From Felis catus (Eukaryota): a stretch of DNA of 64,000 nt. Of this stretch, positions 1 to 64,000 are shown piece by piece; position 1 is the first letter of the stretch; each line of letters opens with the position of its first letter. The notes beneath the pieces are model-generated. The model made no database searches. It was given only the letters and a program-made list of their open reading frames with translations, and was not told where the DNA came from. A program made the translations under genes and the position numbers. Where the stretch lies: NCBI RefSeq assembly GCF_018350175.1, contig NC_058368.1:51709815-51773814 (forward strand). The letters run 5' to 3'.

Positions 1-568
1 ATTTCTAACCATCCCAGCAAGCTAAATGAGTCCTTACCAGCCTGATAATTATTGGATTTCCTTCTACGCTGCATGTGAAGGCTAAACACTATCCATTAAT
101 TTAAATGGACTTGTTAATGTTTGCTCTTCATGAAGACCTGTTTGTTTTCTCCTTCCAGGATATTTCATGTTCTTTTAGGTGGTAATTGTTGTTTGGGGTT
201 TGTTTTATTTATTTTCCAGAAACTAAGGCTTCTCTTCATTGGTTTGTAATTACCGGGCTCCTCTTATTCTTCTATAGAAAATAGTTTAGTAGCATTTGTC
301 TTTTTCCAGTTTCTAGGGGGTTTTCCCAGTTACTAGTGATTTTTGGGAAACAAGTCCTGGTGCGTATGGCACTATTATTGAGCCGTGAAACCCTCTAGAC
401 TTTCATACACAGAGGTGAATGTACATATGCCATTTTCTAGCCATTTTTGCTATATTTATTTCCTTATTCTACCTTAGCTTCTTAATACTTTCCATCACTA
501 CAGTGATTTCCCCTAGGCGACTCTTTGAGTTCTTTTTCATAAAGATATAAGGTGTATTAGAAGTTTGA

Positions 569-806
569 GGGGCGCCTGGGTGGCTCAGTCAGTTAAGCGT
601 CTGACTTCGGCTCAGGTCATGATCTCACGGTTCGTGGGTCCGAGCCCCGCATCGGGCTCTGTGCTGACAGCTCAGAGCCTGGAGCCTGTTTCAGATTCTG
701 TGTCTCCCTCTCTCTCTGCCCCTCCCCCACTCGCGCTCTGTCTCTCTCTGTCTCAAAAATAAATAAACATTAAAAAAAATTTTTTTTAATTTTTAAAAAA
801 TAAAAA
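569..806 (+). mobile_element. Felid Can-SINE (SINEC_Fc2-like)
   Basis: GGGGCGCCTGGGTGGCTCAG head, CT-rich region, A tail; target-site duplication (TSD) agaagtttga at 559-568 and 807-816. Confidence 0.95.
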
Positions 807-1044
807 AGAAGTTTGATAAATTGGAAGATTTTGGAGTTAAAATATCGAAATATCACTCAATGCAGATCTCTGCATACCTTGGTACAATGATCCAAGAAAG
901 CCTACTCCAATCTTACTCTCGGTTGAGGTCCATCAGCAATCTACAGTGGAGGAAAAGTCATTCTTCTCACCCTTTCTTTTAGCCTGTCACTTTCCACCCA
1001 TCAGTCCCTTTTGTTTCCTGGGCTTCTGGGACAGGAACTTCATT

Positions 1045-1300
1045 ACCAGGTTGAATACCAGCTGTGCACTAGCTATGCAGCCTCAGGTAAGCTACTCATC
1101 CTAAAACCTCTTTCCAGAAACAACTACTTTCAGCCACTGCCCACATTTCCAACTCTTGCCCTACCTTCTGCAAAGAGTCTGACTTCCTTGAAATCATTCA
1201 TCATAAAGTTTCATTTAAGTGTGGAATGAGGATAATAACAGCATCAAACTTAAAGCATTGTGTAGGTCTTAAATGAGATAATACATGTAAAATCTGAACT
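1045..1300. mobile_element. Degenerate MIR-like SINE fragment(s)
   Basis: MIR-like motifs such as cagcctcaggtaagctactc and taaatgagataatacatgtaaa; boundaries approximate. Confidence 0.4.
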
Positions 1301-2173
1301 CAGTAGAGCTGACACTATCACATGACCAGTGGTCAGAATTGATTTTTTTCTTTTTTTTTTCCCTTTCTTCTTTCATCCTCTAGTTTGTTAGCCTATATTC
1401 TGCTCTTTTCTGCCTCATTTTTCCTATTCCCTTTCCTCTATGCAACACCCATTCCGGTTTCTTTGCTCACCGGATCTTTCTGAATAGAAAGTTAGCAGAG
1501 AATAGTGAAGGCCTTATTAGGTAAGCCAAGAGTCATTTTGCCCTTGTGTGGGATGGGAAGACCAATTCACAGTCTTTTTTTCAAGAAGACCCAAATGATG
1601 AAGGAAAAGAGTGTAGCTTAGGAGGTGGCCCCGGAAATTTTTAGGGTTGGGACGGGTGGAGCTGGGACTGAGATTGGGTTTAACCTAACAGACCTAAGGG
1701 CTCTTGGGGAAATGCTCTTATTACAAATAGAAAACACTGAAGAAAATTGAGACAGACCATAAGGAGATGAAGAAAAACTGAGAAGACAAATCAAAGAAAT
1801 AGGAGATGTTTGATAGTTTCAAATACATCCAAAGAGAACTAAGAAACGTAATTGCTTCTGTGATTCAGAGCTTAAGGAGAATGATTTCATCTAAAACCTA
1901 AAGACAGATGTCTTTATGTGTAGGCTGTGAGCATCGGGTAAAAACCAGCTCTTTCTGCTGCTTGGCCACAAAGAGGAAACGAAAGATGATCCAGAAGCTG
2001 AAAAGTTTTTCTATCTTTATTGACTTGACGTCATGATTTCATACTAGAATTTTCAACTTAAGCATTTGATGCTTTAAAGGAAAAGGTTTTTTTAAATTCC
2101 CAGTATAATAGAGACAAACAGCTTTCATACATCTTTTCCCATAAAATACCACATTTAAAATACAGTTGCTCGT

Positions 2174-2392
2174 GGGGTGCCTGGGTCGCTCAGTCAATTA
2201 AGTGTCTGACTCTTGGTTTTGGCTCAGGTCATGATCTCATGGCTTGTGGGTCCAAGCCCCACATTGGGCTCTGCACTGACAATGTGGAGCCTGCCTGGGA
2301 TTCTCTCTCTCCTTCTCCCTCTGCCCCTCCCCCACTTGCATACACACACTCTCTCTCAAAAATATATAAATATTTTTAATAAAAAATAAAAT
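2174..2392 (+). mobile_element. Older Can-SINE
   Basis: tRNA-derived head, CT tract, A-rich tail, degenerate TSD. Confidence 0.9.
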
Positions 2393-3104
2393 AAAATAGA
2401 GTTACTGGTAATCTGCCATCAGTGAGGCATATGCACTGGTAACAGTGTTTTGAGGAGCCAACATTAGAGTCTCGTCTTTCTCCTGAGAAGTTAAAAAACT
2501 TATTTGGAATGAAACTGAAGGACAGCACTTGGAAATAAGTCAAATCGGCTGAACTGAGGCTACTAAGGCAGCATTATTAGATACCTTACAGACACATATA
2601 GACACAAAGGTGGGGCTGAAGGAGATTGTGTGAGGGGTATAAGAGGAACACATGCAGATTTAATGAGAAAAATTTATTTTCTCGCAATATTAGTTACGTT
2701 CATTAAAAAAAAACCTCTGTATATTTATTAAACTATTACCACCTGAAAATAGAATATATTACATGTTCCTTTCTCATTTACTTTGTGTCAGTGGACACAA
2801 TAGGCTAGGGAAGAGTATAAAACACTATTAAGTTATCTAGCAGGGAGATCTATCCAGGAAAGGAGTCCAATCAGGAATAGTGCCAGGCCACTCATGACTT
2901 GAGTGTAGATTCAGGAAGGGTGAGGCTCGAGGCTGAGCTGTCCGGGGATACTGGAACAACCATTCATTACTACTGCTCCTCCCAGCTCCTCTTCCATTAT
3001 CTCCCATCTTTTGGAACTCCAGGGCATTTCCCTGAGTGTCTGGTGTTGGCTATATCACACAGTACTTTGAGCAACATGTAGTATCATGTACTCAAAACAG
3101 CCTT

Positions 3105-3290
3105 GGCATTGCACTAGTGTGGACCTAATTATAATTCCTGGTTCCGCCACTTACTGTGTGACCTTGGGCAGGTTATTTAACCTCTCTGAGTTTTGGATTC
3201 CTATAATTAGAGGTGATAGTACTCATTTGGAAGGATTAAATAAAATAATATGCACAAAGCATGTGAAGCAATAGTAGGGACTCAACAAGG
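3105..3290 (+). mobile_element. MIR SINE
   Basis: MIR core gccacttactgtgtgaccttgggcaggttatttaacctctctgag. Confidence 0.7.
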
Positions 3291-4239
3291 AATCCTTCTT
3301 GCTAGGAACATTAAACACATGGACATATTGTAAGAAATAGTGTTTTACTGATAAAAGAGTCACAGATATCTTATATTTTGTAGGCCATCATGGCTTTTTT
3401 ACACCTTACACCTTCTACTTGCTCCACAATGGACTCATAATAGGCAGGAAGAACATTAAGCTTGAGTAATAAAAATATGGAGAAACAATCTTCTGAATGA
3501 ACTAGTAGGTTTCTTTTTCTCTTCCAAGGAGAAGTCAAGAGATAGATAATCCAGGTCAATGGTGGCAGCTCTGTGATACTGTCAATGCACCAGTTTCCTT
3601 CAACTTCCCACTCTGCTCATCGTAGTATGCGACCTTAGTCCTCATGGTTAGTCCATGGTCCCAAGATGGCGGCTCCTACCTTCTGCATGGCATCCTAGTT
3701 TGAGAGAAGAGGGAGAGTGAAGCACAAAAAGCTAAGTCCTTCCCAGGGACTTTCATTGGAAGAGGCAACAGGATAGAACCAAGTTTCTTAAAGCAAGTGG
3801 GATTGTTGGAACCTTTCCTAGAAAGTATTACAGAGACTCTGGGGTGGAGCCAGTGAGGTGTTTACAGGACACCCGAAGCTTGTCCAGGAGAAAGAGGTTA
3901 AGGGCCATGAGTTTCTTGGATGTCTTATCTCTTTTGACTCCATTTAACCAGGCCTTTTGGAGAATGCCTAGCTACAGAAGGCATGAAAATATCAGACCCT
4001 CTACAGAATGCTGGATCTGATTAGGGCCATTCTCTAAATATAAGGTAAAGAGGAGATACCTGCTTTTCTCTGTACAACTCTGCAGGAAGTGCTGAGGATG
4101 TGGGAGTCTCTGGCATAGAGGAAAAAATGATGAGCCTCCAGCTAGAAAGCCCCAGGTCGAGTCCCAGCTTTGCCACTCATTAGCTATTTGAGCCGAGTCT
4201 CTGCTTCTGCCTCTGCAAAGTAGGGATTAGATCACTGTA

Positions 4240-4683
4240 TTTTTTTTTTAATTGAAGTACAGTTGTCGTGCAATGTTATATTTATTTCAGGTATACAATG
4301 TAGTGATTTTGACAATTCTTTATATTACTCAGTGCTCCCTACTGTAAATGCAGTTACCGTCTATCACCACACAATGTTACTACAAAATTATTGAGTGTAT
4401 TTCCCATGGTGAACCTTTCACTTCCATGAGTTATTTATTTGATAGCTGGAAGTTCGTACTTCTTAATCCCTTTCACCTATTTTCTAATTCCCCCATCCCC
4501 ATCCCCTCTGGCAACCACCAGTTTATTCTCTGTATTTATGAGTCTGTTTCTGTTTTATTTGTTTGTTTGTTGTTGTTGTTGTTTTAGATTCCACATATAA
4601 GTGAAATCATATGGTATTTCTCTTTCTCTGTCTGACTTATTTCACTTAGCATAATACACTCTAGTTCCACCCATGTTGTTGTG
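4240..4683 (-). mobile_element. L1 3' end fragment
   Basis: Poly-T start and L1 3'UTR motifs such as ttttagattccacatataagtga and tgacttatttcacttagcataata. Confidence 0.85.
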
Positions 4684-4869
4684 GAATTATATCACTCTTA
4701 AATGTTGTGGAAACCAAATGGGATAAATTATAAAGTTCTATAAAGTTATGTAAAGTGTTATTATTGTCTGAACTCTCCTCCTTACCCAGCAGAACTTAAA
4801 GGGGTAGCAGAAGCCTTGCTTGGGAGGAGAATTGAGGTGGGATGTGAGTAGAATACCAAAGAAAATCTA

Positions 4870-5285
4870 ATAAACAGCATCCATATAGAATCACACAAAT
4901 GTGGTGTTTTATGTCTGGCTTCTTTCATTTAGCATGTTTCAAGCTTCATTCATGTTGTAGTATGTAGCCTAAGCAGGCTCCAAACTGTCAGCACAGAGCC
5001 TGATGCAGGGCTCAATCTCAAGAACCATGAGATCATGACCTGAGCCAAAATCAAGAGTTGGGTGCTTAATGTCCTGAGCTGCCCAGGTGCCCCGATACTT
5101 CAGCTTTTAACAATTGCTGAGTAATATGTATGAATATAGCATTTTCATATTATATGAATATACCATATGTTGTGTACCCATTCATCCATTGATGGACATT
5201 TGTGTTGTTTCCACTTTGGGCTATTTTGAATAATGCTGCTATGACCATTCTTGCACAAGTTTTTTGTGTAGACGTATGTTCATAA
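4870..5285 (-). mobile_element. Old L1M fragment interrupted by a partial Can-SINE (~4970-5093)
   Basis: L1 motifs (ccattcatccattgatggacattt) on both sides of a reverse SINE head. Confidence 0.75.
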
Positions 5286-5821
5286 CCAAGAGAATATCAA
5301 GGGGTGCACAGAAGCCTTCTCTGTGAGGGTTTGTTTGCTGCAGAGGCTGTCCTGGTGCTCCTACTGCCAAGCACTAGGGGCCAGAGCTCATGGGACTTCC
5401 AAAGAGTGAAATGTCTAGAATCAGGTGGGCCACTTCTGTCCCCCTTTCTCAGGGTACCGGTCTAGTCTTGCAATGATTCGTGATGAGCATTGCTGCTGGT
5501 TGATATGGAAAGAATTGGCTTTGGTTTAGAAGACAGATTCTGCTTCTTCCCACCATAGGTATGTTACATACTCTCCCTGAGATTCAGTTGTCTCATCTGG
5601 GAGATGGAAGTAATAATAGCTAACTCACAGAGCTTATGCAAGGATGAGACAATGCCTGTGAGGTATCCTGTTCAGAGCAGATGCTCTTGCTATTAGTAGT
5701 TGCCCTGTGCAGTAGGACAGTTGAAGACACAAAGGGCACAGGTCAGAGACAGGGTGACACAAAGCCCTTTGAATGACCTAACTATGTTAGAAATGTTTAA
5801 ATCATGTTTCCTATAAGTACC

Positions 5822-6222
5822 CTATTTGTTTGCTAGTGCTGCCATAACAAAATACCACAGACTAGTTGACTTAAACAACAGAAGTTTATTCTTTCACAGT
5901 TCTGAAGGCTAGAAATCCAAGATCAAGGTGCTGTCAGGTTTGGTTTCTCTTGTGGACTCTCTTCTTGGCTTGCAGATGGCCACTTTCTGTGTCCTCCCAT
6001 GTCCTTTTCTCTGCACATACACCCCTGGTGTCTCTTTGTGTGTCCCAGATTCCTCCTTTTATAAGATCACTAGACAGGTAGGATTAGGGCCCACCTAATG
6101 GCCTCACTTTAACTTAATCATCCCTTTAAAGGCTCTGTATTCAAATACAGTCACATCTTGAGGTACTGGGCATTGGGCTTCAACATAGGAATTTTGGGAG
6201 AGACACAATACAGCCCATAATA
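5822..6222 (-). mobile_element. MLT1-type MaLR solo LTR
   Basis: gctgccataacaaaataccacagact...ttaaacaacagaa...tccaagatcaaggtg motifs. Confidence 0.85.
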
Positions 6223-7410
6223 GGCACCTGAGGAGCATCTACTCTGTCTGTCCCAGGCGCCAGAGATCTAGAAGGGAAAGACTCAGGTCTTGCCCACAGG
6301 ACTGTCAGTCTTTTGAAAGAGAAAGACAAATAGACAATTGTAAAATGCCTTTTCTCCATTTACGTTGGCCTGTATCTTACACTTAAATTTGCAGTGTTTA
6401 CAAATATATCATCAAATATACATTCAGTATTTTGACCACCTCAGAATCTCATTTCAGTCAGCTATGAACTCTCCACATCTTTACAGCTCAGGAAGAGAAT
6501 TTATTGGAGCCCACTTAGAAACAGGAAAAGGCTAGCCAAGAACTCAGAGAAGCTGGGCCAAACTGAGGGGGAAATGAAGTAGCTGAGATTGAAGTGTGTC
6601 TTCACATGCTTCTTTTCCACCCAATTCTGCCAAATTTTAGTAAGCTTCAGAAACAGCCAGCCAGAGGTTGCCCACACTCCTTGCACACCCAGTGGCCCAA
6701 ATTCAAGGCTGTTCCATCCCCTCCCCACACCCAACCACACCTGCCTTCTGTATTTGATCTCTTCTTTCCAAGATGATAGAGGCATGAGGTTAAAAATTGA
6801 GCACTTTCCATGTGTTGGGCAATAATTAGACACTCTACATATGTCATCTAATTTGACCTTCAAAGCAGCCATATTTCACCTCATTTGATAGATGAGGGAG
6901 CAGAACTACAACACACCATAAGTAACAATCAGTAAATAGCATCCTTTAAATGCACATCGTTCTAACTTCACTAAGACCTTCAGCCTCTCAGCTATTAGTG
7001 ATGTGAACAGCTGCTGATCTCTGTGAAGATAATGCCGTGGCTGATTACATTGGTGGTTAGTGTTAGGATGGGTTCCCAGAAACAGCGCTCAAGAATTTTG
7101 GTGCCTGTGACTTATTGAGGGTAGGCTCTCAGGAGAAAGGAGAAAGGAGGAAGAAGAGGTGGAGGAAGGGGCTTAGCAAGCATATGCTCTCTGTTAGTCT
7201 AGCTTCAGCCTGATCCCATAGTGAGCTTTGAAGCACAAATCACCTGCAGAATTGGCTCTACCTTGAGGCAAGAGACCCACATTTTACCCTTGGTAATTCA
7301 GCACTGCAGGTTGTAGTGTGTGGGGAGTGTGTGTAACCAGGCAGCCCCACTAGTTAAAGGCAATTCTCTAGAGCAGGTGTAGTCATGAGCCCATAGTGCC
7401 AATCACAAAC

Positions 7411-7597
7411 TTATTTTTTGTGAGAGAGAGAGAACGAGGTGGGGAGGGGCAGAGAGATGGAGACTCAGAATCCAAAGCAGGCTCCAGGCTCTGAGCTGTC
7501 AGCACACAGCCCCACATGGGGCTCAAACTCAAAAACCACGAGATCATGACCTGAGCCAAAGTCGGACACTCAACTGACCGAAGCACCCAGGCATGCC
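7411..7597 (-). mobile_element. Can-SINE
   Basis: Reverse-complement SINE body with degenerate TSD. Confidence 0.9.
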
Positions 7598-8438
7598 TAA
7601 TCATCACAAGCTTATGATGGCAAGTTTCATTTGCCCATTTTACAGGGAGATTATGTGGTTCTGTTACATAACTTTGATGTGATAAAGCTGGGCCTATGAC
7701 TTGCTTTTGACTTGAGATCTGATGTGCCTCCAACATTTCATACACTGTATGGTTGGATGGATTCTGCAAAAAACATAATACACCTCGTAGGGGGACCAGG
7801 CATCCACATCCTCATTTGCCCAGGACTTTTTCTGTTTTAAAACTGAAAATGTCACATTTCAGGAAAGCCCAGGGCCAACATAACCATTAAGCAGAAAAAA
7901 GCAGTGCCTACGGCTTAGTATACATTTAGAAGCCTACAAAAAGGTTCTAATTTTAATTCTTTATAACAACAGAAGAAAAAATAAATATAATAATAATAAT
8001 ATATAATAATGAAGCCAACCTGGATTATTTTTTACTTTTGTACTAACAGTTGTAAAATATAATTTTTAACGTGTGGGCATGTGCGTGCGTGTGTATGTGT
8101 GTGTGTGAGGGAAGAGGCTGATGAAAGCAAAAGTGTCTAGGACTCACAAAGTCATAATTCAACCCTGTTACTCACTTTGGCTTCCCCAGGGGTCACTTCC
8201 TTTCTTAGGGCACTGTACATATTGTGCTGTGAATTCCATGTCACTATCTCCCTATTGACCTGAGCAAACATTTCTTTCACTCATCTTTTTGTCTCCAGCT
8301 CCTGGCTTAGTGCCAAGCATACTATAGGCATTCGATGCGTATTTATTGGTTGAATAAATGAGTTAATTGATGGCCTCATTCAGCCAATTGCTTGTTATAT
8401 AATATAGGGGACACTAACCGCTCTTGGCCTCAATTTCG

Positions 8439-8641
8439 TTTTTTTTTTTTTTTTTAGTTTATTTATTTCTTTTGAGAGAGAGAGGATGGGGGGCAGAGAG
8501 AGAGGGAGAGAGAGAGAGAGAACCCCAAGCAGGCTCTGCACTGTCAGCCAGAGTTTGACATGGGGCTAGATCTCATGAACTGTGGGATCACAAACCGCCA
8601 AGACCAAGAGTTGGATGCTTAACTGACTGACTTAAGTGCCC
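8439..8641 (-). mobile_element. Can-SINE
   Basis: Poly-T, (GA)n, reverse head; TSD cttggcct(c/t)aattt. Confidence 0.9.
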
Positions 8642-8872
8642 CTTGGCCTTAATTTTTACATCTGTAAAATAAATACGTTGGAATCAACGAACTCTCTGGT
8701 TCTTAGGGAACACTTTATGTCATGTATTTGTTGTACCAGATCATGTGACTTTCTTAATGTCATTGAAAAATGTGTTTTATTAGCAATGAAAGAGTCACTT
8801 GTAGATTCTTAGAGTCATTGTCATGTATCTCCCTCTCTCTATTTTTCTTTTAGATCCTTCCTGGAAGGCAGC

Positions 8873-8915
8873 ATGTCAAATTTTACCTTGAGAAAAATGT
8901 CTCCCACAGGAAATG
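8873..8915 (+). CDS. SCEL: Sciellin first coding exon (exon ~8854-8915), MSNFTLRKMSPTGN(D); donor is non-canonical
   Basis: Polypyrimidine tract and TAG acceptor at 8851-8853; gcagcATG context; translation matches the recalled sciellin N-terminus (human MSNVTLRKMSPTGNE). The phase-1 end needed to join the next exon is followed by ATAATG, not GT. Confidence 0.85.
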
Positions 8916-9606
8916 ATAATGTAGATAATATTTTCCTTACTCAGAAAACTTAAGTATATGAGAAAAACAACTCATAGCTCCTAATTCTTTTATATAGATA
9001 TTGAATGTTTAGAAGCAACAATCTAACTTAATTAGCATTGCCAAGTTAGACTTCAGGAAAATGTAAGGGTGCTATAGCTTTTACTCATATAATTGCAATT
9101 CAAAGATTTTGTAAAAAATCAATACAAATGTTCTTTTGTGTGGGGGACATTCTGGGCTTCTGACTCCCCTGAGATTAAATAATTCAGTTACTTATAATCA
9201 AAAGCACCAGACCTGCTTGACTTTTAGTTAGTAGGTACTTTAAAAAATCTGTGTGTACTTCTGAAGCATATTTCTTTTTAAATAAAATGGCCAACCCATC
9301 AAACCCTGGCTTGGTTTATCTCAAGCCCATGGTTCTGTATTCCTGGGTGCCTCACGAGGCCTCCTGAATGCCACACTGTCAGTTTCAGTTGGCACCTAAG
9401 CAATTTTATATGTTATCTTTGATGATGAGATGTGGGATTTGTTCTTTCTTGCCAGCACATCCTACTTTGAAACAGTACCGGCCTTGTCAGTCTAGAAGAT
9501 TGATGCTGGCCAATCAGATGTGCCTCTCGAGACATCGAGGTTAACAAACTCACTCTCAGCCCCATGCAATTACACTGCCCAGTTTCTTATTTTTTTCTGT
9601 TGACAG

Positions 9607-9724
9607 ATATGAAGAGTACCACGCAGGGGACCACACTGAGGCAACAGGGTTTCCACGAGGTGAACAAAAGAAGGAATTTCTTGCAGGATAACAGCTGGAT
9701 CAAAAACCGTCCTGAAGAAGAAAA
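9607..9724 (+). CDS. SCEL: Sciellin exon 3, MKSTTQGTTLRQQGFHEVNKRRNFLQDNSWIKNRPEEE(K)
   Basis: tgacag acceptor, gtaaga donor, 118 nt, phase 1-2, open frame; strong match to recalled sciellin sequence. Confidence 0.96.
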
Positions 9725-10472
9725 GTAAGAGGGTGTGGAGAGGGTGGGTATGTGGACAATTAGGGAGAGCCATTCTCTAGTTGGGAAGCTAGCGGCCATC
9801 TGGAAAGCAAGCACGTTCCTTAAAACACTGTTACATGACCTAATATATCAGCTTTCAGATTTTCAAGACTATCTCTACCATTTTTATTATCCACATACCA
9901 AAGAGGATGTGAGTCATCAGGGAGAAAAAGCAGAGTTTCATTGTTAGAACTGAATAGACATTTGTGTTTATTTGATAAACAGAAAAGAACATGACTTTCC
10001 AGTTTCCCAAAAGATAATATTCAATCCATGGTAGGGAGATTCCAGATGCATGTTAATTATGTCATTTGAAACAAATAATAGTATGATTCCTAATTTGCAA
10101 ATTTAATAATAATTTACCTAAAATGTTGATATGTGCAAACGAAGTCAATGCATTCTCAATTCATTTTAGTCCCAATGGTCATATATATCTAGGTACTCAG
10201 TGGGTGGTAAATGTAATATTACTTTGTAAGGGAAAACATTGGCCACCAAGAAAGTTTTGTCTGTTTTGAGCATTGCTTCTACTAGCTATATGTTATAGAC
10301 CTAAAAACTACAACTGTAGGCATATCACCTCATTGCCAACATAGACATTTGTCCAGCCCAGATATATTTATTACAAATTATATGACACATATACATATAT
10401 TTTTTGTTTCCCTCTTATGTGTCATACTTGATACTAGGTACATACTTTACATATGAAGTACCACAAAATCTT

Positions 10473-10597
10473 GGGGCACCTGGGTGGCTCAGTCAGTTAA
10501 GCATCCAACTCTTGATCTTGGCTCAGGTCATGATCTCACAGCCCTGGGATTGAGCCCAGCATCCGGTTCCACACTGAGCATGGAGCCTGTTTGAGAT

Positions 10598-10635
<38 letters not shown>

Positions 10636-10670
10636 CTTGCATGCTCTCTCTTTTTCTCAAATTAAAAAAA
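10473..10670 (+). mobile_element. Can-SINE
   Basis: SINE head, (CT)n, A tail. Confidence 0.9.
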
Positions 10671-10802
10671 TCTCACAAATCACACAAGGTAGTTATTGCA
10701 TCCTATATTTTATGGAAGAAGGATATGAGGCCCAGAAAGTTTAAGTAACTTGTCAAATCCCCACAACTATGAAGTGATGGAATTGAGATTTTAACATGAT
10801 CC

Positions 10803-10988
10803 ATTGTCCCAGGGGATGTTTGCAAAGGTCTGGAGACATTTTCAGTTATCAAAATTGGGGAGTGCTCCTGACATCCAGTGGGTAGAGGTCATGGATGCCA
10901 CTACACATCCTACGATGCACAGGGCTCTCCCCACAACACAAAATTATCAAGCCTGTAGTGTCATGGTGCTAAAGTTGAGAAGCTCTGC
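10803..10988. mobile_element. MER20-like hAT DNA transposon relic
   Basis: ggagacatttt...gacatccagtgggtagagg...catcctacgatgcacagg motifs typical of MER20. Confidence 0.75.
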
Positions 10989-11259
10989 ATTACAGGATAT
11001 TTACTGTACGCTTTCTACTAAACTGCCCATATATAGTCATTTGCGGGACATACTTGTAACCATTAAATGAAGATGTCTATTAGTTTCTGTCATTAAATAT
11101 TATTATTTTAAGGGAATATAGGTGTATTTAGAGACTCACACTGACTTTTGGAGTTAATATTCATGGACAACGATTATTTCCTTTAGCAACACATTTACTA
11201 CTTCTGTCAGAGCCTAATATGGCATTTCTGTCTTCCCTAATGGTAGAGTGATGTCAAAC

Positions 11260-11501
11260 GTGAATCATAAATTCTGTGTTGCGAATATATGCACAGATGG
11301 GTGAAAACAGAGATGTCTAAGACAAATTGTAATTGGTAGGAATGACGGTTTTATGCCAGGCGTGCCTCCTTTATAAAGGCTCAGGGAAGCTGGCTTAGAG
11401 GACGTGCCAGCTGCTGAATGCAGGGGAAATTGGCTCTGATGCTTGCCCACTCCTACTGGCCCACTTCTGGGCTGTGTGTTACAATTCTTCTTCAGGTAAG
11501 G
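11260..11501 (+). promoter_or_regulatory. Candidate internal TATA promoter and alternative first exon
   Basis: TGAATCA at 11261, ATTGG near 11332, TGACG near 11343, TATAAA at 11372-11377, a GC-richer ~95-nt segment, then consensus donor CAG|GTAAGG at 11495/11496. Confidence 0.4.
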
Positions 11502-12099
11502 ATGTGTCTGGTGTCCGCTACTCTCTCATAAGCTTGAGAAAGGGATACCAAGAGAGATGAAACAATTCTCTTGGGATTTTTGAGGGTATAAATTTGCTGG
11601 GATTGTTTCAACCTCACCGTTCATCTTTCTTTTTAATTATCCACCTCAGTTTCTTGTACAGCTTTATTACAAATTGTTCCAGAGTGTTGAGTAACATTAA
11701 GGGAGCAGACCCAGGAACAATGTGGTATTTCAGGTTTGGTTGGGTTGACATGAAAAAGGTTCAGGTACTTACTCTTTGGCTTTGGTTCAATGCCCAAAGC
11801 TCTTCTACATGTTTTGACATTTCCTAAAATTGCCTGTACTTTCAGGTCCACCGTACAAAGTAAGAAAGACATGGTTTGGGATTTTATGTATGAAGGTTTA
11901 TGTATGTATGAAGGCTATGTATGAATGGTTAAGCAGTAGGAAAAAGCAGAGGTTTGAAATAAAAAGATCTGGGTCCTAGACCCACGTCTGTCACTTACTA
12001 ACCTTTTAGTCTTAGGGAAACCACAAAATCTCTGATCAATTTCTTCTTCTGTGAATTGGATGTGACAGAGTCTTCCTTGCCTAATTCATAGGATTATTA

Positions 12100-12315
12100 T
12101 TATTTTTTAATGTTTTATTTATTTTTGAAGGAGAGAGAGAGAGACAGAGCATGAGCTAGGGAGGAACAGAGAGAGAGGGAGACACAGAATTCGAAGCAGG
12201 CTCCAGGCTCTAAGTTGTCAGCACAGAGCCCGATACGGGCTCGAACCCATGAAGTGTGAGATCATGACCTGAGCCGAAGTCGGACGCTTAACCGATTGAG
12301 CCACCCAGGCGCCCC
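12100..12315 (-). mobile_element. Can-SINE (SINEC_Fc2-like)
   Basis: Full reverse SINE with CpGs retained. Confidence 0.93.
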
Positions 12316-12859
12316 TCATAAGGTTATTTTAAGAACCAAAAAAAGCAAACTATGTATTCTCATGGTTCAAAGATGGTTTAAATCTGCTGTGAATGATCCA
12401 CCTTCTTAGCCACAAATATTGGTACTTATTTTCCTACTTTTTGTCAAGGAAAACTATCAAGTCCATCCAATGAAAATGTCCAAGTATAAAGGACATAATT
12501 TAAAATATTTTTGTAGAAAGCTTTTGCCTTCCTGCAGAAAAGCACTCTTGTAATGCACACAAGGTAGATATGTACATGTTCGCACACTCTGATAAAAAAA
12601 ATACTCATCCCATTATTGAATCATATGGAAACCTGATGGGATATATCAGAATAATGATTATTTGTACTGACAAACTTGTTTCTTTTCATCATGCACTTTC
12701 AAAGGGAGACTAATAAAAATAAATGCATAGTTGTGTTCTTATGCCTGAAATAAAATGAATTCATCTTGCCCTAAATTGTGAGCTCCTTCCCCCATCTCCC
12801 TTATTTACCAAATACTGTGGGAACTTTGCATGTGACTTAATTTTGTTCTTTCTCTGCAG

Positions 12860-12919
12860 AGATGAAAATTATGGTAGGGTGGTGCTCAGTCGACATAACT
12901 CCCATGATGCCTTGGACAG
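12860..12919 (+). CDS. SCEL: Sciellin exon 4, DENYGRVVLSRHNSHDALD(R)
   Basis: ctgcag acceptor, gtgggt donor, 60 nt, phase 2-2, in frame with exon 3. Confidence 0.95.
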
Positions 12920-13635
12920 GTGGGTGTTTCAGACAAGTTACATCATTAGAAGAAACACAAAGACTATAGTTTTGAGAGAAGACTTGTTCAAGACAAACTG
13001 AATATTTGTGGCTTGCCTCAGGCTTTCCCTGGCATTCTGGAAGACTCTGTGATATCATCAGGAGTTTCCATAAGGCAAAGTCTGTGCTTCTGCAGCTCTA
13101 TGCTTCCAGAACCACAGTTTGGAGGTGTAGAATAACCAATCCCCTGAGGTAGCCCACTTGATGGGGAAAGGAAAGGACCCTCTTGATGGGAAAATGGTTC
13201 ACAGAAATGTGACCGGATAAGAGATCTCTGAACCTTAGGAAAAGGAACCCCTAAAATACAGAAATAACAGTCCTAGAATCCACCTGCTTTATGAGCAGTA
13301 CCTTCTTTTTAGAAACTTCTAGGCTTGTGGAAAACCATTAAATGATACCGAGTGTAAAAAGACTGACAGACATATTGTAGAAAGAATCAGGCAAAACTCG
13401 TAATCACAATAATGTAACTGATCTAAGATTGATCACATAAGCAGATAATATTCTTGTTAAAACACATTTATGCTCACACACATACAAACAACCACACCCA
13501 TCAAAAGAACCCAAGTATCAGACACAAGTTTTATCTGGTCCAGTAGACCGTGTCTGTGTGCCACCAAGACATACTTAGTAAAAGAGTGTGATTGTTTTTC
13601 ATGGCGTGGACTTTAAAAAGTTAAGTAGACACCTT

Positions 13636-13849
13636 GGGGTGCCTGGGTGGCTCAGTCAGTTAGGCCTCTGATTCTTGATTTTGGCTCAGGTCATGACTTC
13701 ACAGTTCATGGGATGGAGCTCTGAGTTGGGATCCTCACTGACAGCACAGAGCCTGTTTGGGATTCTCTCTCTCTCTCCCTCTCTTTCTACCCCTCCCCCG
13801 CTCATTCTCTTTCTCTCTCTCTCAAATAGATACACTTAAAAAAAAAAAA
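13636..13849 (+). mobile_element. Can-SINE
   Basis: SINE head and tail; TSD gtta(a/g)gtagacacctt. Confidence 0.92.
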
Positions 13850-13899
13850 GTTAGGTAGACACCTTGAATATTTTATAAACTTTTATTCATGAATGTTTC

Positions 13900-14119
13900 T
13901 TTTTTTTTTAATTTTTTTTTAATGTTTATTTTTGAGACAGGGAGAGACAGAGCATGAACAGGGGAGGGTCAGAGAGAGAGGGAGACACAGAATCTGAAGC
14001 AGGCTCCAGGCTCTGAACTGTTAGCACAGAGCCCGATACAGGGCTAGAACTCACAGACCGCGAGATCATGGCCTGAGCCGAAGTCGGCCGCTTAACTGAC
14101 TGAGCCACCCAGGCGCCCC
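13900..14119 (-). mobile_element. Can-SINE (SINEC_Fc2-like)
   Basis: Full reverse SINE; perfect TSD tattcatgaatgtttct. Confidence 0.95.
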
Positions 14120-15607
14120 TATTCATGAATGTTTCTAAACCTTTTAAACCTGTTCATAATTTTGACCTGTTCTGAGGGTACCGAGCTTAGAATCTTCTTA
14201 GAATCTGTTGGGTGTTCTGGTTCCCAGCCTTAGTTCATCTGATTGATCGTTCTGTGACTACTTCTGCCCTCTCCTTGGTCTTCATGACTTTGAAGATTTC
14301 AGCCTGGTTTCCTCTTGGCTCTCATCTCACCAAACAAAAGGAATCTGATTATTTCAGTCCAACCACCAGTGGCAATTGTTCCCTCCATTTTATTTGTCTT
14401 TCTCTGGAACTATTCAGAACAAATATACTTGTTTTGGAGTATGGCAGTGAAAAGTAATCTTCATATTCTTAGTGTGTTTTAGGACAAGAGTTTAATGCTT
14501 TATGTGCTTATTTATATTTTAAACTATACTGGTTTCCTGAGCCCTTCCTATTGGTGGACAACATTCTGTCTAAAGCAGCACATTGAACTTATATCTTCAG
14601 TAACAAAAATGTGCGAGCCCATGATGTTTTCCTGTTGACTCATAACTAGTGTCTCAAAACATGTTCTTAGAAGGGAAGTGCAGGTTATTTTTCTCCTTGC
14701 GCTTGCTCAGATAGATGCCCACTTGGCCCTTTTCTGCCATTTCACAGAGGCTGTACCCACTTTAGGTACTGAACACCGTTTGGAACATCTACCATATGCT
14801 TGACATAGTATCAGGTGCTGGGAATACAGAGATGCATAAGACACCACCCTTGGCCTTAGGGTTCTGGAAACATATGGATCCATAGACTACAATACTAAAA
14901 TCTACCATGGAAGTGCTATTGGGGAAGTGTGTGACAGTGCCATGGGAATAGAGAAGAGAGAGCCCAAGTCTGTTTGAATTAATCATAGATGCCACCCAGA
15001 AAAAGGTCTTTGGTGTCAGCATTGCTGTTCAAAGAATGAGGAGGGGTTTCCAAGTAGGGAAGGGCAGCTGGTGGGCATGAGAATTGCTTCCAGCAGAAGT
15101 GGCAATGTGTGCAAAAGCTTCCTGTGAGCAGACTGATAATAAAGGAAAGGGAAAATAAACAATATATTCTCCTTACCTTAGATAACAGCTTCACAGTATG
15201 CACAAACTAATAAATTTTGCCATGTACTTCTGCCAGATTGTTTAAACCAGTCAAATAAGCCTGGTAGCACAAATACCTACAGAGAGGTCAGTTGTCAACC
15301 AGGCACTGGCCTGAGGACTGGGAACAAAACAAAGTCCCTGCTTCCATAGAACCCACATCTTAGCTGAAGATGGAGGACAGGAGAGACTGAAAATAAATAA
15401 ACACGATACAACGTGTTTGTATTTCCATAAGTGCTAGGAAGAATAAAGTCAGCTGATGAGACACAAAGGAGGCTGTTTGAGAAGGGGCTGTTTCACAGAA
15501 GGGGACCAGATGGCCCCACAGTGCCCCTTTGCATTCATGCACTAAACACAATGGTGGACTATACTGTGATTTCACTCTGAGGTTGCTTTAAAACTCAGGT
15601 AGTTGCA

Positions 15608-15826
15608 GGGCGCCTGGGTGGCTCAGTGGGTTAAGTGTCTGACTTGGGTCAGGTTGTGATCTTGTGGTCCATGAATTTAAGCTCTGCGTCAGGCTCTCTG
15701 CTGACAGCTCAGAGCCTGGAATCTGCTTCGGATTCTGTGTCTCCCTCTCTCTCTCTGCCCCTCCCCAGCTTGCACCCTGTCTCTCTCTCTCTCTCAAAAA
15801 TAAATACAAACGTTAAAAAAAAAAAG
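15608..15826 (+). mobile_element. Can-SINE
   Basis: SINE head, CT tract, A tail. Confidence 0.92.
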
Positions 15827-16429
15827 GGAATTGCATTTGTCTTTACTTTTCTCTTTCATCAACAGACACTGTTCCCTCTGCTTCTGTTTGAAAATGTTCA
15901 CATCTATTTATCCTCTGAAGCCCTGCTCAAACTGCACCCTATCCATAAGGCCCTCTCTGATTCTTTTACCAAGAAATAAACTGTTTCACCTTAGAACTTC
16001 CTTGCACTTTACCTGAACATTTTTTATGACACAAGCCATTTTGTTCTTTTGTATGTACACATCTAACTTGTCTCTGCGAGGGTAGGGTCCATAGTTTTTA
16101 TTCTTGATTTCCTCATAGTCACCAACACGGTGCATAGTATATTATGTACCTTAAAAATTTTGTCTAATAAAAGTACATGATATCAAGTTAAAAATTAAAT
16201 TTTAAGTGCATATACTGTTTTAGTACTTTTTCTGATTCAGTATCTTTGATCTGTCAGCTTCAAATGATACTTTGAAATGCAAACACAGTGAATCATGGCA
16301 TAATTCCCCAAAGAGCTTGCTTTTTCTGTATCACAGAGCTATATAAGGCATTAAACAGCTTGTTTTTGCTGCAGTCTGATCAAGATATTCCCATTTGCTT
16401 TGATGATCTTGATTCCTATTTTGAAGCTC

Positions 16430-16670
16430 CTATCCTCTCTTCCCTTTTCGTCTTCTTTCCTCTTCCCTTTGTTCTGCTTACCTGTCTTCCTCAACTTTCT
16501 TTGCTTTCTGTCTCTCTTCTCCCTACTTCTCCTTGTCTCCCTTTATTCACCTCTCCTCCTTACATCTATCCTTCCTCTCTTCTCCCACTTGCTTTTCATT
16601 TTTTTCCAACTTTTCCTGTTTCCTTCTTTTCCTTTCTTCCCTCTCCCTTCACTCAGCAAGTTCTTTTTTT
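16430..16670. repeat. Pyrimidine-rich low-complexity tract
   Basis: About 240 nt that is mostly C/T; explains the spurious F/L/P/S-rich ORFs here. Confidence 0.85.
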
Positions 16671-17144
16671 CAACCCTGTCCACGGTGCTGAAGTTTAAAT
16701 AAAGCTATTTGTATTTAGCCTGTTGACCTGGCGTAGGGTGCTACTAAAATTCTGCAAACAAAACATAGCTGATTTTAAGTCTATTTGTTTAAGTCCTATG
16801 ATGTAAAAGTCAACAGTATTGACAAGAGTACATATTAGTTATTAACTATTTTGCATATCATGTTGTTTGTTTTGCCTATCCTTATCTCTAATTTAAATAT
16901 GTTACATTGAAGTTAGAAATAATTGGACCTAGAGAAGAATTTATTTATTAGCATGGGGAGTTGGGTTTGCCATACTTTATTCCATGCAAATCAAAACCTT
17001 GGAAGATTTAGATACTCTGAAGCTGTCTTTCCTTGGTAACACGTACATCTCCTACTTGAATAGGCCAAAATTTTACCAAAGGCATGATAGGTTATAAACT
17101 TTTTGGTAATTTATTTGATCTTCTGTAACTATTTTTTGCTACAG

Positions 17145-17213
17145 GAAAGCAAATGAGAGAGATGAGCCAAAAGCTACAATTAGTAGGTACAGATCTGATG
17201 ACACTTTAGACAG
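17145..17213 (+). CDS. SCEL: Sciellin exon 5, KANERDEPKATISRYRSDDTLD(R)
   Basis: ctacag acceptor, gtaaga donor, 69 nt, phase 2-2. Confidence 0.95.
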
Positions 17214-18504
17214 GTAAGATGTTTTTTTAATCATGTAAGCAGAATGCATAATGTGTATTAAATCCCCTTTTTTTTGTCAAGCATGCAGTATTTAAATCTT
17301 TGCAAAAGTAAGTTTTGAACAAGATATTTTATATCCAGGGACAGAAGGGCTATTCAGATCAAATTACCTTCTTCAAAATTCACAAAATCTTGACTCAATA
17401 TTCTGTTTTCCTAAAATCTTGCCAATATTAGATTGATAAAAACAATTCTGAAGAAACTGGTTTGGGTATAAGTAGGGTGAACACTCCATGGAAACTGTTT
17501 GGTTTAAAATGGAGAATCTAGTTATTTTTGTGTATATGAGTAGTCAGTTCTCGTTCTGACTTTTGGTCTTTCCATCCCCCTGGTGGAAAAACAGCAGTTT
17601 CTGTTTTTATGGAGAGACTGTAAATTATAATAATACAATCATTTTTATCCTCTCTAGTATAAAGCCATTAGCTCTTTACAAGGTGAAACTATTTTTGTGG
17701 TGGCAGTAGAGTACCCATATGGCTTATAGAAGGGTCCATTGTGTTGTGCCTGTTGTTAGTTCCTTCCTACACAGAGGGAAAGGGCTCATTTCTATGGAGA
17801 AAATTGAGCAATGTCTATTTAGATTGAAGTGTAAATGCTACAATTCACACTTTTATTTTATATTTGGTAGTGATGCTTAATAAGCATATAAAGAGTAAAG
17901 TTAACAGCTTTAGTTGGAGTCTAGACAATGGACACCTGAGACCATTGACAGTTGAGGTCATTCTCTGTAGCTAAAGATATGCTGTCATTGTAGACAAAAA
18001 TGCCACCTGCTGTATTTTAAGCAGATGTGCTGTAATTTATGGTATCTTATAGATTCTATACTTAGTATCTGCCAGTATTAATTCATGTAGGAAATGAATA
18101 TACTTCTGCACTATTCATAGGTTTTCAAACCAGTTTCTCTAATAGAGGCTAATCCACACTGGTGTTCCTAAGAAGTTAATTTCTCTCTTGTAATTAATAG
18201 CCTCAACAAAACTGAGTGTGTAGAGTATTTGCGCAAGATCTCATCTCCATGGCACTGAGTGGAAAGAGGAGCCAAAATAACTGTCCATTCATGGTGGCCT
18301 TGAGGGCTGTCCTGTTGCACCATTAATTGAAGATGGAAACCCTATTTCTAGGAATGAATCTGGAAGTGAGATAATTATGCCTCAAGAAAGGGCAATAGGT
18401 GGGAGGCTTTGTAAGCTGTGTATTTGAAGGTCTATATTAGGCCAGTCAAGACAGAGCCTAATTCATTCATTAGCAATGAATTAGACTAGACCTTACAGAC
18501 TAAT

Positions 18505-18692
18505 CAGTTGAGTTGTTCTCAGCCTCAGCTGCAATTTAGAATCACTGAGAGAGCTTTGAAACTTTACTGATAACTTGGTCCCACCACCCCTCACCCCCAA
18601 AACTCTGATTTAATTAGTCTGAGGTGAGAGTCGGGCATTTTTAAAGCTTATGAAGTGATCCTAATGTGCAACCAAAATTCAGAACCACTAAT
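18505..18692. mobile_element. MER5-like hAT relic
   Basis: ttagaatcactgagagagcttt...ctgatttaattagtctgaggtg...tgatcctaatgtgcaacc...agaaccact. Confidence 0.65.
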
Positions 18693-20116
18693 CTAGCCCA
18701 AAAGTCCTTCATTTTATAGACTAGAAAATGAGGCCAGAGATTACCCGATTTATTTACCCAGAAGTTTAGTGGCATGTTTGGTAAGCTCATTCCCCAGGCA
18801 GTCCTGAGTTCCAGTAGTATGCTACATCCTCTAAGTGTGGAAATAGATGTGATGGAGAGAACTCAGGAATCAGTACAGAAAGGCAAGTCCTATTAGCAGG
18901 AGTCAGATTTTCATAATGCTGGCCACTCTAAATGTAAGATATGAAATAATTTTAGGAGGAGGGTGACAAATCAACATCTGGTATACATGTGCGTATGCAT
19001 TTCAAGAACGCATTTATTTTATTTGTTATTTAATTTTAATTTTTAAAAATATTTTGTTTTCAAGTAATCTATATACCCATCATGGGGCTCAAATCCACAA
19101 CCCTGAGATCAAGTCACATGCTCCAAATAATGCATTTATTTTAAATGAATAGAAGAAAAGTACTTTGGAGTTGTATTTTTAAAAATATATATGTAGGTTA
19201 AAGTATGAGGTGTTCTAAAGAAACATAAGTAAATAACTACGTATGTAGCGTGCAATATGGCCCAAATCCTAAAGGTGGTTTGACTAATTTGAAAAACCTA
19301 GGTTGGGGTGACCTCTAGTGTTCTCTTGTGGAAATGTAACTTTTCCTTTGGGTCTTTTGATCATGCTGCTATTTAGCATGTTTGGGTGTTTACTGTTTCT
19401 AAGATTGACGCTTCTCAAAACAACCTATTCCATACACAAGTTGGAAAAAACTTAATTTTCAAGAGAAATACAAAGTAAAGTTAATCTTCCTAATAAGAAA
19501 CTGACATATGTATTGGAATGGTGGTTTACAGTTCCCTCCACTATTACTCATAGACTGATCCCCCTAGTGGCATAGAAGAGATCCTGGAGGTGAAGAACAG
19601 TAAGTGAAGGAAGACATGTTGACCCAACAGATGAGTGTTGAAACTATCACACTACAAAATTAGATGTAGGACATTGGGCTCTACTGGGACGATTTTGGAG
19701 ACAAACCAGTTCCTAGTTGGGTGACCAAGAAAAAGTCACCCACTGTCTCTGAGACTCCATTTCTTCATCTATAAAATGAAAATAATTACACCTCCCTTGT
19801 GAGGATGTTTTAAAGAGTAGAGACTAACATGTATACAGTAAGCAGCAAAGAGTAGGTAGCTATTTTTATTATTACATGCACTATTGCCTACATAGATTTA
19901 CACCGTAGCATTTTGAGTAACTTCATTTAATTTTAACATCAGACTTTGCTTTTACTTAAACATTGAGAATGTTTGATATTAAGGATCTGTTTACTTTAGA
20001 TAAATTGTTGTTTTCCATGTACCAGAGTAGCAATTTCCCAAGATTACTTTTGTCTCATGTTAGGGTCTCATAGATAGCTATAAAGTCTGAGTAGAGTTTC
20101 CAAGGAACATTTAATT

Positions 20117-20344
20117 CTTTTTAATTTTATTTTATTTTTAAAGTTTATTTATTTATTTTTGAGAGAGCATGTGTGAGAGTGGGGGAGGGGCAGAGAGGGA
20201 GAGAGGGAGAGAGAGAATCTCACGAAGGCTCCACATTGTCAGCACTGAGCCTGATGTGGGGCTCAATCTTATGAACCATGAGGTCATGACCTGAGCCAAA
20301 ATTAATAGCTGGATGGTTAACTGACTGAGCCATCTAGGCACCCC
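20117..20344 (-). mobile_element. Can-SINE
   Basis: Reverse SINE; TSD tccaaggaacatttaa. Confidence 0.92.
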
Positions 20345-21715
20345 TCCAAGGAACATTTAAGATTTAAGATTTATAGTCATCTGACATCTTACTTATGGTA
20401 CCCATAGTGGTTTATTGCAGAGCCCTTTAAATAGAAACATCCCAGAGGCTCAGTAGCAGTTAGTGAAAGGTATATATTCATGGTCCTTTGCCTGACAATC
20501 ACCTTAGATATGAGTTTTTTATACATGGATTCTAGGAGCCTGTACAAGTTAAAGCCTATATTGTGAACAGTCTGTTGAGAATATGGAGCTCTGGAAGATT
20601 TCAACCTTCCTTCCTTTTTGCATTCAAGAGCTATCAATTTGTGGCATTATGCACTATAAACAAAACCTTGTTTGGAGTTAAATCATAGCATTTTAATGTA
20701 TTAGAGTTATTTACCCCATATTTTAGTTACACATATCAAGATGACATTATGAGTTGAAATCATTTTAAATTTATGACAGTTAAATCATATTTTCTCCCAC
20801 ATTAATTATTTTTTAGAATGAGGCAAAGTTAGTGCCCATCTTTCCAAGAGTAGCTTATATAAAGCCATGTACTAAAGTTGACAGTAAAATTAAAAGTTTA
20901 GAGAAAGCTATAGTAGATCCATAATGTCGGATCAACAGAAAAGTTTTGCTGATCTTTTGTTTTCCTGAACCTAATTTTTCTACATCCTAGTTTTGTGCAA
21001 GCCTGCAGAATGCTCCCCAGGATAGCTCCGTGTCTCAGGAAGAAACTTCCTATTCTATCTGACGTGAGAGAAGAAAGGGAAGGAGGGTCTGCAGTATGGG
21101 ATTCCTGATTTGTCTTTTCTGACACAAGGGACAGACACATCTAGGAGACCTGAGATTTAATGGCCAGTAGGGGCTATTAACTCAATGTGTTAGTTACAGT
21201 AAACTAATTCACCAGGGTAGAGTGACTCTTTTAACAAGTTCCCTCTATTGCCCCCAAATCTATTGTGGTTTAACACAACAGAAGATTACTGTTCATTCTC
21301 TTCAGAGTCCAGTGTGATAGGCTAGAAGCATAGGGGATGTCTCAGCCCCATAAAGTCAACTCAGAGACCTAAGTTCTTTTCATGTTTTGATGTTTCCATC
21401 TTCAACACAGGGCAACCAAAAACTATAGTGGAAGAGGAAGAAAGAGCATAGATGATTACACAATAGGTTTTAGGATGGGTCTGAAAGTGCAAACAACATT
21501 TCTGCTCACATTCTTTAGTCTAGAACTCAATCACATGGCCCCAACTAATATCAATGAAGAATGGGAAATGTGGTCTTCCTGTGTGCTCAGTAGGAAATGA
21601 AAACGAGTTTGGCAAACATATAGCATTGTCTACGCCACAAAATATTTAGAAGAATACTTGTCTTCCATTGATGTGTTTTACAGACTTGGGAAGTACTGTC
21701 ATTGGCTGGATGTAC

Positions 21716-22038
21716 GTTTGACAACACAGGGTTTAGGGGCATTGACCCCTGTGCAATCGAAAATCCACATATAACTTTTGACTCCCAAAACTTAACTACT
21801 ATACCCTACTCTTGACCAGAAGCCTTTCTGATAACATAAACAGTTGATTAACACATATTTTGTGTTATATTTATCCGTCTGAATTATTACAATAAAGTAA
21901 GCTAGACACAAGAAAATGTTATTAAAGAAATCATAAGGAAGAGAAAATACATTTACAATACTGTACTGTATTTATCAAAAAATTCTGCATATAAGTGGAC
22001 CCACGCCATTCAAATCCGTGTGGTTCAAGGGTCAACTG
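21716..22038 (-). mobile_element. Tigger2-derived (TcMar) non-autonomous DNA transposon
   Basis: Ends in gtggttcaagggtcaactg|ta (Tigger2-type terminal inverted repeat plus TA target); internal aaaatccacatataacttttgactccc motif. Confidence 0.75.
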
Positions 22039-22128
22039 TATTATTAAACAATAAAGAATATGAAATAGTGAGTTAAATGCTCAGTGAATCAGAGAGGCTA
22101 GTAGAAAAACATAAATTTAAAAAATTCC

Positions 22129-22370
22129 GGGGCGCCTGGGTGGCGCAGTCGGTTAAGCGTCTGACTTCAGCCAGGTCACGATCTCGCGGTCCGTGAGTTC
22201 GAGCCCGGCGTCGGGCTCTGGGCTGACGGCTCGGAGCCTGGAGCCTGTTTCCGATTCTGTGTCTCCCTCTCTCTCTGCCCCTCCCCCGTTCATGCTCTGT
22301 CTCTCTCTGTCCCAAAAATAAATAAACGTTGAAAAAAAAAATTAAAAAAAAATAATAATAAATAAATAAA
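22129..22370 (+). mobile_element. Young felid SINE (SINEC_Fc-like)
   Basis: GGCGCAGTCGG...TTCAGCCAGGTCACG diagnostic head, CpGs intact, TSD aaaattcc. Confidence 0.95.
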
Positions 22371-22584
22371 AAAATTCCAAGCTGTATCAAAATAGCTTCA
22401 TAAATAGATTTTGGTTTAAGTAGTTTTTGTTTAATTGCAAAATATTCTAAAATGTAACACCTGAAAACAAATCTCTTTACTAGTGAAAGGTTATATTGTG
22501 AAGTTATTCTTTCGTGAAAGAGGTCTGAAAGGACTTTAATGATCTGAATGTTCATCCAAACTTTTGTCTTGTTTCTTTATAAAG

Positions 22585-22653
22585 GATCTCAGACAGAAAT
22601 GATGCCACTAACACATATAAGGCCAATACCTTGGATAACCGACTAACCAATAG
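22585..22653 (+). CDS. SCEL: Sciellin exon 6, ISDRNDATNTYKANTLDNRLTN(R)
   Basis: ataaag acceptor, gtacca donor, 69 nt, phase 2-2. Confidence 0.94.
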
Positions 22654-23253
22654 GTACCAGTATCTATTGACTTTGGGAAAGACCCAAGTACAATAGTTTT
22701 CTAAGCATTACTTATTTACTTACAATTCTTCTGTCCTACTTGATATCTTTCTGTAAATTCTTATCCTCCATTTTTTAAACACAAAAATTCTGGAGTGAAA
22801 ACCATTGTTCCTCCTCATGTTTAGAGAAATAGAAAATCTTTGTTGCCTTGCTTAAAAATCAAGAGAGCCCTTTGCTTCAGGTCATTGTTCTTATGACATT
22901 CATGTTTTTGTTTTAAGTCATCCTGGTGACAAGAGTGTGAAATACATGTAAATGCCAATTTTAAATTCTTATTGCTAAAGAAAATCCCTGAACTCCACAA
23001 ATAAAAGCATTGGGCTTAAACGATACTGAATTTTCTGATATAAAAAGATTTCCTTTAGAATCTAGCATAAGGCAAAAAGATCACCTTATCAAATTTTTCA
23101 AATACTGATGCTTTCTTTTTCTTTCTCTCAAATAATGTCTAACTTTAAATAACAATTCTAAATTCATGGACAGTTGCAAATTGATGCAAGTACTTATTCT
23201 TTGTGGCTGCTCAAATTTTTGCCCCACCTTTATTTATTTATTTATTTTACCAG

Positions 23254-23292
23254 AAACACGTCCACGTTTCGATCACCAGAAGCAGCAAAGAC
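23254..23292 (+). CDS. SCEL: Sciellin exon 7, NTSTFRSPEAAK(T)
   Basis: taccag acceptor, gtatgt donor, 39 nt, phase 2-2; corresponds to recalled human SMSMFRSLEVTK. Confidence 0.88.
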
Positions 23293-23487
23293 GTATGTAC
23301 TGACTGAAGTTACATTTTAAGAATAAAGTGTATTTCTTTGTATGTGTTCAAGATAAACCAGGTATACCCTGCTCAAGCCAAAGTTTCAACTATAACAAAA
23401 TCACCCTCCTGTTGCTTATTCAGAGTTTAGGTAGAAAGAAGGAAATGGTCCATGAAGCTTTAAATATTTACTATTTGGACTTTAACA

Positions 23488-23605
23488 CTTAAGTTCCAGT
23501 TAGTTAACATACATGTAATGCTGGTTTCAGGTGTAAAATTTTGTGATTCATCATTTAATATACAACACCCAGTGCTCATTACAAGTGCCCTCCTTAATTC
23601 CCATT
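23488..23605 (-). mobile_element. Short carnivore L1 3' terminal fragment
   Basis: ccagttagttaacatac...tttcaggtgta...aacacccagtgctcattacaagtgccctccttaat. Confidence 0.65.
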
Positions 23606-24006
23606 GTATATTTTATTGTTTATTTTTCCCCCACAGAACTTTATTTTTCCTTGTTTTTATGACTACTATCACTTGTCTTTCAAAACACCCATCATGTTAC
23701 AATTCATCTGAGTCATGAAATCATAGGTTTGCTAGCAATCTGTTTAGATGAAGTACATTCTCTCTGGAATGTACTAGTGGTGATTATAAACCGCCAAACT
23801 AGGTGGATTTTTGAAAACAGAATTGGTTTTTAAATTTTTGTTTAAAATTAAGGAATTCTCACATTGGAGCACACCTGTCAGTAGTTGAAACAGGCCTGGG
23901 TCACTTCCATTTTTTTTTGAAGGTCTATGTACATTAATAAATGCTAAATAGAGATTTAAAATGGTGTGATTTTTAAATGTTTTCTTAAACAACCTAGTGC
24001 TTTAAA

Positions 24007-24220
24007 ATTTTTTGTTAATGGTTATTTATTTTTGAGAGAGACAGAGAGAGCATGAGCAGGGGAGGGGGAGGGGCAGAGAGAGAGGGAGACACAGAATCTG
24101 AAGCAGGCTCCAGGCTCTGAGCTGTCAGCACAGTGCCTGACACGGGTCGAACTCACAAACTGTGGGACCATGACCTGAGCCGAAGTCAGACACTTAACCG
24201 ACTGAGCCACCCAGGTGCCC
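24007..24220 (-). mobile_element. Can-SINE
   Basis: Reverse SINE; TSD aaca(a/g)cctagtgcttt. Confidence 0.93.
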
Positions 24221-24583
24221 CAACAGCCTAGTGCTTTTAATGCAAACAATTGCAATATAATTCTGTTAGTCACAATATATACAATATGAAATATATATTA
24301 TGAACCCAGAGCACATGAGAATTCGTTGGTCTGGATTTCAGACACACAATGTCATATAATGAATGACTTAATTCAGTTCCTTCAGATCTAATTACTTAGA
24401 TGAGGACCTGAGGATTCATAAAATGGGTAAACTAAGGAAGAACTTGTTTTCTGTCCTTCCTTTGTCATTGAAACATTTTGTGGTGGTTAGAGAGCAGGTG
24501 GGAATATGAGTAGATTATAAGACCTTTCAAAGGTGGGACCGCATAAAAAAGTTTCAAGAATGTGGTTTGTTGTGGTTACACAG

Positions 24584-24664
24584 GCAAAGTGGAGGTTCGT
24601 TCAGTGGAAACACCACCACCCCCCCGGCTCCTGCCTCTGCTACAACTCCTGTAAAGAAAAAGAG
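24584..24664 (+). CDS. SCEL: Sciellin exon 8, QSGGSFSGNTTTPPAPASATTPVKKK(R)
   Basis: cacag acceptor, gtatga donor, 81 nt, phase 2-2; SATTPVKKKR matches recalled sciellin; lies within ORF 24567..24914. Confidence 0.94.
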
Positions 24665-26488
24665 GTATGATGGGCTTGTTGTATCTGCCTCCTGTCGATA
24701 TTCTGGAGAGGGCTGTATTTTATTAATTTCTGAACCAAATCATCTACCAAGATCTGCAGGCAGCATTCAGAAGTTGCTCTCTCATCATTGTTTCTTCCTC
24801 CCTTTTGAGGGATCCAATGCCTACTGGATTCTGATGTCCTCAAACTTTGTTCCTTTTCCCCCTAATTTCCTTTTCAAAGATGCAGTCTTTTCTCCAGCTC
24901 CCTTGGGGTCTTGAATACCTAGGTAATATTTTCAATGACAGAGCTCACCAAAGGGTAAGCTACTTCAGGTAGCACTTTTAGTAGAGCCCTGCGACAGGGG
25001 ATGCCTTACCCTGAAATAATGGCTGTGGTGTGGACAAATGTTGCCATGCTCCTGCGTTCAGCCTGCATTGCTGCTGCCTCCTCTGCAGATTGCGTTGACC
25101 CTATTTCCAAGTAGAGTCAAAGGCCTTATCTCAAGACATCAATCTGTGTTTGTGTGTTTATTTCTTCCTTCTCTGAAATCCTCTGCCTGGCCTCCCACCT
25201 TCTGCTTGTGCTGACTTCGATTTATTTAGGTAGACCTGTGGTGGCAGAATATTCTTCATGAGACAGAGCGTGACGGTGGAAGCAATTTTTGCTTGCTGAA
25301 GAGAACACAGTGCTAGTGAATCATGATCCAATGGAAAACAAGTGCATGAACTTCAGTACTTCTAAACTGTTTTATTTTCTTTGCCTGCACCTAGGACCGT
25401 GTCTAGTGTAGGGTAGGTGTTCAATGTTTGTTGATAGACTGGATATTTGCCAAAAATGCTCCTGTAGCTGGAATTCTGGTTGTGTCTGCAGAGTCTCAGA
25501 AAATGTGATCACCTTTCTCTTGGACCCAAATTTCACATCTCCTACCCACTGCAAGAATCTTTCCTCTGGCAGGTTAGACATAATTCAGGATCATTGAAGC
25601 CAGCGATAAGACTCTTATTTTTGTGATATACATTTGACTAGCTCTTGTGAGTAGCATTGACTACTTACATTGAGCTGAAATCTGCTTTGATTTATGCCCA
25701 TTTTTTAAATCTTAGTTCAGTCCTGTAGTGCCTCAGAGAATAGACCTGCTTCAGAAATTTAAAGCCAGCTCTCCTTCTCTCCTTATCCCAGACTTTCCTT
25801 CTCTGGGCTTTCCTCTGATATGTCACTCTCCTCTGAATGTCTTTATTTTTGGTCCATATCTAAGTCTTTTTGACAGAGCCCTTAGCTATCTCTATCAGTT
25901 AAAATTACATCCTGGGAATGTGAAGACATCTTTCTAATTGGATATTCATGTGTTTATGTTTATGCATATACACACATATATATTTATATACGTATATGTA
26001 ATTATAATTGAGGTTAATATTACTGCGACATTCACATACATTTTCATTATTCTTACTTTCAGAGTTTTTTATCATGTAGCTTTTTAAAAACCATAGAGTA
26101 GATTGTTTTTTATTATAAAATATTTCAGATATGCAGAAAAATAAAGAGAAAAAGAAGTATGTTGATGATAAACACTGATGAACCCACTAGCTAGATTTAA
26201 CAAATATTATTTTCCAGATTCTTTTCATGTTTCTCTTTAAGAAATGTCCACATATTCGTGTCAGGAAAGCAGGGAAAGGAGCTTACTTGTGAGCAGAGAG
26301 CCTAGATTGTAGGCTAGTTACTTCCTATTGAGTTGATGAAATAGTTTTCATTTTATTTCCAAGGCTTATGGAAAAGTCATCTCAATGCCTTTTAACTGTC
26401 AAATTATTTTCAGCCTTTCCTGGTAGACATGTGGGTGGGATCAGGTCTTTCAAGCACCATGTTTATCAACGATGTTGTTTCCTAACAG

Positions 26489-26554
26489 ACAGTCCTGGTT
26501 TCCGCCACCTCCTCCTGGTTGCAGTGCCACTCCAAGCATGGGAGCAAGCAGAAG
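26489..26554 (+). CDS. SCEL: Sciellin exon 9, QSWFPPPPPGCSATPSMGASR(R)
   Basis: taacag acceptor, gtaagg donor, 66 nt, phase 2-2. Confidence 0.95.
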
Positions 26555-26754
26555 GTAAGGGAAAGGTATCAGATGTAATTGCTGGGTAACTTGATGGAAG
26601 AATGTGTTGGAATTTGACAATGTATAATTGCAGAATCTTTGCAATAAATCGGAGGCTGTCTTGTGAACTCTGAGTGCTGAATAAGACGGTGCCCAGTGGG
26701 AGTGAGGTCAGGGTACCGGTGCGTCTGGTAGGAAATCTGCAAGGAGCATGTAGC

Positions 26755-27214
26755 TGTATTCGTTTGCTAAGGGCTGCTGTAACAAAGTCCTACAGACTGG
26801 GTGGCTTAACAAAAATGTTTGTCACAGTTCCAGAGGTTAGAAGTCCAAGACCGAGATTTCGGCAAGGTTGGTTCCCACTGAGCACTGAGAGGGAGAATCT
26901 ATTCTACACTCTCTCCCAGTTTCTGGTGGTTTTCAGGCACTCTTTGGCATTTCTGAGTTGGTATAAGCATCATCCAGATCTCTCCCTCCATCTTTAGATG
27001 GTGTTCTCCCTGAGGGCATGTCTGTCCACATTTCCCCTTCTTAAGAGAATACCAGTCATATAACATATGTGGCCCTTTCTACTCCATTATGACCTCCTCC
27101 TAACCTAACTAATTACATCTGCATTGTCCCTATTTCCAAATAAAGTTGCATCTGAGGCACTGTGGGTTAGGGCTTCAACATATGAATTTTGGGGGCACAC
27201 AATTCAACCCATAC
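26755..27214 (-). mobile_element. MLT1-type MaLR solo LTR
   Basis: tgtattcgtttgctaagggctgctgtaacaaa start and gggcacacaattcaacccataca end. Confidence 0.85.
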
Positions 27215-30199
27215 AAGCAGCAGAGGAGAGAACGGAGTCCAGCACCAGGCTGGGCTCCGCTATGGGCTCCCGGTGCACCACTGCCTCCAGGCTGTGATGA
27301 ACCGGTATGACTGGGTGAGGATATGACTGGCAAGTTCTTCGTAAACTTTAAGGGATAAAAGGGTTGTTTATACTTCAATGTTTTGTCGCTAGCAATAATT
27401 ATAACTAAATTTATAGACCGTGTGGAGGGCACCTTGTTCTACAAAATCCATGCTAGGAATGTCAACAATCATTTAATTTATTGGGTGATTATGGTGTGCC
27501 AGATATTGTTCTAGGATCTGGGGGTATGTCAGTGCACAAAAATGGAGCCTACCATGACCTTCAAAGAAGCAGACACATGTGGACAACTCCTACAGTCTAT
27601 GCCATCTCTACCACACAAAGAAAAATAAGTCTCTGATTTGGTTTTGCTTTAGGGGATCCAAAATTGTTTTTTTTATGTCATCAGCCCCTAGAATATCTCC
27701 ACCAAACATTTCCGTGTTCCAATGGGTCTTACTTTTCCAATTCAACACTTGGAAACAAGAGTTTATTAAACAATGTGTTTGTTTAGTATTAGATTGCTTT
27801 ATTTCCCAAAATTTTCATCTGCTGTGCAGAAAGTATATTTGCATATATTTTATATTATTCATATATGCATAATTATTAAACATGTTGAACAATCACAACT
27901 TGGAATTACATCTACCTTATCTGTTAAAATATTTTCTTTTTAAGCCTCCTCATCTATAGGTGACTTCCAATTATATGAACTGCCAAGTATAGATTATGTT
28001 TCTAGTTTATAACCTTCTTTTCTTTTCCCTCAGGCAGTTAGCTTTCTTTTTATGAGTGATACCTTTCATGGAGCTACCGAAGTGGGGGAAATATTAACTA
28101 GGAGTTTTGGTAGTTACTATTGTTTCCTGAGTATTTTAAGACCCATCCAATTTTGTATTAATAGATAATAACTGGTACTTAGAAATATTTATTATCTCCA
28201 AAAACTTACATTCATCTTCTATGTATTATTCCAAATTAATGTAAATTATCATTACAATTAGAAACTGGTTATATAACTGTGTAAAAATACAGAAGGATTA
28301 TTCATGAGTTACTATCTCGTGCTTTCAATGCCCATTGAGCTTCTGGATCTCTGTTTGCATAGAACTGGTAGTGCTTGGCTATATGCCCTTACAATTTATG
28401 CATTGCTGGATGTAATTTACATGGAAGATAAAATGAGTCACAATGCTCCTATTTCTGGTTCCTGGATTAGGTCCATAGCACCAGAAATAAGGGAAAGAGA
28501 AGATTATTGGACTAGGTTGATCAATTTAGCTATCCATTCCTTTTTTTAGAGGCACAGATTATTACTATAATGGCTAAACTGAAAGATTTCTCTTTGAGGA
28601 TCAGAGCTAATGTCATGCCAAGCTTTCAGGGGAGGAGGGAATAATAACAATATAGCAATGCCTTTGATTTCTAAAATGCTTTTCTTTGGAAGAGCTCAGA
28701 GTAAGCTTCTGTTTCTCACCTTTAATGCCAGTGTATTCCTAGGGCTGAAAAAGAGCCTTTTTAGTGAAAGCTGAAAAATAGAAGCAATTATTAAATGATA
28801 AAAGAAGCAAAGGCTTAAAAAAGAAATCTTTGTCCCCAGAAGAACACAAAGAAAATGAAAATAGGTCAAAAATATAAAAATGGGGGACTATGGTTTTTAA
28901 TACTAGCTAATAGCTCAGTGCTAACCTTATTTCCCTCATCCCTCACTTATACACTTGTCTCCTCCTCTCTTTTCCCTTTCTCATGTCTTCTGTAACAGAG
29001 TTACCCCTTAATACTAACACTCTTACTCTCTTTTCTGTTCATTTTGTGAACCTTCATTTTTCCCATCACCAAATCTTTCCCAGGGATTTCATTTTCTCTC
29101 ACACACCCCTGTCTTTGCAGCACATTTGAAAAGACCGCCAGACTTCCCAGCCATTGTGGGAGTGAGTCCTTTTCTTCAACCTTTTCCCCCCTTGACCTCT
29201 CTGTGGCCTTTGACACCATGGATCATCCCCATTCCCCCAGTTGTTCCTTTCTTGACTTACAGAATATGGAAAAATCAAACTTATTTGTGTTTAGATTAAA
29301 AATTTGTGTTGGGATTGTATTTGGATTAAAATCTATTACAGGTTTGATGTAAGCTGCCTTAAGAAGGGTGTCAAGCTTTTTTGTCAGCAGAAGAACCCAT
29401 GATATCACACCTTTATCTATATTTATATGTATACATCTATCTATAGCTAAGACTATATAAGACTGTGTTTATGTCTATATCTATTTCTGTATCTACACCT
29501 ATAACTATAGCTGCATGTAATTCTGTATCACTTAGCATGAGACTGGTGAGTTCAATTAGAGATTAAATGAGAGAATTTAATTTTCTAAAATAACCATATA
29601 TTATACCAAACAGAGAGAAAAAAAGCAATTTTTTCAAACAGGTATCATTTTATGTATGATATACATTAGTTTTATGGTGAGAGGTTAAGATCTGGGGATC
29701 AAACAGAATTTTGGAGTTAAGAGTTAAATATCTTTGAAAGCCTCTTGCCTTTAAAAAAAATAAGATTAAAGAGAGAAGCTATAATTCATGATAACAAGAC
29801 ATAGCATGTAAATTTTGGAACTTAAGTCAAAACTTTTCTAGCTGGTTTCTAAAGCAGCTCCTTGGTCATTGGGATGAAAATATTCTCTGACCTCCTCTAC
29901 CTTCTTTTGTCAGAAGAGAGACAACCAGCATAGCATTTTGAATGACCAAGCTACATCAACAAGATTATTTCTTTTGAAATCTTCTTATCCAGTTCCCCCA
30001 GAACTTATAATTTCTTTTCATTTTAATTAAGACTGAATCAAGATTTTAGCTTTTATAATTGCTCTTCCCTGTTACTGTCATCTGTCTCTCCTCCTACCTC
30101 TGTGATCAAATCCCTGCTTCACTGGTTTCCTTCTCTTTCCATGTTCAAACCCCTTTCATCTTAAAATATAAACTTCTTAAAAATTAATAGCCTAATTAT

Positions 30200-31400
30200 A
30201 CAAATTCATTTGACAGGCACCTGATCTCTTCATCACAACCAAAATTTTCAGAAAAATTGATGATACTTGCCATCTTTATTTTCTGGTTCTCATCATCATT
30301 AGTTCACAGAAACAGCTCTCCTCAAGGTCACTAATGGCCTTCTGATAAATTCTTGCTGACATATCAGCCTCTGTGACTACTTGACCTTTCAAAAGGCATC
30401 ACTGGCTGTTTTTGCCTTTAGGATATTTCTCTTCTATCTTTTGAGAAACTTCTCCTCCCCCCCCCCCCCCGCCATCCCCCATCCCAAATATACTCCTGGC
30501 TTTCATTTCTTTAACCATTGTTTCTCAGTCTCCTTTACTATCTCATCCTTTACCAATCCTTAATTGTTGATGCTCCTAAAACCTCAAAGTACTTCCTTTC
30601 CTCCCATTCTGTATTTTCCCCCTCCACAGGTCACCCATGCCCAAAGCTTCAACGGCCAGGTGTGTGCTCTTAACTCCTTCATTTATATCCACTCCACATC
30701 TCTTCTCTGAGTTACTTTAGATAGCCAACTGCCTGCTCAACACCTTCATTTAAATTTTTCAAAAGCATTGCAAACCTAACATGTTTAAAAGGAAATTCAT
30801 AATTTTTCACACTAACCTGGTGCTCTATCTTAATTAATAACATTATCCTTCAGCCTGTTGACACTCTTGAAAACTTGAACTTATTTTTCACATTTTTCTT
30901 TGCTTAATCATCAATATCCAATCCATCTAGTAAATCTTATCAATTTAGCTCCAGAATGACTCTTGCATCCATATACCTCCTTCATTTCTTTCATCATATC
31001 TCCTTTGGACTCCAGTAGTGGCTACCTGGATATTCTCCCTTCATCCACCCTGATACCCACTGCCCTGATCTCTTCTCCACACAGCTGCCCAAATGATATT
31101 TATAAAAGGTAATTGAAACATGTCACCCTCCTAAAGAAAAATATGACTTATCATTGTTCTTAAAATAAAGACTCCCATCCTTAGCACTGACCGCCTGCTA
31201 TTCCCTGGCTTCCATCCCTCATAACTCCACTTTGCTCTCTGTTCTAGTCAGGTAATTGGTTTTAAATGCACCGTACCTTCTATAGACCCTTAGCGTATAA
31301 GGTCATGTCTGCTTAGAATCCTATCTTCTCCACCAGTTGGGGCCCTTATGTTCCTGTGGCCATATTTTCATTAGGTTCTCTTCAGAATATCACTTCTGAC
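30200..31400. mobile_element. Degenerate L2 LINE
   Basis: Pyrimidine-rich L2-like motifs such as ctctcctcaaggtcactaatggcctt and ccaactgcctgctcaaca; boundaries approximate. Confidence 0.6.
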
Positions 31401-33279
31401 TCATGTCTGTTCTGTTCTGTCTGCTTCACACTAACTCAGGTATAGGAGACGGCAGCTTCCCGCCTTGATTTGTCCCAATACCACTTGTATAAGATTTTAA
31501 TAAAAATGAACTGCTAACAGCCCATTGTAGAAGCCCAGACCAAACTAGGTCAAATGTGATTTTACAAATTCCTGTTCTTTAGTTCTTTGACCACACCTGT
31601 TATTGGTTATTTCTTCTTGGCTGACATTTCTCTACAGGCCTGATTCAGTTGCTCTTTTGCTCAGTAGCCTCTCATGCCTTCTTTCTTCCATCTCTCTTTT
31701 TCTCTCCCCCACCCCCACATTCTCCTCTCCCCTCTTACTTCCACTCCTCAGTTTTATATTCATTATTTGTGTGGGTGGTCTAGTTCTCTCTTTGCTGTGC
31801 CAGGCTCTCCTCAGAGAATCTCATCCCCACCACCAAACATGATGATATAGTTACTCTTTGAGAGGCACTTTATCCTACCTTTTATAACATAAAATTATTT
31901 TGTGTCACAATAATATAAACATTCAGTCATCCACACTTAAATCATCAAAACTGTCACTGGCCTATCTCCTGTATTTCTCTTATTCAATAGTCATCATAGT
32001 GAGTTTGAGGGATCTGGATGCTGATCAAGAAAAAAATATGACCACTGGGGGGCAGTTGCACACTCTGAGCCTTATTTGGATGGTGCTTTGACGGGTTTGC
32101 CTGGGGAGCCAGTCACTCTGGGCATAAAACTTTCCAAAACAACTGCACAGGAGCTGCCATCAGAAGGGAAGGAGGGCAAGGGAACTCTGAAAGAAAAGGA
32201 GATTCACAGAGGGGGCTTTCCTGTCCAGGTGATGCCCTCAGCAGCATGGCCGCAGGGGTTTGGGGTCCTTTATGGCTCTCAAAGTTGGATAATATGGATG
32301 CACAAATAATCACAACACAAGATCAGCTATAGTATCATAAGAAAAGCATCAACATTCTCTGGGAGCTCTGATGTGGTGGGGAAAGCTTCTAGAAGGGAGT
32401 TCAGGGAAAAGGTCCTGAAAGAGGTGTGGCATTTGGGGGAAAGAGAGGAATTACATAATACTAAGTGTTCAAGTCCAGGGTGATTTTAAGTGTAGTGATG
32501 CCACCGATCAGTACAGGAAGAAACAGGAGCAGAATGGGATACACAATTGGTCTTAAGAGGCTGTCATTGATTTGAGCAGGTACAGTCTGGGATACTGAAA
32601 GGATATATTTGTGGAGGTAATTACCGAACAGTGAGAAATGAGGGAGGTGCTCAGGTAAGAGGTTGGTGCCAGAGATCCAGGTTTGGGAATGATCCCAGAG
32701 ATTTTAAATATGGTATCTTCAAAGTGAGGTTACCTATGGAGAAAATACTAAATTTGAAGACAATGAAAGTGGAACCTTGATGTGTGTCTACACATAAGGG
32801 GTTGAGGGAGGAACCAGAAAATGAGACTGTAACTAGTGCAATTACATGGTAAAGATGAAGTGTAATACGAGGTTGGTTGTGGCGAGGCAGAGTGAATGGA
32901 TACATTCTACATCCAAAATCAGTCATCCTTCAAAGTCTGGTATGAATCTTATTTCCACCACATACCCTTCTCAGCCCACGAGGTTGTTTTGGTCGTCTGA
33001 ATTCAGAAAGCTTATTGTCTGCAATTCTCACTTGGCAATTAATTGTGCATTACCTTAGAACATTACTTATTTTCATGGTGTACTTAGCTAGATGGCATCG
33101 TCTTATAATTTTTTGAGTCATCCGTATGACTTCATCCTTAGTAACTTATCAATAAGTGCATACTGATAAATGTTTTGTAATGTTTCTCAGTAACTACAAA
33201 ATAGGGGCTTCCCTCAACCCGTTATCATATTTATCTTTTTGTTGTTAGGCTTTATTCTATATGCTTAAATTATGAGGAC

Positions 33280-33460
33280 TGTATATATGTGTGTGTGTTT
33301 ATATATATATAATATATAGCTTATATTATATTAATTATATATATATATATATAGTGTGTGTGTGTGTGTGTGTATATATATAAAAAATATACATATATAA
33401 TCTCCCCTCACTTCCCCTGTCTGTATCTGTGTCTCTGTGTCTGTGTCTGTCTCTCTGTCT
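33280..33460. repeat. Compound (TA)n/(TG)n/(TCTG-like) simple repeat
   Basis: Seen directly. Confidence 0.85.
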
Positions 33461-33859
33461 TTCCAAAACAATTGTTGATCTCTGACTAAATGCTAGGAGC
33501 TCACTTTGCTAAAAGCCAGGAATACAGAGATGTGTAAGACCTAGTCCCAATTTCAAGAAAGACAAAGTGTATAAGGGAGTCAGTTTGAGCCAGGAGTACT
33601 AAACATGAAGACTGGCCCTAGTTAAGAGTGAGTCCTTGAGGGTATGATAAACACAGAAGTTGCAATAGCCACAAAATATGTGGACCAAGGAGAGGGAGAC
33701 AGTAGAGAATGTGTTCGAGGTATAGTAGGATTAAAAGAGATGCTTAAGGTAAACCTTAAAGAGTAAGCAAGAGAAAGCTAGGTGCAGAGATGAGGTAGGG
33801 GTGGAACCATTCCAAGAAGAAAGGAGAGGAGGGGCAAATGTTCTAATACCAGAGAACAT

Positions 33860-33860
<1 letters not shown>

Positions 33861-33906
<46 letters not shown>
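33861..33906. repeat. (GT)n microsatellite
   Basis: Perfect dinucleotide run. Confidence 0.97.
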
Positions 33907-33909
<3 letters not shown>

Positions 33910-36164
33910 GAACTATGGGACTTCTATCCAAGAAGCATTCTCTGCATTCTTCTTTATCAGTTATGTTTAGTCATAGCAGGAAATCTAGTAATTACAAATT
34001 CAATGTCATTTCGAAAAATGTCTAGATAACCATTTATAGATATACATTTATAATTTGTGATAAGCTTAGGTACCTTTTCAGAATATCATGCTTCTTTTTT
34101 GTGTTAATGCTTTGCTATTGCATAATTTGAGCTCTGGCTGTGCTTGAGATTGTGATATATATCATAGAAAGTACAAATGTCATCGCTGTGGATAATTATT
34201 AGGTAAGAGCCAGTGAAGTCTGCCTTTCCCACTTTCTGCTTTTTGAATATGAATCAGAAAGCAATTTGTTAGCAATTGCTAGTGTATGCCTTCAGTTTTC
34301 AAGTTGTTAAACTTTTCCTCATTTTTGAGTCCTTCACAAGATTGATAAGATAACCTTTGCCAGCCTTGAGCCAGGGCATGGACAATAGACTCCATTCATG
34401 GGAGATATTCAGTCACATCATGATGAAATATGGACACAGCATTTCTAGGAAGTTGATGTTGAAGGTACTTCCAATTTCAGAACCAACTGTTCAATGTTTG
34501 TGTTCTGTTTATGATACGTTCAAGTGTTCCTATGTTTTTATGTGGCTTAGAGAGCCCGTGGTTAAATGGCATGTGGAGCTCATTTAAGAAACTTAGTGAA
34601 GCTGAATTAAGGTAGTTTCTGAACAGACAATAAGAATGTTTATGATGTTACCCATTATGGCGATTCAGGACCACTGATGAAGCCAATTCCACCACCACCA
34701 CCACTACCAAAACACCAATCTGGTTTTTTCTGGAATTGTTTCGGGACACAGAGAAGAAAATACATAGCTTCCGATAAAATTAAAATAGTGGAAACACACC
34801 TAAGAAATTTCCCTAGGAAATTACCACATAGTTAAATGCTTGCTATGTACTTTTATATTTTCTCATCTGTATTTGTTCAACCTCTTCTTCAGTGGTTTTT
34901 ATTGTCAGTGAGTTGATTGGTAGAGTTGAAGGAGGAAAGAAAATCCTGATTGAGATGTGAGTTGCCATGGCAACTACAGTTATATTTTTCTGTGTGTAAC
35001 TATAAATGGTAAAATGTAACCCTTCTAATTATACTGCTACATTTTTAACTCTATTGGTACCAGACCCTCTGCAAAGTTTGTTGTCATGGTAAATTAAATC
35101 TATATGTTTCATTTGTATCCCAACAAAAGTCTTTATTTTAATTAGAATCTGTTTTGCAAAAATTAAGATTCTAAAACTCTTAGTAAAATATCAAACTACA
35201 GTGATTTTAAAATCTAATCTGAATGCCTACAAATAGCCCTTCTGGGCATTCAAAATAATTAAAATGTTAACCTGAATCAAGGTTTATTATTTTTGAAGTG
35301 TGTCATTTGAATAGAATGAAAAGAAAGCAAATTAAAAATGTGCCAGTGGAGGGCTTAAGCTTTATTTAGCAGGAAGTTGCTTTTTCCTCAGTCCTATGAA
35401 GTCAACATAGACAGGCTCTGCTCTCCTAATGCTAGTTTTAAGTAACTCATGCATTCAAACAACAACCATCAAAGACATCCTGCTCCCCACCCCCCATCCA
35501 GATTCACCACCCCTGCTCCCTTGGAGCCCCTGTTGCCTCTATTGCTGCCCCAGGTTGCTCCTTGAACTATGATGAAGCGGCAAACCCTCAGACTCAGAAG
35601 CAGGAGCAAGGAAAAAGCAGTGATAATCAGGATACTGAGGGGCAAGGGCCCTGCCGAAACCATCACCCTCCAGGTTACAGCTCCCTCTGTCCCAGCCATA
35701 AAAACAGTTTGATTTTTTTAAACAAGTGATTTCACCCTGTAGTAGTATTGTCTGAAGGTCTATCAGATAGAGATTGTAAATCTCACCTCTAAAAGCATGA
35801 AAATTCTGAGAGATTAAAGGGGCTGTCTGTGGTGATTCAAATCTTAGTGTCAATTACATAAATCATGTTTTTTTTCCTGGTAAAACTGAGCAGAATTGGG
35901 ACAGGCTGAGAGATGGTGGCTTGAATTTCATGAATAGGGGATGGCTTTGGAGGAAGAAGACTGGGAGGGAGAGAGTCCTAGGTGTGGTATAGTGTAAGTG
36001 ACAGGAGCATACTGTGACATAGACTAGGCTTCCAAGAACGTAGGAGGAGGGTAGTGGGAAAAGTGGGTGAGGGGTGTGTGCAAGGGCCCACATTTTACTT
36101 AAGAGTGTCTGCACACTTGGGGGCACTGCTTTGTCCTCTGATCTTTCTTCTTCCTCTGTCAGAA

Positions 36165-37074
36165 ATAGACAGAATATTAGATATGTGGAATCACAGTATG
36201 TGTAGCCTTTTGAATATGGCTCTTTCACTTAGCACAATGGATGTGGGGTTCATCCATGCTGTTCCGTGTATCAGTAGCTTATTCCTTTTCATTGCTCAGT
36301 AGTATTCCATTATTTGGAGCTACACAGTTCATTTATCCATTCAACTGGTGAAGGAAATTCAGGTTGTTTTCATAGGCTCTAAGAGTTCACATATGGGTTT
36401 TTGTGTGTACCTATTTCTTGGTGTGTGGGATTGCTAGGTCATATGGTAAGCATTTAACTTTATAAGAAACTTCTGAGCAGTTTTTAAAGTGACTATTTTA
36501 TTTTGCACCCCACCAGCAACACACAAGAGTTCAAGTTGTTTCACTTTCTTAACATTACTTAGTACTGTCAGCTTTTAAAAGAATTATTTTAGCCATTCTG
36601 ATATGTGTGGAGTGTATCTCATCCTGGCTGTAATTTGCATTTCCCTAAAGACTAGTGATGTCAAGAATCTTCTCATTCGTTTATTTGTCGCCTGTACATC
36701 TTCTCTGGTTAAATATCTGTTCAAATCGTTGGCCTATGTTTTCAATGGGTGGTTTGTTTCCTTACTGTATATTTGCGAGTTTTAAAAACTTACGTACTGC
36801 TTACAAGTCCTAAGTCAGATATGTGATTTGCATGTATTTTTCTCCCAATGTGGCTTGGGAGAAAAATCCTTCTCTTAACAATGTATTTTTGCAGAGCAAA
36901 AGTTTTTATTTAATGAAGTCCGGTTTATCAAGTTATTGTTATTTTTTTAGTAAACTGTGCTGTTGGTGTCATATCTGAGAGCCCTCTGCCTAACCCACAG
37001 CCACAAAGATTTTTCTTCTAAGAGTTTTATACTTGTATGTTTTATATACAGGTCTGTGATTCATTTTGAGTAGA
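36165..37074 (-). mobile_element. Old L1M fragment (end of ORF2 and 3'UTR)
   Basis: L1 motifs tggctctttcacttagcacaatg, taatttgcatttccctaa, aaatatctgttcaaatc, ttggtgtcatatctgaga. Confidence 0.8.
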
Positions 37075-37324
37075 TTTTTTTTTTTTGAGAGACAGTGAGA
37101 GTGAGAGCGAGAGAATGAGAGAGTGAGAGAACGAGAGAGCATGCGCGCAAGAGAGCATGCACAAGCAGGGGAAGGACAGAAGGAGAGGGAGAGAGAGAAT
37201 CTTAAGCAAGCCCCATGCTCAGCGCAGATCCCGACATGGGGTTTGATCTCACCACTGTGAGATCATGATCTGAGCAAAAACCAAGAGTCAGATGTTTAAC
37301 TGACTGAACCACTCAGGGGGACCC
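37075..37324 (-). mobile_element. Can-SINE
   Basis: Reverse SINE with expanded GA region; TSD-like gagtaga. Confidence 0.88.
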
Positions 37325-39166
37325 TGGAGTAGACTCTTTTTCAATGCTAAAAAATTTTAGAACTTTACCTGATAGTAATTGGACTATTCTTATTATGTCT
37401 TTGAGAAAATATCTAGGGACCAAAAGTTGCTATGAATTTAACAGTACTTAAAATTTCTGTCTCTTTGTGTCTATTGGCTAGCTAAAGTTTACATATTTTC
37501 TTATAGAGCTAATTAAATTATGTTAATTTAAATTGTATTAACCACAACCACATCTACATACATTTGGAAAGTGCAGTATATCAATGTGCAAGGTGCTTAG
37601 TCTATAGCAAGTACTTGGGGCTCGGTGGAATTAAGGATGCCTTGTAATAACTCTGTCTTCCCACAGTCATGTAGTGGTTTGCCAGCCACAGATCTGGACA
37701 GATCTTCTCCTTTTGTAGATAAAGAAGCAGAGGTTCAGAGAATCAGCCCTCTTTCTAGGGTCCAACTGAGTTAGTGGCAAAGCTAGTCTAAAACGTAGGT
37801 CTCTGGAATTTTGAGGAAGGTGCATGCTCTATTGCTGTGTTATGGTTTCTTGAAATGGCCCCTGGCCACTAGGAAGTGAGACTTCATTATAGTAATCATT
37901 CTTTTGAACATGTTCCTTACATTCTATAAGCTCTTTGAGATCAGGGACCACATCTTTTTTAGCTTTTGAATGCCCAGTTTTGCTCATATGTTGCTATGTG
38001 TCCTAATATTAAAACTGGGGCATTTGTGGAATAAATGCTTGTTGAGCTAATGACTCCTTCCTTGGGCAAGAAAGTAATGCATGACAACATATTGTTATTA
38101 GATTTTCACTGGGAATACTGGTGTATTGGTATTGGTCTGATCCAGTATGATCTAGAGAATAACACATGAGATTCAACATCAGAAAAACTAAGCTGAAACC
38201 CTGGCTGGCTGAACTACTTACTAGCACCGTGACGTAGGGCAGATTACTTAACCTTTGGGACTCATCGAAAAACAAAACAAAACAAAACAAAAAACAAAAC
38301 ATACTCCATGAGATAGATGTATGAATGGAATAAAATAATGCTTGTGAGAGGTTGACCAAGTTAGTATGGTACTGAAACTCAAAAACTAGAAGTTCCATCT
38401 CCTTTGTCACTTTGTGGGAATAAAAATTCAGTGTGTGAAAAACAAAGCCTAAGCATGATGGAAGTTGAAAACAAAACTCACAGTTAAATGTTAGAGTCGA
38501 TTATTCTTGTTTCAATCTAGGCATGTGCTGTAGTAATGAAATGCTTTTCACGAGAGTGTGCAGACAGAAGTCCCAGAGCCAGGCATGTTTTGCAAAAAAG
38601 CCATGATGAAGAGAAGTGATTTTTGTAGCAGCACAAGAAAAAGAAGTAATATAAACTGCTTCATGATGTCATTTCTATCAGCTCTGGCCTTCGGGCTCAT
38701 CTGCAAGTTTTCCCATTTCTTATGAAAGCTGTCTTTTTTATTCCCAGAAGTTATTCCTTACAATTATAGTCACTCGTGTGGTGGCATGGATCCTGCAAAG
38801 GTCTTGTCGGCTTGAAGGAAAGACAGGGGGTAGAGCCAGGGGTCAACTTATCCAAGCTTAAATATTGCATCTCACGGTGGTATTCAAAGAGGATCGTTCC
38901 ACATGCATGTCTCTTGTTTCCTTCTCTTCAAAACATTCTGGGCCACAGCTTCCTGCCTCGCTCTTGCATTTTAATCCCCTGGCTTGGCATTACATCAAGC
39001 TCCTGGCAGGGCATGAATGACTTCTCTCATTGCCCCTAAGGGCTTGGGTTCTGTCATCTGTGGCTGTCATTGCGGAGATGCAAATGAAAGCTTCTATGAG
39101 GTGAATCGAAGTCAATGTGGCATTGCCTAGCCCCAGCCCAGCAGCGCTCTAAATGCAGCACCTTCC

Positions 39167-39381
39167 GGGGCGCCTGGGTGGCGCAGTTGGTTAAGCGTCC
39201 GACTTCATCCAGGTCACGATCTCGTGGTCCGTGAGTTCGAGCCCCGCGTCAGGCTCTGGGCTGATGGCTCAGAACCTGGAGCCTGTTTCCGATTCTGTGT
39301 CTCCCTCTCTCTCTGCCCTTCTCCTGTTCATGCTCTGTCTCTCTCTGTCCCAAAAATAAATAAACGTTGGAAAAAAAATTT
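39167..39381 (+). mobile_element. Young felid SINE (SINEC_Fc-like)
   Basis: Diagnostic head; perfect 17-nt TSD taaatgcagcaccttcc at 39150-39166 and 39382-39398. Confidence 0.96.
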
Positions 39382-40749
39382 TAAATGCAGCACCTTCCGA
39401 AATAAATATTCCCCTCTATTTTTCTTGGCCTTCACAACTGCACACCCACCTTTTCTTTCCAGGGTAGTCCCCAAACCATATCTGTACCGTGTACTACTTC
39501 CGTATCCATACCTGCTTCCCAGATATACCCAGTCAATATCACCTGCCTCTTTGAGGACTTAGCCATTCTAACATGGAGGAACTTTAGCTTTTCATCAGTG
39601 TGATTCTGGCATAGGCAAACTTTGGCACCATTCTATTTCTCCTTTTTGTAATCCTCCTTTTCATCTTTTTATCTCTCTCCTGCCTGTTCTCAGACATCCA
39701 GTGTCCTGTGCAGACTTACTATTTCCCAGGACTGACCACCTTCTCACCCCTTTCATCTACCCCTGGAAGAAAAGCATATAATCAGTGAATCCACCCAGGT
39801 ACACTAAAGATACGTTATCACTTGTGATATCCCATTATCCCCAACACAGGGATATTGTTTGAAAAGAGAAGGTTATGGCATTTCATATAAAATAATATCT
39901 AATTATAAAATCTAACACTAAACCAGGATGGGGAGACTATTTTTTTAGGTAAATTGTTTTTCAGGTTTTAAAACCTAAACAGGTTTTAAACGTTTCAAGC
40001 TGCCCTTCAGTTCTCATTTCCTTCCTCAACAAATAGAAATGCATCCAATCATTCCCTCTTTCAACACATCTGTATTGGGCACCTGAATCATACACAATCC
40101 TAGTATTTAGGATAGAACTATACTTCTAAGAACTTTCAGCCCAGTATGGAGACAGAAAATTATGTGTAATCCAGAACAGTGTGGTATGGGCCTAAAGAGG
40201 GTATGCTGTGGGGAGACATAGGGATGTATCCAGCACAGGTTTGGGTGCCACAAGGGACAGTAATGACTAAGCCAAGTCTGAAGCTACAGGAAGAAGTATC
40301 CAGGGGAAAGGGAGAAGCAGGTAGTCCAGAGAGCAGAGGGAATATGGTGATGGGTGGTTAGGAGTGCCAGGGTTAGGAGAGCAACACCTACAGTGTTGGG
40401 TTTATGTGGGGTAACGAAAGCCACAGCACTAGGTGTATAGTGAGCACTTACAGTGAGCCAGGCAGTGCTCGAATTCTTTGCAGGCCCTTCTCCTGGGTTC
40501 AATGCCACCATCAACACAAGGAGCAGGAGACTGACCGTACTCTGTGCACTGCCCATCACCCAGACGATCACTATCACATCACACTCTGCTGAGAAAGATT
40601 TAGGACTGATTGCATCACCTCCTCCATCTCTATGGCCACAGATCCCCATGAGAAGCTCGGTCTGATCATTTCTTGTCACCTTGAGTAGCCCCACAGAGCT
40701 CTGTCCATCACTGACCCTGACCCAAACTAGCAGCAGCCTAAGCACTCAA

Positions 40750-42700
40750 ACCTTTCACAGTACCTCTCTGGATGTGTCATCTATTACCATCAAAACTGGC
40801 TGCTCTGCAGTCTTGTCTTTGAATAGCACTCATCTGTTTGTTGAGCTCTTCCAGAAGACTCTGCTTCCATGGGGTCCAGAAGAAGAGGAGACGTCCTGTT
40901 TGCTCTTCATTGCTACTTCCTATCAATGTTAGCTTTCTCCTCCCTAAAGATCCCCTATCTTCCTTGAAATTATGGCATCATGAGCTTCTCTTCATCATTG
41001 CAGTCAATTGAAGGTCTCAGAGCCACTCACCACCCCTCTTTCAAGATTCTGGCACCAGGCTCATGGTCTCTGTCACACCTGCCTCCTGCCATAATGCTTG
41101 GTGATTTTCAAACCCATGTGGAGGATCCTTCCCCCAACTGGCCTCTCACTTTCTTGATCTCCTCTCCAATATTCTTGTCCTTTGCCCTACCTCAGCTATC
41201 CATACATCTTGCCTTTGTAAGTAACCAAGTGCATTTCAAAGTTTTTCCATTCTGCTTCTACTTTCTACTCCATTCAGCCCACTCTCTCCAGTCCTCTGAT
41301 TCTAGAAATTTCTCAGCCTCAGCCCCACCAATCACCAATCCACTGATTCTTCACATTGCCTCTACCCTCATATCCTCTGTTCCCTCCATGTCCATCTCAG
41401 ATCCCACAGTCCTTCCTTATAATCACTTCCTCATACCCCCCTTCCCTTCCTTTGCCCTCATTCTCTTTGTTGCACTCACTTGGCTGAATTATAAGCTTAG
41501 TTAAATCCACCTCTCTGTTTCACCTGTTTCTGCCCCCTAAGCAGCTGAATATGGCAAGAGAAAACAATGGCAGCTAGTTTTATTTTAATTCAATGGCCAC
41601 GAGCCTCCATTGAGCTACTGGTGCTGCCCAGGGATCCCTAGGATATCATGGGGGAGGGTTTATGGAGCCAAACTTCCTGGTTCAGATTCCTCCCTCTGCC
41701 ACTTACCAGCTGTATCATCAGGGATATTTATCTTCACTTTCTGAGCCTCAGTCTTCTCATGTATAAGGTAGAAAGAAGAATGATACTTATCTCTGGGATC
41801 ACAGTGAGGATTAAATGAGAGAGCTCTCTGTGTTTCCATCTGTGACCAACCAATCATCTCACTTGTGTCTCAGGTACCCTTACTTCTCAAGTCTCATTGT
41901 TTTCTGCTCACTCTGCTGCACCATCAAATTTCACTGATTCACTGGGTCATTCTCATCGCTATGTATGCAAACTCTAGTAACCTTCCTTGACCTATCAACC
42001 TTCAGGAAGCCACCCATTTCTCTGCAAAACACCTCTATCTCCTATTTTCTCTGAAATACACTCCTATAAAGTTGTTTTTCACTACTGCTCCATCAAAACT
42101 GCTCTCATCAGCGTTACCAGTGAGCACAATCTTGCCAAAACCATGGAAACTTCCCCATCCTTGTTTTATTTGATCTGTCCATTGCATTTGGTATGGCCAG
42201 TTCCTCCCTGCTTGAGACTTCCCTCACTTGATTTCTGGGGCACTACACCTTCCTATTTCTCTTTGGCCACTTCTCCTTGGACTCTTTTGCTGTTTCCTTC
42301 TCATACCCTTGACATCTAAATATTGCAGGGCTGAACCCTGAGCCCTCTCTGTTTCTTCATTTACACTGAGTCTCTTGGCGATCTCGTCCAGTTTCAAGTG
42401 TCAAATGGCATCTCTAAGTTGATGATGCCCATATTTATATTCTCTTCCTCCAATATCCTCGTGGCTCATTTTATCATTTCCTTTAGGTCTTGACTCAAAT
42501 TTCACTTCACAGAGACGCCTTCCCATTTTATATAAAATGGTGTTCTTGCACCATCAGTCTATATATCATATTCTCTTACTCTGTTTTATTTTCTTCATCT
42601 GTCATATATTTATTTGTGCATTGAAAGCCTTTTGAGAAAAGAGAAATTATCACTTTGTAGAATGCCTTGTACATAGAAAGCTACCAATACATGTTTGCTA
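40750..42700. mobile_element. Degenerate L2 LINE with a MIR insertion (~41660-41825)
   Basis: Long pyrimidine-rich L2-like tract (cttggtgattttcaaacccatgtggaggatcc; aaactgctctcatcagcgttaccagtga) with a MIR core inside; boundaries approximate. Confidence 0.6.
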
Positions 42701-43639
42701 AATAAAAGCATGATCTCATTCAGCCCTGACAACACCCCAGCAACCTTATGAGAAGGGTTATTATAGATGAAGAGATGGAATCAAGTTAGCCCATTATCAT
42801 ACAGCAGGCAGTTCAGACAGCTGGACTCCAGAGCCTACATGCTCACCTAGCATGCTACAGAAGCCAGAGGGGTACCTGGAGTCTGGGTCACAAGGGTACT
42901 TTTACTAGGTATGGAATTGATCTTGAGGATAATAGGGAGCTACTGGAGTGGTAGTGGTGGGGGTTGGGGGGTGACATGCCCTGGGTAAGGTGCTGACTCC
43001 ATCCAAAATATGTACATACTTGCCTGTCTGCAATTCCTGGGTCATCGAATCATGCTGGCTCAGAAGCCGCCTTGGCTCTGGGTTGGAAAGTTTAGGCTGA
43101 CAGCATATGTATGCTTTGCTAGCAGCAAACTGGCCTGTGCTGCCAATATTTAAACCAGATTTAGTTAAGAGCTTTGAGTCAACTTTATCTTGATGTCTGT
43201 AAAACTGAAAACCTTTCTTGCTGTTTCCATAGCAGCCTGATGGTTGACATAATTCCTAAAGAAGATTATATGTTAATGCCCAAGAACGATTTATTACACT
43301 CATGGGCTGTTGACCCAAAATGCCACAACTTGAGCTAGATAGTCTAGGAAATATTAAGCTTTTAAAAGGACATTATATTTCAAACTATAATAAAACAGGA
43401 TGAGGTTTCCAAAAATCTGATTAAATGAACTTTTAAAATGCCTGTAATTTAAATATTTGACTCCTCTAAAGTTTAGCGCGGTCTAGATTCTGGCCTTTCA
43501 TCTACCCCATGCCAGGGGGGTAAGGCAGTTGTAAGATGCACAAGCTATTTCCATATAGGCAATAAGTACATTTGGTTAATAGATGCTAAAATTTGCAATG
43601 TTTCCATGGTGAAATGAACTGCTGTTTTCTGTTTTAAAG

Positions 43640-43720
43640 GGAACCAACTGTTCGCCCTCCAATACCTCCAAAGCCCATTTCTCCTGTTTCATCTCCTAAC
43701 CAGCAGAGACGGGAGAATAG
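43640..43720 (+). CDS. SCEL: Sciellin exon 10, EPTVRPPIPPKPISPVSSPNQQRREN(R)
   Basis: ttaaag acceptor, gtgaga donor, 81 nt, phase 2-2. Confidence 0.95.
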
Positions 43721-44276
43721 GTGAGACCTGGCATTCCAGAATTTCTTGGCCAAAAGAAGCAGTTATAGAAATGAAAGCAAATGAATTGTGACTTGTTTTG
43801 TGCAAAGCATGGGTATGTTTTGTGCACACATTCACTGAAGAAGCACTTGTAACGCTTTTCTAGTTTTCTATTTGCCAACACAAATATGTATTTATGTTTG
43901 CCTTTGAATGCTTACGGCCATTTCCCATCTTATCGAAATACATTTTCAAGATAGAAGCTGAAGTATTATACATGAATACATATATAAATACATATATAAT
44001 GACATATATAAATACACAGAAACTATACATATGTTGTTTTACTGAAAACATATATAAATATAATATATATGTATTATCTATACATACAGTTTATATTTAC
44101 TCCTAGTTAAGTTTCCCATTAAAAGCTACATTTTCTGATAAAAGATGTTCTTCAACTTTGTGTTTCTACTCGAGCTCTCCCTTATGTTAGAAATACTTTT
44201 GGGTAGCTCCTTAGTCTTATGTTAGCTAAGGAATTTGCAATTTATTTCAAACCAATTACATTTTTAAAAATGTTCT

Positions 44277-44500
44277 GGGGGCGCCTGGGTGGCGCAGTCG
44301 GTTAAGCGTCCGACTTCAGCCAGGTCACGATCTCGCGGTCCGTGAGTTCGAGCCCCGCGTCAGGCTCTGGGCTGATGGCTCAGAGCCTGGAGCCTGTTTC
44401 CGATTCTGTGTCTCCCTCCCTCTCTCTCTGCCCCTCCCCCGTTCATGCTCTGTCTCTCTCTGTCCCAAAAATAAATAAACGTTGAAAAAAAAATTAAAAA
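44277..44500 (+). mobile_element. Young felid SINE (SINEC_Fc-like)
   Basis: Diagnostic head with CpGs intact; TSD aaaaatgttct. Confidence 0.96.
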
Positions 44501-46118
44501 AAAAATGTTCTGATTAACCTGTCTCCAAATAAAAAAAACAAAAACAGACTTGCTTTTCCATTTTGAATCTCTGACAGTCTATAATTAATACTTACAAACA
44601 AATTCAGAGATCTGAAAGTTTTCCCACGTGTTTATGTTAAACTGTTTAAAAGTCTCAGGCTGTTTTTTAAGATGTGCATTGCACATTTCCGTTATTATTG
44701 TGAGATTTAAAAAAAATGTTATTTCACTGAAGACCGACTACATTAGATCCACTTGATTGCCTGCCTTTGATTCTTTTGTATTTTTGCATTTTGATGGTGA
44801 TTTTTGTTGACAACATGAAAGAAAATTCTAGAACTATTCTTCAGAAAGCGGGTAACTTCAGATAGAAAATGCTGACTGGGCAGCAGGGCTAAGTAGCATT
44901 AGGTGTTCAGCCTATTGAGTTAAAAAACTATGTCTGAATTTCTCTGTTCAGTGAAACTTCACAAGATCGTTGAAATTTTGTCCTTAAGATGAGAAGATAA
45001 TTTTTTCCCTTTTAATGAGCCAGGAGAATACCTCTTCATTGAATTAATTAAAAATATAGACCATTTATAACTTTTTATTTGTGCAATGGTTATAATTATA
45101 CTCTTAAAACAACTTCTTAAGCTTTCTAACTTACATTATTTTTCCTTTTATAGTATTGACCAATTAAATCTGAATTTGAATAAGATTTTTTTTACGGGAC
45201 CTTAAATAAATTGCCTTTAGTACTATCTAAATTCTAATCTAAAATCAGCAACTCTAGAACAGTGAGCTTGTATAGATTCAAAAAAATCTAAATTTCACGG
45301 GAATTGGTCTAATCCATTTTTACTACTTTAATTTCTTTCTTCTCCCAATGATCTTAAAAATAAAATTAGGACAACTTGCATGTTTTAAACCCTCATTACT
45401 TTAATCACAGCAAGATGATTTTAATGAAAGAATATGAAAGGGAAGTGTTTCCTATGTAATTAACACATGTCCTCAGGAGTACAAAAAATAGTTGAATATA
45501 GCTTCTTGAGAACAAGCAAGAATGTTTAAATAGGTCAATCAGATACTTAGGAAAATAACAGAGAAAAACCTTGTATCATATTTTGTGACAGAACCTGACT
45601 TCATAAGCTTTTATTCTATCAACTCAATGTGATCATTCTCAATGTGGTGGGCTTGTTGGAAATTTAAAATATTTCCTATCTTATCTGAGCAAATATATTT
45701 CTCGATCGTATTCAAATGAGGTAAGTCTTTAAGAAAAAAAAATCATTCCTTTGCTGCCTAACAATAAAAACGATTCTTAAGAGATAAGTATGAAAATGCT
45801 TTATTGATGATTGGAGACTAAAATAAAATGAACATAAACATATTTAGAACAGATATTTCTGGATATATCTAGTGGTTAAAAATGTATTAAAGGAGACAGG
45901 CTAAATTGCAAAAGTATTATATTGGACCCCAGATTTTCATATAGGAAATGGTTGAGTTCTAGCCAAACAAAAGAGTAAGATAAAGTTTGTTATCTCAAGT
46001 AGCTATTGCTCCAACACACTGTGATATTTTTGAACATAAATGTTTTCTTAAAAATTTATATTTAATAGAGAAGTGTTTTCTTATCTAACAGACATTATCT
46101 TTAACTTTGAAAATATAG

Positions 46119-46184
46119 GCAGATATGTCCACCTAAACCAGGTGTATATACAGAAGCCAACAGATCTGCTGAAAGAAATATAAG
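46119..46184 (+). CDS. SCEL: Sciellin exon 11, QICPPKPGVYTEANRSAERNI(R)
   Basis: atatag acceptor, gtacaa donor, 66 nt, phase 2-2. Confidence 0.94.
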
Positions 46185-46508
46185 GTACAATGATCTCTAT
46201 CTCTATCTATGTAATTGTAGAAATGATGAAGTTTGCTTTATTAGCATACTTAAAGTACAAGGCAATTAATAATAAAATAGACAAAATCGGTTTTCCAGCT
46301 GGCTTTGAGATAGTGGTTAATAAATATTTTTATATGCACCTACAGAATTTTATTCTTTTTTTTTTCTATCCCAAGCTTTACATTAGGGAAACAACCAAAG
46401 TTGTCTCAACATGATAACAGAATAAAATCAAACCCCTTAAGAAAGGAAAACACCTCTCTATTCCCAGCACTTGTCCCAAGGTCTGTGATATAGTTGTATT
46501 GATGTTTA

Positions 46509-47153
46509 TTTATTTATTTATTTAAATTAATTTTTTATTTTTTAAAATTTACATCCAAATTAGTTAGCATATAGTGCAACAATGATTTCAGGAGTAGATT
46601 CCTTAGTGCCCCTTACCCATTTAGCCCATCCCCCCTCCCACCACCCCTCCAGTAACCCTCTGTTTTTGTTCTCCATATTTAAGAGTCTCTTCTGTTGTGT
46701 CCCCCTCCCTGTTTTTATATTATTTTTGTTTCCCTTCCCTTATGTTCATCTGTTTTGTCTCTTAAAGTCCTCATATGAGTTAAGTCCTATGATTTTTGTC
46801 TTTCTCTGACTAATTTCACTTAGCATAATACCCTCCAGTTCCATCCACGTAATTGCAAATGGCAAGATTTCATTCTTTTTGATTGCCAAGTAATACTCCA
46901 TTGTATATATATACCACATCTTCTTTATCCATTAATCCATGGATGGACATTTGGGCTCTTTCCATACTTTGGCCACTGTTGATAGTGCTGCTGTAAACAT
47001 GGGGGTGCATGTGTCCCTTCAAAATAGCACATCTATATCCCTTGGATAAATGCCTAGTAGTGCAATTGCTGGGTTGTAGGGTAGTTCTATTTTTAGTTTT
47101 TTGAGGACGCTCCATACTGTTTTCCAGAGTGGCTGTACCAGCTTGCATTCCCA
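46509..47153 (-). mobile_element. 5'-truncated carnivore/felid L1
   Basis: Well-preserved L1 3' end; ORF 46870..47148(-) overlaps it; flanked by gatgttta at 46501-46508 and 47154-47161. Confidence 0.92.
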
Positions 47154-47162
47154 GATGTTTAG

Positions 47163-47370
47163 TTTTTTAAGTTGACTTATTTATTTTTGAGAGAAAGGGA
47201 GTGAGAGAGGGAAGGAGGAGGGAGAGGCAGAGAGAGAGAGGGAGAGAGATTCCCCAGTAGGCACTGTCAGCACAGATCCCAATGCAGGGCTTGAACACAG
47301 ACTGGGAGATCATGACCTGAGCCGAAACCAAGTGTCAGAAGCTTAACCAACTAGGCCACCCAGGTGCCCC
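47163..47370 (-). mobile_element. Can-SINE
   Basis: Reverse SINE ending in caggtgcccc. Confidence 0.9.
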
Positions 47371-48558
47371 TAGTTGTGTTGTTTAAATGAATAGGTGGAA
47401 ATATAGTCATTTGACTGAACTAGTTCTGCAAAGGCTTTGCTAGTATTGGCTGCAAAATAAGGCCATATCCAGCTCCACTCATATCACCAGGAAAAGACTC
47501 ACAAATTGTATTGATCTTTGGGTAAGGTTTCCCCATGACAGTCCTGATTTATGCCTCTTGTCCTGCACATCCCATCTAGTTTAGTATTTATTGTGGTTAT
47601 ATTGTTTTTATATTTTTATTTTTTAGAAAAAACACTATTTTTGAAATTAGTTCTGAATGATGCTATTTTATCGACTTATCAATATGATAGACCATTTTTT
47701 TTATTATGGTAAAAAACATAATAGTAAGTTTACCATCTTATCCATTGTGACAACCAATGTTTCAAAGTTCAAAACTTACCTACTTTTTTTTATTATTATC
47801 TCCCTTGACTCTCAGAAGAGTCCCAGTTTGAAACATACATCACATGGATACCTTACCTTTGGGGAGAATCACCTTTTCCTTCCACTTAGTAACTTAAATA
47901 TAACTGTATCTCAGCATTGCCCAAGCTGTGTCCCATGTACACAAGACGTCAATGCATGTTCTGTGAAAGAAGGGTTTAATGGCCAACACATTTAGGAGAC
48001 ACAATTAAACAGTTCTCTACCACAGGACTTCTCAGAAATTTTAATGTGTTTACACTTATTCCGAATCTCTGAAAGTTGGTTATATTTCCCAAATTTACTT
48101 GACTGCAAAATTCTTTCTTCATAGAACCCTATTAACCTTCTATAAAACACTGTCTTGAAAATCTTAAATACAGGGACACCAGTAGGCATTTTCCCTTTTT
48201 ATGATCTTTTTATGATCTAGGGACACCAGTGTGGATTCAAATACTCTATGTGTCAGGTGATTCCTCCTACCCTATAGTTTAAAATATACTTTCTTTCCCT
48301 TTGGAAGCCTAAGAAGACAGATACTTTGACTGCATGTGAAGGACTAATTAATCATCTGGACATGTTGCTTAATGCTCTTTGGCTGTAGTTGAAAAACCTC
48401 TGAACACACTTCTGTGTTCACTTGTGCAGTTAACCATACTTTCTTTTCCATTTCCTTTTTTAAAGGAAATGTGGGAGAAGCCAATGTGTTGAGGAGACAC
48501 TGTAGTTATTTCAGTGAGCATTAGATGCCAGAGCCAATGTCCAGTGAAATGACTGGTG

Positions 48559-48561
<3 letters not shown>

Positions 48562-48600
<39 letters not shown>
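48562..48600. repeat. (TG)n microsatellite
   Basis: Perfect dinucleotide run. Confidence 0.97.
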
Positions 48601-48603
<3 letters not shown>

Positions 48604-48781
48604 ATATCTATCATATCAGCCCTATATCATGAGCTGGTATGATAGAACAATTTCATTATGCAGTTAAAGTCAGTAACTCCTGAACACATGGACTATTGTT
48701 TACTGAAAACATAAGAATTTCTAGCTACTTCAAATATAGCTCTACTGTCATTGACTTGTGTTTATTTTTGATCATTTGAAG

Positions 48782-48841
48782 GAGTCAGGATCTCGAGAAC
48801 ATAGTCAAAGTGGCCACTTCACTTCAGAAAACTAACAGGGG
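48782..48841 (+). CDS. SCEL: Sciellin repeat exon, SQDLENIVKVATSLQKTNR(G)
   Basis: ttgaag acceptor, gtaaga donor, 60 nt, phase 2-2; first 20-aa repeat unit. Confidence 0.94.
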
Positions 48842-49412
48842 GTAAGAGCTCAGAGCTTTGAGCTTATGTTTTTCTTTTTTTTTAATGTTTCAAAAAAGGC
48901 TTAACCGGTTCCTTTAAAAGTTCCAAATATAAACAAAATTCCAACGCTATTTATATAATTTAAAAGAAGAAAGAGTCTGTCTCTCTAAGTAAGTGTCCCT
49001 GAAAAATGGGCAACACTGACATTTATGGATACTTTTCTTCTCCTGCTTTGTCTTTTGGTGATTGTACTCATCATTGTCACCTCTGCTGTCTGTGGTTTTG
49101 ACCTTGTTCCAAGTCCTCGTCCTGTATTTATGTTGCTGGCTCAGATCTTAACTTCTCTGCCTTCCCAGCACCCTCATTTAGAGTGTCCTAGGCCATATTT
49201 ACCTTCCTTCCCAAATGCACTATTTCCTGACTTCTTTCTGTTCTTTCCTTCAGCCAAGCTCACCTTTCTGGAATCATTCTTCATTCTTCCATGTCTTTCC
49301 CCTTAATGTAGTGTCACGCATATATGCATTAAATGTCTAAAATTCTCTTCATGCTCACATGGCCTCACCCCAGTTCAAACCTTCATGGGCACCATCATAA
49401 GTTAGAGTAGCT

Positions 49413-49614
49413 GGGGTGCCTGGGTGGCGCAGTCGGTTAAACGTCCGACTTCAGCCAGGTCACGATCTCGTGGTCCGTGAGTTCGAGCCCCGCGTCGGGC
49501 TCTGGGCTGATGGCTCAGAGCCTGGAGCCTGTTTCCGATTCTGTGTCTCCCTCTCTCTCTGCCCCTCCCCCGTTCATGCTCTGTCTCTCTCTGTCCCCCA
49601 AAAAAAATAAATAA
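49413..49614 (+). mobile_element. Young felid SINE (SINEC_Fc-like)
   Basis: Diagnostic head; perfect TSD ataagttagagtagct at 49397-49412 and 49615-49630. Confidence 0.96.
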
Positions 49615-52447
49615 ATAAGTTAGAGTAGCTACCCAGATTTACTTACATTCCCTCAGTCTCTTCTCCCCTAAACCATCACTGCCACTTCTTAAAATTCTGC
49701 TTGAACAACTACTTCACTGGCTCCCCCTTGCCCGTTCAATTACATATAACCTTTGCTAACCTGACTCCAACCTAATGTTCCAGAGTTATTTCTGACTTTG
49801 CCCTCACATTTACCCTACAGGAAATAGCAAATTAAACCACTTTCTTTCTGCAGTTTCCAGACATTGTGCCTTTGTTTATGCCATCCCACCTACATAGCAG
49901 CCTTTCCCGGCCTCAAGGCCACCATATCAATCCATCCAAGTCCTACGTATTTTTCAAGATCTAGATCAGATATCACTTCTTCTGTGAAGTCTTCACAGAA
50001 TGATCCAGTGAGATCATTCCAGTGACTTCTATTTATCTAAGCTATTTGAACCCCCTATTTATGTGTTATAACAACTAATCATAATTGATGTTGTTTCATG
50101 GTATCTATGTCAGCATCTCACCCTCTCTGTCATCTCTTCAGTTTCTCAGAGCAGATGTTTTGTTTTATTCACCGTAAGTCATTTGCAGTGTCTAACAGGA
50201 ATCTTTCGTGCGATGTAGGTACTTATATAATAGATTATGGTAAATAATGAATGAAAAGTGGGAGACCTGGAGTATAAAAATTCCATATTTTAAATGCCAT
50301 GCCTACAAAAATTCTCATTGCTTGGTGGAATTCAGCAATGCAATGCTGAGTGTGATTGGGGACCATGGTCTCAGTCAAAAGAACTGAAGAGAAGAAACAG
50401 AGGTGACACATTGCTCTTCTGTGCACAAAACTAATTGGAGCTCTGAATCCAGGTGGGGACTCCAGAAAGTATCCTGAATGTTTCACTTCCACCTTCTCTT
50501 GTCTGAGTGCCTAGATCTCTAATTCTATTTACTTTACTTTTATGAGGTCATATTTTGTTTTTAAGAGAGATTGGACAGTGTTTTGGTGAGTGGTGGGGAT
50601 GTTTGAGAGGGAGATATGTGAGTGATGCTGAAGGGAAGTTATGGTTTGGCACAAAGAGAAACACTGGGAACTACTGTCAGTCTTGTCCCCTCTCCCTAGG
50701 CACGATGCACGAAATCCACAGAAAGATGTGTTCTTTGCAGGGAGAAGTTACTGCTCTGGCAGCATTCCTCCAAGGGGAATGTCTGTTGGATTGACATACC
50801 CAAGGACCATTACTATGGGCCATCTGTAGGGACTAGAAGTAGCTTCATTCACCTGAGCTGCTCTTTGTGATATTCCTTCGTGAAGTGGACTGTCACTCCT
50901 ATCTGATTAAGAGCATTTAATTTCTTGCACATGCAATGGTGAAATTTAATATTCAAAGCTTTTATCAATGTAAGGTCACTTTAAAAGCCCAACTTCTTTC
51001 TTCAGAATATTATCTCCATTTTATTTAATTTGCCACAGATTGTCTTCTCATGATTTATGCCAATTTTTTTTTTTGTGATAAACGTGAGCAACCCCAGATT
51101 CTGATAATCACATTGTTGTGACTCACATTAGCCAGAAAGGTCTGGGGCTACAATTTTATAGGATTCTTAGGTTTGTTCTTATCCTGGGAGATATGGAGAG
51201 AGTCATACCCTCAGAGGTAGAAGGTGGGATTTCAAGCAAGAAACAACAGTGGGGCACTGTGTCAGGGATAGAATGTTAATTAATTCTTGTCAGGGTCAGC
51301 AACTTTTATATTTCAGTATTTATCCTCAGCCTTCAATCCTACCACTGAATATGTAACATTGTTTGAAAAGTTTCATTTATGTGATGGCTGCTAATGTAAC
51401 ATGTTTTAGGGTCACTGAGAGGACTTGCCCAGTGGCTATTCTGGCAGTGCGTGGTGCCAGGCACCTTCAAAGCACACGAATGACTCAGAACTATACTTCT
51501 CTAGCCTGAGCCAAAGTCTTGATGTCTCTAAAAGCTGTTTAAAAAATAAATATAGCAAGCATTTATTTAATGAAAAATTTAATAGACTGGGAACTGTTTG
51601 TTATAATGGCCAAAATTAATTGAAAGTTTATGGCTTGCCAGACAGCATGCTACCAACTTTATACTCATTAGCTCATTGATTCTTTTCTCAGGTGGGTACA
51701 ATTAGTATTGTTGGACAGATGGAAAAATTGAGGCAACAACAGATTAGGTAACACACCCAGAGTCACCAACCAGTAAGTGGTGAATCCTGGATTGGGATCC
51801 AGGTACCCCTGACATGGGACCCTGAGTATGTAACTACTGAGTTATTTGGCCTCATGGTTTCCTGGTCGGTACCAGTGATGACTCAAGAGGAACATTGAGA
51901 AAGTGTGGAAAATGTGTGATTCTAGAGCAAGAAGAAGGAAAAACCATGATTTGTGATCTAAAACTGGAAGGCAAGAGAAATGGAGGCAAAGTGGTGACAG
52001 AAATATTGAAGAGAAACCATGCTGTGAGGAGCAAACAGGAACAAGAAACCCACTGAGGCTGCCTTCCTGGGGGAAAGACCTGAGCTCAGGTGGCTCTAAG
52101 GGATATTCTAGAACCCAGGGGCTTAGCTTAAACAGGTTGTTTGTTCCTCAAGAAACAGCCAGAAAGTTGCAGTTCTCAAAAGCAGAAACAAGACAGCAAA
52201 TTTAGTGGACTTGAAATGAGATAGGAGCACAATTCAAGAAAGCAGCCAGACTTACGGATGAACAGGTGTTTTCCGATAGCTACTTTGTGCAGGTACATTA
52301 TGCAAATGTATAGAATCTGTAACTAGTCAATGTACATATATTTGTCGATTCAGTCGAAAACCTGTATTAAGTATTTATTGTATAAAGGACACGGTATTAA
52401 AGACTGAAGAGAATCCACTGTAAAATACAGTACTAAATTTTAAGTGG

Positions 52448-52451
<4 letters not shown>

Positions 52452-52492
<41 letters not shown>

Positions 52493-52500
52493 GAGAGAGA
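52452..52500. repeat. (GT)n(GA)n microsatellite
   Basis: Seen directly. Confidence 0.95.
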
Positions 52501-52841
52501 TGTAGGAGCAGGAACATTATCATGAGACAAGTGTGCAGTTGTTACATTACAAAATATAGTAGTCTAAGTGTCATAAAGGAGATGAACAAAAACAAAATGC
52601 AGCAAAGTTTCCAAAAATGTAGAGGACTCTATTCCTTTGGAGGCCTGGGAAATATGTCTTGGAGAAAGGTATTTGAAAGAGCCTTAAGGATAAACAAGAT
52701 TTTCATAGAGGAAAAAGGTGGGGCCTGTGTTGTATTCCAGAGAACTAACCAAAACAGGGGTTTAAGGTGGACCGGCCCTTTGACTCTGAACAGGCTTTTA
52801 CTGATGTGAGATTTTTTTTGTTTTGGTTTTTCTTCCAAAAG

Positions 52842-52886
52842 TGAAGAATTGGATAATATCATCAAAATGAACAAAAGCTTGAATAG
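52842..52886 (+). CDS. SCEL: Sciellin short repeat exon, EELDNIIKMNKSLN(R)
   Basis: caaaag acceptor, gtaaga donor, 45 nt, phase 2-2. Confidence 0.93.
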
Positions 52887-53731
52887 GTAAGATTTGAAAA
52901 CATCCAATTTTTGTTCTATTACTGAGTTGCATATTGTGACTTCTTATGTCTCTTTAGTATTTGAGCACAAGGACCCACATATGGGGCTAATTAAAAGTGG
53001 CCTACAAATCTTGAATAAAAAGCTTGCAGGCGTCACTACCAATGAAAGGCTATTTCAATCTAAAGAGACTAATATTAAGGTGTCTTTGATTTTCATACTC
53101 TGTTTAGTGAGGCAGTTATATAAAACCACAGTTCTCTTCCTGAAATATTAGTATGCAGGCAGCGTTTAGTTTGGTCACTCAGTGCTTTCAGTTTTATGCT
53201 TTACAAAAGCCACTTATTATCTTAGTTAACTTTATCTCCTTAATTTTAAATCATTTATAATTGCTCACTTTAGAAATTATAATAATTGAGGTTTGTGTTG
53301 GAAGTGAGTGCAGTTTTTGCTATCTCTCTGTTCCTTTGCCCACCAACATACTAAATGGGTAGGAATCAGAGAAAAAGAGAAACTAGGCAAATGTCAAAGG
53401 AGCTCATTGATCAGAGAGATGTGGTTTTCATACCCTGTTCTGACAATATGATCTTATGATTGACTATCAACAACTCATTTAAGTTTTTTTTTCATTTACA
53501 AAGAGAGAGGGTATTAGATCAAGGATCACAGACTCCATGGGCTCCCAGGGCAGAAGGGACCTGACTGTATGAAACATAGGGCAATGCCCTGTCCAAAGAC
53601 TCCAGCTGTTTCTCAGCTGCTGACAGGCCCAGTGTTGCAGACCATTCTCAGGATATCTTGAAAATCCAGGTTTCAATGTGTCATGGCCATCTTTGTAAAC
53701 ACTGGCTCACATTAAAAACAAAACGCTCTGC

Positions 53732-53951
53732 GGGGCGCCTGGGTGGCGCAGTCGGTTGGGCGTCTGACTTCAACCAGGTCACGATCTCGCGGTCCGTGAG
53801 TTCGAGCCCTGCGTCAGGCTCTGGGCTAATGGCTCAGAGCCTGGAGCCTGTTTCCGATTCTGTGTCTCCCTCTCTCTCTGCCCCTCCCCCGTTCATGCTC
53901 TGTCTCTCTCTGTCCCAAAAATAAATAAATGTTGAAAAAAAAATTAAAAAA
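53732..53951 (+). mobile_element. Young felid SINE (SINEC_Fc-like)
   Basis: Diagnostic head; TSD aaaacgctct. Confidence 0.95.
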
Positions 53952-53962
53952 AAAACGCTCTT

Positions 53963-54151
53963 GGGGTGCCTGGGTGGCTCAGTTGGTTGAGCTTCCGACT
54001 TCGGCTCAGGTCATGATCTCGCTGTGCTGACAGCTCAGAGCCTGGAGCCTGCTTCGGATTCTGTGTCTTCCTCTCTCTCTTCCCCTCCCCCACTCACACT
54101 CTGTCTCTCTCTCCTTCAAAAATCAATAAACATTAAAAAAAAATTTTTTTT
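53963..54151 (+). mobile_element. Can-SINE (Fc2-like) with internal deletion
   Basis: Head jumps from gatctcg directly to ctgtgctgacagc, removing the B-box segment. Confidence 0.92.
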
Positions 54152-54444
54152 AAACAAAATGCTCTGAATCCAAACAACATGTCATGGATCTACTATGTGT
54201 GGATCCCCAGTTTGTATCTTCTATCTTATTTTTCCCTAAGGTCCACTGCAATTTAAATTTTGAGTCTTTGAAAATACCTATTTGGAACAAACCAGTTTCA
54301 AGAATTGTGACTCATCGTTTGCAACCAGCTACTATTTCCTGTCTATAACTGACCTCTATATAGAAATATAAACTGGTCTATATTTCTTTAGAGTTAAGTA
54401 TGTATTATTACCACTGACAAGGTTTTTTATTAATACATTTAAAG

Positions 54445-54504
54445 AAATCAAGGTCTTGACGGTCTCTTCAGAGCAAATCCTAAGGCAGATCAAACAGAGA
54501 AAAG
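54445..54504 (+). CDS. SCEL: Sciellin repeat exon, NQGLDGLFRANPKADQTEK(R)
   Basis: ttaaag acceptor, gtaagt donor, 60 nt, phase 2-2. Confidence 0.93.
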
Positions 54505-54806
54505 GTAAGTGCAGCTGTCCCTAACCTGAAAATATGGTCTCCCAGATTCCTTGCTGTGTTCTTTCAGACATTAGCTGGAAGGGAGTTGTATCCTCTGGCA
54601 TGGAAATGTACTAGCAGATGGGGTAGTGCTCTCTGTATTGTACATTAAGCTCAGACATAATTGCCCAGAAGGATTTCTGCTCTTCCATTCAATAAGAGTA
54701 AATGAGCAATTCGTGAAGAATGTTTATGGTATCCGACCTTTTAAGATACCACAAAATTTTATTTCAATATGTAGTCTTTTTTACTGGAGTTTCTTTGTGT
54801 TTACAG

Positions 54807-54866
54807 AGCCAAGAGCCTTGAAAATCTCATTTTTATGAGTACCCGAACAGACAAAGATGACAAAGG
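54807..54866 (+). CDS. SCEL: Sciellin repeat exon, AKSLENLIFMSTRTDKDDK(G)
   Basis: ttacag acceptor, gtaaga donor, 60 nt, phase 2-2. Confidence 0.94.
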
Positions 54867-55505
54867 GTAAGATTTGACTGAGACTCTTACAGGCCTCTTT
54901 GATTGAGTCCTAGACTATATACCATCCTGGGTTCAGCCTCTGGCTCAAGACAAGGCAGGCTGGTGGAACAGGCCCTCCCTGGATGGGGGTGAGGAGATGG
55001 GTGGATATCTTGGTGGTGGCTCTGCCACCAACATCCGTCTGGATGACCCTGGGCAAGTCACTTAACCTCTGGAACCACTGTGTCCTCCTCCCAAGATGAA
55101 GGGCATGACCTAGATGATCTCCAAGTTCCCTTTTGTATCTAAAAATGAAAAAAAAAACTCTAGCTGGCTGTTACAACTAGTGGACTGGCTTATGAAATAA
55201 ACATATTTACTATAAGATGTTTTGATGCTGGGAGCACAGCCTCTCATCACTGAAGTCTTTATGATGTTCTAAGGCACTTTTCAGTTGGAATCTTGGTTGA
55301 GTCACTTCATATGTATATCATGGATATATTTATAAATATCTCAAGATCAAGAGTCCTGCTTTTACTTATTTTATATTATAAAAAGGGTTAGGGAATGATT
55401 AGTAACTGCACTGATAGCATTTAAGAGGTAAATTTATAGTTCTACACTGATACTGATGTACTAGAAAATTGACTTACATTATGATACTATTTTTTATGTG
55501 AAAAG

Positions 55506-55565
55506 AAACCGAACCCTTGACAGTTTTATTAAAGAAAATCCCGCAAGAGTCAAGAATGATGAAAG
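55506..55565 (+). CDS. SCEL: Sciellin repeat-type exon, NRTLDSFIKENPARVKNDE(R); not in my recalled human protein
   Basis: gaaaag acceptor, gtaaga donor, exactly 60 nt, phase 2-2, open frame, fits the LDxxIKxNP repeat consensus. Confidence 0.75.
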
Positions 55566-56512
55566 GTAAGAATTTATGAGATCTTTACTGTCTTTCCCCC
55601 AGACTGGATGTTTACCTTGAACATGGTTAGTTCTTAGATTTACCTTCCTAACATGATAATTATTTCTATTGTCTCGATTATCTGTTAAAGCCATCTCTCT
55701 GTGCCAGTCTGTGCACAGAATGGTATTCTAGCTTTCCAAGTCAATCTTGGCAAATACATGCTGAGGCCTCTCTGATGTAGAACACTTGAAGTCTGTATGA
55801 TGAAAAGGGTTGGCAGTAAGAACTTCACAGATACAGAATCCTTATTAGCAATCTATTATTATAATGTAAATGTACAAGTATTATTACGGGTATTTTTTTT
55901 TCACATGAAGAACAGATGAAATGGGAAAACAGTCAATTCTCTGCGAATGGTTATATGAGCTGTATAGGAAAAGATGTGATTTCCGATATTTAAAAAAATG
56001 AAATTGGGAAGGGTCCACGAAAGTGGTGGAAAATAAGAAAATTAGGATGAGCATCTCAAGTAAATCATTTCCGGGCTGGTAAAGAGAAGAAAAGAGATGT
56101 GATTTATAATGTGGGATAACTGATAGGAACTGGCTTTTTGATGCAGGAATGACTGAGCTCACTGACCTGGAGAATCCATCCTTCCTTATTTTTCCTTCTT
56201 CCCGCCCTTCCTCCCTGCCTTCTTTCTTACACTGAAAGAAACTAAAATGCCAATAGTCTTATCACGGTGAAATCAGAGACAGATGAAAATAGCAAAGGAA
56301 AACACCTGGACAATTGGGGGGATTTAGAGGGATTAACTTTGATATCCCCTAATAGCTTTAAGCGATTTGCATGGAAAAGGTTTATTATTGTTTGTAGTCA
56401 ATTTATATGAAGCACTGGAGACATCATAGAGTTATTTCTACTTTTCCAAGGGTACTTGAGACCTGGGCACTTTTTACTAAAAATGACATGTCTAAATCTT
56501 CAAAGGGTTTAG

Positions 56513-56514
56513 AT

Positions 56515-56549
<35 letters not shown>

Positions 56550-56770
56550 TTTCTCTTTTTTGTTTCTTAATTTTTTTTAGTGTTTATTTTCGAGAGAGAG
56601 AGAGAGAGAGTGCAGGGAGGGGCAGATAGAGAGGGAAACAGAATCTGAAGCAGGCTCCAAGCTCTGAGTTGTCAGCACAGAGCCCAATGCAGGGCTTGAA
56701 CCCATAAACTGTGAGATCACGACCTGAGCAGAAGCCGGATGCTTAACAGACTGAGCCACCCAGGGCGCCC
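56513..56770 (-). mobile_element. Can-SINE with (TTTA)n tail
   Basis: Reverse SINE; TSD aaagggtttagattta. Confidence 0.93.
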
Positions 56771-56954
56771 AAAGGGTTTAGATTTAAAATGTTGACTGTC
56801 TCATTTCCACCCCTGATCTGAATGATTTTCATGTTTAGAGAAAGCAATATATCAACAAATATATTAAAGTTAGCTTCCCACCAGTCCTCCCTCAAAGGAA
56901 AAAGAAAGCACAAACTGAGACCTGAAGGGAACTTTTGCTTTTAAAATGATTTAA

Positions 56955-56972
56955 TGGTAAAGAAAATGTAGT

Positions 56973-57018
<46 letters not shown>

Positions 57019-57530
57019 GAATATTACTTAGCCATAAAAACAAATGAGATCTTGCCATTTGAGACAACGTGGATGGACCTAGAGGGAGTTATGCTAAGTA
57101 AAATAAGTCAGACAGAGAAAGATAAATACCATATTATTTTACTTATATGTGAAACCTAAAAAACAAAGAAAAAGCAGAAATAGGCACATAAATACAGAGA
57201 ATACATAAATACATAAATACTTGAACTGATGGTTGCCAGAGGGGAGCGTAGTGGGGGGATGGGAAAAATAGGTGAAGGAGAGTGGGAGATACAGGCTTTC
57301 AGTTATGGAATGAGTAAGTCATGAGGATAAAAGGTATGGTGTAGGGAATATGGTCAATGGTATTGTAATAGCATATTGTATAGTGACGGATGGTAGCTGC
57401 ACTTGTGAGCATTGTATCATGTATAGAGTTGTCAAATCACTATGTTGTACACCTGCAACTATTGTAAACATTGTGTGTCAACTCTATTTCAATTAAAAAC
57501 ATTTAGTTTACTTTAAAAATAAAAAATAAA
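56955..57530 (+). mobile_element. L1 3' end fragment containing a (CA)n microsatellite (~56975-57015)
   Basis: tggaatattacttagccataaaaa...ggatggacctagaggg...ctatgttgtacacctg motifs and A-rich tail. Confidence 0.88.
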
Positions 57531-58131
57531 GAGCTTGCAGTCACTTGGCTTCAACCCACAGGTCAGGCTCTTTGACCATTAGGTCTTTTGAGAATATGAA
57601 GAATAAAATATTAGAGTAAAAAAAAAGACCTGCAGATAGCATAGTCTAATTCCTTTACTTATAGTGAGGGAACTTGGTGCAGAAAAGTGAAATAACAGGG
57701 TTGCAATCTTGTTAAAATCAGAACTAGACTTTGAATCCAGATCTCTTCCTTATACTGAAACTGGGCGCTAGGGCTATGATATATAGTAATAAAAGTAATC
57801 TGAAAATTGTAACATTGCATAAATGATCAACACAACAACTCAGTTCTAAATGGCAGGAATGTTTATTGTTTTATTAAAAATTATTCCCCGTTAGAATGAT
57901 TTAATCATAACAGTAATGACTGGGACCTTACTATTGGAAAAGTTACCATATCTCTTCAGCATTTTGCATGAGAAGAGCCACTTGCATTAAACAGTTCTAA
58001 AAACTTCTGAGGCTTTAGGTACTGATAACATCTTATTCCTATTGTGAGAAATCTTCTGTTGCCACAAGAGACTGAATTCCTCTCTCTCCTCTCTCTTGCT
58101 CTGCCTTCCTCCCTGCTCCAATGTTATGAAG

Positions 58132-58191
58132 AAACCAAGGCCTTGGAAGTCTTATTAAAGTTAATCAGGGGACTGAAAAAAATGAGAAAGG
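58132..58191 (+). CDS. SCEL: Sciellin repeat exon, NQGLGSLIKVNQGTEKNEK(G)
   Basis: atgaag acceptor, gtaagt donor, 60 nt, phase 2-2. Confidence 0.92.
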
Positions 58192-58704
58192 GTAAGTGCA
58201 GCTCCTACTTTGCTGGGGCTCTCTTTTTTCAAGTTAGCTTTTCATAGGTCATTTGAAGTGGGAGTGTTATGCTTTCCTCTGTCACAGATGAAGTGTTGTA
58301 CTTTAAGCCAATCAGAGAGTAAGCAAAGGAATATGACGAATGCTGTTTCCATAGGACCACATGTTTGAGTTATACTGAACTAAGTACAGGAAATGTGCTA
58401 CATAATCTCTTATTCTATACTTTCTTAAACAAAACATGAGCCAAGTTTTGTATTTAAGAAATATAAAGGACAAAATTGCAAAGTGAGAGGTATGCTAGGA
58501 AGCTTTTCTAAACTGATTTAAACTAAGTGCTGCTGTGGGAGTTAATAAAGATCAGCTAAGGATAATTACATCCAAGTTTTTTAGGTCATTTGGCCTGGAA
58601 ATATCTGATACGCTTTCCGGGACACTCATTTATACAGATATCAGAGAAAATTGAACATAACCTAAGTGACACAAAATTTTCATGTGTTTTTCTTCCCCCC
58701 AGAG

Positions 58705-58764
58705 AAGCCAAGATCTCCAAATGATTATCAAAGTGAATGCCAGGACAGATAAGACTAGGAGAGG
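58705..58764 (+). pseudogene. SCEL: Probably inactivated sciellin repeat exon (pseudo-exon), SQDLQMIIKVNARTDKTRR(G)
   Basis: Open 60-nt repeat unit resembling recalled human RQNLESVAKVNARMNKTSRR, but the donor reads GG|ATGAGA and a competing AG lies 2 nt upstream of the in-frame acceptor. Confidence 0.75.
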
Positions 58765-59136
58765 ATGAGACCTGTTTTGATTTCTGAATCTTGGTTGATT
58801 TCCCCCAAATTTCACTGTGTGATCTTCTCAGTGTCACTGAAGGGGTCACATCTTTGAGTTTTCCCTCTGTCTTCTGTGTCTGATCCCTACCACCCTGATT
58901 TTCACTTTGGAGGGTCTGCAATGGATTCTATCTAAATCTATATTTGGTCAATATAAAATCCCAGAGATTAACTTAACTATATTATTGATAGGGAATTTTC
59001 ATAATAAAATGAATTTAATACTTGTATAATAATTTTCTCCAAAAGTTTTCAATTAATCATCCAATAATATGGAATACTTAGTTATATAGAATACTGTGGG
59101 AATTCTTGGAAACTGATCTAAATGTTTTTTTTAAAG

Positions 59137-59196
59137 AGGTAAAGACCTGGATAATGTTATCAAAGTGAATCCCAAAGGAAGGGAAAATGCCACTGG
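59137..59196 (+). CDS. SCEL: Sciellin repeat exon, GKDLDNVIKVNPKGRENAT(G)
   Basis: ttaaag acceptor, gtaaga donor, 60 nt, phase 2-2. Confidence 0.94.
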
Positions 59197-60154
59197 GTAA
59201 GAATTATTAGTGTCTTTAAGTTTGATTTCTGTAAGTGACAATCTTATGATAAAATGATTTTGCATTTTAGCTTCATAACCATATTTTATTAGCATGGAGT
59301 GAGACAGTAGCAGTGGGCCCCATGACCTTCCCTTCTTGTTCCTAATAAAATTACTTAATTTTTGAAGAACCGTCCTAATTTTTGATACTAAGTTGCCCTT
59401 TATCCCAGATTTTAGGGCTTTGATTTAGTTTATGGATGCATTACTGAATTGTTTCTTTGTATCCAAAGGAAGCATGGTCTTAACAACGTTTTCAAGGTAG
59501 ATCTCCAAAATAGCAAAGCCAAAGTGGAGGCTTGACTAAAACCCTTGTAAATCAACTTCTCTAAGGATGATATGGTCTCTGAAGGCAACCCAGGGGAGGG
59601 ACTGGCAGGTGTATCCACTGGAAATTCCACCACGGTTTCCCCTCTTCAGGGCTCTGTCAACATGGCAGCAGCACTGAGTCCCATCACCTCTGCCATCCTC
59701 TGCCATCCCTGTGCACTGTCATCCTTTTGCGTTCAAGTCATCCCCTTTTGATATCGTTCAATGTCAATGCTCTTCCATGAGGGTCACATGTGTACCCCTG
59801 AGAAATGATTCATTCATTTTCCTACCATGTGACGTATTGTTTTTTTTTTTTTTTTGCTCTTTGTAACTCATCATAACCTAATTATATCTTAAATGGCTTT
59901 CATTGGGGAAATGGTTCAGTTTATAGGAAGACATATATTCTTCTCCTTATAACTTTTAAAATATTATTATTGATATTGTTCTCATTATTTAAAACCAGAA
60001 TAAGCAATTATATCTGATTTGTTGAGTAGAAATCTATATCCTGTCTTGATCCAGTCTAGGACTTTATCTGACTTATATGACTTCTCCAATCATTGTTCAC
60101 TTGACTAGTGTTTTACTTAATAACATGCATTAAAATTCATTTCTTTGTTCAAAG

Positions 60155-60214
60155 AAAACAAGACTTCAATGGATTTATTAAAGCAAATCCTGAAACAAAT
60201 AAAAATATCAAGAG
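60155..60214 (+). CDS. SCEL: Sciellin repeat exon, KQDFNGFIKANPETNKNIK(R)
   Basis: tcaaag acceptor, gtaaga donor, 60 nt, phase 2-2. Confidence 0.92.
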
Positions 60215-60467
60215 GTAAGACATGTAAAACTTCCTCCCCTTCCTTTGGCATTTATAAGCACATCGGAATCCTGACTGCTTGTCAGGAGACTGCATTGAAA
60301 TTCAAACCAAGCTCTCTTTTTCCCCAAACAAATCATATTAAGCAGTTTTATACAAGTGATAGTCAGAAGTGATCTTTTGCATTTAATTTATGGGTAAAGT
60401 TTACTATCTGGCAGATTTTGCAAAATTAAATGGGAATTTGACTTTATTGAGTTAAATGATTCCTTTC

Positions 60468-60600
60468 TGTGTGTGTATGTGTGTATGTTTAAGTGTGTAT
60501 GTGTGTGTATGTGTAAGTACTGCATGTGTGTGTATAAATGTATTTGTGTGTATATAAGTAGTGTGTATGTATAAGTGTGTGGGTATAAGAGTATTTATGT
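60468..60600. repeat. Degenerate TG/TA-rich simple repeat
   Basis: Seen directly; similar sequence resumes at ~61045-61190 on the other side of the LTR. Confidence 0.85.
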
Positions 60601-61042
60601 GTACTCAAGGGGGTTCTCCAGAGAAACAGAAACAATAGGATAAGGAATTGGCTCATGCTCTTATGGAAGCTGAAAAGTCCCAAGCTCTGTAGTTGGCAAT
60701 CTGGATACCTAGAAGAGCCAGTGATTTATAGTTCCAGTCCAAACCCAAATGCCTAAGAATCAGGAGAGCTGATGGTTTAGCTTCCAATGCCAAGAGATGT
60801 CTTAGGTCAGTCAGGCAGGCAGAAAAACTCCATTCTAACTCAGTCTTTCTGTTCCATTCTAATCCTCAACTGATTGGGTCATGGCCCTTATGTTAGGGAG
60901 GACCATTTGCTTTACTCAGTCTACAGATTCAAATGTTTATCTCATCCCCGAACACCCTCACAGACATACCCAGAATAACATTTGACCCAATGTGTAGGCT
61001 TTCTGTGGCCCAGCCAACTTAACATATGAAATTAACCATCAA
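60600..61042. mobile_element. MLT2-type (ERVL) solo LTR
   Basis: gggttctccagagaaacagaa...aggaattggctcatg...ctcagtctacagattcaaatgt...aaattaaccatca. Confidence 0.85.
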
Positions 61043-61229
61043 AATGTGTGTGTGTATATAGTATAACTACATGTAAATATATGTATGTGGTATGTGTGGA
61101 TATAGGTAGATGCGTTTATGTGCAAACAATGTGTGCACATATATAGTGTTTTTGTGTGTAGCATGTATATATCTATGTAGTGTAGTGTATAAAAATGAAG
61201 AGCTTAACAAAGTGTACTTTGTTCTCCTA

Positions 61230-61375
61230 AGGCTGTCTGGGTTATTTCAGCTCAGGTCATGATCTCACAGTTCCATGAGTTTGAGCTCTGAGTCGGGCTC
61301 TGTCTCCTTCTCTCTCTCTGTCCCTCCCCCTCTCACACACTCTCTCTAAATATAAATAAATAAACTTAAAAAAGA
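61230..61375 (+). mobile_element. Deleted Can-SINE fragment
   Basis: gctcaggtcatgatctcac, CT tract, A tail. Confidence 0.8.
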
Positions 61376-62084
61376 GTTCTCCTACCCATTAACTTTCAAG
61401 TAAATCCTGAAAGCTTATATTCTCCTGCTTTTTATTTTTTAAAAAGCAGATGGAATATATTTGAAACTGAGCTTGTTGGTACGTTGCTGAAACCAGTGCA
61501 CCAAATAATTCCATGTGGTTTCCTTTGAACTTCTTTCCATTCAGTTAACTCAGTACATGATATTATTAGTTGATTCGAAAATGTGTCACTGATGTCCGCA
61601 GGCCCAGTTAGCAGTGCAAGGACTCAGCTAGTTGAAAAGCTGGTGTGCTATTCTCAGCAACATGACATGGTCCAGCAACGCAGGGAGTTTGAGACTTGTA
61701 TTTGCACCCAGTAGACTGAGAAGAAAGCATTGATTTCTATGGCTACATGGGGGTTCAGGGAGGTAACTCAAGGTAGTGAATGTGAGCAGGGAATCCTAAA
61801 GACCTGGGTTCAAATTCTGGCTTGGTCATTTGCTAGTTCTCATGCTTCAGTTTACTCATCCACAAAATAGGGATCATAACATTATCCTGCCTGGCCCATA
61901 GTAGCTGCAAGAAATTGTGAGCAATGATAAAGATTCAGGTGAATTATGTTTTCTTAATGATTCAGATACTGTTCAAATATTTAATTTACTTTGATTTTCC
62001 AAGAAAAATCCATGACTTCCATGCTAATTTTTATTTAAAAGAGTATTTCAAATAGTCACCTCTTGTTTTTCATATGTTGATGTG

Positions 62085-62385
62085 CGACTATGTGCATGCC
62101 TACATGTGTCTACAGGCAAATAAATGTTTTATGTGTGTGTGTTTGCATGAATGTGCATATATGTACAGTTGCACCTTTGTATGTACACCAGTCCACATGC
62201 ATATGAGTATGTGCATGTTTTTGCAAACGCACCTGTGTGTGATTGCATAACAATGCACGCATGCTGTGTATACGTGGATACGTGTATATCTATGCTTTTG
62301 TATGTATATGAGTACATATGTACATGGATGTGTATGTGTGTGCACCCATGTCCAATGCTTGGGAGTATGCACAGTGTGTGTTTGT
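62085..62385. repeat. Degenerate alternating purine-pyrimidine (TG/TA/CA) tract
   Basis: About 300 nt, seen directly; source of the spurious C/V/M/H/T-rich ORFs. Confidence 0.85.
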
Positions 62386-62469
62386 GCTTGCTGAGAGCTT
62401 TTAGGGACAGTAGTTGTCTTTTTCTTTTACTACGCATAATTAAGTTCTGTAGATCTTTTATTTTTTTAA

Positions 62470-62686
62470 CGTAAAAAAATCTTTTAATGTTTATTTATTT
62501 TTGAGAGACAGAGACAGAGTATGAGTGGGGGAGGGGCAGAGAGAGAGGGAGACACAGAATCTGAAACAGGCTCCAGGCTCTGAGCTGTCAGCACAAAGCC
62601 TGATGCAGGGCTCAAACTCACGAACCGTGAGATCATGACCTGAACTGAAGTCGGACGCTCAACTGACTGAGCCACCAAGGTGCCCC
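62470..62686 (-). mobile_element. Can-SINE (Fc2-like)
   Basis: Reverse SINE, first of a tandem pair. Confidence 0.93.
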
Positions 62687-62689
62687 TAA

Positions 62690-62713
62690 CTTTTTTTTTG
62701 TTTATTTGTTTTT

Positions 62714-62746
<33 letters not shown>

Positions 62747-62915
62747 TGCTCAAGCAGGGGAGGGACAGAGAGAGAGGGAGACAGAGAATCCCAAGGCAGG
62801 CTCCAGGCTCTGAGCTGTCAGCACAGAGCCAGACATGGGGTTCGAACTCATGAACCACGAGATCATGACCTGAGCCGAAGTTGGACACTTAACTGACTGA
62901 ACCACCCAGGCACCA
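62690..62915 (-). mobile_element. Can-SINE
   Basis: Reverse SINE, second of a tandem pair. Confidence 0.92.
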
Positions 62916-63581
62916 CTGTATATCTGTTAAAAGTAAAGCCAAATCCTGCTCCCTCTCTTATTTAAAAAAGTACAATATTTGTCCATTTCAGGTAGAATAC
63001 AATTCTAACCCTTAGCAATTGTCTTTCACTTGTTCAGTAAAGTCCAGCCAAACTGATCTTTTTTGTATTCCTGGCTCATTCCTGATTTAAGACTTCTGCA
63101 TATGCTATTCCCATTTTGGGACTGCTCTACCCTCATATTGTCACTTTCTCAAAGAAGTCATTTCTGACCACCAAATGTAATTGTCACCACCCCCTCCTCC
63201 AACCCCAGTTGTGTTCTGTGCCAGAACACAGGCACCAGGCACTCTCTAATTTTCTTCAGAGCATGTATTGTTATTTAGAATTGTGACATTCATTTATATG
63301 TTTGATTGTATATTGCCTGCCTCTTCCTGAGTTAGAATGGAAGCTTCATGAGGGCTAAGCCTATGTCTGTATTATTCACAGGTGTCCATAACTATTTGTG
63401 GATTGAAGGAATGAATAAATACTGAGGATGCGTACACTATGGGGCATTGATTCACATAGTTTAACTCAAAATATTATTTTAAATTACTGCATTAATTAGA
63501 ACACTCTTCTTTATTGATTTTATTTACTTTGAGATTTAAATAAACCCTCATTGATATATGTTTTATTTAATATGGTTAAAG

Positions 63582-63641
63582 AGATCAAGTTCTTGGCAAT
63601 ATAATCAAAGCTAACTCCAAAATCAACACAAGTATTACAAG
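63582..63641 (+). pseudogene. SCEL: Decayed sciellin repeat exon, DQVLGNIIKANSKINTSIT(R)
   Basis: ttaaag acceptor, open 60-nt unit matching xQxLxNIIKxN and ending in AG, but followed by GGAGCG with no GT. Confidence 0.6.
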
Positions 63642-64000
63642 GGAGCGGTTGTAATGCTTACTGTTGTGTTATTTTTTTGAGTACTCAAATGTGAAAATAG
63701 AATCCTGGAATATTTTTTCTCTGACTCTGGAATTTAAATCTCACATACTTCATTTAGGCAAAAATCAACAAGAGGTAAAAAAAAAAAAACCCACATCAAC
63801 AAGGGGGTGTTCTGGGGTAGAATAGTTGGTTCTTTCAGGTTGTTTCATTTTGCATAAAAAAAGTCCACACATTTTTTTTTTGTTGCTGCTTTTAGCCTGG
63901 GTATATACATTCTCAGATATCTGGATAAAAGTAAAATCTTAAGTCAACATCTAGTTGCTTCAAAATACCTGTATCTGTGATGTTGTATACATGCAACCTC

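Follow-up and report, generated by a model that had tools for sequence, protein, structure and literature searches.

Mutations that change the first base of an intron from G to A are a familiar cause of exon skipping in human genes. The domestic cat gene for sciellin, SCEL, shows this very substitution, G to A at +1, behind its start-codon exon, with the same expected outcome, namely loss of the exon or resort to weak cryptic donors. It differs from the human disease alleles in two respects: the change is apparently fixed and tolerated in the species or clade, and the skipped exon holds the start codon, so that the N-terminus is altered rather than the frame shifted. A second likeness is to exonised transposable elements and alternative first exons. 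An exon coding MTRCPEKHS, which opens the annotated cat protein, is likewise borne by a repeat and brings its own ATG and GT donor. In contrast to these described cases, its use is known here solely from annotated protein models, and it could be a first or an internal exon alike. AT-AC introns, which are of U12 type or, rarely, of U2 type, share their initial AT with SCEL intron 2, which differs from them by ending in AG and by having no match to ATATCC. Finally, the exons found in the stretch of Felis catus DNA that we analysed (64,000 nucleotides, hereafter the window) code for an N-terminal region and repeats identical to those of the annotated cat sciellin, but no normal junction can attach the conserved 15-residue N-terminus to them here. 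Sciellin has been described as a cornified-envelope precursor protein (PMC12081798). We found no published work on sciellin in felids or on the splicing of SCEL in Felis catus; the sciellin papers listed are general ones.

The identity of the gene is carried by the exons downstream of the altered site. The peptide of exon 3 matches 194 proteins at E ≤ 0.001; among the 120 listed, those with a name are nearly all sciellins, and the best of the matches listed are felid proteins. In a tblastn comparison, residues 1–15 of a Neofelis protein align to 8873–8917 with 100% identity, and later exons follow to about 60.2 kb. By these comparisons, the locus is confirmed as the SCEL orthologue. Exon 3 (9607–9724, plus strand) codes for MKSTTQGTTLRQQGFHEVNKRRNFLQDNSWIKNRPEEE and part of a Lys codon. 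As predicted, it contains an in-frame ATG of its own (9609–9611), and it is followed by the donor AAA/GTAAGA, with its 3′ end at 9724, not 9725. A strict spliced walk, in which exact translation was demanded, placed 16 further exons (exons 4–19, 12860–60214, plus strand), and the 16 introns are all GT-AG. Exons 3–19 reproduce residues 11–380 of sciellin isoform X11 of Felis catus with zero differences, which bears out the expectation that the downstream exons stay open; with a Leopardus geoffroyi protein, the same walk on the window breaks at residue 69, so that the window comes from the domestic-cat species or from something that cannot be told apart from it at this locus. The part of the protein coded in the window comprises its N-terminal region and the initial 20-residue repeats, and the LIM domain, visible by eye at the C-terminus of the annotated felid proteins, lies beyond the window. 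A unitary pseudogene was considered and rejected: within the window, exons 3–19 show no stops, frameshifts, or further broken splice sites, their introns are all GT-AG, and their translation agrees exactly with the annotated protein.

Exon 2 (8854–8915, 62 nt, plus strand), delimited by direct reading and tblastn, contains the canonical ATG at 8873–8875 and codes for MSNFTLRKMSPTGN and the first base of an Asp codon. Its acceptor (8828–8853, plus strand), a pyrimidine-rich tract with an AG at 8852–8853, reads as seemingly intact. The frame is open to G8915, and joining to the AT at 9607–9608 in phase 1 gives GAT ATG AAG. The expected 5′ splice site at 8916–8921 (plus strand; reading and donor scoring) is ATAATG, with AT in place of GT. 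Among the 17 SCEL exon ends within the window, that of exon 2 is the single one without a GT, and all 16 downstream introns are GT-AG. Scored with a textbook donor matrix, and with positions +1 and +2 ignored, the flanks of the exon 2 boundary reach 1.33 bits, compared with −2.0 to 8.5 bits (median 5.3) in the 16 real SCEL donors; the boundary would thus be a modest donor even with a G at +1. Translation of exon 2 past 8915 runs through 11 further codons, MSNFTLRKMSPTGNDNVDNIFLTQKT, and is closed by a TAA at 8951–8953 (plus strand).

The intron that follows (intron 2, 8916–9606, 691 nt, plus strand) ends U2-like, as an extended T-rich stretch leads up to the AG at 9605–9606. Held against the U2 type, it has the pyrimidine tract and the AG, and at +1/+2 it shows AT (8916–8917) rather than GT or GC. 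Held against the U12-type AT-AC introns, whose donor consensus is ATATCC, it differs in the donor, ATAATG, and in the terminus, AG rather than AC; a U12-type AT-AC intron was rejected on both counts. All sequence claims of the original prediction are borne out, as its coordinates and its letters at 8854–8953 and 9607–9611 match the window. Its central claim, that the canonical N-terminus is not producible from this sequence, holds for normal splicing, given the AT donor and the lack of a phase-1 rescue site.

The annotated cat protein begins differently. Isoform X11 opens with MTRCPEKHSD, a 10-residue start for which the window, searched in six frames, holds no MTRCPEKHS exon, even when as many as 3 substitutions were allowed. 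In the 40 kb searched upstream of the window, MTRCPEKHS and one additional G are coded at L005:1962–1989, some 47 kb 5′ of exon 2, and are followed directly by GTGAAG. This G and the AT of exon 3 make an Asp codon, in the same phase that exon 2 would have, and the upstream exon together with exons 3–19 accounts for residues 1–380 of cat X11, exon 2 being omitted. It had been predicted that skipping or reinitiation would yield a sciellin lacking its first 15 residues. The bypass of exon 2 stands as the likely outcome, with starts at MKSTT in three small-cat and two big-cat records, but simple truncation does not fit cat X11, which has MTRCPEKHSD instead. The upstream exon lies inside an old interspersed repeat: a genome-wide search with 181 bases around it gave 525 first-look candidates, and the 39 other copies that were scored show 75–89% identity and all span the part with the ATG. 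Isoform X2 of Panthera pardus also starts with MTRCPEKHSD, which argues that the upstream exon predates the split between big and small cats. In the region L005:1830–2010, a second ATG stands nine bases 3′ of that of the upstream exon and out of frame with it; once spliced to exon 3, the overlapping reading frame that it opens would run to some 34 codons and might lower the translation of the isoform.

Three types of N-terminus occur among the felid proteins: the canonical one, MSNFTLRKMSPTGND-MKSTT; MTRCPEKHSD-MKSTT; and a start at MKSTT. The tally draws on the 15 members listed of the 89 in the main felid cluster, with one isoform each for Lynx canadensis and Prionailurus; the tallied X-isoforms are computer-predicted gene models, and felids other than that of the window were seen as proteins, not DNA. 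Among the small-cat proteins listed (13 from 6 species), one is canonical, nine begin with MTRCPEKHSD, and three start at MKSTT. Among the big-cat proteins listed (16 from 5 species), the corresponding counts are 13, one, and two. In the models listed, the MTRCPEKHSD start is that of Felis catus (one model), of Leopardus geoffroyi (5 of 5), and of Herpailurus yagouaroundi (3 of 3), and the small-cat starts at MKSTT belong to Lynx canadensis, Lynx pardinus, and Prionailurus iriomotensis. The sole canonical small-cat record among those listed is a Lynx pardinus entry labelled “low quality protein: sciellin-like”; more canonical models from small cats may exist beyond the 15 of 89 cluster members listed. 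At least one canonical model is present in each of the five big-cat species. Isoform X2 of both Leopardus and Herpailurus has 696 residues and begins with MTRCPEKHSD, and Neofelis X1 and X2 (702 and 701 residues) begin canonically; judging from isoform numbering and length, the longest small-cat models seem to be without the canonical start. In total, 112 of the 137 retrieved proteins, from carnivores, whales, rabbit, and others, have the canonical type, which marks it as ancestral and the state in cats as derived.

These observations are probably best explained by a real and fixed loss of the donor, likely shared by the Felinae, as a result of which exon 2 would be bypassed and the N-terminus replaced or shortened. 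A G-to-A change at intron position +1 (8916) would abolish the donor of the start-codon exon, and small cats probably inherit it from their common ancestor. Introns with A at +1 and a terminal AG stall at the second step of splicing. An AT…AG intron should thus be unable to complete U2-type splicing, which would leave exon 2 out of the mature mRNA; weak cryptic donors could, at best, still bring it in as an upstream open reading frame. Two routes to a protein are then conceivable. Either the upstream repeat exon, with its own ATG and GT donor, would be joined to exon 3 to give MTRCPEKHSD-MKSTT and so forth, or a non-coding leader would be joined to exon 3 and translation would begin at ATG 9609. 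By both routes, the protein would forfeit its conserved first 15 residues, and the remainder, including the repeats coded in the window, would be unchanged. Fixation and sharing of the change, the skipping of exon 2 in vivo, and the choice of start are inferred from genome sequence and annotated proteins.

The upstream exon exists in big cats, too, which makes the bypass route older than the loss of the donor, and this pre-existing bypass probably made the loss tolerable. The split of annotated starts suggests a single loss in the ancestor of the ocelot, puma, and domestic-cat lineages. On the accepted felid tree, that ancestor also gave rise to the lynx and leopard-cat lineages. The canonical Lynx pardinus record, with its MSNFTLRKMSPTGND-MKSTT start, would then be a forced homology model; meanwhile, it counts against a shared loss. 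All told, we consider it likely that the loss is common to small cats.

How firmly exon 2 is excluded depends on the sites near its end. Between 8860 and 9010, four GT and one GC dinucleotides lie downstream of the ATG, and no phase-1 GT or GC follows 8915 up to 9010. The nearest GT (8921–8922, plus strand) is in phase 0, as originally predicted, and a second one (8954–8955, plus strand), also in phase 0, stands directly 3′ of the TAA. Joined to exon 3, the site at 8921 would give ATA TGA at once, also in agreement with the prediction, with the TGA overlapping ATG 9609; use of the site at 8954 would include the TAA at 8951–8953. Either GT would thus turn exon 2 into a short upstream open reading frame. 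Exon 2 could accordingly be retained through one of these two GTs, and sciellin be made from ATG 9609 by leaky scanning or re-initiation. The strong-looking acceptor of exon 2, the presence of two GTs within 40 nt, and the proteins annotated with an MKSTT start in three small cats are consistent with such retention, and it could coexist with skipping. Nevertheless, the flanks of the two sites score −1.41 and −3.09 bits with the same matrix, against the median of 5.3 in real donors, and both are outscored by all, or all but one, of the 16 real SCEL donors. Moreover, an early stop generally renders transcripts prone to decay. We consider retention by a cryptic donor unlikely, though not remote.

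Loss of the donor as a lineage-wide state is also to be weighed against an A that is real but limited to this species or polymorphic within it, as a hypomorphic allele would be. This would accommodate the one Lynx pardinus model with a canonical start, and the comparison of felids is one of annotated proteins. Against it, seven samples from four studies, none of them flagged as a possible source of the assembly, contain all words sampled around the site. Further, all five Leopardus geoffroyi and all three Herpailurus models share the start of Felis catus, and five of the five big-cat species have canonical models. The hypomorphic or null allele that had been offered as an alternative in the original prediction is probably not the case, as N-termini split between small and big cats in the manner of a lineage-wide state, and we regard a change restricted to Felis catus as improbable.

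The same samples bear on whether the A at 8916 exists at all. Fourteen sequencing runs of one organism contain a fraction of 1.00 of the 116 words sampled from 8700–9800. Three of them are flagged as possible sources of the assembly, and the other 11 come from the seven samples and four studies mentioned above. If the words were sampled at random, 116 of 1071 with 31 covering any given base, the chance that 8916 is left uncovered is about 3% by our own estimate. Apart from unindexed single-cell runs, the RNA runs that share words with 8700–9800 are metatranscriptomes; they contain 0.14–0.78 of the words, which are mostly intronic and by themselves say nothing about splicing. Since 11 runs not flagged as possible sources contain every sampled word, the A is probably no assembly error, contrary to another alternative raised beforehand. 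A consensus error, with a true G at 8916 and normal splicing of exon 2, is conceivable for a single base at the level of words. Yet all 14 runs, including those 11, agree with the assembly, the annotated Felis catus protein avoids exon 2, and eight models from two further small-cat genomes do likewise. Such an error is thus very improbable, and that the donor loss is a real event we hold with high confidence.

Still less credence is due to a cut between 8915 and 8916 despite the AT, with the canonical protein being made. Such a cut would call either for a non-canonical AT intron, of U12 type or otherwise, or for A-to-I editing at the first base. Exon 2 retains a reading frame without damage, the same as in big cats, and the Lynx pardinus model joins exons 2 and 3, both of which would fit such a cut. 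However, 43 coding bases are too few for decay to show, and the 12 other small-cat models all lack the junction. The donor departs from the U12 consensus ATATCC, the intron closes in U2 fashion with an extended T-rich stretch before its AG, and the second-step block of A+1/AG introns would apply. That small cats owe a canonical N-terminus to the editing of this A into inosine, decoded as G, or to unusual AT-AG splicing is scarcely credible and finds no support here.

Loss of a donor by a change at +1 is an event of an ordinary, well-known kind, and public gene models here already carry its consequence implicitly. If the loss is shared as proposed, the sciellin of the domestic cat, and probably that of most small cats, would be devoid of the 15-residue N-terminus conserved in other placentals, and its start codon would be supplied by an old transposable element or by the next Met. 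The locus would then be a natural example of an existing alternative 5′ exon that buffers the loss of a splice site, and the conserved N-terminus would be dispensable, at least in cats. For annotation, cat SCEL is better described from its alternative starts, and models with a canonical start projected by homology are suspect. Mice without SCEL are reportedly normal, the gene being reported as dispensable in them. With an event of a well-known kind in such a gene, the wider significance is modest.

Several minor observations concern the 5′ region of the gene. Six dog-like full-length sciellin reading frames (606–627 residues, on contigs of 2.1–2.9 kb) all start at the exon 3 Met (MKSTS…), which indicates that transcripts lacking the start exon, or contigs truncated on their 5′ side, occur commonly beyond cats as well. 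In sea lion, badger, and one transcript-derived model, the reading frame reaches back beyond the canonical ATG and takes in the 5′ portion of exon 2 (…SLLEG.MSNF…), and the window has this same frame open from 8855 (SFLEGSM). A search of the first 12 kb of the window and of 40 kb upstream for an exon coding the sea-lion and badger extension (MEALG…) returned scattered noise of 4–9 residues, and canonical SCEL exon 1 was not located in the same range. At some distance, exons 2 and 3 are flanked by two segments, 8476–8640 and 10457–10600, that translate to peptides of the GAPGWLSQLS… type, which we take to be typical of carnivore SINEs.

Further downstream, the largest SCEL intron in the window spans 17 kb (26555–43639), from the exon whose product ends RQSWFPPPPPG…SRR to the one whose product begins EPTVRPPIPPKP. 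Inside it, the GC skew flips from −0.404 at 30001–32000 to +0.243 at 32001–34000. A (GT)23 tract at 33861–33906 is the sole tandem repeat in this range, and no inverted repeats of at least 60 nt were found there; the flip possibly reflects two strand-biased repeat insertions.
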